From the NCBI GenBank assembly GCA_028534125.1, contig CM052816.1:2358001-2422000 (forward strand): a stretch of 64,000 nt of DNA, read 5' to 3'. Each line of letters opens with the position of its first letter. Position 1 is the first letter of the stretch. The DNA is from Lama glama (taxonomy: Eukaryota). The notes beneath the pieces are model-generated. The model ran no database searches. It saw only the letters and a list, made by a program, of their open reading frames with translations, and was not told the DNA's origin. Shown piece after piece: positions 1-64,000 of the stretch. A program made the position numbers and the translations under genes.

Positions 1-349
1 TCACATCTTCACCGTGCATATTAGGAAGACGTAAAGAATGCGACTCTCCCAAAAGGCACTAGCTGGTCAGTGATACAGGCTGGATGATAATCCAGCTTTG
101 TCTTACTCTGAAAGGGTTGGAATGAAAGGAAGAATTGTGCTGTTAGAAAAATGGAAGTCGAATGAGGTCTGGAGTAGGACATAAGTCGGGATAAAGAAAA
201 GCATTAGAACAGACTGCACAGCGAGGGGTATACTGGGAGCAAGAAGAGCACTAGAAGAGTATCGTGGGTCGTGGTTTTTGGAGGCCTAGTCTGGAGGCCT
301 CTTGGTTCTCCTGACTGGGCTGTTCCAGCAAAGACGTTAAGAGCCGGGC

Positions 350-590
350 TTGGGAGCCCGACTGCCTGGGCCTGACTCTCTAGCCTTTCACTCAGTAGCT
401 CGGCGGGTGGGAGCAATATTTAACTCCTCCGAGCCTCAGTTTCTTCCTCTGTGTAATGGGAGTAACAGTAGTACTTCCCTTTATGATTGTGGTAAAGGTC
501 AGATAGGTTAATCCATGTAAAGTGGATTGGCACCTGTTACATCCTTAGGAAAGACTTAAGCTGATGCTGTTCTTGCATCAATAATTATTA
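350..590 (+). mobile_element. MIR SINE fragment
   Basis: MIR core-like gagcctcagtttcttcctctgtgtaatgggagtaacagtagtac...catgtaaag. Confidence 0.7.
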
Positions 591-948
591 GAAGAAAAGA
601 CACAATGAATGAATGCAATGGATCCGTGTAACATCTCAGCATCTAATTGCTTCTACGCTTCTGAGTAGACCCATGCTTCCTAAATTTATGCACCCATGTG
701 TCCCTGCAAACATACAGGGGTGCCGTGGATTATTTTCAGTTTGAGAGACACAAATGATACTTTAAATCTGTCAGGTGCCACGTAAACTGCTGGTTCGGGG
801 TAGTTCATAGCTCAGCAGTAGATTGCACTGCATTCCTTCTGATTGTGTCGCAGCTCTGCAAGGCTGAGTTTTCAGCAGATGCTGTGATCCAAGGACGTGT
901 CCTGTGAATATCAACATGGACTAAAAAAGAAGGCATCGATGTCCAATC

Positions 949-1084
949 ATTTTTTTTAATTTAGTTGATTTACAATGTTAGTTTCATGTATACAGCAAAG
1001 CGATTCAATTGTACACACATATACATATACACACACACACAAATATTTTCAGATTCTTTTCCATGATAGCTTGTTACAAGACAG
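949..1084 (-). mobile_element. 5'-truncated L1 3' end with 9-bp target-site duplication
   Basis: T-tail then tagttgatttacaatgttagtttc...tacagcaaagcgattca...ttttcagattcttttcc. Flanked by TGTCCAATC at 940-948 and 1085-1093. Confidence 0.8.
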
Positions 1085-3819
1085 TGTCCAATCTTATTTC
1101 AAGGTCTGAGAAGTTGTTCAGTGCTCAACAGGAGCACACATCCCATTAGTATGTTTTGTGATTATTTTAGAATGAAATAAAAGTATTATTTTTTTCTTTC
1201 ACTTCTTTGTATTATTTTTCATATGGCTACTAAATTGTTAGGATGTAAATATTAAGGACAAAAATATTACGTTGTTAGGGTATAAAAAGTAAGCGGTTTG
1301 GACTTAGGCAGTTAAGTAAACAGAATTGTTGGGCATTTCTCTTGGCCAGAGGGCACTGGGAAAAGATGACTGAGGCACTTGAGGTACTGTGAACAGAGGA
1401 AAGTTCAAGAAGCTCTGGGGTAGACAATGAATAAAGATACAATCAGGATATGTGCTCAGGCTGAAAGGGAAGGGTTCCAGACTCAGTCAGGCAGAGGAGA
1501 CTTTCTGGCTGAGTCGTAGGCTAATGATATGCAGTAATAATAATCACTTAGTTTGGGTCAATAGCGAAGAAGGCTGACTTCATTTATTTTATATCACATG
1601 CTGTTTAGGTTGGAGTTGAGGCTGAGAACAATGTCTAGGCTTATCTGCAAGGCCATTGTTAGCTCTCTCCATAGCATACTTGTTATATGTTCTCTCTGAG
1701 TCCATTAAAATATAACCGCATAAGCACTTGATCCTCTAATATCTCTCAGTTACAAGTACTTTCCTGTCTTCTTAGTGGAACTAATGGATTATTTGGAGTC
1801 CCTTTTCATGTCACTTTTCTTGGGATTTTTTTTCCGCCCCTTCCCAGTCTATCTGCAGAGCTCTGCTGTAACTTCATTATCCAGCCCTTCTGAAATCTGG
1901 TTTTGAGGAAGCAACTCTGTGAACAGTGGGAGCAGTTTTCCAAGTTGTCTCATAAAACTGTGATATTAACAGTCACAAGCAGGCCTGGGCCCGGAACCCT
2001 GTGCTTGGTTAGCGCGCGGCTCGGAGAAGGGTTTCTGAGCTTCAGAGCCTGACTCGGTGATGCTCCCTGCTGAGAGCCGTAAGTTGCTGGTAGCTTGTTC
2101 CAGGAGAGTAATAAGCATTGTTGTTCAACAATTGTGTTGTTGAAATTCAGCTCCACTATGTCTGACAGTATTTATCTAAAATACTTTCCCTGGTACGTGT
2201 TCAAGTTCCAGTAAACCGTGTCTTATTGTGCGACCTTTTCATTTTCCAGTGAAAAGGGATCAGCTCGTCAGATAAAAGCTACAAGCCAGAGTACAGGAAA
2301 AATGCGTGCTCAGAAAATCCAAGCATGATTGAAAACAAGATGTGTTAAATCAATGCGGTTTATCGCCTGCCTATTCCCGGCAATTGCTGTTCTAAGCTCA
2401 TTCTGAACACACACCAGATGATAAAAGTACAGTGTCAAGCACTCGCTGGGGTGGGCATGCAGGAAAACATGTTTATCAGACAGGCCAGGTGATTTTACCC
2501 CCTTGATAACAGTTATTGTCAAAACTCTTTGGGAAGAAATCTGGAGAACAATTAGAGAAGGAATATTATTCTTGTTATATCAGAAGATACGCCAGGAGGG
2601 AAGAAAAGTATGGATTTATCTTTAAAAATTACAAAAGACAGACATCGTGTGTTGGCCCCTGATTCTTAAAACACCATCATCCATTGCATTGAGACAGTCG
2701 TCTTTTTCTTGTTCAATTGAGCAAATCCGGCTTTGAAACCAAATCATAAATGATCAAATTAAAAAAATAAAATCATGGAGAGCTTCAAGCTTCTGTTTGC
2801 TTGAGGGATTTGAGTTTAGCTTTCAACTTGCATCAAATTTGGAAATCTAAATGAAGGCTCCTAGAAGGCCACGCTGCTCAGAGCACATGGTATGCAAAAG
2901 ATGGGAGACTTCTCATCAGCTTTATTGCAATTAGAGAGCAGTTGCATCTCCCTACTTCCCGGTTTAGATGGAGTGTAACCCTCAGACAAGAAGGGGGTCT
3001 ACTTAAGAGATGCTCCACTTCTGCCAGTGACTTCTCACTAAGGACCTTCTAGCAAATACCAGCGGGTCTTGGTATGGAGTAAGTTGGTTTCATGTATCTC
3101 GACAGCACTAGGCATCTCTTTTTCCCAAAAGACAAATCAACTTTTGAGAGCCCAGCTCAGATCTACAAGGAGAACTCGATGAGACAGAAGGCACAGTTTC
3201 CTGGTCATTTGTGGGGCAAGTTTACAACAGCAGGGTGGCCCCCACCCCAAGAGCTTTGTGCTAGTTGCCATGATGAGCTTTAAGTCAATAAATCAGGCCG
3301 AGCAACTTCCTCACCCGTGTGAAGTCAGGAGTCTGAAGTCAGGATTTCGCCTGGGGCTGGATCTCTGTTTCACAGGTATGTTTACAGGAAGAGCAGAACC
3401 ATGCAATTGGCTGGGTAGCTGGACCTGTCACTGTGCCGTGAACTGAGATTTATCAGTATTAAAACAGTCGTCCTGGCCTATAAATAAAGCACTGAGGCTT
3501 GTGTTCTGATTCATGCAGCCAATTCTTTCTGTGCCTCAGTTTCTCACTTTGGAATTGAGAGTAATAAGTTTTGACATTTATGTCAAGGGCATAGGAAGGA
3601 ATCAATGAGCTAATGTCTAGAGCGCTTTGGTATTGCTGGGAAAAGGGTCTTACAGACCTCGGGGTGTCTGCGAAATGACCCTTCTACACGTAATCATTGT
3701 GATCGCTCACTTCTATTAAGAACTTTCAGAGGAACTTATAACTTAGAGAATAATTGAGTTCTGGAGGCAGAAATCTTCAAAATTAGTTTTCTTTTGCAGA
3801 TGCCTTTAAAAGTAACCCA

Positions 3820-4130
3820 TCGAACTGTGAAATGGTATAAATTTTATGAAGGGCAGATAGGAAATATATGTATCAAAAGGCTTGAAATGTACATATTCTT
3901 TTATCCAAGAATTTCTCCTGAGTGTTGTTCATTATAGTACTTCTTAAGCAGTTAAAATTTGGGGGAAAAATATATCCCCATTAACAGGGGAGTTGTTGCC
4001 TAAGTTATGGCCACTCATATAATACAATATGCTACAACCATGAAAAAGGATGAGGTGGATATAAATATGTATATTATCTATATGTATAGAAAATAGTATT
4101 GTAAAAATGCCTGAGATATAAATAGCGGTT
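3820..4130 (+). mobile_element. Old L1M (L1ME-like) fragment
   Basis: Degenerate ORF2-end/3'UTR motifs: aaatggtataaattttatgaagggca...ttatggccactcatataatacaatatgctacaaccatgaaaaaggatgagg. Confidence 0.55.
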
Positions 4131-6878
4131 ATATATGAGTGGGGGTATTGCGAGTTTTTTTTTCCCTTTTTGTGTTTCTTTTGTGCTTTTTGTGCAATAA
4201 GGATGCGTTCCTTCTAGATTTAGAAAAACAGTAAAGCTCTTTCCATTCTGAAAAACAAAAGCAAGTCACTCTTAATTCTTTCTTCCTGCCCCTGATTGCT
4301 TTTTGCTTCTGGAAGAGTTCTTCATTTCCAAACATCCGCAAGTCCTTTGCCTTCCAAGTGACAGGCCTCAGGGCCTTCCATCTCTTTCTCCCAGAGCCCC
4401 CGCGTGTCTTCATCCCGGGCTCCCATCCACCTTGCAGGCCCCTTTCTCTCTTCCGTCTTTACCTTGCAAGCTCTGGCTCCAGTCTCCGTAACAAGTACTC
4501 AGCCACACAGGCCCACAGCACCTCTGAGGGTGCCCTCGGTGGAGAGAAACATTGCTTCCTTTGCTTGATTTTCTGAACCTCAGAGTTGTTGCTCCACATC
4601 AAGAGGTTTGGAGACTACAAATAAGAAGGCAGAGCGTGATCAAAGCCAATCTGGAAATGTTCCCTTGGCTCCTATGCTGGTGAATTCTGCCCATGTTGGC
4701 TTCATCCTGACACCCTTCTGGTTCGGTTACAGCTCTCTGCAGCTCAGTGAGCCTCTTCCCGAAGCGCTCCTGAACCTCGCCGGCTCCCAGGCAGGGCGCC
4801 AGGCTGTGAAAGCACTTCCCGAAGAAAGCAGGGGCTCTGCTTGCGAGGGATCTGGGGTTAGGTTTCTTGGGGAGCGCATCCCTTCCACGGAGGGATGCCC
4901 CAGCATACCGCTTGTGCGCTCCACAGCTAGGCCAGTAACGAAACGCCCAAATGGCTGGCAATGCAGCAAGTCCCTTCATGAACCGTATTTCTGGCCCTTG
5001 TTTAGATTTCTGGTTGGTTTTGTGGTTTCTGTCTTTAAAGTCAAGTCTTAAAGATAGGTTCGTGAAGATAACTTGCTGTTTTATTGTTTACCTCTGGTTG
5101 TTAATTTAGTGACTGAGGGAGAAATGGGGCCATTATGGCGCAGAAAGACTCTGCCTCACACGTATGTAATAACTCTCGTGCCCAGAATGGATCTGCCTCG
5201 AAGGGAAATGCTCTGCTGTTATTCCTTTAGTTCAAACGTCGAGTAGTCACCAGGGAAGCTTGGAGACCCAGGTGCTGGGTTTATCATTGCCTCTGCTCTG
5301 CGGCTTTATTTATTACTTGGCGTGGAGTCTAGATATTTGTTTGGACATTAAATGGCAATAGAATATAAATATTGCCTTTCTAATATCTGCATTTCTTTTT
5401 ATTCCCAGTCAAAATGACATCATGTCACACAGCCATTAAAAAAAGGAAATTAAAACCCCCGAAATATGTTAAAGCAGCGCGGTGCGCCGCTGAGCTATAA
5501 AAAGCAGGGGGACTCCGCGCGCTGACGTTGGAACGGCACCCAAAGCGCGCCTCCCCGGAGGAGTGGGGAGCCCAGCCTTTCCCTGCCATTGTTTCCAGGA
5601 ATAAGTATCCTAGAAGTTAAATCAGTTTTCTTAACTGACAATGCATTTGTCTTGACTACATGATTTTCATTTGCAAGTAAATCCCCTTAAAGAGAACTTT
5701 ATTTGATGTGTTTGTGAAGTGGATTCAAGAAAAAAGCCAACTAAGGCATGGAAAGGCCACAATCGACACATATATTTGGTTAGGATTTACTCATTACCAG
5801 GCGTTTTAAATGCATTTTGTCATCTTGTCCTTATTAGGAGCCCAGAAATACCTAGTTGTGTTCCTCTCAGTTTTCTTTACATATAACATTTCATGCTGCG
5901 TAAACATTTGGACCCTGGAAATAGCTTTCTGTAACCAGAGCTGCTCTGTCTTGACCAGCACCTCGGTCGAAGCCCAAAGCGGGAGTGCTCTGCATAGACT
6001 GGTTCTGCCTGGAAAGTTGCTGGTTTCCTTCAAGGGGAGTCTGAGATGGTGCGATTGGAAGGGAACCCCAAGCCATTTACAAGCAGACCCCACACAAGGC
6101 CAGATGAAGTGGTTTGATTTTTTTAAAACTATTTAATTAACGCTTCCTTTTTGAAAAGTAATGACTGATCCAGCTGAGGGCAGCCCTGTGCATATATCCT
6201 ATTTTTCTTATCAACACCCATTCCCTGCCTCCCGTCGGAGCTGTGAGACGACCCTTCTGAAATCTCAACCAGATCCATCTGCCCTGCAAGCTTGCTCTCC
6301 GCACAGCAGCATTTAATCTCGCCTTTTGTGTTTCAGACTTACTGTGGTCTGTATGCACTGCTCCCCGTGGTCCTCCTGGGCTCACTCTACGAATAGTCCG
6401 TACCTACCTCTAGGTTTGAACAGGACGGTGGGTGGAAGGCGTCTTGACTTCACGTGTTTGTGGCTCCCCTGTAGCCTGATCACTCTTGAAGTTCCTGCGG
6501 AGTGTGGTGTGATCCTAGTGTCAGAAAGAGGAGCAGAGGTGGTGACCCACCATCTGACCATCAGGGAGGCGAGAGAATGGATTGCTGAGCAGGCAAGGCT
6601 GGCCGCAAAAGTGGGAGCTGGCTTCCACTAGAGCAGTTCATCTGTCTTTGGGTTTAGACTGTGTACACCTTTCAGAAAGTTTATTTTTAAGGGCTTATGG
6701 TGCTGTGGCACGAAACAGTTGATTCCTACCAGTGCCATCGGAACACATGGGAGGCACTAGAAATGATTATTAAATCAGTGGACAGTTTTATTATCTCGTG
6801 GAATGTTTAAATGCCACGTCAGTCCCGTTTTATTATGATGATTTAAAAATTGGGGATATCCTTCTTTGGGATTATGGA

Positions 6879-7100
6879 TTTTTCTTTTTTTTAACATTTT
6901 TTTATTGATTTATAATCATTTTACAATGTTGTGTCAAATTCCAGTGTTCACAATTTTTCAGTCATTCATGGACATATACACACTCATTGTCACATTTTTT
7001 TTCTCTGTGAGTTATCATAACATTTTGTGTATATTTCCCTGTGCTATACAGTGTAATCTTGTTTATCTATTCTACAATTTTAAAATCCCAGTTTATCCCT
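6879..7100 (-). mobile_element. Young lineage-specific L1 3' end (camelid-type)
   Basis: ttttttaacattttttattgatttataatcattttacaatgttgtgtcaaattccagtg...tttccctgtgctatacagtgtaatcttgtttatctattc. A second short copy lies at 8245-8294. Confidence 0.8.
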
Positions 7101-7749
7101 CTGAGCCTCCCTTATTCTGTTACCATCCCTAACTGGTTTAGGATCACACCCTCTCGAACCCTGTTCAGAGAGTGTGGACTAGGTATTTGGAAGCAGGGTG
7201 CCATGAGGGGCTCCCATCACTGCATTCCATTTGCAGTTTACAGCTTCATTTTTTTTTTCCTTTTTACAACCTAAGATGCTCATACTTCTTTATTTGTGAT
7301 TAATTATGCCCAATTAATTTCTTTTTCTTTCTCTGCTGGATTCTCAGAATTGTCCCAAGTTTTAGAGGAAAAAAACGGACTGGTCCCATTTCTTCTGGTG
7401 CCCCCTGAGCCCTGTGCTTGAATACAATGAGGTCACTTTGTTGAAGGATTAACTTTATATTACATTCTTGCAGAGTAGATGTATGTCCCTAAGGTACCAC
7501 TACCCCCACTGACGAAAATAAATATACCATTCTTTATGATTCCTCCCCATTACCCTCTCTGTTGACTTTCAGAGAGTTTATGAATAGTCACATATTTATA
7601 CAACTGGCCAAAAGTACACTACTTATTTTTCTTATGGTCTGTAATAACCTAGGCAAGGTTATTAAAGGGTATACAGACCCCCTTTTAAGGCAGAGTTTCT
7701 TATGTCATTACTTTATACAAGCAGGTCAGATTCCATCTCAGCAACAATC

Positions 7750-8125
7750 TCTTGCTTTTAACCTTTTTCTCTGATTATAAAAGTAATATATGTTCATTGT
7801 GGAAAATGTAGACAACACGCAGCAGAAAGAGGAGGAAAAGCACTTTAAGACCCACTTCTTAGAAATAACTACTAGTATTCTAGTTTATACACAGAAACCT
7901 TTTCTTTATTCTCTGTGTATGTTCATTTAAAGAAAAGTGTTCACCCTGTAACATGCTCTTGTAATCTGCTTCTTGATGTAGCAATGGATTATACGCCAGC
8001 AAATATTTTTTTCCTATATTTTTTTCCCAAAAGCATTGCTTTTGAAGACTGCATCATATTCCAGTGAGTGGGCTGTAATTTAACCAGCCCCAGCCTTAGA
8101 CATTTCATCCGGTTTCAGGTTTTTT
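7750..8125 (-). mobile_element. Old L1ME-like 3' fragment
   Basis: tgattataaaagtaatatatgttcattgtggaaaat...ctgcatcatattcca...aatttaaccagcccc...ttagacatttc. Confidence 0.55.
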
Positions 8126-8244
8126 GTTTTTTGGGTTTTTTTTTTAAGTAAGAGTCTTAATCAGATGTCTCCACTCACTCAGTAACTGATTTGATTTTTT
8201 TCTCCAGTTAGTGCAATCAGAGAAATCATCATGCACCTTTGAAT

Positions 8245-8294
8245 GTTTTTTAACATATTTTATTGATTTATAATCATTTTACAGCGTTGTGTCG
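8245..8294 (-). mobile_element. 50-bp L1 tail insertion with 13-bp target-site duplication
   Basis: Near-identical to the start of the 6879 element. TGCACCTTTGAAT occurs at 8232-8244 and 8295-8307. Confidence 0.85.
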
Positions 8295-10662
8295 TGCACC
8301 TTTGAATTTGACAACAAGCTTTTTCTTGCGTATCTTTACTGGTACCTTTGTTTACAGCACTGGACGAGGCCAACATAATATTCAATACCTAAACTGATGG
8401 CAGGTTAATATATTTAAATATATGAGCATAGAGCAAATCCTAAAGGCATGGGAAATAAAAAGCCTTTGTCCCTCTCTCTGAAGTATTTCCTCTCTCAGAG
8501 CATACTTCCATACACTAGATGCTTATTTCTCTTTGAATAATGAGTTTAATATATCTAATTCAATTACTCTTCATGGCAGCACAATGACTTCTCCTCAGCT
8601 CTTTAGCTATTAGTTCCATATGATATTTGAATCAGTTCTTTTAATTGCAGGTGTTAGACGTCGGTCATTCGGCTGTGCGTTGTCCCTATGGCCAGAGGAA
8701 CGCATCCTTCCCCCCAGTACATCAGACAGTCATTCGGTTAACAACCGTGGGTTTCTTGACACCATGGAAATTAATTCATTATGCAAACAACTGAAGGGGT
8801 GGGTCAGCAATTCAAGTTTTATTGGTGGCTTACACTGAAAAATAAAGCCAAGAATTAGAATTTTCAGGATGCTGAATTTATATCCTCAGGTATTAAAATG
8901 ATACATTTAATTGTCGGAAGCTGCTTTTATGGTTAAGCTTCTTTGCTGGCAATTAGCATTATGGGTGGGAGACGGATGTGATGTACAACTTAAACCTAGG
9001 TGCTCATTCGTGTCACTCTCGTGCGTTTCTTGATTAAATACCGTGGATTTTACGAGTAACAGCTTTCCTGCATAAAGAATTCCATGGCTTTCTCTCTACA
9101 AGTCTAACCTGGAAAAAAAAAAAGAAAAAGAAAAAAAAAAAGAATTCTTCTCCAGGGTTTAGAAAGTAATTCATAAAAAGAGGGGAATAATAAATATTGT
9201 GTCCGAACTCATATGCCAGAATAGACAGTGGGACTTGGTACACCTGGGTGTCGTTTTAGTTCATTTCCACAACAGACAGGTTGAAAGTTTACTGTTTGGA
9301 AGGAGAGAGGTGGGGAGATGGCTAAACCTCCTATTTGCAAAAATGATTACATTATCTTAAATGAAAATGCTGCTCTATTAGCAACTTCAACAAGCCTTGC
9401 ATTTGAGGGGGGGAAAAATCTCTTTAATGAAAAGTTACCTGAAGTTCACTCTAACTTAAAATATACAAGTGAGGAAAAAGTACTTAGTCTGATTTATGTC
9501 TCTTTTGGAGGGGTAATTATTGGCTTTTTACTCACCTATGTAAAACAATGTACTTTTGTAAATGGATTTCTGGCCACTTTATGCAGCCTTTTTTTTTTTT
9601 TTCCTCCTTTTTTTTTTTTTCCTTACATAAAAAGTAAGCACTGTCAATCAAGGAATTTTAAGGTTTATTTCCTCTTTAGAAATGATTGATAGCCTTTTAG
9701 ATTTACAAGTTGACAAGTTAAAGGGTTCTACTGGTATAATTATGTACTAAATTCACAGTCTTTCAATTTAAATGTCCTTTTAAAACCACAAGATTATCAT
9801 ACCTGTATTTTGAAAAGTGGGCCAGTCAGTTTGGGTTGGTATACAAATTGCTTCCATTAGCCTTGGGACCTATTTGAATTTAATACCGTTTTTTTAAAGT
9901 TAGTGGTAGTACGAATCTTACTTTTAAAATTTAGGTTAATGGAAATGCATTTCAAGTCAAGCACGTGGCAACTTGTTTTCTAAATGTATAGATAAACGCC
10001 AGAACTACAAAGGCTGTCTTTTTATTCAGTATGGGAGAAAATGTGCGGTTGAATCCTTTGCTTACATGCAAAAAGAAAGGGAAAGAAAAAAGCCACCCGC
10101 CTACCCACAGCTTAGAGGACGTGGGGGACGCGGGTAGAGGGCAGGGCTGCCATCCTTTCCTGGGCAGGGGAGGAAGGCTGAAGACATCTCATATCTTGGG
10201 GAGGAATTTCAAAACTGACACAGCAGAGTCCACTTTGTGTTGAGTTCAAGGATGCTTTGAGGAAGGCATCGTCAGCATAGGTACCAGAAGGCCCAGTGTC
10301 TCCCAATCCTACTGCAGGGCTGCTCTTCTGTTAGTCTTTCTAAGAGTTCTTCTTGGAGACCCAGCTGCTCTGTGCTAGTGCCCAACAGAGGTTAGTCTCT
10401 TCCTTGAAATAGTATTGATGTTGGTGAATTGGTCTGTCATCTTGGATGTGAGGGTGCTGTGTCAAGGGCATTCCCATCCCTGTCTCTTTTTTAGATTCTC
10501 CCAAGGGTAGAATAGGCTTTTTACACTGAGAAGATCCAGTTTCCTCTGCCCCTCAGCACACGCTTGCAGGCTTACTGGCCACAGATGACACCGAGAGGGT
10601 GTATCAGCTGAGGTCTGCTAGAGATTCTGCAGCTAAGCAAAGACATTATTATTAATTATTAC

Positions 10663-10985
10663 CTTTATTGTGGTATGGTTCCTCTACAGTAAACTACACA
10701 TATTTCAAATGTACAATTTGATGAATTTTGATAGATGTGTACCCCAGGGAAACCTCCACCACAATCAAGATAGCTAAGATGTCCATCACTCCCCAAGACG
10801 TACAATTTCTGAATTCCCAATTTATCCCTTCCCACTCCCTTTCCCCCCCAGGTAACCGTAAGTTTGTTCTCTCTGTCTGCGAGTCTGTGTTTTGTAGTTA
10901 AGTTCTTTTGTGTCCTTTTTTTTAGATTCCACATATAAGCGATGTCATATGGTACTTGTCTTTCTCTTTCTGGCTCACTTCCCTT
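10663..10985 (-). mobile_element. Two abutting L1 3' fragments (older L1M-type 10663-~10800, younger type ~10800-10985)
   Basis: tgtacaatttgatgaattttgatagatgtg...accacaatcaagata, then ggtaaccgtaagtttgttctc...ttttagattccacatataagcgatgtcatatggtacttgtctttctct. Confidence 0.75.
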
Positions 10986-11390
10986 TGCTAAGCAAGTACT
11001 TTTAATTCTGCTGTTCACCACCTGTAGATGCCCTTGGGCTTGCCCTTGGACAAGCCCTCTAGTGTTTTGACCTAAGCTTCAGACTTAAGGGAATCCCAAA
11101 ACCTGACATCAAGTTCCATTTCACTTTCTATTTTCAACAACGGAAGGAATGTAGAATTTGGCCAGAAGAGCAGAGTTCAGGACCTGCTACTCGCGGGCTT
11201 TTGAGTGAGTCAGTCCCCACCATGGCAAGCGGCAGAAGTGGATGGTGGAAGTATTCATGAAAAGGGATCATTCGTCCAATCATTTTACGATCTAATTCAA
11301 AAGTATCCATGAAACTTTGGACTTCCCAGTTATTTCTGTGCCGTCAGTGTTGCAAATCATGCGTTGTTTTATTTCTTGAAATTGTTCTAA

Positions 11391-11585
<195 letters not shown>

Positions 11586-11649
11586 TAGTTCATAGATCAG
11601 CAACTCAGTATTTTTGTGCTTTGTGGGTTTAATATTTATTCTAAGGTAA

Positions 11650-11905
11650 GCAATAATACGGTAGCAAGCACTTCTGTGCCAGGTAATATATATTTTATGT
11701 ATGTATTTATTTTTATGTATATACTGTCATTTCTGCCTCTCAAAAGCCCTCTGAGGTTGGTACTGTTACCCCCTCTATTTTAGAGGATACAGTAACCATA
11801 GATAGAGGTTGAATCATTTGCCCAAGTTCACACAGCATGTAAATTGCAAGACTGAGGTTCAAACTCACACAGCCTGGCTTCCAAAGTCCAGGTTATTAAT
11901 CACCA
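11650..11905 (-). mobile_element. MIR SINE
   Basis: gcacttctgtgccagg...ccctctgaggttggtactgttaccccctctattttagagga...tttgcccaagttcacacagc...tggcttccaaagtcca. Confidence 0.7.
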
Positions 11906-13194
11906 CATCCCATCAATTCTCGAGGGGAAAAAGAACATTGCCTTTTTTACCCCCTGAGGATCTTTACTTATTCCTGGTGAGGGGGCGAACAGCTGGCGCT
12001 CCCAAGAAAACATACTGGCAGCTCTCGCAACCGGGCAATTAGGACATGAGCCTCGTACCTCCGGAGGCATCCAACCTCGCAGGGAAATAAGGCGCAAGTG
12101 AGAGAAATTAGATACAATTTCAAGACAGAGAAATAAGTGTCATACGGCGCTCGCTATGTCATCAATTGCCAATGCACAAGACGGGCAATGCACATTTATT
12201 GATTTCTCTTCTGTACTTGTCATCCACGTTGGGGTCCACCTCTGCCCCCGAAACTGATGCACAGACTGAGGGGCCGGCAGGGTGGGTGAGGGGCGCGACG
12301 AGCCTGGAGAAGGTGAAACTGTGACAGGCAGAGCCTGTCTTCTCCTGGGCCGCAGGGGAGGAGCCACACTCCATCTCAACCCCGAGTTCCCGCAGCAGCC
12401 TTGCCCCCTCTGAGCGCTGCTGACCTTGGAGAAGCTCCTTGAGAGCATTCCACCTGAGGGAGAAACCCTGTGATGCGTGGTCTGTTCGCAGCCTTGTCTT
12501 TGAAAGGGGCCTCCATCTTACACGGCCTCTCACCCTGGCTCATTCTTGGTGAGCAGTGAAAGAATCGGACAATAATAGCGGACGACCCTCTCCTTCCACA
12601 GCACAGACTAGCCATGGAGACCGTTACCTGCAGGCTCCTGTGTCTGGCACGATCTCAGCTCCCACCTGTTTCCTGTGGGACAATCAACGGTAATTTGGTA
12701 GCACAGAGGCATCAATAATGTGTCCACCTCATGGTCAGTGCCTGTGGTGTCCCCATGGTAGGAAGAGGCCATGCGTGGATTGCCAGACTCTTCCCACTGC
12801 TTCCATTTGGGCACCGACCGTTTTCACTTTCATTTGGGATTTGATGTCTCTAGAGTCTGCAGACGGGACTGGAGAGTCAGATCGGGCGAGGGGGGACTCA
12901 GAGTGCCCGCACCTGCCAGCTCTGCATTCGGGGTCAGAATTCTTCCCACCACCACCCCCCCCAGAACTATTTCTCTCTCTGTGCGTCAATTTCCTTCTCT
13001 GTCAAATGGAGATGATAATATTTCCTACTTTGGGGGTTTGTCTTTATCATCACTTATTTAGCACTCAACAAGAGGTAGCTGTGATTACTTGCCAGCAGGG
13101 CGAGAGTGGGACCCTGGCTTCTGAGAGCTCTCCTAATAACCAATCTCTGGAGACCAGGAAATCATCATCCTGGTCAGCAGCTGAGTGTGAGGTT

Positions 13195-13345
13195 CATCTT
13201 CTGTGCCTCAGTTTCTTCATCTATAAAATGGGGGTAATAATTGTGCCGACCTCGGCGGGATCACATAAAGAAAAGAAGGGGTAATCTCGTGGGTGCCTCG
13301 GCATAGTTTCTGGTCCACAATTGCCACTCTATAAATACTTACTGA
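13195..13345 (+). mobile_element. MIR SINE fragment
   Basis: ctgtgcctcagtttcttcatctataaaatgggggtaataattgtgccgacctc. Confidence 0.75.
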
Positions 13346-16300
13346 AAAATAGGAGACAAATTTGGTTTAATGGCTGAGGTCTGAGGCAGCCAAGTGGTAC
13401 TTTTCTTATTCATCAAGAAAGAAGAGAAACAGGAATATATGGTTGAGTTTTGTGTACTTACTTTAGAAACCATTTTCCTGGTTGCACATCATGTTCAGAA
13501 ACGTTGAACAAATAGCATGGGCACGTGTCCCTCCGTCCCCGGTGGCCTGGTGCTGCAATTCCCAGCCCCTTTTTCCTGGGTTTGGGAAGAGTAATCAAGG
13601 ACACAATGGGTTTGTGTGTTAAGGAAACACCCCACAGCTTGCATCCAGCCACTTGACCGTGCAAGGGCTTTGGCCGGAGCCCACCCCAGGAAGCGCTCGG
13701 TGTGACTCAGATCAGAGTGGTGTCCTCCTGGCTCCAGATGGGGAGGTGGAGTGAGAGTTCAAGAGCAAGGTCAGGGAGGGGCGGATGGAGCCAGCACGAG
13801 GTGTTCCTGTGTTGGACCTGGGAGGTTTACACTCCGCGGTCCATTGTTAGGGGGATAAAACGGGCTCCGCCTTTCTCAGAATCGTGGTCAGTGTTTGTCA
13901 AACAGGAGTGTTTCAGTGAGCCGGGGACCACACACCTTAAAAAACAAACTCCGCTTTATTAAACCCATGTGTTTGTGAATAGACAAAGCTAGATTCATAC
14001 AACCACCCACATATTCTGTCAAATGAAACTGCGCCCAAGACCAAGCAGACAGCTCTCCGTAATAATGTGCCTTTGTCCACTGGCTGGGGCTGTTTTCAAA
14101 GACCTCGTACAGGCTCTGTTTTATTGGAGCCCCTCTTGTGAGACGAGTCAGGAGAGCAGCATCATCCCCGTTTACCGTGTGGGAACGGGAGCGAGCCGAC
14201 CCCTTCTCTGTAAATTATTTCGTCCCTGAAAGTCACCGTCAGTGATCGTTGCTGCGCACACAGATTTGAAATACTGTAATTACGCTCACCCCAGATGTCT
14301 CTTGGTTTCCTTTTTCATAAGCGCGTGGAGAAGGGCAGGCTGAGGTTTTTAAGTGGCGACATTCTGTTCTGTGTCACACAGAAGGGAGAGGAACACGTGA
14401 CCAACTTTGGGGCGAAGGTTGACTTTTCTTATAATATCGAGGTGAGCGGGTAGGGGCCGTGGTCAGTCGGAAACTTGGAGATGCTAAAATGCTAACATCC
14501 AGAAATGTTGGGCAAGGAGCTGTCTCTGATCTGAAGGCAGAGGTGTCTCTGTCCCCTTTCCCTTTGTTGGTGGTCAGCCTGAGTGGTCAGCGAGCATGAG
14601 CATGGCTGGCATTCCGGGCGTTAGCAGTGAATCCCAGGAAGCAGGTCATGCTCGGTTCGTGCCCAGTGGGTGCCTGGCATGGCTTTATCAAAGTTTCTGA
14701 AGAGCACAGGGGCCAAGAGAGTGGGCTTCCGGGTCAGGTGGACGTGGATTTTGGAAACCAGATGCACTGCCCCGTGCACGTGACCCAGCCTCCCCAGCCT
14801 CAGTCCCCAGCGTGCAAAGAGGTCTCTCTGGCATACAGGGTGACTTCATTAAACGGGGGCTACTGTCCCCTGCAAGGCGGCTACTTCCAGTTCACAGAGT
14901 CAAAGTTCCCAGCGGGCTGGTGACTTGCCACCATCACAGCAAGCAAGTGGGAGAACCCAGATTGGCACCCCGGTCCTCCAGCCTCACGGTTACCCCTGCT
15001 CCAAGTTCCCATTTCCCCGCCAGATCCAGAAGCCCAGATGACTCTGCCTTGATTAGCTTCTCTCTCCTGTCCCTCGTCTGCACCTCAGCCCCAACCTACT
15101 AAAACTCTCACCACTTGTCTTTCATTCCCCCACCGGGAGGGGTTGGCACAGGGACCTCCACAGGGCAGACACGTCTCTTCTCCAAGAGCCAGTCCCTCTT
15201 CCAGAGAAAGTAAAGCCGTTCGAGAAAAGTAACAGAGGCGGCATTTGTGTATTTTGCTTTATGGAGCTGAAAATATCTGGTAAATTGATCCAGTGGGAGT
15301 AATAAATACACATTACTTTATCTTGTTGCTCATGTCCTATACCCCTGAGCCTCGATACAACACCACCACTTAATAGACTTAAAAAAGAGTAATTACACTC
15401 ATTGCTTGTGTGATTTTTCAGCCCTCCCAGCCCTGCCTGACCTTCTAATTTAGCTCACCGTGTCTAACTAATGCATTTATATTCATCTTTTATGAAGCAT
15501 GTACAGTGCAGAGTTGACTTTAGAGCCTTTCTCAAGCTGTCCTCCCAGGTTCCCAAGCTGGTGAGTAGTCGGAAGAGCGGGCACTGCCGGTCCCCACAGC
15601 CCCGCACGGACAGACAGCCCAGACCCGCGGCTCGCAGCAAATTTTTTTTTTTTTAGCCTTTATGAAACATCATAAAAAGTATTTATTACATTTTTACTTT
15701 AAAGCTTTTATACATTCTAGCATTATTTACAGCTAAACATGCAGGCAAAAGAAGCCGAGTGTTTTAAAAATGATTACTGTTAATGTTTCTGCTTGTCAGA
15801 AGTGCTTAAATTTTCCTGCACTTTGTCTAAAAACTTAGTACTGTTGCCTTTTAAGAACAACACATTTAAAAGATCTCGCAAGTCAGATTTGCAAACACTG
15901 CTGACAGTCTGTGATGAATGATATTGCAAAATTTGCAAGATGTTTGTCGTTTTCGCACAGCCGACATATTAAGGGAACAGATTAAGAAACGCGAAACCCC
16001 TATGGAAAACAACCATCCCCAGCAAAAACCCAAACAAACCTCCACCGAACCTTGAACCCAGAGAGCACACGCTCCAGAATCTCTCACCCGGGTTCTCGCT
16101 CCCCACTTCCCCCTCCGCCAGTGGAACCCAATTGTTCTCAGTGCATTTTCTCTCACCATATGGTCTCCTCATTACCATACACTAAGAGTCCATATGGGAA
16201 ACTTGTGAAATGAACTGTATTCATTTTAACTGCCAGATGAGCAGCCTTTTGCTTTGCAAGCTTAGCTTAAGTCATCTGCTGTCTTCGTGTTGTTATGGCA

Positions 16301-19300
16301 ACACGGCACCAATAAAAAATTCTAATCTACTGTAAGTGATCACAGTATTTTAAGAGCTTGCCTATAACTGCCCTCAAAGGGGAGGGAGGAGGAAGGGTTA
16401 TCTTTGTCCGAGGAGCAAAGGGTTGCTCTTCATTCCAGCAGGTGTCAGTAGAGAGGCTGGTGAGATGGAGAGTGAGGTGCTGGGGTGGCCGTGGTGCAGC
16501 AGGTGTAGTGGGTACTGGCGGCGAGGGAGGCGGACTGCAGAGGGATGGATGGTAGAGAGGATGGATGGGAGACCCTTTGGGTTGAAACCAGAAACCATAG
16601 TTCTCCCAGCAGACACGTGACTCTGCTTGTGCGGGGCTGCCCGCCATGAATGAAAGTCGAGGTTCTGAACAACACAGGCAGCAATCCTCACGGTGGCGTC
16701 TCCCTCGCTGGCGTGCAGGAGATATCTCCGCCTCCGGGAGCCTGCTCTTCCTGTGCGCGGGGGAATTAGTCATTTCCAGCACCGTGCTAATTAAGAGTAC
16801 CTTAAAGTAATGGCAGTAGGCAGCGGCATCCTTAAATATAAATCATTTTCACCTCCGCAGGCCGCATGATAGGTTTCATCTCTGTCGCTCTGTCTGTATT
16901 GAAAGTGAATGTTTATAGTCTCAGTTCATCAGTTCACATTAGCCTCATGCTGAATATTTAAACACAGAACAATTTGAACCCACCATGAAGGAAGACAGTG
17001 ACTGCACTTTCATTTGAAACAGCAAGGGCTCATCTAATAATAATTTAGTAAATCAGCCATTTAGTGGCTCGGTTGTGCACTGCATTGTGCCAAATATTAT
17101 TCAGCTCCACTGTACACTCGCAGAATTGAAATTCAGACTCTCGTCACAGGCACGGTTTTTTGCTCAATGGAGAGATGAGACCCCGGATCACCCTCCCTAA
17201 AGAGCGTTCGTGTTTAGTGATTTATCATAAATGCAGAGCTGGGGCGAAATGAGACCAACCGGAGTCGGCTGTATACAATGTATTCTAATTATGCTTTTAT
17301 TGTTTTAGTCTTTATGCAAAGACTATCCGTGATTCAAAACCTGCAGTTGCATCAATGAAAATACGAGTAAGAAATCTTTGCGTAACCATGTTGCCTGTTA
17401 GCAGAAAAGGGGGATGACTCAGGGCTTCAGGAAAGGGCCAAGAAACCCCATGTCTTCATCTTCCACACAGTGATGCTGGCCTTTCTCTCTTGCCTTACTC
17501 ATTTTTAAATCTCTTTTCATTTCAAGAAATTCTATGAACATTCTATCCAGGAACCAAAATGACTCAAGCCAAAAATACAGCAACAAAAGCAAATCATACA
17601 GTATACCCAGCTCTTAGGAAAAGCCCACTTGAGTTTGACCCAAAAACCATTTTGTCTCTGCATTCTCTTGTCAAAAACACAAACTATGGAGTGCAGTTCC
17701 TTTCCCCTTCTCTCCCCTGGGTCTGCCAGGAAACAGAAAAGCAAAGTCCACTTCCTCATTTTGATAATATGCTCAGTTTAGGGGCTTGGTGTCCCTCCCT
17801 CTTAAGCTTCTTTTATCAAGAGAGTTTGGCTGAGTTCTGCGCACCCTTGAAATTGCAAATGGAATTGTGTGTATGTGTTATGAGCGTGCACATACTACTT
17901 TTCTGGGGAGGGAGATTGTAGCTTCATTAACAAGGCCATGGCCCCCACAAAAGTTGTAATTCTCACTCTTTTAGATTATTTATTTTATCTTTAACTGACT
18001 GACGCTGCAGTAAGTTACTCTGTGATTGTTGAGTCATGCCCATTTTCGAGATGAGGAACCTGAGGCTCAGAGAAGACCGCTCATGCAGCTGAGTGGTGGA
18101 GGTTTTCTACCTCACCAACCTTCTTCACCGTGATCTGTTCAGAATCTTTTGCAATCTTTTGCAAACAGGATCGCGTCTCAAGCAGGACTCGGGCACGTAA
18201 TACACCTTGACTCTAAGAATGCATATAATTTGCCCAAGTTCTCTGGACAATAAGTGAGGGTGACCCATGTTATTGCTGCCTGTTGCTCAGTAAGCAGTAA
18301 GTGTGTGTCTCCTGAGCTGGGTGCTGGTTTTAACCCTACTTCACAGATGAGGAAGCTGAGGCAGGAGTTGAACCCCACACTAATACACAGCAGAGCATGG
18401 AACTGAGCCAGCTCCCTCGAGTCCAGAGCCAGTATCCCTCAGCACAGCCTCCGAGAACTAAGGAAAGGGAAGTTTAAGGAAAAAAGGCAATTTTGCAAAC
18501 TAGTCTTTAAAAGTCCCTCAAGCTTGGCCAGGGAAAGAGGGAAGCAGTAGACTGTTAGCTCACCGATGGCCGAGCCAGGGGACAGTGGCAGCCGGGATGA
18601 AAAACTCACACATACAAACCTTGGAGATGATTCTTTGTGTCTTTAGCTGCAGAATCATCACGGTAAGGACTTGCAGTAACGGTTACTCCAATAGCTGAAT
18701 TTTGGAGCCTCCTGCAAGTTCTTTTTCAGCACTGAGCTCTTAATGAGGGGCACCAAGTGTAACCTCCTTCAGGTCACACCCTGCATACGGGGACCTTGAA
18801 TATTATTACTCATTCGTTCAAGGAGAAGTCACAGGAGGAGCAAGGGGCTAACTCCCCTCAACCCTCTCACCATCCAATATCGTCTTCTTAATGGCCAAAG
18901 CCCTTAGAAACAGAGACCCTGAGAGGTTGAGAGGTCTTCGGCCTTGAGTAACACTTCAATTAAGCACTGAAGTCGTAAGAACGAAGCCCCAGCCACCTCT
19001 AGGCAGTGGATTTTAATTGCAGTTCTAGTCGGGACCGTCTGTAAAGCCTCGGGAGTCATAATTTACAGACACCGTTCATCTGGAGGTACCTATGGTAACC
19101 AATGGTGTTCCACAATTTAAGAAGCAAAAAGTCCACTCTGTTTGCCCAACCCCCCCCCTTAGATATCCTGAAAGCACAGCCCGGTTCCAGCCTGCACACA
19201 TCACTTACTCAAGTTTAACTACACGTACTTGTCCAAAAATATAAATACACACATACGTTTGTGTACACACACGCCAAACACACATCCACAGAACAGCCAC

Positions 19301-22300
19301 AGACACGCACAGGACAGTAAATCTCTTTGTTTACTTTCAAACTAGATATTTTTTCTCCTCTGCCCTGGGGAAGGGGAAGCCATGGCCAAAAGACAAAGAG
19401 AAACAGAAGTAGTTAATTTCTGGCTTTCGTGTTTCTAAGAGCCCAGGCCTTGGCAACTTAAAAGAGTTTCAAGGGTAATTTTGACTCTGGGCAGTTTTTG
19501 TTTCATGTGCTGACTTTACAACCTACCCCTGAAAAAGGCATCTCTGTCCACAGCCTTCTCTTTAAGCGCAGACTTTCATCCTGATCAGAAAGTCGATTTC
19601 CAAGGCCACTCAGCAGGACCTAACCCAGAGCGCGGGTCTTAAACCGGTACAATGAATTGGAACAAGAAGAGCCAGCCGGAGGTTACCAAGTTCAGCTCTG
19701 TACCTCCAAGCAGGTCATAGTCACAAGGGTGCAGACACCATTTTTCACTGTATTTGTGGCGGGAGGCACCCCAGGCCCCCATTCACCAATTACCATGACA
19801 CCATTTAGAAGAGAATGCCAGGAGAGCAAAGGCAGGGGGTTGGGGGGAAGCCATTGTCATAGCTCTTCTCAGGAATACCTAGTTTCACAATTTAGACTTA
19901 ACTGCTGACACTTGAAAAGTCGAACATTTTGGCAAAATGAATCAAGCCGTAATGTTTCTTTTATGAGATCCCCTTGCAGGAGAGGGAGGTTTGGCACCTC
20001 ATGGAGACCAGGGTTAGTGATCCATCATAGTAAAGTCAGCTGTCCTGCCAGCTTCTCAGAGGTCACGCGATCGAACCAACAGCTCTTACAACTATATTAT
20101 TGCTTACGGAACAGTAATTGAGGCACCGGATAAAAATTACCTGGTCTAATAGGCAGCGAGCAATTTTCACTCAATAAAATTATAAGCCAAATCATTCATT
20201 TCATAACACTCTGGCTAATTTATTTGTTGACCTTTTAATATCCATAGCTCTTCAGTGGTATTAACTGCAACGCAGACAAAAATCTCTTGTTCATTTCACT
20301 TTCATTGATTTTTTTTTTCCATTGAGGCAATAACAGCTGCTCGAAAACAGCCTTTTTCTTCCCACTGTAAAAGTCAATCATGTAAGTTAGTATGTCTTAC
20401 GTTGGTATAGTTGCGTTAGCTTACAACCTGCTTTAATTTCGTGGGATTCCCGAGTCTTCTATACGAGGAAACAAAATTCAAAGCTTTCTGGTGCGCCTCG
20501 AGTCACGAGGCACGATGATACAAGCTAGTATGTTTGAGAAGTAAGAGGGCGCTCATCGAAGGCGAACGCAAAATCAACTTTAAAATTAGAGCAGGTTCAG
20601 AAGCCCCATCCCCTCCCCCTCCCCACCGCCCCAGGTGGATTTTCTTTAGACTAAAATGCATTTGATGCCTCTTGTGTTAATAGCTGTAGACCCTTTCAAA
20701 ATAGTTAATTCCTTTTGTTTTGGAAATTTCTGCAGATTGTGATTGTAGTTTGAATTTAGGTTTTCTTTAAAGACCCTGGGCAATGAGTGTGTGCGCGGAG
20801 GTTCGGTAAGCTTCAGTTGAAGCTTCTTGTAGAATGAAATCCTATGAAGTCTTTAGGGTGCAGGGTTGTGAAATATAGTTGTTACACATTTGGCATTTTA
20901 TGCCTCCCTGGAAATAACCACTTGCTACCTACGCCCCATCTATGCTCCTCCTTTCCATTTCAATTTACTCTAAAGTGGTCCTTAGCCATGATGAGAATGC
21001 CCCTTTCAACAGAAACATGTTTAATTACATCCATGCTAAATGTAAGTGACTCTTCTCAGTCACGGGGCTTCTGAGTAACGAATGTTTAAAGTGCGACGCT
21101 AAAGGTTTCTAATGATCACAAGCTCTGTTTCAAGAAGTTCATATTCACAGAAAAAAGAAAAGAAAAATTTGAGGAACGTCTCAGAGGATTAGAAACTAAA
21201 CAGTGCTCAAGTATTATTTTGGTTTGTTTTACTCTTTCCCTCACTGCTCTCATTATATGATTTTTTAGGATGCAAAGTCTACCATTGTGGAGTTTTCCAT
21301 TTGGCTGAATAAACATAAAGGAAGCTGGGATATAAAACTCCCCTCCTCAGAAACACCTCTCAGGAAAACTGGTGTTCATTGCACTGTACGTTCAGCTCCG
21401 CGGGAAGCGGGCTGCCAGAAACTTGCAGTCAGTTTTTCAGATTTTAGGTTTTCCCATCAGTGCAGAAAGAGCTAGGACTTAAAGGCCAGTAAGCTGAATG
21501 TACTGTTCAAAATTTGGACCCTGTAGTAAACTCCAGAGTGAGGAGGTGAATGGAATCAAGGCTGATTTTATTGATAGATGCTTATCGCCTTTAAGTCAGG
21601 AGTGATTTTGCCACTTCATGTCGTTTTATTTTCCTGATGTTTGGTTGGACCCACTGTATCTTGAATCCCCTGGTACAGCAAAGCAATTGGTGAAAAGTGG
21701 GTGTCAGGGAAATGTGCGGAGACAGAGGAGCATTGTCCTTCTTTCTCAGGACTCACCCAAGTCAACTTGACTTTGATAACGGAGCTTTCTTCTACATTCC
21801 TCAAGCCATTCCTTTCTCCTTGTGGGAGCATAAAGCCAAATGGGTTTTCTTCCCAAATTACTGAAGCATCCCTGGGCTTTAGTTTTATAAGGGAGTTCCC
21901 AGAGTCTCAAAATCTGATTCTGAAGATTGCAGTGAATGTTCTCTTGGTGAACAGGTGCCCATCTGGCTTTATGAGCTGGCCCGTATGTGCTCTGGCTGAA
22001 AGAGAGCTGAGGCCATCTCCCCTGCTCATCTGGGTTCGCATTACTCAAAACATTGAACCACCTTTATAAATGGACTCAGTATTGGACAGTCAGACACCGT
22101 TGTTCTCTTTCCCCCTGGAAGGCTAGGTGGGGCCAGTGCATATGAGCTTATTGGCAACACATTTGAGATCAGATGCCGAAGAGAAGATTCTCAAGGAAGG
22201 TAAATAATCCTCAGAGATTTTACTGTCATAAAACGGAAGGAAAGATGACTTGGCCATGGCTGCATATCAGACATGAGATGCCTGGTTTCCAAGGGTGTGC

Positions 22301-22954
22301 AAATGCCTAAGTATTTCTAAAAGCCTGAGAGTACAGTTAGTAACAGGCTGATGCACACCAAGCCCCACCTCACGTTGCCAGCAGCCTGTGACTTGAGATA
22401 ATGTCCACACTGACATGATTCAGTATATTAATCACAAAATGAAAAAGTAAGCCCAAGCCAGCAGGAGTGAAGGAGCAAATTCATTTAAAAAAAAAAGTGA
22501 TATAAAAAAACCCCCACAGTGACCAAGACTTGACTTTTGGGAATTTATTGTATATTGGATTAAAACCTCTGGAGGCAAATGTGGCACCAAATTTAAGTCT
22601 TCTGCTTTTATAAACTATGCCAAGTATATGACTTGGTCATTTCCTCCTGTGAATTCAGCATGCACTTCTGAACATCAGTAACTACCTTAGAATAAACTCC
22701 TCAGCAAGCGTTTCCCAAGGGCTGTGGTGTGCTGAACACTGTGCCAGGTGCTTAGAGGAGACCAAGACGCACCCATGGCCTCAAAGCGCCTACAGGCCGG
22801 CTGTGGAGAGTGAAGGCTGACACGCACAAGACCAGAGCAAAATGACCCCGTGACGCCTACCGGTGTGCAGGGCCGCGTGGCGCGGTCAGCTCCGTTTCTC
22901 AGAGGAAGGAGAGTGATGAGGAGCTGGGGTATCCGTGAAGGTGGAATTAGTTCT

Positions 22955-23135
22955 GATGGATAGTGTAATCATGAAGAGCTCAGGCTCTGATGTCTAACAG
23001 GCCTGGGGTGGAATCCCTGCTCAGCCATTCATCAGTTGTGTGACCTCAGAGCAAGCTGGCTGACTTCCCTGAGTCTCAGTTTCCTCGTCTGCCAAATGGA
23101 GTCTTCACCGTGAAGACTGAGTGAGTTAATGTCCC
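22955..23135 (+). mobile_element. MIR SINE
   Basis: aagagctcaggctctg...gaatccctgctcagcca...tgtgtgacctc...cttccctgagtctcagtttcctcgtctgccaaatgg. Confidence 0.75.
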
Positions 23136-24025
23136 ACTTTCAATAAACAACAGTTATCTTTTCCATTACTCTGCCACCACCACCACCACCTTCACGACCA
23201 GGCTTTAGAGGACGGGAAGGCATTGTAGATGGGCACAGATTGAAGCCAGCATCCTCAATGATGCCATGGCAAAATTAGCAAATGTATGGAGATTGGAAGG
23301 AGCCGAACCTGTTAACTTCCAGGAGAGGGAGGACTAGCCAGCCCAGCATGGAGAGTGGTTCTTCAGATGTATCGGGATTGGATAAAGAGGGTAGGACCAG
23401 ATGGTGGCAGAAATCTTTTGCAATCCCTGTAGAACCCTGTCCCTTGATTCTGGGAGGATGGTGTGCCTTGAAAGATGCTGGTGTGTGACTCCCGAGGCCA
23501 CAGGAAGCTCAGAAATTACTTGCTAATCGATTGGGTTGCAACATAGGAAGTAAGGCCTGATCTGCTCTCTGCATTTATATAGCTCATTCAGTATTTTTAT
23601 TACAGTGGTTCCAAAACACAAGTAAAACGTATACAATGATAATGGAACTGTTTCTCGAACCCCATTCATCCTTGACTCTCCCCAGTGTTTCTGCTAACTC
23701 TCAACAGATTTAACATGGCTCATCCATTTTTTTTTTTTTCTCTCCAGACCCTCATTCACAAAATCATCAATCGATGGCCATGGCAAGGCTGGTAAAGCCA
23801 GATTTTCAATTGCGAAAGGAAATAGGTCAGCAAAAAGTTGTTGCTGTTTTTAAGGAATAAACATTTTCTATTCCTTTAAGAGAGTAGAAATCCAAAGGCA
23901 TGAAAAGAAAAATTATCTGATGCAGGATGTAGATTGGGGAACAAGCATTAGCTCTATATGGAGATTCTGGGGCTTTTCAATATTTAGGATACTAGTATTT
24001 GTCTTCTTAATTCCCCAATGGGAGG

Positions 24026-24084
24026 TATATATATATATAAGATATATATATATATAATATATGTAAATATATATATATATATAT
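24026..24084. repeat. Imperfect (TA)n microsatellite
   Basis: Read directly from the sequence. Confidence 0.95.
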
Positions 24085-27000
24085 TTAATCCAAGGATAGG
24101 ATTAGTTATCTTGGAAGAGTCTAATCTTTACCCTTATGTTTTAAACTGCAAGCAGGGAGATGTTTTAAACATTATAAAAAGAAGAGAATATCTCCCTTGA
24201 CAAAAAAAGTCTTGAAAAATCAGATATTAGTACTTACTAGTCAAGTGCTCGTTCTTCTCAGAAATGTTAAAATTGCATATTAGAATGGAAGGGTCCTTAT
24301 ACTCTGCTCCCTCCTAATGTCACAAAAAATAAGACTTTAGGAACAGTTTCAGAGACAAAAGATTAAATGAAACATCCAGCTCTTCCCCTTATGGGAAATT
24401 TCTTCTTTTTTTTTTTTTTTTAACATCCTAGGCTCAATCATTTCCTAATGTGAAATTACAGATTTTTCAAATTACCATATAAAACTGCAAAAAAATTACA
24501 CTTGTGACCACTGAAGAGATAGCATATACTATCAATTTGATTTTAAAAGGCATACATCTTTTATACTACCTGTCACTTTTATAATGCCTTTTACAAATTT
24601 AATCAATACATTTTAACATTCTATATACTTTAAGTGCAATATACAATAAATATTCAAGTTTCATCTTAAACATGCTTTAGCCTTTAAATTGTTAAAACTG
24701 CAGTGCCCTTTCAATCTACTTACATAATGTCATAAAATATACATTTCAAGGTAAATGAAGTCAGCTACTTCAATTTAGTCCCTCAAACTGGTAGTAAATG
24801 AGAGGTTAACACTATGGTGCCAAACCCATTATTGAGTAAATTTAGCACCTTGGACAGCTCTGTAAAATCTTTATTGCTTTCCTGACCTGCTCGTCATGTT
24901 CTGTCTGTGTGTTCAGTGGCTCTCAGCTCTGATTGAAAGGCAATATATTAGATCCCCAACACAAACACGCTTGGGGGCTAGTTCACTGGGAGCGTAATGA
25001 CATGGAGGTGAGAGCAATTTTCTGGTCACCGAAATCCAAGCACCTTGCAGGTCCGCTGCACTAACTCATAGAGGACTCAGACATTTCCTTTCTCCTTCCC
25101 ATTTGCAGAAATAACTAATAGTGGCTGAATCACACTGGCAAAGCTGAACCAAAAGCGGGCTCTCCCTTAAACCCCAAAGTTGATACTGCGATGAAGGACA
25201 TTTTTAAATGGGTATCATTTAAGGGGGTCACTTCCAGGACATGAAGTCCAGGTTCATGGTCCTCCTGACTGCCGGCCTAAAGCAAGGCCAGGCTGCTGAC
25301 CCACCTATGGCCACGTGCCTAGTGGAAAGCATATCCCAGCTTCGTGGATTGAAGAAGGAGGCAACTCTAGTAACTGAGAGTCACATGTTTCATATTCAAA
25401 GGGTTGAATGATGGTGAGAGCTCTGGGTTTTGAATAAGGAGAAAAAGAAACGAGGGGAGTATGTGACTGAAAAATGTCATCACCAAAAATATATGAGCTT
25501 AAAATTTACAGCCTACACTGATGGTTGGAATTTCCCAGGTACAAAAACTTCACAGATCTTGGAGTTTATTTTGAACGTCCCTCCTCCTGGTTCTGTGAGA
25601 TTAATTAAAATAAGAAGCACTGCTCTAAACCCTCAGTGATAGTGTCCCAAGATTGACGTTCACGAGTGTGGTTTCAACCTGTACCTCATCTTGCTTTTGA
25701 CACAGGAGACTTGCATTTTTCCCCCCTAAAATGAAAAGAAAGAAAAATACCTTCTCTGCGAAGCCTAAGCACTAGCATATTTTTTTTTAAGAAGTAAGTG
25801 AACATAGACCCAGAGAAGTCAAATTTTAGTAAATAAACTTGATCCTGCTTTGTTTTAATCTTTCCTAGGAGCCAGATAAAGCAGTGAGGTTTTAGCGAAA
25901 GCGGCAGAGCTGAATTTGATCCGGGGATTGGGTTTAGAGTGCCCATCCCATGGTAAATTATTAACTGCTGTGGTCAGACAGCGCCGCAAACAAAAAGCGA
26001 TAAATTATCTTGTAGCTTGCATTAAAAAAAAAAGAAAGTATTTCAGATGTATGGATTCCAACCCCACTGATTCCATGATGCTTTTCACTCCTTACAGGAA
26101 AAATAACAGAACTGTTTCATAAATGGGTCTAGCAGCTTCAGGCAAGCATAAATGTTTATCAAGAACTGAAAACCCTTCTATCTCATTTTTGAATTTAGGA
26201 CATTATATATGTCATAAGTAGTTACTGCAGTGTGACAACTATTTTATCTTATATTATAGAGAATTTAAAATTGAGAAATGCTAATATGTATCTAAAAGCT
26301 TGTCATTTCAAGAGTTGTTCAAGGATTTTTGAAGAGGCTATGGTGACAGCAAAATGAATGCAATTAGATCCCTATTTTCTGATCAGTGTCTGCAGTATAT
26401 GAAAATGGAGCAGCCCTGCTTTTCCGTGGAGAACTCTATTGTGTCAAATATTTAAAGTTAAAGTTCTTTTTGAAACTTTACCCACAGTAAAAAAAAAAAA
26501 TTGTAAACATATCTTCTTGCAAACCACCTCTGATAACCACACCATGCCTTTATGTTTGCTTCGATCAGCCTCCGTGTTATACGTATCAAGCTTGACTCAT
26601 TTTCACATTCCAGTATCAATGAATCTGCAGAAAATTGGGGCAGAATGTAGAGGGAACGATTTCTTGTGGTTAGAATGAAGAAAATTACCATCACACACAC
26701 TTTCCCAGAGTGCCCTGTATTATTAGAAACAAGCGCGCTAGCTAAATACGGAAGCCCACCTAAACGAAAAGGAGATCTTTCTTCTTCCAATGGAATGACA
26801 GCAGAGCATCTATCTAGGATGAGAATGAATTGAGCAAACAGGGAAAACGACAAACAATGCTGAAATAGCAAAGAACTGCTATAAAAGAAACAGACTCTGC
26901 CAGTCGTGAAAACTGGTGCAGAGGGTGCTTGCAGGGGCAGGAGAATTCTTTTGTCAGAGCCTCTGGCCAACAGTGCACTGCTCCAGTATGTGAGTTTACT

Positions 27001-27514
27001 GCATTACCGCCTTGTATCATGGCTCTGCCACACAAGGGAGATAAACAAAAGAAGTTTGATGCTACAAGCTTCTAGTAGCTGAAGATTGATTGGAAATCCC
27101 TTGAAAATGACCTGTCTGATAAGGTCATGGTTCCTGGAATAAGCAATTAAGTGCAAAATAAACACTTCTTAGGGATTCATAACATGCACCAAATGACATC
27201 GATTGCAGTAATCTAGTAAATGACCTCGCAATTGTATTCAGCAATAAACATATGAGTGCTTCATCGTGCTTATGGCAGACTACTGAGCGACGTGTTTTAT
27301 CTTGCAGTACCAGTGATGCTCACCTTTTGACTTGATTAAGTGTGTATGTGAACAGGGATAAATTGGTGATTTAACGCCATTCTGGGGTCCCCCAAGCTAC
27401 TGCCTTTAAAGCAGTGCATTGGCAAAGTATGGCCAGAGGAAACTGGACCGTGATCGTGTGAAAAGATAATGACATTCTGCCTTCACTCAGGATGGTATCT
27501 GTTTTTCTCCTTGA

Positions 27515-27619
<105 letters not shown>

Positions 27620-28264
27620 TGAAGATCCCTTTATCATAGTGAAAAAGTACGAAAAAATATAAAAGCCACTTGCACGAGTTCAGAGTGTAAGTCATTCAGA
27701 CATAACATGTCACAGGGCTATTCCATTCTTCTCTCTTCTTTTGTAAATCTTTTATTGCCTTTTCTAGGGAACTATTTTCCTTATGAGGAAAGGGACTTTA
27801 TTTAACATGCATCTTCTGTGGGAATGTACTTCGTAACTGAAAGAGAGAGTTACTGGTGCTTTATTTTATTCCTCTCAGGTTTTCAAGAAAATTTAGGAGG
27901 AAAAGGGGGGTTTAATTTCCTCTCCTAAAAGAAGTGTAATGAGACCTGAATATTGCCTACTTCTGTTTCATAGAGCAACTCCATCTACCTGATTCTGCTT
28001 GCTCAGAGAAATCCTTCCTTTCTTGTGTCACTTAAATCAATGTCCAAGGGACAAAGTCCCACTGACTCTCAGGGACACAGGTCATCATGTAAATCTGCCC
28101 TTAACTTCATCTGGGGAGGTGCGTTGCAGGGTGCGTGCGTGCGTGTGTCTGTGTGTGTGACCAGAGCTCTGTGTGTTACTGGTGGGGAAGGGAAGCCCCG
28201 TGTTGCTGTCCTGTGCTACGTCCTGTACTAGGAGGTCATACGGAGGACTGGCTCAGTTCATGGG

Positions 28265-28465
28265 CCTTCAGTCAGACAAGCAGAGTTGTGCAGCCTAGCT
28301 CTGTCCTTAATGTAGGTGACCTTAAGTGAGGTCATCACCTCTCTGAGCCTCAGTTGCCCCATCTGTGATATGGGCATGACGATGATGAGAATAAACGTGC
28401 AGATTTGTTGAGAGGGCTGCAGAAGTGAATGCAGTTAACCATTGCAAGCCCTGAGCATGGCCTGT
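28265..28465 (+). mobile_element. MIR SINE just upstream of exon 13
   Basis: gtgaccttaagtgaggtcatcacctctctgagcctcagttgccccatctgtgatatggg. Confidence 0.7.
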
Positions 28466-28537
28466 GGGGAACTGGAAAACGGTCCTACTGGGAATGTGGC
28501 TGGGCAGCTGAAGGGAGTCTTCCTGTTATTTTTCCAG

Positions 28538-28715
28538 GAGATTATTCTGAAGAGAGCGGCTGACATCGCAGAGGCCCTGTACAGTGTCCCCCGCAACCAC
28601 AGCCAGCTTCCGGCCCTCACCAACACCTCGGTCCACGCAGGAATGATGGGCGTCAACTCCTTCAGTGGACAACTGGCCGTCAATGTCTCCGAGGCGTCGC
28701 AGGCCACCAACCAAG
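28538..28715 (+). CDS. EBF1: EBF1 coding exon (~exon 13), second copy of helix 2 and start of C-terminal domain
   Basis: Acceptor ttatttttccAG, donor AAG|GTcagg, 178 nt. Encodes [59 protein letters not shown](G). Confidence 0.97.
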
Positions 28716-29179
28716 GTCAGGAGCCCGCTCTGCCCTCCCCCTTCCCAACCTCGAGCTACCCCACCCCATTTATTTGGCATAAAACAATTTTTATTTTAAG
28801 AAATTCTCTCCCCCACCTCAACAAAGGGAGATTCCTAGTCTGTATGGATACTATTGAAGTTTGGTTGTGGCCAGAGTGTCTGGGAACCTGCTGGAGGGAC
28901 TGGAAAGGCTATGTGCATGCAGCCCTGGCTCCATGTGCCTTTTCACCGTCACCCACGAGGGACAGATCACGCAGAGAGTGGGGTGCGGAACGAAAGCACA
29001 TCCCCGTCTCCCGGGGAGTAGGAACCTGTTACCTCCAGGGTCCAGCTCTTAGACTGGGATTTATTTCTGTCCCAAAATGATAATTCACAGGCCCTGCGTT
29101 GCCACTTGTCCCAGCCGCGCACTAAGTATTTGTGACCTCCTGCGGAACGTGCCTTTCGCTTACTTCCCATTTTAATCGT

Positions 29180-29620
29180 GCACTGGCTGCACACCGCGCC
29201 GTCAATCACCTTCCCTGCGGGAGGCGGGGCCTGCCCCAGCCCCGCCCCAACGCCCTCGCCCCGCCCCCCTCAGGGTTCACCCGCAACTCGAGCAGCGTGT
29301 CGCCGCACGGGTACGTGCCCAGCACCACCCCGCAGCAGACCAACTATAACTCGGTGACCACGAGCATGAACGGGTACGGCACGGCCGCCATGTCCAACCT
29401 GGGCGGCTCCCCGACCTTCCTCAACGGCTCCGCGGCCAACTCGCCCTACGCCAGTAAGTAGAGCCCCCGTGGCGCTGTTTCTGCCCCAGGGACAGGGTGT
29501 CGTGCGGTGGGGCCCGCTGGGCGGCCCTCCCCGGCCTGGGGGGACCCTGCCCCCGTGATGCGGCAGCAGCATCCCTGCGCCGCCTCTCCCTCCCCGAACA
29601 GCTGTGTGTCGTCACGGAGC
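29180..29620. other. Intragenic CpG-rich island spanning exon 14
   Basis: Visibly high GC and dense CpG compared with the flanking intron. Confidence 0.7.
29274..29453 (+). CDS. EBF1: EBF1 coding exon (~exon 14), Ser/Thr/Pro-rich transactivation domain
   Basis: Acceptor gccccctcAG, donor CCA|GTaagt, 180 nt, phase 1-1. Encodes (G)[59 protein letters not shown]. Confidence 0.97.
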
Positions 29621-29835
29621 TTCCAGGCAGAGTTGGCTTTGAGTCTGTCTGTGATGCGTTACTGCTGACTGGTAGCCCTGGGCAAGTTCCCTTCCTCTGC
29701 ACACCTGTGTTCTTAGCTGTAAAACGGGGAAGGAACCGGCACCCACCCCATACAGTTGTTGGGAGACGTTGATAAAATCATGCGTTTGGGATGAGCTTGT
29801 CTTGGTGCCTGGCCCTTGGGAGATGCATTCAGTAA
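29620..29835 (+). mobile_element. MIR SINE
   Basis: ccctgggcaagttcccttcctctgcacacctgtgttcttagctgtaaaacgggga...gtgcctggc. Confidence 0.6.
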
Positions 29836-32800
29836 CCCTAAGTCCCAGTCACCTCTCAGTGGTGCTGGGAGTACAGCATAGTGACACCAGGCTAACAGTG
29901 AAAGGCTCTCCCTCTAGAAATTTGCCTCCTTTATTATTTTTAACGCATGGAAGTTTTTTCCCCCTTGTGTTTGATACGTACAAAGAAAAACACAAAAGTG
30001 AACAAGTCAAAAAATTTATTGTTTTCAAGCATTTAGCAAGATAGAACACAGATACCCAGGAAATGTTGTTTGTAAATGTCTTAAGGGTTTGCATAAAGGT
30101 TTTTTTTTCCAGTGGGAAGAGGCGCCCACCTGTGTCAAACCTTCACTGCCTGGGCCGGAAAGTAGCCCTTTCTTCCTCTTGGTGATAACACGCAGGTGTC
30201 ATGAGTCAAAACCCCTAACAGAACTTTATTTAAACCTCTGAGAATTATTTATTTGTCGTTGGCATTCTCAGTTTGTTCTCTCCATTTCAAGCACTTTTTT
30301 TTGTTAAAACAGTGGTTACTTACCCAGATTTCTCATTTTCATTTCCTTCATCATAAGAATCCACATTGATCACTTCCCAACCCAGACAAGCTTTTAGATC
30401 ATATTTTGCTTCCACCCTCTGAGCGTGGAGACAGTGGCTTTTGTTTGGGGAGCGACCTTCGAAACATCATAAAAACCAAGTAATCTATGCAGTAAGTGAC
30501 AGAAGGTTAGCACATGTCCTTCCTAGGAAATAGCAGATTCCCACTAAGTTAACCTGGGAGAACTGTGTGTTCTAGGTTTGAGCAAAAGCTATAATACACA
30601 GTTATAACTGAAAGGAAACAATTTAGAAAAAAACTGGTGGGAAGGCTTGCGATGTTCGTGGTGCTTTGGTCAATCAAAGCAGCTGCTTTTAGGCAGCTCC
30701 TGGATGGGCTGGGGTCAGGGGCTAGGAAATTTCACCTTGGTCAGAAGCACGTGGGGAGCTTTCAAAGCTTCACTCACTTTCCAAACTAAATCAGAACGCT
30801 GAGGCATATTTGTGGCAGTGGTGGAAAACCAGTGACTTACCAGATCTGTGTGAGTTGTAGACAGACCACCTTTAATATGGAAACCTACCATCCCACTGAG
30901 GGGGACAGAATAGTTATGATGCTGCTTCTGAGGGAAAAGTAACTCAAATTGTGACCAGAGCAGCTAGGCTGATAAATGAAAACCTCCAGTGCCTACTTCA
31001 GGGGTCCACTGAACTACGGGGGAGGGGAAGGGAGGATTCCCGCCCCCTCCCCCAGCAAGCTGCATGCATTATGTCTGTCTGCCCAAGAGTCAACTTTGAT
31101 TTATCGAAAGATTGTTTCTCACAGATCCATCACTTCAGTGTTCTCTCCTCAATCAGAAAATGTTTCAATTATGACCTGCAAATTAAAAGGTGGCATTCTT
31201 AATTAAATCAATAACCTAATTGCTATAGGGTAGCAATTCAATTCCGGGGCTTGGCTTGCCCTGCCTTCCAAGCTGGTGCAGACACCCAGCAACTTCAGCC
31301 TGAGAGCGCGTCTGTCAGGCTGCAAAACTCCCAGCGTTTCTTTTCCATTAATTGATTTCCTCAGTGTCCACTAATATAGTATTAAATTCTCAAACAGGCT
31401 CTCAGACGGGGCGGTTTTATCTGCATAAATGCAAATAAAACAATAAACACAAAGCCCAGCTGATGTGAATTTTTACCTCCATAATCTTTAAATTATTCAT
31501 CAACCACTCATGTTGAAAAATTCCGACCAGAATCCAAAGTAAAATAAGACATTGCACTGGTGAACACACTTTCTGGTGTGGTGGCTGATAACTGATAATG
31601 TAACAAATGGAACTGCTTGACTATATTTCGCCCCTTCCTCTGTTAACCACCCCCCTCCAGTCCCCCACCTCTAAATACACATAATGATCGCATTTGCCAA
31701 CGAGATTAATTGCCTTCCTCAGTGAACCAGCAGGATTTCAAGTCTACGAATATTTAAAAATCAAACCTCCAGTGCAGGAGTTTTGCAATTTAAATGGGTG
31801 TGATTATTGAGCGCATTTTCACATTTACAAATCCTACGAGATGTATAAAAATGCTGGTCTCATTTAAAAGTACAGTTTAGAAAATGTTTGTGAAAATTCT
31901 GAGGGTGGCGGCGCGGCGTTTTCTGCTCCATGAAGCATTCAGCATGCTTGGATTGTGCAGCGCAGAGGGCTGGTTACCAGTGGTCACTTCCCCCTGATGC
32001 CCCAGTGGCAACTGCTGCCTGTGACCGATTGGATTCCAAAGCCAGGAAGCCGAGGGGAAGGCCACCTAATGGGCAGTTTGGCCTCTGGAGTGCTCACGGG
32101 GAGGGGCCTCCCCCGTGGCGATCTGTTTGCTTTGCAGGGTTGTGTTTGGGTTTGGTTCCCGGCCTTGCCACCTTCCAGCTATGGCTCCGGGGCAAGTCAC
32201 TGAACTATCTTGGTTTGCTCGGGTGTAGAAAGGATGGATTAGGCCCCAACTTAAGCTGGCTTGTCCAGTGATGTAGGTGAGAAAAAGGTGAAGATTCCTG
32301 TGAGCGATAAAGCACTATAGGATGTTATTACATAATGTGAAAAATAATCTGGTAAGGAGGAGGTACCTAGAATTTCGAATTAAGTGCCTGAAAATCGTCG
32401 GACAGGATTCATACTTTTCCCCAGAAGACGGAGGACACGCAAGGTGAGTGTATGGCAGTCCGAGTCCGCAGTGTAGCGGGCGTTAACGTGTGCAAAGCCT
32501 GTCTCCTCAAGTGCCCGGAGACCACGAGCAGCTAGAGAAAGACAAAAGGCGAGGCGGAGGGGACCGCGGTTGCTGGACAGTGTGCATCAGCCAGCCTCTC
32601 TCGTACCCAAGCAGCCAGGTCTTCCCTCTGTCTGGACGGCCAGAGACCTCCCCGCACTGGTAGCCCACACCCCTGGCCCCAGACTGGGAGTGCTCACACG
32701 GAGCTCCCAGCCCGCCGCTCCGGGAGACAGAGCGTGGGACTTGCGGTTCCGCGTTCTCCACAAATGTTGCACGTGGCGGACTGTTTACCCTCCTGGCCAC

Positions 32801-33414
32801 CTACTTACCTATGTGTGTCGCGGAGCGTTAAGATACAGTCATTTCCTTAAGGAGGCTGTAGCTTCAGGGGGAGACAAGGGACACACACACACATACACAC
32901 ACACCCCACCGTCAGCTAGTGCCTTAAGCTGGAATCCTGGCGCTGCCTTCGCCTCCCTCTTCTTCCTCACACCTCTCCTTCCCCTGACCACACCCTCTCA
33001 GGCTGGCCGCCTCTTGGCTCTCGTATCACCAGCCCTTTTGCTGGAGCCTTAGTTTAGCCCTACCTGGAATGCTTCCCCGGACACCTCCTCTGTGAAGCCT
33101 TCTTTGGTTTCCCTACCCTGCCTCCCCAGAGTTGGCCATGCTCACCTTTGAGGCTATGGTGTGCAACTCTATCCCTTATAAAAGCACTTTTGTTTTCTGG
33201 CCTGGGATGCGCCAGCACGCCACCCGACACACAGGAGGACCACAATAAACCCATAAAAAAGATCACCACCAACAAAAGGAAACATATGCCACGTACCTAA
33301 CGATTACAGCAGACGGGACCCCCAGAGTTCAGGGAAGGCTCGCGGTAGCAGGGGGGCCTCATCTCAGGACGCCAGAGGAGGCGCTCATTTCTGCTTTCCC
33401 GTTGCCCCTCTCAG

Positions 33415-33609
33415 TCGTGCCATCCAGCCCCACCATGGCCTCCTCCACAAGCCTCCCCTCCAACTGCAGCAGCTCCTCCGGCATCTTCTCCTTCTCACCA
33501 GCCAACATGGTCTCAGCCGTGAAACAGAAGAGTGCTTTCGCGCCCGTCGTCAGACCCCAGACCTCCCCGCCTCCCACCTGCACCAGCACCAACGGGAACA
33601 GCCTGCAAG
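33415..33609 (+). CDS. EBF1: EBF1 coding exon (~exon 15)
   Basis: Acceptor gcccctctcAG, donor AAG|GTaagc, 195 nt, phase 1-1. Encodes (I)[64 protein letters not shown]. Confidence 0.97.
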
Positions 33610-33827
33610 GTAAGCCCCGGACCCTGCCCCGACGCCCCGTCCCGGGGCCCGCCTGCGTCCGTCTGCCCTCGGCACCCCCTGTGCTGGACCCGCCTGAGCA
33701 GCCCCGGTCTCCGTCCAGCTCGGCAGCTCTGCTCGGGCCCGGGACCTGCTCGAGAATCCTGTTTCCGCTCACTAATGCCATCGTTTCTCTTTTCTCCTCG
33801 CTCGTTCCCTGTGGTGGCCATGATCAG

Positions 33828-33895
33828 ACCAGTCTTTTGAGGACTCTAGCAAGCTCTCCAGTGCAGGGTCCCTCCCGGCCTGGCCTTCTCCTGAC
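33828..33895 (+). CDS. EBF1: Candidate alternative (cassette) penultimate EBF1 exon giving a different C-terminus
   Basis: Branch point CACTAAT 33770-33776, pyrimidine tract 33781-33810, first downstream AG at 33826-33827, donor GAC|GTAGGT. In phase with exon 15 it reads (D)[16 protein letters not shown]... Confidence 0.7.
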
Positions 33896-34499
33896 GTAGG
33901 TCACTCAGCCTTCCCTTCCTGCTGCCTGTGTCAGCGTGAACGTGTGTGGGGCTGGTAACGGGGAGGGGGTGAGATGGCCCGACCAGAGCCCTGAGGTTAC
34001 TGCAGCTCAGACCAAAGACCCAAGACTTCCTGCTGGGAACCAGAAACCCCGAAGTGCCACCAGAGGACTCTGGTTCATATTAAGAGTGTTTGATTTCATC
34101 CCCATCATGGAATAGGAAACTAACGGTCACCAAGAATTGAGGGGACCTTGCTATTCAAGGAGGAAAAAGAAAAACTCACCCTTTTAAGACGGGTCCATCT
34201 TCTGTGCTGGCCCTGTGTTGGGACGTTGACCTGTGTGGCCGCCTTCGTTCCCCGCAGTGGGACAGTGTGGGAGGCCCTCAGAGCCCCTGCTTTACAGATG
34301 AGAAAGGCAGAGGTTAGGGGCGTTGGGACATTGCTTGGCTTCCAACGTGGTGCGTGGCAGAGGCTGGCTTCAGACTCAGGCTCCAAATTCCATCTCGTCT
34401 TTCTCCCTCCAAGCACTTTATTAGTCAGAGGGGTAAACAGGATGCGCTCAGGACTCCTGAGGCAGCTGGTGGGGCAGACAGACCAGTAAAATCATCAGC

Positions 34500-35030
34500 G
34501 GCCCGCCCCTGGGCACTGACCAGTGCTCAGCCCCGAGCCTGCTCTGTCTCACTTAGTTGTCGCAACTTCCTGATGAAACGGGAGGGCAATCATGATCCCC
34601 ACTGTACAGATGATAAAACTGAGGCACAGGGAGAGTCAGTACCTGCCCATAGGCATAGCCAGACTCAGTGGAGATGAATCCGAACCCCACAGGGTCTGTG
34701 CCCTAAGCCCCAGCCTACCCTGAGCCCCACGGAGCCTTCCTTTGGTGGCCAGCAGGCCCATCTTCACTGATGGGGGTCAGCTGTGGAGGCTGAGGGGTCA
34801 GGATGGCAGCCCTGTGTCTTACACCTCTATTTATACTCACATTCAAGGATTCTGTAAGTGGACACTTTACATGGATGTAAATTTACATCCATTCTCTCAA
34901 AGGCCCTATGGGGCCGGCACTATTCCCATTATACAGATGGGGAAATTAAGGCCCAGTTTGCCAGTAATGATGGAGCCAGCACTGAACCCAGTCTGTGTGT
35001 CTCCAGAACCTGAGCTCCTACTTCCTCTGC
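34500..35030 (-). mobile_element. Cluster of MIR fragments
   Basis: ccccactgtacagatgataaaactgaggcacaggga and ttcccattatacagatggggaaattaaggccca. Confidence 0.6.
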
Positions 35031-37496
35031 CTTTCTGACTCCTCACGGGCTCTGCAGAGCATTCCTCAAAAGCCTGCTGGCCAGTCTGCCCGGCATGGCC
35101 AAGGTCGGTGAAACATGCACTGGCAAAGCCATTGTTTTAGGGGGAAGAGGAAGATAATGGGCCTGTGTAACTACACCTCAGGCAGTTTCACTTGTGATAG
35201 GAAATGCCCACCCCACAAAGGGGACCCACCCATTCATGCCCGTCTAAGCTCTTTTTTCAGCTAAAAAATAAGACTTTGTCACCCCCAGTACACCTCCAGC
35301 TGGCAAGTTAAGGATTGAAAGCTTAGCGAACGTAACTTAACAATGGGTTCAAATAAGGATAAAACATATGGAAAGGGGAAGTCAGTCTGCTGTTCTCGAG
35401 CTGCTAGTCCCAACCCTTGTTACACAGAGACCTGGCCTCAGGAGGGCAGTGGCACGGAGTGTGTGCTCAACTGCAGGGGGTGGCGCAGCCGCTGTCTCGC
35501 TGGCCACCAGCGACCCCAGCGCGCAGCCCTTCGGCCAGGCCGAGTGTCCTTTCATGCCGTGTGCACCCAGGAAGGAGCAGGAAGGGACTGAAAACAGGGA
35601 CTCAGCTCGGATTTTAGAACCTGCTAGCTCTAGGGAACATCTGGTGTAGCGGGGCTTGTGCGTGCGTGTGTGCACTTAAGTACCGGTGAAACGGCGTCAA
35701 GACAGGGACACATAGAAAGTTTGTGTCCTTGTCACCCCCAGGGCGTTTCTAACCCACGTCTGTGCAGATTCCCAAAGTACAGAGACCGCTCCCTCTTCTG
35801 TCTCCACCTCCCCATCGCGCGCCTGCCACACAGCTGCTCGGCCTCGGGGGCTCGGGGTGTGACTCGGGGACACGCTTTGTGGGGGATTTGCTATTGTGGA
35901 CGACACTGCCTTTTGTTTCTGGTTGAGCATGTGTCTTGGAGGTTCTTTCTGGTGGTTTTTGTCTTTCCAACACTGTCTCGTACACTGGGGAGGGGGCAGC
36001 GGAGGAGGCATGAGTAGAGATTTAAAGTCAAGCGAACTGACACCATCTTCCTGGAAGCTGTCCTCCGTCCCGCGCGCTCCACCCCCACCCAGTGCACTCA
36101 CTGGGCGCCCGCACGTCCGGGCTGTCCCCTGCCCTCTGCACGCGGTCCCTGCAGCCTTGGGTGCGGGGCAGCCTTGTCTTCAGGGAGCTCTTGCCTGGGG
36201 CCTTGGAGACGCCACTGAGAAAGATGACAGTGTGCTCCTAGACCTGTAAGCAAAGAATTACTTCATCTTTAGCTCTCTAAATCCCACGTCTATAAAAAAA
36301 AAAATAGGACATCGATGGGTTAGAGAACTGAGGCTGAGGCTCTCCGAAGTGCCCTCTTCCTCCTGCTCCTTTCCATCGTTACAGCAACACCTGCTCCATT
36401 CGGACCCGCGTCTTCAGAGTTGTGATCGTTAAGACAGGGCAAGTGACGGAGGAAGAGCCGGTTAAGCAAATTGACCATATAAACAAGATTGGAGGTGACA
36501 CATTTAGGCTGTTTAAGTGTTTTAAAGGTCTATTTACCTCCAACTACCACTCTGCTAATTGTCCATCAGTCTTTTTTTTTTCTTTTAAGCCACTCCTTAG
36601 AGGCCCTTCTCCCCAGCACCCTTTCTCAGCCTCCTCCGGTGACCCCCAAAATGCACGCACTGCAGGCTCATGTGATGGTGGTGACAAGGGCACAGCCACT
36701 GACACTGGAGGAGGCCTTACACCCCCAGCCTGGCTCCTGCTTTATCTCGTGTTCCTCCCAGCCACCCTGAGGTGCAGGCTGTTTGCTGCCCCATTTCACA
36801 GATGCAGAAACCGAGACAGAGCGAGGACAGCACACCCAGAGTTGCACAGCTAGCAGATGGGGGGGAGCCTGGGGTTAAAACCCAGGTGGACAGGCTACTT
36901 GGTAAGCCCCTGTGCTAAACTGAATGGTCATACCCAAGCCACTGGGTTGGGCCTATGTGGACCAGGAAATCCTGACCTTAAAAGCTTTTCCTGTGTTCGA
37001 GGAAACATGACGCCACAGGAGAGAGGGCAGATCTGGCTGGGAGAGAATGGGTACCCCGCGGTGGAAGTTCTGAGGAGGGAAAGATTAGGAAGAATTCAGA
37101 ACAGCTTCGTGGAGAAAGTTGCCTTTGAACTGGACCTTGGGTGAAGGGTGAGCGGGACTGGGACACAGGGAGACAGGGTGTGCACTTTAAGCAGAAGGAG
37201 TCAGGATGACCTGAGCCAAAGACTCACATGCGGTACCCAGTAAGCCGCCCAGCATCCCTGGGCACGGGCGCCAAGAAGCAGGGGTCAGGCTGAAGAGGGA
37301 AGTCCTCACCTGGGAGTCCTAAGCTCCGTTCTTTACATTTATTTTAAAATTCGGAGTTTCTGCTGCGATTCTGACTCATTCTCTCTCCCAGGTAGATAAA
37401 ACCTCTGACAATTTACTGTACATCTGGGACATCTTCTAGGACAAGGCACTCTCTCTCAGCACTTCTGGAATCTCATAAGATGTTCTGTTGAAAAAA

Positions 37497-37996
37497 NNNN
37501 NNNNNNNNNNNNNNNNNNNNNNNNNNNNNNNNNNNNNNNNNNNNNNNNNNNNNNNNNNNNNNNNNNNNNNNNNNNNNNNNNNNNNNNNNNNNNNNNNNNN
37601 NNNNNNNNNNNNNNNNNNNNNNNNNNNNNNNNNNNNNNNNNNNNNNNNNNNNNNNNNNNNNNNNNNNNNNNNNNNNNNNNNNNNNNNNNNNNNNNNNNNN
37701 NNNNNNNNNNNNNNNNNNNNNNNNNNNNNNNNNNNNNNNNNNNNNNNNNNNNNNNNNNNNNNNNNNNNNNNNNNNNNNNNNNNNNNNNNNNNNNNNNNNN
37801 NNNNNNNNNNNNNNNNNNNNNNNNNNNNNNNNNNNNNNNNNNNNNNNNNNNNNNNNNNNNNNNNNNNNNNNNNNNNNNNNNNNNNNNNNNNNNNNNNNNN
37901 NNNNNNNNNNNNNNNNNNNNNNNNNNNNNNNNNNNNNNNNNNNNNNNNNNNNNNNNNNNNNNNNNNNNNNNNNNNNNNNNNNNNNNNNNNNNNNNN
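37497..37996. other. Assembly gap (500 N)
   Basis: Run of N, with an A-run on the left and a T-run on the right. Confidence 1.
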
Positions 37997-39539
37997 TTTT
38001 TTTTTTTTTTTTGCTGTCATGTATAAACTGGGCTTTTTCATCTCTTAAAAAAAATCCGCCTCTCCACCTTCTCTGGAGGTGAGTGGGAAGATGGGTGGCT
38101 GGGAGCAGGCAGGGCTGCCCACCTCACAGGAGGCCGGCGTTGGCCGAGCCAGCCCCTCCCCGCCGAGGGCACCCTGCTCGCGTAGGATCCCCACCTGGGC
38201 CTCCAGGGGCTGGAGCTGGGACCCCATGTTCCAGCCTCAGACACGCCGTCGGTGCTGGGCTGGCAGTACGTCGGCAAGCTTTGCCCGGTAACTCGTAACG
38301 TGGCCTTCGTGGAGGTTAACTCTCATTGACCTAACACATCCTTCAGGTGCCAGGACGCTGCGTAGATGTCTTTTTAAAAAATTCTGATCATCTAGAATTA
38401 AAAAAAGAAAAAAAGACATGTTTTTAGGGCCCAACTGATAAACTTGGGCTGGGTCCACCGGCCGAATTAGCAAGAAGTTGGGCAGTTTCCTACTTTGCTT
38501 TGTAGCGTACTGATGCAGCCTGATAATGCAGGCTGTGCTACAGGGGACGGGCCTTTAACGCCCGGCACCTGGAGTAGATTTCGTTGGAAGAGGCACAAGG
38601 AGACACGCTGCTGCTTCCAGAGGCTCAGAACTCCCACAGAAAGGCCTGCCTTTTGTGGAGGTGCCTGGACCCACCTCCAGCCTGGAGGAAAAGGTCCTTA
38701 GGGAGGCAGAGCCACGCTGAGCGGTCACCCTGCAGACACCACCCCTCCACCCCCTCGTCCTTGGAGCTACAGCGTCTTGAATTCTCAAGACTTAGACTGA
38801 AATGCTCAGCTCCCCATTTTCAGTCAAATCGAGGGCTCACTTGGATCTTAGGGGACTGCATTTCCAGCGCATCCCAAATCTTTGGGGGGTTACGTTGGTC
38901 TGCATTTGGCAAGAGACACTTCCTGTTTCTAAGAAAAATGGCTTATGAGGGCTTACGAAAAAGACTCCAGGAGCTTTTGGACTGCAAAACGGCTCTTGCA
39001 AAACAACATTTGGATGATTTACGTGTAAATGAATCAGAAACATGTGGATTAAATTTCCTTGTGAATACAGATGGGTTTAAAAATTAACGGAAAAAGTGGC
39101 AAAATACTTTTTTTTTTTAATTGAATCTAAAATGTCAGGAGGTGGGGGAGGGGAAGCAGCAGGATGTGGGGCCCTGGGCGCAGAGCCTCACCTAGCCTCC
39201 CTGTGTCTGCTGCAGGATTTGAGGCAGCTGGGGCTGGCTTTAAAAACAAAACAAAACAAAACAAAAAACACACATTCTTGCAGACATGAGTTGGGAAATT
39301 TAGAGGGTCACTTCCCAGATGCAGTCACCACTGACAAGGACATTAATTTAAATTTAGAATTGCCAACAAAAAGAAAGCAGTGACTTTCTCTCCCTGCCTA
39401 AAGGGATGCTAAGCCATCACTGGGAGCCAAAGGTGGCTGCCTCCTGCTTCTCATGTAAGCATCACTCTCATCTGCACATCTTTCAGGGTTACCACACTGT
39501 GTTCATTTTCCTGCACTCACCCCTTTGCTCCCCATCCCC

Positions 39540-39920
39540 ACCATGTGAGGTGTTCGTATCAGATGGTGCCTGATTGATATGAGGAAACACACAGCCCAGA
39601 GAAGTTAAGCAGTTAGCACCAGGTCACACAGCTGATTTAGCAGCAGAAAGGATGGGTTAAAAATCACAGCAGCCCACCTCGATGAGGTCTTTACTAGGAG
39701 CCGATATGGGCTAAGCACTTCACATGTGTTATTTTAGTTAAATCTCCACCAACCCTCGCTACCACGGCCCTCACAAATCCCGACACACCGCATTTTCTAG
39801 CTGAGAAGACAGAGGCTTAAGGAGACAAGTAAGGACCTCTGGGGAACAGGCATAGTTAGCAGGCGGAAAAGCCGGAGGTGGATGCTGGCCGTCAGAGCCC
39901 GCGCTCTTCCCAATGCAACT
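39540..39920 (-). mobile_element. Two MIR fragments
   Basis: atgaggaaacacacagcccagagaagttaagcagttagcaccaggtcacacagctg; ctaagcacttcacatgtgttattttagttaaatctc. Confidence 0.6.
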
Positions 39921-40698
39921 GTGCGCGACACCCTGGATAAACACTTGGCAAGGTTTTTCATGATCCCATGCAGCCTTCTCTTTTCCTGGGCTCTCCCTTC
40001 AGCTTTCCTGAGCTCCAGTTTTCTAGAGACCTGGGGAGACAATTCCAGAAACCCTGAGTGAAGCAGTGGCACAGAGGACGTCTTGCCCCTGCGTCTCCAT
40101 CCTTTCTCCCAACTGCACTTCCCCGGTGAACAATGCCTCCTGCAAGCACCTCCGTCTTCCGGGCGTGAGGACCGGCACTGAGGCACCCAGGTTGCTGCCC
40201 TGGTACTCAGTCCTCGTGCTAACCCAGAGCACACGGAGAGCCACGGCTTTTTGTAGAAGTAGCTGGCAGTTAGGGTGGGCCATTTTTTTACTTTATATTT
40301 TGGAAGTGAAAGGGAGGGAGGAAAAAAGAGTGACAAACTGAAAATTCTCACTGTTTTGCAAGCTTTGAGGCTGCAGTTTTCCCAGCAGTATTCAAACTAT
40401 GTGACTTTCCAGTTTTGTTCTGAAATTGAAATCAGATTTGGAGGGACGGTTTTCTGTTCTGTTAAAGACACATACACAGGCTGATATATTATCATTCTTA
40501 GTAAAGTACATGTATATTTCATAACAAAAACTCATTCCAGGCAAGATGAGAGCGCACATTTGCGGCCAGTAGGCAACCAGCATAGCGGTGTGTGGGTGTT
40601 TTTTTTCCATCCTTTTTTTTTTTTTTTTCCCCTCCTCTCTCTCGCTCAGTGAGAAGTTTGGACGCAGAACGATTGACTCTTGTCTTCTCTTTCCACAG

Positions 40699-40730
40699 CG
40701 ATATCTGGCATGATTGTTCCTCCCATGTGA
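40699..40730 (+). CDS. EBF1: EBF1 last coding exon (~exon 16), coding part
   Basis: Acceptor tcttctctttccacAG. Encodes (A)ISGMIVPPM followed by TGA at 40728-40730, the canonical EBF1 C-terminus. Confidence 0.96.
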
Positions 40731-41386
40731 AAGAATTGCCTTGAAGAATTTTATTAATGAAGAGGTTGGATTCTGCTACAGAGAGTAATCTGATACAAGT
40801 CCCAGAGTGGAACTTTTAACTCAGGCCTTTTTAAGAGGAATCACAATAACTGCAGATTTTTAAACAAACAATATCACCGACCTTGCAGATACTGAAATTG
40901 GAAGGGGTCTGCGAACGCAGGGTGTTGGTTACAGTTGTACCTCCCAAGTCCTTGGGGATATATTTATTCTGTGTTGATAAAAGCAAATCCACTTTTTCTT
41001 TCTTTTTTTTTTTTTAAGCTTAACTCTGCAATCATTTGTCTTTTATAAACCATAAAGCTGTATACAAGGGACACTATAAATAAGACTCCACATTTTAATT
41101 TATGATGTTTTTAAAGCTGTGTAAAAGGAGAATGAAGTGGTGATATTTACAAAAAAGGTAAAAAAAAAAAAAAGCAAAAAAAAGCAAAAAAAAAAAAGCT
41201 TGTATGGGACAGAATAGGAATGCCAGTTAGATTTTTTAGAAAACTAAGGGTCGGCTTTTGCGCCTTAAAGCATATCAAACGGTAGTTACTCGGACAGTGC
41301 ATTTCCAATATCTAACTTAACATGCCATCCCTTAGCAGTGCAAGCTTATTTATCTCTTTTGTATTGTTGTCTTAAGTAACTGTGTA

Positions 41387-41392
41387 AATAAA
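41387..41392 (+). terminator. Candidate proximal polyadenylation signal AATAAA
   Basis: Canonical hexamer ~660 nt after the stop, with upstream TGTA and a downstream T-rich stretch. Confidence 0.4.
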
Positions 41393-43865
41393 TGCAGCCT
41401 GGAAAGTTAAAAAGTGATGTAAGTGATCAAATTTTTCCCCTTCTACTCAAAAACCCAGTGCCTCTAGATAGATGTTAAAATTGCATATTTAAACCTGATT
41501 ATCACGCTCTCTTTTGCTTGTGTCAACTTCCTCTGAAGCTGATGGCCTCTCGAGACCTGGTTGGCACCCAGACTGTGTGAGCACCTCCTTGGAGACTCCA
41601 TGGGACAGTGTCAGGCACAGGGTTCCACGATGCACCCTCCAAGTGGCAAACGCCAAAAGCCCACTTAACACTCCGCCATCTCCACGTTTCACGTTTACTC
41701 ATCTTAAATGCTGACTTCACACCAACACTCCAAAAGCTGACAAAAGCTACACGGCAGATCTTTCAGATTTCCTATTCCAGACAGCGCCTCTATCAGTCGA
41801 CCCTTATCATTTGTAACTTCGTAGCTTAAAACGACAGATTAAGGGTTTTGGAAATAAGAGTAAAAGGAAACCGGGAGAAAGGAGCAGAAAGTTGAGACTT
41901 CCAAACATAGTTTTCTGTTCGATGGGAATTTTTGCTTTCATTATCTGGGAAGGGTTCTTACAAATAGGAATTAGTAGCAGAGATGCCGCAAAGCTCTGAG
42001 GATGCATCTGCCCGATACTTCTTTTCTTTGCTGTTGTGTTTTTGTATGTAGTTATAAATACTGTAGATTTTTGTGATTTTTTGCCAAAGTTGTTGTTCTA
42101 TTTATACATTTTAATGTCTTAAGACAGTTTTTCAATATCACACAAAAATTTTACTGCATATTTTGCAAAGAAAAAAAGCTCACTACCTTTAGCTTGCACA
42201 TACTTGCGAAGTTAATTAAAAGGCTTTTTGTTTTAAAGGGGATTTTGTAAGATATCCATATAAATAATGTATTTATCTTTGGAATTTGTACATTGCTTTC
42301 CCCTTCTTCCTCTTCCTCCGGCCCCCAGTTTATTTGATTGTGTACGTTTGCTATGTGAAAAGTGCGGATTGGTTTGGTCTCCTATAGTTGTACTTGCTGT
42401 TTCAATGTGATTTTTAAACATTTCATTTATAGTTATTTTTAGTATTGTTTTAAACCATGCTTCAATTTTTTTTTAATTTTCACCCAAAAGCCATTGTCTA
42501 TTTTTGTATTATTTGTAAGTTAAGAAGTTTTTTCCAATATATGGCAAAAAAAAAATAGTAGCATATTATTCTTGTAGCGTTTAGTTCTGTAGATTAAAAA
42601 AAAATGTATCCTTTGCTTTGGAAGCTTACAGAAAAAAAACCCTAATGCTGTTTTACTCTATTAATATGCATGGAACCTCTCCCTTTGGAGTGACGCATTT
42701 TGCGCATTAAATTCTGGGGAGAAACTTCATAGAAATCAGTGAACATACTTTCTTTCCTAAGTCTGCTTGTATATTTCCTCTGTCTTTCACATAAATATAA
42801 ACCAGCAGATTGGATGCCTTAACAATGCAAATCATATTCGTTTCACTTGTACATTGTAACTGTGCACCAGAACTGTCAGTCATCACTAACATTCTAAGAA
42901 AAAAGAAAAAGAAAAAAGAAAAAAAAAAAGAAATCGAAAAGCACAAAAGAACTGTTTTGTTACCTTAAGACAATGTAACTTTTTCTAGTAGAGCAAGAAA
43001 TTTACAACAATGCTGCAACTGTGCATGCCCCCATATGGACTTTGCAATGGTTTTCACTAGACTGTCAGAGTGCGATTTTTATGGGTTGGGGCGGGTGGGG
43101 GAGGGGTGTTGCGGGAGGGAAGGGTGGGGAGGAAAGCTGATTTTTCTTGGTGAGAAATAATAATAATGATTAATAATAATAATAAAACTGGAAAATGTAA
43201 GCAAGGTGGACGCGTTGCTTCTCGGTACTCAGAAAGGTTGTCTGAATTGGTGTGGTAAGTGCTGGCCTGAAGATGTGTACAATTTAAAGCCATATTTTGT
43301 CTGGTGAGCCCCTTAACCGTTTGTGAAGGACCGGTCAGCCCGTGAGGTGTCCGGCTCAGACCCTGACAACAAACGCCACCCATTGTCAGCCATGTGTAGT
43401 GGTTAGAACTTTTCTTGAAAGTCCAAAGAGCCTTTAAAATGTGCATACTAATTTGTGTTTCATTGCCTCTATTTATCCCGATTAGATGAAAAGACGTTCT
43501 GACCCTCTGACCCTCTTTCTTCAACACAAAACTTTTACAAGTAAAAAAATTGTTCCCCTGAATACAGAATATGGCTTTAAGAAGAAAGTGAAATAAGAGA
43601 ATTAAATTAAGATATCAGTTTTGGGGGAAAAATACAGCTTCTGGATGACTGGATTGCATAACCTGCCCTGGCCTCACATTGTACTAGGATGCAGCTTAAC
43701 GAAGTCATCTCTAAATCTAACCTTTCACCTTCTTATCAAACTTTTGGAATCGACACACACTGTACAGTTCAATTGTTAGAGAACCTAACTACTGTAGAGA
43801 TTGTTATAATTTTTTTTTTTGCAAAAATTCAAGCTGTAAAAACTTTTCAACTTTCACAATATTTA

Positions 43866-43871
43866 ATTAAA
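43866..43871 (+). terminator. Probable distal polyadenylation signal ATTAAA
   Basis: ATTAAA with upstream TGTA motifs and a U-rich run, downstream ggttgtgtattcatttctctgttt, and a change in base composition just after it. Confidence 0.65.
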
Positions 43872-44096
43872 GTTACTTCCTGTCTGTGATTGAAGCTCCT
43901 GGTTGTGTATTCATTTCTCTGTTTCGGATGAGCCCAAGTCCAACGTAATGTAAAAGGTCTGTGGTTCCAATTACTCAGACCACTGTTGACACCGAGAGAA
44001 ACGCAGTCAGGGTGGTCCTGGGACACCCACTTTCCCTCTTGGTCAGTCCTTGGGGATTTGCTAATCTGGGATGCAAATTGAACACGCACAGCGTAC

Positions 44097-44115
44097 TGCT
44101 GCCCTCTGCTGGTAG
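44097..44115 (-). promoter_or_regulatory. CTCF-binding motif
   Basis: Minus strand reads CTACCAGCAGAGGGCAGCA, a full match to the core CCASYAGRKGGCRS. Confidence 0.65.
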
Positions 44116-45074
44116 TAGCTGGACACGCAGTGCCCATACTGGCCCAAGGAGGAGCCAAGAGCCCCAACGATTTCACCAGGCAAGCGATGAGATCCCCCTG
44201 AAGGGACTGAATTGTGAATCCAGGCTCTGGCCACTCGGAAAGCCATCCTCCGCGCTGCAAGTCTGAACCAAGCTCTTCACACACAGCTGCTAATTAATCC
44301 CAGTGAGCCTTCTGGTCAATTAATTACGTGCCCTGGCTCACTGATGACGAGGAACACGTGTGAACACAGAACCTTCCATGATCTATAGTTTTAAATCCCA
44401 TGTGGATACACTTTTTCCTGTCAGATAAAACCAAGTGTATCTGGAGTCAAACATGCCACAAACACCCAATAGATACACCCTCCCGGTGAAACTGTTTCAC
44501 TTTAAATTCCATCATCGTCGTAAGTCTTTCCAGTTGCACATCCAATGGTTTCCCTACTTTTGCAATTACTAGACATGATAAGGTTAATGACGCTTGTAAA
44601 ATGCCTTGAAAACTCAGCAAATAGGCCACAGACCGACGGAAACCTGATGACCACAGCTAACAGGGTGCCATACAACCACCATCACGATCATTCATGGTGT
44701 GCATCACTGATACACTTTTGCTCTGGAATAGAGCCCAATCTGAGGTAATTAAAGGGTGCAGCAAATAAGTTAATAGGTAGAGAAGCTATCAACCTTTTCT
44801 TGAGAAGAAACCTGTGATTAGCTTGGTCATTCAATATACAGTTTTGCAATTCTGTATTAGGTACAGGTCTCTCTGTATCAGATGCAGAAGGAAAAAAAAA
44901 ATGAAGACGAGGCTCCTGCCCTCAGGATGCTCACAATCTCAGACAAGACAAATCTATACCCAAAGGAGTCTAGAAAGTCTAGGGCTAGCCAGTCATGTCA
45001 CAATGCTCCACAGAGTAAAACGGACATCCTCACATCTACACACTGGTTTCTACTTTCATTAAGACCTCTTTCCT

Positions 45075-45520
45075 GGAAGCATTCATTCATCATCCATTCA
45101 CATAAGCCTTGAGGGTTTATGTATGGATCTGGCGCAGGGCAGGTGTGGCAAATCCCCTGGCAAGCGCAGCCACACTGGTCCTGCCCTCAGAGGGTGTACA
45201 GTCGAGTGAGGAAGGCGGACATTAAGCAACCATACAAATCTGTACTAACAAACCAAGAAAAAAGTCAAGAATGTTCCAAAAGTATATTACAGTGGGATCT
45301 GATCCAACCTGAAGGGTTGGGGAAGGTTTCCAGAGAAGGTGACCCTTAGCTGAGATGTGAAGGACGAGGTACGCGGGGGGGGGGGGGCACACGAGCAGAG
45401 GGAACGAGGGCAGGTGTAAGACTCTGAGCTTTGGGGCTGGACATGGCGCATTCAAGAACAGAAAGGCGGTGTGTGTAGACCATGCAGATGTGCCAGGTGG
45501 CACCGCGCAGCTTGGGAAGG
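45075..45520 (-). mobile_element. L2 LINE fragment
   Basis: cattcattcatcatccattca tail; ggtcctgccctcagagggtgtacagtc; ggaaggtttccagagaaggtgacccttagctgagatgtgaagga. Confidence 0.75.
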
Positions 45521-46699
45521 TCAATTCAGAACACGTCCCGACACCTATTCTGTGCCTGGCACTGGACTAGGTGCGAGGATGCACTAGGCAAACCAGGCGT
45601 CGGTCCAGCCCTTGGTGCCTAAAGCCCAGCTCACACAGAAGCTCACTGCCCCGCGTCCACCCACAGGGGCCGTGCTGGTGAAACGCGAAGCCAGGGCAGC
45701 TGGGGTGAAACAGACAAGCAGCACCTTGCCGGCTGCACTCAAGTCATTCTCAGGAGGGAATATGGCCCCCGTGATGCTCAGCTTTCATTTTCTCAAGAGG
45801 GAGAGGGAGGGAATGCTAGATATATTATCAAATTTTTTTTTGGTGCAAAATTTCATTTTTAAAATGTCATCTAATCCAAAAATAGTACTTTCAAAACACT
45901 GCATTGGGGGAAAAAACAGTTCACGAGCCACTAAGAATGTCAGTTTGGGACTTCTGGCCAAATGACGAGTTACTGAAGGAGATGTTCACACAGCCTGATT
46001 TGAGGGTCCCACTGCTATGTGCTGGCCGTGGGGATCGAGGAGCCTGCAAAGAAGGGTGGGCCTGAGTGGTGCAAATAGACACTCTCCGGGCAGATAAAGG
46101 CAAGGAGTGCGTGGAAGGCCCTGCTCAACGCCTTTGGAGCTGGTTCTGTCAGAAAAAAAATAAAATGAATCAAAAGGAACAGGAATATGGGAAAATGGAA
46201 TACACAGTTGTGAAAAATTCCCTGTATGCTACAGTAGCCATGTTCAATGGGAAATATATTGATCAGCTTTTTTTTTTTAATATCCTTTTGCTTTGCCAAA
46301 ACACTCTCATGAGCAAGTTCAGTTTTAAACAGACTTTCAGAGAAGTAAACTTCTTCCAGCACACCACGCTCCTGGCCGTGTCGCCCGGCAGGCTCCACAT
46401 CGCTCACATCCTCGGTGTTGCTCTTGGCATTACCATCCTCTCTGACATCAGTCTCTCCTCCCTCAATATTACTTTCTGATCAGCCTACACACATTATCCC
46501 GTCTTAAAGAAAAAGGCAAAACGACTTTGACCTCATTTTGCTCTCAGTCTGCCCACCGTCTTTCTGCTCTGCTTTATAGCAAGTCCGCTCTAAGGAGCTG
46601 CCTGTGTCTGTCTTTTCCTCTTCATCTCTATTCTCTTGTTATACGTACAATAGGTGTTTCCTGGAATGACGAACAGTGGGGCGTCTTACAGATTGTAAA

Positions 46700-47190
46700 C
46701 AAGGGATCAAACGTGTATTTTAGGCGTATCCTGGTAGCTACATAGAGAATGAACTGGAGAGAGGCAGAGAGAACAATTAGAAGCCATTGCAATGGGCGAG
46801 GCAAGAAATGAATGAGAAACGAACACCTTGGACCAGAAGAATGGCAAGGAAGGACACGGGCAGAATTAGGCATATTTAGTATTGTGATTATAGTCAACAA
46901 CACTGTGCTGTACCCTTCAAAGCTGCTAAGAGGCTAGGTCTTAAATATTCTCACTACAAAATGAAGTCATAATTACGGGAGGTGATGGAGGTGTTCGCTA
47001 ATGCTAGGGTGATAATCATGTTTCAACTAACATGGACACCCGAAACTTACACAATGTTAGGTCAATTACAGCCCAACAAAAAATATTTAGGGGCAGACCA
47101 CCAGGATTTGGTGATTGATGCAATGTGGGGATTGAAGAAGAGGGAAAAAAATCAAGATAAAACTCAGTTTTCTGACTGGGGCTCCGACTA
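46700..47190 (-). mobile_element. L2 fragment interrupted by an L1
   Basis: gaactggagagaggcaga...aattagaagccattgcaat...caggatttggtgattgatgcaatgtgggg...aatcaagataaaactcagttttctgactggg. Confidence 0.65.
46880..47082 (+). mobile_element. L1MA-type 3' end inserted in the L2, 8-bp TSD
   Basis: gtgattatagtcaacaacactgtgctgtac...aagctgctaagagg...cttaaatattctcac...aaacttacacaatgttaggtcaatta. ATATTTAG occurs at 46872-46879 and 47083-47090. Confidence 0.75.
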
Positions 47191-49110
47191 GTAAAGAAAT
47201 GGTTGATTTCTCTCTTTGGGCTGTTTCCCTGCTACTAACCTATGGAGCTTGATGGTGAAATCTCTTCCTCCTGTTTCCTCTGCTTTCCTTCCCTCTTCCA
47301 AGTCTGATCCTCTTCTCCAGAGGCTTCTATAATTACATTAGAATGAAATTCAGTTTCCGGAACTAGAAATATTTTGCTGCCTTTTTTTTTTTTTTAAACT
47401 TAAGCATCAAGCAGTTTTATCTCTTCTCTCTGGAGAGTTATGCTACAGTGGGACTGATTTTTATCTACTCCGCATACTTTTTTCCCACTGATTGTAGAAT
47501 TTCCACATTCTATATTAAGAACGAACGTTCTGAGCCCTGGAGTGAACCACAGGACCGAAAGCCGGCTTTCTGAAGGACACGTCTCACACAGGCAATTAGG
47601 CTATGAGGAGAATCCAGTCCTCCGCAAAGGAGTCAACAGAAAGGAGGGGGCCCCACTGAAGGTGGCTCATTCCGTAACACAGATTTGGGTGGAATCAGAA
47701 TCAGGAGAGTAGTGGCCATAAAATCAGGGATGGTAAGAAGAAATGAACTAGAACCAAGCAACAGCCATTCCTTCTCTAACTCCTCTGTCTCTTCAAGGTC
47801 CTATTCTTACCAAGGGCCTCCTCTGTGTCAAGCATTGTGCTGAGGCCCAGGGACTTGATTGTCTTAAACAGACCCATTTCCTCCCCCATTCCCACCTAGG
47901 GACGACACAGGATTGACTCAACCAACCATACAAGCATCATTTCACTGTCATAAATGCTGCTGTAACCCTAATGCATCTGAGCAAGCATGAGGCTCCAACT
48001 TTGCACACATTCAAAACTACTTCAACACCCACATTTAATTATAAAGAAACAGACTCCTTGTTAATAATGTTCCTTGTTAATAATGTTTGACCTGTTATAT
48101 TTTGAGGGGCAAGAACAGGGAGCCTTGAGTACATACAGCAAGATGCACGGATCCGCCCACGTTTGAGACAAGACCTGGAGGAGCAGGAGTTAGCGGGGCA
48201 AAGCTGCGGGGTGGGGTGGGCGGAGAGATCACTCCAAATGGAAGCGACAGGCCACCCAGAGCGGAGGACTGGTGCCCTTCGAGGCTTGCTCACAGAATGC
48301 TCCTCCTCCTCAGCTCACTCCTCTGTCATGTCCTTTTTCTCGGCTTTCTCTTCTGCTAAACCTTCACCCTTCCTCCTGCCTGCCCTACGAATTCACTGCG
48401 TGGGATTCTGGGGATGTGGCCAGCTTTCCCTTAATCCTGTAAAAGCAGCTGCAACCAGATGAAAGGTTATGTGTCCCCAGTGTTGCTCTTTAGAATTTGC
48501 AGGTAGACATTCCTACCCTACATTTCAAGCCCTCGAAGAAACCACCACAGCCCAAAGTGCTCAACTGAGAAGGCCCCCACGGAGCTCCCATTTTCCCCCC
48601 ACAAGCACGGAATACCATGGCAATCCTCTTGTCCAGGAAGTCAGGGAGATGGTATTAATGGCACCTGGCATTCCCTTGTTGGTGATATTCTATTAACTTG
48701 ATAGAAATGTGTTTGTTCAGTTCTCACAATGGTCATGACACAGGGGTGTAATGATCTTCAACTGAAAATGGAATGCTCACCTACTTTGTATGAGGACAGA
48801 GGGTCCCCACTGGACCTTGAAGGCCATTGTTTAAGACATGCAGACACAAGAAGTTAGCGTATCTATGGGATGAATTAACCCAATAATCAGTATCTACCGA
48901 AAATGACTTCAAAAAAAGAAATCATTGGAATTTTCTCACCCTCAGCTGCTCATCTATTAAAAAGAATTGACAATAAGAGTATTTATCTTAAGAGATAGCT
49001 AAGAAGATGATATTAAGTAAGCCACATAATGAGCTGTCTGTCAGTGCCTGGGACACACGAGCCACTCTGTCAGCATTAGAGATTGTGATTCCATTGTGTG
49101 CATGTGGGTG

Positions 49111-49161
49111 TGGATGGATGGATGGATGGATGGATGGATGGATGGATGGATGGATGGATGG
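49111..49161. repeat. (TGGA)n tetranucleotide microsatellite, ~12 units
   Basis: Read directly from the sequence. Confidence 0.95.
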
Positions 49162-49889
49162 GAGGCGGAGTGGGAGGAAGAGGTGATAGAGATACTGATA
49201 GATTTATCATAACATGTTTAACTGATTTCAAACCAACAGATATCAGGTTGTTTCCTATTTCTTGATATTATATGGAACATTATGATGAACATTCTTGATT
49301 CAAAAAAAAAAAATCCCTGAGTCTTATACTCTGGTACTGGAGTAGGTAACAGGGAGCTCCAGACAGGGAAAAAGAGGAGTCATTCTGCACACTGTCATAT
49401 GCCAAAGGAAGGGGACCCCGGGCAATTACATCTGCAGGGCAAGGACTCAGCATGGATGGTGAAGATGGGTCAGGCCAAAGGCTGCAGATGGGTAACCCAG
49501 GGACATAAGGAAGAAGAGTAAAGAAATACTTAAATGTTGGCATCCATAAATCATTTCATGAAGTGTGACCCTGCCAAGCCCTTTCATAGTTCAAGAAATA
49601 TGAAGGTAACAGGTTTCGGTGAAATAAAATTAGGTGAAATTTAGACATGATTAACAAAGGCATGGAACAGACTACTAGGAGCCTATTGGCATCCAGAACA
49701 AGAAATCTCTTGATCACTTATCTCTTCTTTACTCAGTCACTCAAATATTTAAGTGCCTAGTGTATACCAGTCATCATCCCAGGAGCTGAGTGTGAGAGAA
49801 GCTGGACACGGGCAATATATTCAGCACAAAACAAAAGCAAACTAATAAGCAAACATACAATCACATGCTGAGAAGAGCCCGGTGATGAG

Positions 49890-51540
49890 GGAAACTGGCA
49901 GGATGCCGTCTGCCTCTGCCCCTCACTGACGGTAGGCACGGACATGTGACTTGCTGTGGTCCATGGAGCATCAGCTGACAGGATACAGGCAGACGCTACA
50001 GGTGTGACTCACACTCCAGAGATCTGCCGGCAGGAGAGCTTCCCCCAAGAAGCTGTAGAAACTTCAACCCGGAACCTCATGTGCCCACACATGGAGCAGA
50101 CCAGAGCCCGGCTGCCATCTCAGAGCCGCGCTGCCCTGACCCTTGGCCTGAAGCAGAGTCACCCCACCATGCTGACAGTATCAGCTGTTCCTTGGACCTA
50201 CTGCCCTGCAAATCTGCAAGGGCGAAAATTAATCCTTGCCATGGCTGTAAGCCCTTGAGCTTTGGAGTGATTTTTTTATGTGAAATTATTGTGGCAATGG
50301 CTGACTGACACTGAAATAGACCGTAGATGTGGATACGATTATAAGAAATTATTTTAAAAAATTATTTTAAAACTCAGTGGTGGGTGGTAAAGAAAAAAAG
50401 GGGGGGGAGGTTGAGAGAATAACCTGTGTCATGCAACACTGAAAACATTTAATAAGCATTTAGTAAAACATGTAGTTAAAGTGGTACCTGAGATAATCTA
50501 GACAGGCAGAAGACAGGGTCGGGTAAGGAGATTTGGAAACAGAATATTAAAAGCCGGAGCTGGCTGCAGGTAGCCACGTTTGATAAGATGCTACATGAAA
50601 TTGATGAGCTCAGAAAAGAAACGGTCTGGTTTACAAACACAATTGAGAGAAAATACAGAGAGGTCAGAAAACTGGGGACAGGCTGTGTTGGAAAATGATA
50701 CTGTTTTTCGTCTCTAGACTCTGTATCCAGTAAAATATCTTCAAAGCGAAATACAGCCTGAGGGAAAAGACTGAAAACAAGGACATGGCCATTAAGATAC
50801 AAGCCAGGAACATCGTCTAAGTCAAGAATGTGGCCATCACAGCCTCTGCTAAGACCTCAGAAAGATGAAGTAGTTTCCTTCAGCCAGACAAAGAGGCTCC
50901 TAGAGAGATCGCGCAGACCCCAGAGTGCCCAAGTTAAGAACCACAATTATCTCTAGAAAGAAAGGCGTTTTTGAAAAGCATTATGAGTATGGCTTCAGTG
51001 CACAGAATTCAAGGGAATTAAACACATAATCAGTCCACTCAGTTTTTGAGACAGTTGTATTGGCAATCATGTAGCCATCCTGAATTAGAAGAGACTGTGG
51101 CTATTAGAGATGTAAAACGACATCTGAGTCGCCAACATTTCTAATAGGCAGGAAGCAGGCTGAGAAAGTTTCTCAGTTGCTGATAAGGAGAAACCCTTGC
51201 CTTGCCCTTTCAGAAATGACTAAGGAATAAAGTAAAAAAAAGAAGGGGCCCACAGAAGCCAGAGGCAAGAGATGTGGAAAACAGCTGTCAAGAATCTACT
51301 TCAAAGAGGCAGAATGTGGGTGGAGTACAGTCCCCCAGCCCACGGATGCTGGGTTAGCCACATGACTTGCTTGGACCAATGGAATATTAATGGGTATGAT
51401 GTGCGTGGGAGCCGTGCGGCTTGCTCAGATGGCTTTGGTCCAGCAGCACCGCTGTGGCAAGAGCTGACAGTGCAATTCCGGCTCTGGGATACGATGTGGA
51501 ACATATGAACCTAACGGACTCTGAACACCCAATGTAAACA
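49890..51540 (+). mobile_element. ERVL-MaLR (MLT1-type) remnant: LTR, internal segment, partial second LTR
   Basis: LTR motif tgacttgct..gg.c.atgga at ~49947 and ~51363. LTR end taagcccttgagctttggagtgatttttttatg...gctgactgacac at ~50310. MaLR-internal-like taaggagatttggaaacagaatattaaaag...tgagctcagaaaagaa lies between. Confidence 0.6.
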
Positions 51541-52249
51541 GCTCCTGTTGGTCACCTTCTGCGACATTACCGTTTGTCATGTTTCTTACAGCCCTTTTCT
51601 CTTTCTGGAATTCTTCCATTTACATATCTGTTTATTTGTAAATATTCCTTTTTACTGCCATAGTCGAGTGCCTAGAACTGCTCCTGACACACAGCAATAA
51701 TGGCTAGCTGCCCTTTGATTTAAAGGTCCCTTCTCTATAGTCCTCAAAAGCTTAGACTGCACTGGGGATATGATGAAGACATTTGGTTTCTGCCTTCAAC
51801 CATGCTTCAAAAATACTGGTATAATCAGTGTGAAGAGTATCTTTAATCAGGGATAGTTACAGCTCATTGGGAATACCCATGTGGTACCGGCCCTAATTTG
51901 GTGATTTCTGGACAAAGGCAACAAGTCGAATGATTTCTAAGTGATGATTCAGGAAAATGAGCCATCTAGGAGACCGTCTTCTTGCCTGACTTGTAATGAA
52001 CAGAGGACCACAGTGTTAATTGCAGTATATCCATCTTAAATGTTTTCATTGTTGGTAAGTTGGTCTAGATAGGGCAAAATGATCATTGCTGGAGATAATT
52101 ACGGAAACCGATCAAGTCAAAAGTAGGCACCACGCAATAAACCTTAACTGTAAGGAATAAAACCCAATGAATGACAAGCTTTATTTTTCAGTAGCCATCA
52201 ATGTACCTCTGTTTTTTCTGTCCATGGAGATCGCTCAAGATTGAATGAA

Positions 52250-52735
52250 TTCCTTTATTTATTCAACTGGCTCTATGCTATAGGTGCTGGGAAAACCATG
52301 GTGAGCTAAGCCAGAATGGGTCTTCGCCTTCAAGGAGCTTTTCAACTAGTGGGAGAGGCAGACCATACTAAGGTATACATGTAGCTAAGTACAGTATTTT
52401 GAATGGTTCTAATGCCTACGGAGGAGGACAGGAACCGAAGAGGTCATCTACTTAGAGACCTGACTTCCTCTGCACCATCACGGAAAGCTTCCCCTGAGAA
52501 AACAGTGTTCAAGTTGCGATCTGAAGGATGAATAAGGCAAGAAAGGACATTAAAGTGAGGGTGAGTATCCTGTGCAAAGGACCTGAGGAAGATTAGCGTG
52601 GTTGGAGCAAGGGAAGGGAGGTGAAAGATGAGGCAAGACCCAAACCATGCAGAGTCACGTGCACATCAGTGAAGAGTTTGATTTTTTTTTTCTAGAGAGT
52701 ATTAAAAAAAAAAAAGCCACTGAAAGGTTGCTAAG
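52250..52735 (-). mobile_element. L2 LINE fragment
   Basis: ttcctttatttattcaac...taggtgctgggaaaaccatggtgagc...gccttcaaggagctt...tagtgggagaggcagac...tgtgcaaaggacctgagg...aagccactgaaaggtt. Confidence 0.75.
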
Positions 52736-54744
52736 AAATTTATCAATGGTTTCCAAGAGACTCAGGTAGACATTGCTGACAAATACTGAATGTGGATGGG
52801 AGGGGGGGCACTTGGAAGTCAATTCTCAAATAACTCTCCTCCACCAGTGAGCACGTCTGGGCGGGAACGTAACAAAGAGCTCCGTTCGCCGCGTGGTGCC
52901 CAGGATGCTAGGTGTCAGCTCGTAATCGCGGGTTCACCTTTACCTTTCCGTGAAGCACGTTATGTTTTAAGCAATACCTATCAGATCTCGTAAGGCTTGA
53001 TATTTATTGTATTTCAACTATCACTCTTTTTTGTCAAGTGCAGTCTCCTGCACAGCAGGTGAACCTTGATGGTTTAAGGAATAAACAGAAAACTGACGGG
53101 CTCACGCCCATTAGCTAATGCATTACTAAGCAAAAGGGACTGCGTTCCACCCCAGTGCACTTAGCCCAGGGTTGCCAGGCATTTTAAAGACTCCACACTG
53201 AATGCCTCGCGGGCCCAGGGGAAGGGAACTCAAACTCAAGTATGGCTCCTTGGATAGACAGGTGAGTGAACGTGGCGGTCGTCATGTCATCCCACAACTT
53301 AGGAGTTATTTGTTATCGACTGCTCAACACATGCTAGAGACATACTGGAGACACTTGGCCTGCCAGCTTGGTGTGTTTGCGAGCTGTAACCCAGCAAACA
53401 AAAGGCTCCTGATGGGAGAATCACTCAGCCATCTTGCGCGTACTCCCTCCTTCGGTGTCCCAGTATTTCATGGCAAAACATGTAAGGAAAAGTAGGCTCT
53501 TTTTAAAACACATCTCTCTGAAGTAAAGAGGCCTGACGTCCTGTTACCTGGAATGCTTCACACCCTTTGTAAATCAGCCACCTCGCACGTTGTGTGCAGA
53601 CCGTCTTTCCACGGTCTTTAATCAGTTGTTTCAGATATATGCGGCTCATTAGTATCTGAGCAAGGCAATCATTTTTTTTTTCACCCTGAGTCTCATGATT
53701 TTATTGGGCTATTAAGAGCCTGATTTGTGGGCAGTGGGAACAGCAAGAGAACTCAGGCCGCTGATCACATTTTCCAGGAAGTATCCTGGAGAACGAAGAA
53801 ACCAGTAAGTGGAGAACCAGAAACACACCCAGGGGTGGTGCTGGGGGGAGCCAGCACGATGCAGCCAGCCTACAGGGCTCCAGCTCACACAGCAGCCAAA
53901 GCAGAGACTGTCGCCCACTTAGCCGCCCTCGAACACCTTTACGGGGGTCGGGAGCGAAAAGACTGAAAATCACCTGCTTCCAAAGGAGATTCTGGACATG
54001 TTAAACCCCAAAACGGGGCTTCAGAAAAAGGACCAAAAAAACATAGTAAGGAACCATGAAGCCATTTCCTACCAGTCTCACGCTCAGAAAAATCAGTAGC
54101 TAATGACCAACCTCTTGATCAGTGCCCTGATCCAAGGCCAAAGAATCATAGACCCTTGTGAGCTAAAGAGACAAGAGATTATTTTTCTTACGCTCGCACT
54201 TCCAAGAGGAGGAGTGACTCAGGAAAAGGCAGCCTTGTCATACAGCAAGGGCAGAGCTGGCACCAGGCCCCCACCGCCACCCTTGGGTAAGAGCTGTTTT
54301 TCTCACTCCCTCTTTGTGCGCCCCTTGTTTCTGGGGCAGTGAGAACAGAGATGTGTTAAGGGGATATTTAAAGCTGAAATGTTGAATAAAAAAGTCCTCT
54401 ACTTGCTGAGGCGGGTCTCCTAAAATAATATCCAAGAAATATTAAAATATGTCATTTTTAGAAAGCCCATGTAATTCCTAATTTTGAAGTCAATTTAATG
54501 ATGCACCCAGTCATACATGGCTAGAATTCCCTGGAGGGATCAGGAGAAGTTAATTAGCAAACAGGCAAATCCAGGCTCCTCCTTCTGAGCACTAGGAGCC
54601 TCTGATGAGAGAAGCTGTCCTGGTGGAGTCTGGACGTTAGAAAACGCTTGCAGCTATCCAGGCAAGAGATGCTGGCCCTTCCTGACTGCCTCTCTGCCTC
54701 TCTTCTTATTCTGTTTCCTATTAGTGGCAAGTGTGGGCATCTTG

Positions 54745-55315
54745 AGTCACAAATCCGACCATGTAATACTCCATCTTAAATTTTTCTGATAGCTTCTCAT
54801 CTGCTCATCACCCTTAGAAGAAAACACCTGCCTCTTCTTAGGGCCACTGAGCCTTACATGATAGGAGCCTGGCTTATCTCTCCAGGCACATCCTGTACCC
54901 ATCTCCCCTTGGCTCATTATGCTCCAGTGGTATGCCGTGCTCTGTCCCACCACAGGACCTTTGAACTTGCCCTATCCACCGTCTAAAAGGATTTTTCTTC
55001 TTTCTCTTTCTATGTCTGGTACTTTCTTATCCTTTAGGTCTTGGCTCACACGCCACGTTCTCAAATGGACTATCTCTGAATTTCCCAAATCCCAGCCTTT
55101 TCCAATTCAGATATCCTCTACCTCAAGCCCTGTGTTTCTGTCTTCTAGTACTTAGTCCAAAGCTCTGATGATTTTGTCTGTTTACTTGTTTACTTGTTCC
55201 TCCCACTAGAATGCAGGTACCACAGGGCAGAAGCCACGTCTAACTATTGCTTCCTCTGCCCATATTACAGCGCCTCGTGCCAAATAGGTGTTAGGAAGTA
55301 TTTTAGAGGGAATAA
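54745..55315 (+). mobile_element. L2 LINE 3' fragment
   Basis: ccaccacaggacctttgaacttgc...tcctttaggtcttggctca...ctcccactagaatgca...cagggcag...aaataggtg. Confidence 0.75.
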
Positions 55316-55576
55316 AAGAGAACTCACCTTTTGAACAGGGAAGGACAAGGGTTATGCCTACTATTTTCACATAGAGAAACTGAAGTTTAACATTTTTCCA
55401 AGTGGATCAAGAGCTGTAACTTAATTTCCCAGGATTCCTGGTGCTATGTGATTGGCAGGGGTTTCCCAGAGGCTGCACCTCTAAGCAAAGATGCTAGAAA
55501 GGGCTCCTGCAGACGTCCTGAAGCAAGGGAGAACCTGCCAAGCTTTTGGAAGACTTTCTGAGGCTGTATCAAGTAG

Positions 55577-55644
55577 CCCTCCTCATCCTCCCCCTCCTCC
55601 TCCACCTCCTCCTCCCTCTCCCCTCCTCCTCCTTCTTCTTTTTC
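55577..55644. repeat. (CCT)n-like polypyrimidine low-complexity tract
   Basis: Read directly from the sequence. Confidence 0.9.
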
Positions 55645-58600
55645 ATAGCTTTAGATCTAAGGAGAATTTTTCTGAGCCAGCCTTATTCATTTGAGAGAGA
55701 AATTTTATTCTGCAATCTATCTTCTATGCCTCCCCCTGTACTTCTTTTAATCTCTCCAGTCTACAGAATGACAACATAAAAACAAGGTCAAAATGAGGAA
55801 GAAATGTTCATTTCCCTTATATAATTCATAGCATCTTTATGTGCTTCTCCCTTTTAATAATGTAGGCTATGCAATGTGTTTCCCTTTTTGCTTTGGCTTC
55901 TAGGGAGCTCAGGAGAAAATTTAAAGTTCAACCACAAAATTTTAAGAACAGCATTGCTTGCTCCATATAGGTTCTTATCGTTCCCAATTTTAAATATATT
56001 GGCTATAAATTAAAGTTAGCTTAGAAAATGTATCTATTGTTCTTCCTTCTCAATTACTCTGTTCATCCAGTGAGATGACCGGAAGAATGTCTCTCACTGC
56101 CACCCTTTAATTTTGGCTATAAATGACCACCTCATTCCATTTCACTTCATTTTCTGAGCCGTTATGCGACAGATCTGCTTTCATAAGAAGAAATCTGTTC
56201 TAATGGCAGTGCATAGAAATAGAAGATGAATAATAAAAGAAGCAAAGATTAATATTTACCATGCGCTGGGTGTTGTGCACACATTAGTTCAACTGTGTCT
56301 CTTAATAACACTAATGTAATTCACCCAAGGACCTGGAAACTTAGAGAAGTTCTTTAATTTGCATAAGGCCACTGAGCTGTTAGGTAAGTGCAGAACTGGG
56401 TCTGATTCCAAAGCTCGTGTTTTTAATCACAGTGCTAATTCAAAGACTGTAACCTGCCACGGAAATGATCTGAAAGACTGCTAAAAGGAACTGCTTAGTA
56501 AGGTCCTAGTCACCAGCATTAACTATGGACACTGTTGCCAATGGCTCCTGAAATGGTAGAAAAGTTATTCAGTCTCTAAGCAAAGGACAGGTTAATTAAG
56601 CTGGTTAACTGGCTGCAACTAATACTTAAAAAGGTGGGGAGAGCTGGTTTAATAGTGGCTGCACATTCCTCTTCCCTTCCAGATTCCCCTTCTACGTGTC
56701 ATTCCCTGCACGGTCCAAGTCACAAGTTCTTAAAATGGCTGCGACAGGATGCGAAGCAAAGACAAAGAGAAGTTTCCTTCAGGCTTTCTTGTTTCAAAAG
56801 TCCTTACAAAGAGGGTTCTGGGCATTCACAAAATGTCCCGGAAAGACAGCAGGAGAAAAGCCAAGAGGCTCCGGAAGAAGTGGGCTTCCTCTAAAGACCA
56901 AAACGTTCCCCTGGGCTTGAGGAAATGGAGAGGTGGAGGGGATCTGGTGAGGCAGAACTGGGGAGGGGTCCCAGAGAAGGGCCCTGTCCTCTGCCTCCTC
57001 AGGATGCCCAAGTCCCCCAGAGAGAGAGTGGCCGGTGGGGAACGAGACAGACAGGGCCAGACCGCCTGGTAGGGATTTCCAAATCCCCGTGAGAAACCTG
57101 GTCCCCGAACAGCACCCCTGCCCTCACAAGCAGACCAGCGAGCCGGCAGGGCGGAGGGTGACGCCGAGCCGCACAGGGGTGCCTCAGCAGCATCCGGCCT
57201 GGCCCCCAGCTGAGGACCACACGGCCACGGGAGCTCAGAACAGACGCTGAGAACGAGGAGCAGGGAAATGACCTCCCAAAGTTCTGGGAACCATGCTGAC
57301 CGTGTGGAACTGAAACTCACCCTGGGGGAAGAGGGGTCGAGGAAACTCAGGTTTCTGCCTCATCACGGGATGGTCTGTGAAACCAAAACTTTAGTAAAAA
57401 GGGAAAGTTTACTTCTTGCACATCGGAGGGTATGGACGCAAGGCTGCGGCTGCTGTGCCCATTTCCACAGGGCCTTGGGTTACTTCCTGCACTGGAGACC
57501 CCGTATCTAAACGGGGACTCGGAGATACCCTACCCACCAAGTGCGGCAGGAACACCCGAGCGTCTGCCCACATTCTCACAGTTCGCAAGGGCGAACTGTC
57601 TTCATACAGACAGACACAAGCAACTGTGGTCTGCAGACATCAGAGCTGGCTAGCCCACATAATCAGACTGCAGCCCCGACAGCACGGAGGCTCCGTCAGA
57701 CGTGTGTGGGTGCGCAGCTGCCACTTCCATCCGCAAAGCCTCTCCATCCAATTTAAACCGAGTTTCAAGTTGATTTTGGAGAAAATTTATACAGTTTACA
57801 GGTTTAAAGCCTTGGCTTCATCCCAGAGGACAAGCAGGCGAGGGGAAGGGAGGGAGGCACTGCCGACATTATGGAGAAGAGAGAAAATGGAGGCAGCCCC
57901 AGGAGACAGGGAGGAATGAGACCGGAGATGCAAAGAGGGCAGATGACAACGGTCAGATCAGTTTCATCACTCCGCTCTGCCTCCACCTGCTCCCGACTTC
58001 TCTGAAAAACTGTCCTTTGGGGCCCAAACTTTCCCTGTTTCATCTCAGCCCAAAGGCGAGTGGGCAGAAAGTTTGAGCAAAATTGTTTCAGGCATCTTGG
58101 AGTTACGCATGCAGGCAATGAAATGACATTGTTTCCGCTTCCGAAATAAATAGAAGAGTTTTTGGTCACGGAGAGCTCGGGAGTGAGAACTAGGAAACGG
58201 CTGAACCTTCCAACTCCGGGAGTCCCGCATCCCTGCATCCCTGGTAAGCATCGAACCTCAGAGCCTTGGGAGATCTGAATCAAGAAGATGCAGGAGTTTG
58301 AGGGGGGGCAGGGAAGTAAAGCAGATTCTGCTAGCAAAGCGAAACTTTTTCAGTTCAGATTCCATAATTACTGGGGGGACGGAAACCACAGGCCAGTTCT
58401 TACACTCTCATCCCTACCCTCTTCTGTTCAACCACTGAACACAACAAAATTCCCTTGGTCAGGCCTCCAGCTCCTTATAATTTTCCAGATAAACTGTATG
58501 GTTCCAAATGGACAAAGCTTTGTGCTTTTCCTTCTGTTTCTTTCCCTTCACAAATAAATGGCTATTTTAAACACAGCATCTTTAAACACAAAAAAACTGA

Positions 58601-61600
58601 CATGTATCTCTAAATCCAGAGAAACAGCAACTGCAAAGAAGACGCACAAGATGGTTTGTGTACTATGCAGAGGCTGAGAAGCCAGCACAAGGCATGTTGT
58701 CTGGGCAAAATTCTACCCCTGGTGTTTCTTCATCAGAAAGTGTCTCATGGGTCCGAGATGGCAATATTTGGCGCAGGTTATATAGCTGTGATGGTGTCTT
58801 TTCTAGTCTCAACAGTCCTTATCAATTTAGCCAAAACATAATCTGGAAAATGGGCTATCCAGTACCTACTTCCCACTCCGTGTCCATGTGGCACCATCGC
58901 GAACTTCAAAACATGCCTTACCCTCTCCCATGCTGCCCTGCAGAGGAGCTACAAAAGGGCAGAGAGGCAGGCCCACGTGCATGCATGAGAAATGCGCTTT
59001 AAACATCTCAGTCTATTACCTGTCTGGGTCTGGCAGGCGGCAAGCACCTGACTGCTCCTGCGAAACCTCCCTCCTGCCCTCCCACCCTTTGATATGCAAC
59101 GAGCTGAGGCCAAATCAGCCACTATAATTTCAATTGTGGGCGTCTTTGGAGACGAGTGCTTTGGCAGAGAGGTGCCAGGGCCCCAAATTGGACTCCATAA
59201 TGAAGCCCTCAAAGCTAAGCAATTTTGCAGAATTTAATGGGCTTTGGGGGACAATTTTACAGGCTGATTTCCTGGAGCACAAAAATTCAAATTGCTCAGC
59301 CCCTATTTGAAGGCACATCTGAAGGTGCACCCTACAACCCGTGTGTAGCAGGCTCTTTTGAATCTTGTCCTTGAAACAAAAAAAGAGGGGAAAAGGAAAA
59401 AGAAATGCGGGGCCCCCTGGGATTTTGCCAGCAGAGACTCTGGGTAAGTGCGAGTGACTGCAAAGCCCTGCCAGGAGGCCTTGGGGCTGGAGGGAGGAAG
59501 CGGATGAGAGAGACCGGAGATGAGAAGGGCCTTCAGCAGCCATTGGGGAGGCGGTGGTGCGGGAGAAGAAAGGGAGACACGCACTAAAAACAACAGAAAC
59601 ACAGGTGGAAACGGCCTTGTGGGAAATCAGCCTGTCAACAAACAAAGCTGGAGGCTAGAAACCGCTGCCTCACCAGCCCGGCTCCTGGGCAAGGAGATTG
59701 TTCTGTAAATAAATCAGCGGTGGCTTTGACTGCTTGGAAATTAATACTGACACCATGAAAGCTGCAAATGACTCCCTTTTATCAGGAGCAGAAGCGCTAC
59801 ACTTCGCAAAGGGATCTTTTTGCCATTCCGCCTTTTATTTTGCTTTGTTTTCTCCAGGAAAGTAAATTAGAGCTACTTACATCAGCAGCTCAGGTTAAAG
59901 AAAGGGGAAGAAGAAAGAGAGAGAGAAAAAACAGTTTCATTTCATGTACCACTGGTTTAGAACTTCATTTAGAGCTAATCACAGCCCCATCTTCCTCCGA
60001 GCCGTTTCTGACAGTAGAACAGCCTACATCGCCAATCAGAAGACACAGCCGCCCTGAGCTTGGCTGGAAATGAACCAAAGGGCTAGGCAGAGGGTCTCGA
60101 GATTTCTGTCCATGGTCAGGGAAGTTCAGTTTCTGAAAAGAGGAATTAACTTGTAGTCAAGTAAGCCGGGAACTAATCGTTAAGATCTGCCCTGGCTCTT
60201 CCAGAGGATCTCAGCCATGTCCTTCAGCTCTGGCTCTTCCTCCAGAAAGGTGGCTGAATTTTCCCCATCAGAAGATAGGACGGGAACGGCCCCAAGTTTA
60301 TTCAGTGGAATAACTGCCTTATAAATGTGACTCAAACAGGCAAAGACCCCGAAACTGTAATCATGTTTATACCCTGGTGAGAAATCACGATTTCCTTCTT
60401 TCTTCTCCAATTCTACCCTACCAACCACCCTTCCCCTCAAACAAAATAGACCAGAGATCTTAAAGAATCAGGCATCATTAGGAAAATTAGCACATTACAA
60501 TTTCTATCATCCAATATCCTATTAGTTAAAGGTGTCCCTTAACAATTTCCATACTTTAATGGTGAACTCAAAATCGGTGGAAGTAAAAAGGATTTCAAAG
60601 TCTCATAAATTCTTCAAGTACGTTCTGGGCTATCAAAGGTGCAATTATTTGATCTAATTTTACAGGAAATTACAAGTTGTCTCCTTATGCCCTGGAAAAA
60701 CAATAATCCATATATAATGGTTATGATGACTATATTATAGCCAGAATTCTAGATTAGTGAGCCTGACTCCCACACCACCAGAAATCAGAGGCTTTACTGC
60801 ACGTTAATTCTTCAGCTGGTAGACAGACAAGCCTACGAGGACTCCTTTTGCTACTTTGTGAGAGTTGCAAACTCCCAAGTAGACAAGAAACAAAAGTCGG
60901 AAGAAAACTCAGCCCTTGGACATGCAGCAAAGAAAAAGGATTTTAATGGACCCAGCAGGGATCACCCTCAAGGCAGCACTGCAAGTTGGTGGGTTGAAGT
61001 AAAATAAAGGAACTTCGACTTGCTGCAGAGGTCCCTCAAACTTTGAGAACTGAGAAGCACCTGGCAGTTAACTGCTGCTGGAAGCGAGACAAGGAAAGCA
61101 GAGGAAAGAAAGTGGACTTGGGTCAAGGATGTTGGGCGCATTAGCGGTGAGCCACAGTGACAGCAAAGTGATGCGTGTTGCAGCAACAGAGGTGTCCTGC
61201 TGTCTCTCCAACCCGACACTGCGGAAGAGAGCTCTTACCGGGAAGGGCCTCTCTTTCCTGTGAGGGCACCAGGAAGGATGTATGTACACTGGGGTGCAGG
61301 GGCTGGGAGCCTCTCTGCACAGCTGCTTCATGGGAAACAGACCAATCCACCAGATGAGCAATTCCGAATAACCAAGTTGTCAAATTGTAAAGTTGACAGA
61401 ATTCATACTGATGAGCCAGTTTCTCCAGGCTTTGAGGGTCTATTTGGTTCAGACTTGCAGCTTCGGCAATTAGGAAAGCTGTCATAGATTGGTGAAAATG
61501 AACATGCATATAAAGCCACGATTTGGAAAACAAATGGAGCCCACGCACAATAAAGGGATGCAAATTAGCACAGAACTGTATTTAAAAGGCACGGATATCC

Positions 61601-62559
61601 TTGTGCCTGAATGGTTGAGCCTAGTTTGGGTTTTGAAATTCGAATTCCTCACAGAATATACATTTAATCAAGATAGTTTAACAAATCATTGAACTAAAAG
61701 ATGATGGAAACTCAGTAGACTGGACTCGCATAAAGCTTTAGAAGGTAATTTCAGTCTTTTATATAAACCTGGACTCACAATGTGCACACGGCTCCTAATT
61801 TAGAATATAAAAGGAGTTTTCATTCTGAAAATTCAGAGGCTCCAAAGAACAGGGCAACGTAGGCTGTAGGCTGGTCTCCGATGAGTGCCCTGGCACAATG
61901 GCCTGACTGACTCTTCCAGACCTGGTTTAGGGCATTTGTCTGAGTTTTTGGTGACTTGGCAACTTGTCAGACTGGTCTTTTTGTGAAAATTGACCTAGAG
62001 TCTGCCGAGTGGCCCGCAAATGCACAAGAGGACTGCGCTGAACGCACCTGTCTGGCGTAGGGTGGGGTGACCAGCAGGAGCTCACTTAAAAGGGTCCAAA
62101 CAGCAAAACGCTGTTGCATCTCAGAAGCCACTCCCACTAGGAGGCCTCACGTCTGGACAGAGAATAGAAGAATTCCAAAGCTGTACGAAATTTAAAAGAA
62201 GATGCACACGTGGATACAACTCGTAAATCATGACAATATCCCTGGGTAACTTAATACGTAATACTTGTCCGTCTCTGACGTAAGACAGCAATTTAGGACC
62301 AGATGATGACACATGACGCTTCCGAGCTTTTCTGGGAACAATGCAAGCGTTAGAAAATACTCTCTACCTGTGCATAAAGGACAAGGGCTGCTTTCCACGT
62401 CCTTCGCACGCTTTGACAAACCTGCAGAGCCTGGACTGCTAAGCCCTGGAAGCGTGTCCGAGATTCGGACCGCTCAGCAAAGACCGCCAGTTGCCCGTAG
62501 AATGCCTTTGTGCACATCAGAAAATGACACCTGTTCCTTCGAGATGCTTTCCCTGCAAT

Positions 62560-62716
62560 GCACTAATGCTGCTCTAAGTGGATACTTTACTGCCATGCGC
62601 AGAAAAATTCTCATAATAATTTTACCAATCTGTGATGTTGACTGTGTGAGCTGTGCTCCCTTACATATGACATCGTGTGCAGTGTACAACCTGCACAACC
62701 GTCTATGGAGGTACTG
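62560..62716. mobile_element. Possible hAT-type DNA transposon remnant (MER91-like)
   Basis: The end tgtgcagtgtacaacctgcacaaccgtctatggaggtactg resembles the MER91 terminus as I recall it. The left boundary is uncertain. Confidence 0.4.
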
Positions 62717-63514
62717 GACCCAGGGGCAAAATACGGATGGGAAGGTGAGACACAGACCTTGGGAGACCAGCTGTAACGGCGGAGGACACTATACATAATT
62801 GGTCTGAGGTCAGAGGAGGGACACCAGCTTGAGAGGATATGGATTACTGATAACTCTACAAGGTCTTTCCCAACGACTACGGCTAGCCTAGAATAGAGTC
62901 AGAACTACCCCAGTTCCTCTCCAGGAATACGGTTATTCTGATTTCCTAATTCTGCTAATATTTCAGAGTCTCTTTTGACTTCCATTTTCCATGATTTAAG
63001 CCCGATACTTCTCCCTCAAAGCGATCATCTCCCCTTCTAAGTTATTCATAATATTTGTCATGCATAAGACATGCGTTGGCATGACTGCAGTTGATGACTG
63101 CAATTCATAGTTAACATTCTGGTTCAACCGTTTGCTAACTTTCCAAAATGTCCAGTTCAGAATTCCTGGTCATTTGGCAGAGATTTTGAACTGGAGTCTC
63201 TTCTGTGAGGAAGCCCTTTACATCAGCACTCACTCAGTACCGTTCTTACCCCATGCATCTTATATAACAAATTTGTACATATTGGGGGATTCACAGATGT
63301 CTCCGGACTTACTCCTTTTGAATGTCAAGAGTCTATTCTATATTCAGTTCCGTTGTTAAAAACATACCATCTTATACTGTATAACATTCATTTGTGTGAG
63401 TCTTACCTTCCCTTTGAGGGCAGGAATCATGTCATATATATTTTTTCTTTTTTCCCAATACTTAAAGCATATAAAAATTATTCTCAACATTTACTGAGTT
63501 AAGAATTCACTCTG

Positions 63515-64000
63515 TTCTACCAAACATACAAAGAAGAACTCATACCAGTCCTTCTCAAACTCTTCCATAAGATTGAAAAGGGGGGAATACTCCCAAACTC
63601 ATTCTATGAAGCCACCATCACCCTGATACCAAAACCAGGCAAAGACACCACCTAAAAAGAGAATGATAGGCCAATATCACTGATGAACATAGATGCAAAA
63701 ATCCTTGCCAAAGTATTAGCAAACAGAATCCAACAGCACATAAAAAAGATTATATGTCATGATCAAGTGGGGTTCATCCCAGGGACAAAAGAGTGGTTCA
63801 ACATACTCAAATCAATCAATGTAATACATCACATCAACAAGAGAAAGGACAAAAACCACATGATCATCTCAATAGATGCAGAAAAAGCATTTGATAAAAT
63901 TCAACACTCATTTATGATAAAAACTCTCACCAAAGTGGGTATAGAAGGAACATATCTCAACATCATAAAAGCTATATATGACAAACCTACAGCCAGCATA
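63515..64000 (+). mobile_element. 5'-truncated L1, ORF2 Z/reverse-transcriptase region, inactivated; runs off the window
   Basis: Translates [63 protein letters not shown]...[11 protein letters not shown]...IYDKPTASI, with an in-frame TAA at 63653-63655. Confidence 0.97.

Follow-up and report, generated by a model that had tools for sequence, protein, structure and literature searches.

A frameshifted ortholog of a conserved, annotated EBF1 alternative exon whose tail is shared with EBF4

The EBF1 locus and the splice signals after exon 15

The DNA analysed here, a 64-kb stretch that we call the window, contains on its plus strand the 3' portion of the mammalian gene EBF1, a regulator of B cells and neurons. 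tblastn placed six coding segments in order between 11400 and 40727, and the exons for the helix-loop-helix and the C-terminal region, again in order, identify the gene as EBF1. The 203 codons tested from exons 12-15 are identical to 22 of the 473 proteins compared; 21 of these are species-named laurasiatherian EBF1 or hypothetical proteins and one is without a name. Exon 15 (33415..33609, plus strand), delimited from the sequence and by tblastn with EBF1 proteins, has 94-100% identity to the best 120 of 1309 matches and ends in phase 1, with one base left over. The coding part of the last exon (40699..40730, plus strand) supplies the canonical 10-residue tail, with the stop ending at 40730; read in the shifted frame, the same exon gives four residues (40699-40710) followed by a stop ending at 40713.

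Directly after exon 15, and in the matching phase, the plus strand carries a full set of splice signals. A 218-nt intron (33610..33827) opens with GT at 33610 and closes with AG at 33826-33827, and within it lie the branch-point consensus CACTAAT (33770..33776) and a polypyrimidine tract with pyrimidines at 27 of 30 positions (33781..33810); the sequence from the branch point to 33826-33827 is free of AG. The alternative exon (33828..33895) is 68 nt long in the window and is followed directly by the donor GAC/GTAGGT, whose GTAGGT occupies 33896..33901. A second GT, 4 nt downstream of the first donor (33900-33901, after 33899), would give a 72-nt, stop-free exon that keeps the frame. An earlier note on this DNA had listed these signals, from the phase-1 end of exon 15 to the first donor, together with a peptide, and our direct reading and our translation of the frame from 33827 agree with it throughout. 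We scanned the 64 kb for a strong branch heptamer combined with an AG-free run, at least 17 pyrimidines in 20 and a YAG, and recovered this site alone on the plus strand and none on the minus strand, with thresholds that were chosen with the site in view and that the window's other acceptors fail.

Other features of the region were recorded as well. The last intron includes a gap of exactly 500 N (37497-37996) with A and T runs at its flanks and unseen content. Comparison of the whole window with itself yielded one 49-nt repeat pair only in 64 kb, and young interspersed repeats are scarce. The last-exon acceptor is preceded, 49 nt upstream, by a second one (40600-40649) made up of a long pyrimidine run and a CAG whose last base is 40649; reading from this second acceptor gives a frame that the tail of a fin-whale model (P0045) resembles.

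Homology to annotated isoforms and to EBF4

The alternative exon is real and already known, since curated isoforms carry its tail. Human EBF1 isoform 9 (NP_001311038.1, curated RefSeq, to which P0024 is identical) ends in DQSFVDSSKFSSAGSLPGLAFS, and chicken EBF1 isoform 5 (NP_001384588.1, RefSeq; P0125) likewise carries the alternative-exon tail; in both, and in many RefSeq models with a 22-residue tail, the tail has the same position after exon 15 and the same phase as the window exon. Of 127,900 six-frame positions, 33827 gives the highest score (71) for residues 1-17 of the human tail, and the runner-up reaches 28; 15 of these 17 residues are identical in the window. In tblastn alignments the exon is identical to horseshoe-bat and grey-seal isoform tails at 14 of 17 residues. 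When the window exon frame (33827-33955) was searched against proteins, a weak test given the short query, five candidates came back, none at E<=10. We conclude that the window exon is very probably the ortholog of the conserved, annotated alternative exon in intron 15 of EBF1. Seeing no junction reads from the species would fit a chance match of splice signals in ordinary intron DNA, but the score gap of 71 to 28 and the orthologous annotated isoforms across jawed vertebrates refute that idea, to which we attach negligible probability.

Position, phase and annotated isoform tails also bear out the earlier note in placing an alternative exon between exon 15 and the last exon. Its description of the exon as hidden does not hold in general, because the curated human and chicken RefSeq isoforms contain it. 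Among the best 120 of the 1309 matches to exon 15, 46 end in the alternative tail, 29 in the canonical tail and 45 in other ways, the last being mostly read-through. When the tail region itself was used as the query, which favours proteins that have the tail, 103 of 109 matches had a tail of exactly 22 residues, including gar, bowfin, teleosts and electric ray. Judged from proteins and read-through gene models, the EBF1 tail is present in electric ray, horn shark, gar, bowfin, teleosts, reptiles, birds and mammals. Its occurrence from rays and sharks through to mammals dates the exon at least to the common ancestor of jawed vertebrates, in agreement with the earlier note's view that it is ancient.

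Variant C-termini appear in several other gene models. All ten members (10/10) of a baboon and macaque RefSeq cluster use an upstream acceptor and read across the exon in a different frame into the intron, producing a 100-residue read-through tail (window ~33650-33955). A further C-terminal variant, in which exon 14 is joined in frame to the last exon and exon 15 is skipped, is found in alligator, shark, ray and caecilian COE4 models (P0147, P0412, P0415, P0417, P0423 and P0424).

The EBF1 tail has a counterpart in EBF4. Six of seven members of a caecilian COE4 cluster and two bird COE4 proteins carry a homologous 23-residue tail at the same place, after an exon-15-like segment (caecilian XP_033809989.1 and XP_029450823.1; pigeon XP_021155890.1; crow XP_017592862.1). 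The caecilian EBF4 tail is identical to the turtle and to the human EBF1 tail at 15 of 22 residues each, and the pigeon EBF4 tail to the turtle EBF1 tail at 12 of 22; none of 5000 shuffles gave an EBF4-EBF1 identity as high, the EBF4 side of the comparison being caecilian and bird rather than mammalian. Homology to an EBF4-type tail at the same protein position is thus found for the intact EBF1 tail. For the window itself, the earlier note's proposal of an EBF4-like C-terminus stands in part: eight of the first nine residues match the caecilian EBF4 tail, but the first 17 residues alone are in frame, and the one-base shortfall described below shifts the frame after residue 17, so the window gives no full EBF4-like end. 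BLASTP produced no alignment between the window peptide and pigeon COE4.

EBF4 is a different paralog, and its tail is used differently. In a tree of 20 rows, from which the last 31 residues were left out, the COE4 rows stand apart from seven EBF1 rows with support of 100/99, and EBF2 groups with EBF3, also at 100/99; the tree is midpoint-rooted and has four long branches, and it places lamprey without resolution. Its COE4 group comprises five COE4-labelled rows and two bird rows labelled COE3 (P0186 and P0213), whose source labels may be wrong. The tail, 23 residues in EBF4 as against 22 in EBF1, is the usual ending in the COE4 models seen (6/7), whereas EBF1 models use both endings. The seventh caecilian COE4 protein has a tail of the last-exon type, so amphibian EBF4 appears to keep both endings too. 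The EBF4 tail is likely to come from an exon at the same place and phase, and in our judgement there is a strong probability that the exon predates the split between EBF1 and EBF4. The tail was absent from EBF2, EBF3 and lamprey in a thin sampling, in which 22 of the 146 representatives scanned had an exon-15-like segment and the tail-bearers among those 22 were one EBF1 and two COE4 proteins only.

The one-base shortfall and its predicted consequences

The window exon is an ortholog with a frameshift and not an intact copy: relative to intact orthologs it is one base short at 33878..33880 on the plus strand. A baboon read-through model, which reads across the branch point and aligns at 67% amino-acid identity over 33717-33878, follows one frame to 33878 and the next frame from 33881, with one residue spanning two bases, and human tail residues 19-22 match at 33880 in a different frame. 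The last four conserved codons and their TGA survive as an out-of-frame relic at 33880..33894 on the same strand. Residues 18-22, the conserved end of the tail, consequently fall out of frame together with the stop; the TGA at 33892-33894 lies in a frame other than that of the exon reading, and the frame remains open through the donor with no stop after residue 22. The earlier note had overlooked this lack of an in-exon stop, the displaced residues with their TGA, and the second GT. Substitutions relative to the commonest mammalian tail are V5E and F10L, at positions that are otherwise well kept, and T12S, which human shares; C occupies donor position -1. Together these features suggest an exon that is decaying in the window species after the loss of one base.

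In an intact gene, skipping the exon would join exon 15 to the last exon, and EBF1 would end in its usual 10 residues. Inclusion would add a 22-residue tail with a stop one base before the exon's donor and would turn the last exon into pure 3' UTR; with the stop inside the exon, inclusion would swap the 10-residue tail for the 22-residue tail. The 22-residue length and the layout of the window together point to this stop position and to an exon of 69 nt in intact orthologs. In the window species, where the exon is presumably also spliced, inclusion with the donor after 33895 is predicted to give a 27-residue tail, made up of 23 exon residues and four that the last exon encodes; if the weaker GT after 33899 were used instead, the 72-nt exon would run in frame into the canonical tail.

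Gene models support the view, already taken by the earlier note, that the exon is penultimate, a point on which intact proteins cannot show onward splicing. The tenrec protein XP_075398017.1 ends in the four residues encoded by 40699-40710 in the shifted frame, which implies use of the first donor, and three bamboo-shark models (P0383-P0385) have exon-derived residues followed by the canonical tail. Termination by nearby polyadenylation is disfavoured, as 33896-38396, a stretch that includes the 500-N gap, is without AATAAA or ATTAAA.

Stop codons less than 50-55 nt upstream of the last junction escape junction-dependent decay. The intact stop, 1 nt before the donor, is too near the junction for decay provided that no later intron follows, and a role as a poison exon is disfavoured by this position and by the window's stop in the last exon (ending at 40713), again assuming no further intron in the 3' UTR. 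A broader proposal is that the exon is chiefly regulatory, acting through mRNA decay, stability or translation rather than through a different protein tail. The stop inside the exon of intact orthologs would suit such a role, as would the way mammals seem to tolerate changes in the tail yet keep the splice signals. Against it, a stop one base from the donor should escape junction-dependent decay, and the peptide is identical in 25 of 27 birds and reptiles and at 15 of 22 residues in EBF4, a near-invariance that points to selection on protein; we consider a chiefly regulatory exon improbable.

An EBF1-PDGFRB fusion protein (P0118) joins right after exon 15 (33610-40698). A break in human EBF1 downstream of the stop-bearing exon would leave that exon in the fusion transcript, where its inclusion would stop translation before the kinase. 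Among the leading matches of one literature search, we found no publication on this fusion and the stop-bearing exon.

The missing base is probably real rather than an error of the assembly. The three best DNA runs contain 0.94-0.95 of the words sampled from 38000-43600. Counting all missing words in this neighbouring stretch as errors gives an upper bound of about 1.6 errors per kb and hence roughly a 10% chance of any error in 68 nt. The neighbouring exons are error-free, as judged by the 203 codons of exons 12-15 that are identical to 22 of 473 proteins, and V5E, F10L and the C at donor -1 fit decay. It is possible, though on balance unlikely, that the exon is intact in the species, that the missing base is an assembly error and that the ordinary 22-residue isoform is made: the full-length tail is found in 17 of 20 sampled mammals, the same DNA runs leave room for errors in the window, and the window's shifted tail occurs in no database protein. 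Runs recorded as RNA (X15-X20) contain 0.14-0.47 of the words of 38000-43600 and provided no evidence for the exon.

Similar frameshifts occur in tenrec, desman and bamboo-shark gene models. EBF1 isoform X1 of Tenrec ecaudatus (XP_075398017.1; P0129) enters the same new frame as the window and has the same 27-residue length; the two tails are identical at 16 of 23 residues and the frameshifts are a few bases apart. The tenrec shift begins two residues earlier and its host is afrotherian, which argues for an event, or an error, separate from that in the window. When the tenrec tail was used as a query, no annotated protein was found whose tail equals the shifted tail of the window.

The frameshift might also be real and the exon re-purposed, with the GT after 33899 creating a 72-nt cassette that inserts 24 residues ahead of the canonical tail. 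The cassette is stop-free and preserves the frame into the last exon, the three bamboo-shark models likewise show exon residues before the canonical tail, and tenrec, desman, shark and window all enter one alternative frame. A one-base loss can enter that frame only, however, so the shared frame is expected and is no sign of selection. The donor consensus has a purine at +3 and G at +5. The would-be donor TAG/GTCACT lacks both, whereas each of the window's four other donors examined has a purine at +5, and the tenrec model uses the first donor. We regard a re-purposed cassette as highly improbable and retain the reading of a decaying exon.

Constraint on the tail and its possible function

We compared tails using one tail-bearing protein per species from 20 mammals and from 27 birds and reptiles; fishes were excluded. 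Over tail residues 1-15, mammals differ at 11 of 300 positions, birds and reptiles at 2 of 405 (Fisher p 0.003); for exon 15, used as a control, the counts are 2 in 1280 and 2 in 1728, respectively. The species were hand-picked and are related, so these p-values overstate independence, and a single recurring T-to-S accounts for three of the 11 changes in mammals. Tails of altered length occur in three of the 20 mammals (tenrec, desman and beaver) and in none of the 27 birds and reptiles, a difference that is not significant (p 0.07); the models from tenrec, desman, beaver and shark are predictions on single assemblies, and errors could lie behind them. The mammalian frameshifts, together with tails more variable than those of birds and reptiles, suggest relaxed constraint on what may be a minor EBF1 isoform in mammals, and we treat this as a lead.

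The literature offers a partial context. The available part of PMC10903943 describes the EBF1 C-terminal domain as driving pioneer activity, and the disordered region and tyrosines mapped there (residues 420-520) lie upstream of the tail swap. EBF4 is presented in the accessible portion of PMC4312928 as the weakest transactivator of the family, with a poorly conserved C-terminal domain. Other EBF splice forms, and not the alternative-exon isoform, are discussed in the accessible portion of PMC2394523; two tail motifs had no match in six text supplements of that paper, a search that alignments supplied as pictures would escape, and the main text of PMC9388157, as far as it was available, makes no mention of isoforms. 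We considered whether an EBF2 'exon E16' with seven prolines, described in the available part of PMC13315918, represents the swapped tail. In EBF2 there are seven prolines in the exon-15-like segment and two in the final ten residues, so 'exon E16' most likely corresponds to exon 15 and is irrelevant here. A literature text search with three tail motifs gave no match, and no study of the alternative-tail isoform was found among the leading matches, subscription papers being mostly outside coverage.

One could imagine a switch as old as the jawed vertebrates that gives EBF1 the tail of EBF4 and tunes its activity or partners, held tightly in fishes, reptiles and birds and repeatedly lost or re-framed in mammals (tenrec, desman and the window species), here with the frame kept through the second GT; taken as a whole, we think this clearly unlikely. 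Our preferred guess is that the tail acts as a short motif tuning activation or stability, and that at least some mammals can do without it. The tail swap may affect transactivation.

The exon itself was known from curated annotation; to this we add a test of the homology to EBF4, the depth to which the tail is conserved, and a frameshift that may be specific to the lineage. Near-constancy from shark to bird, together with its presence in EBF4, suggests that the tail holds a short motif with a novel function, which would not much surprise a specialist. If its frameshift is real, a species such as this one would be a natural experiment revealing which part of the exon matters.
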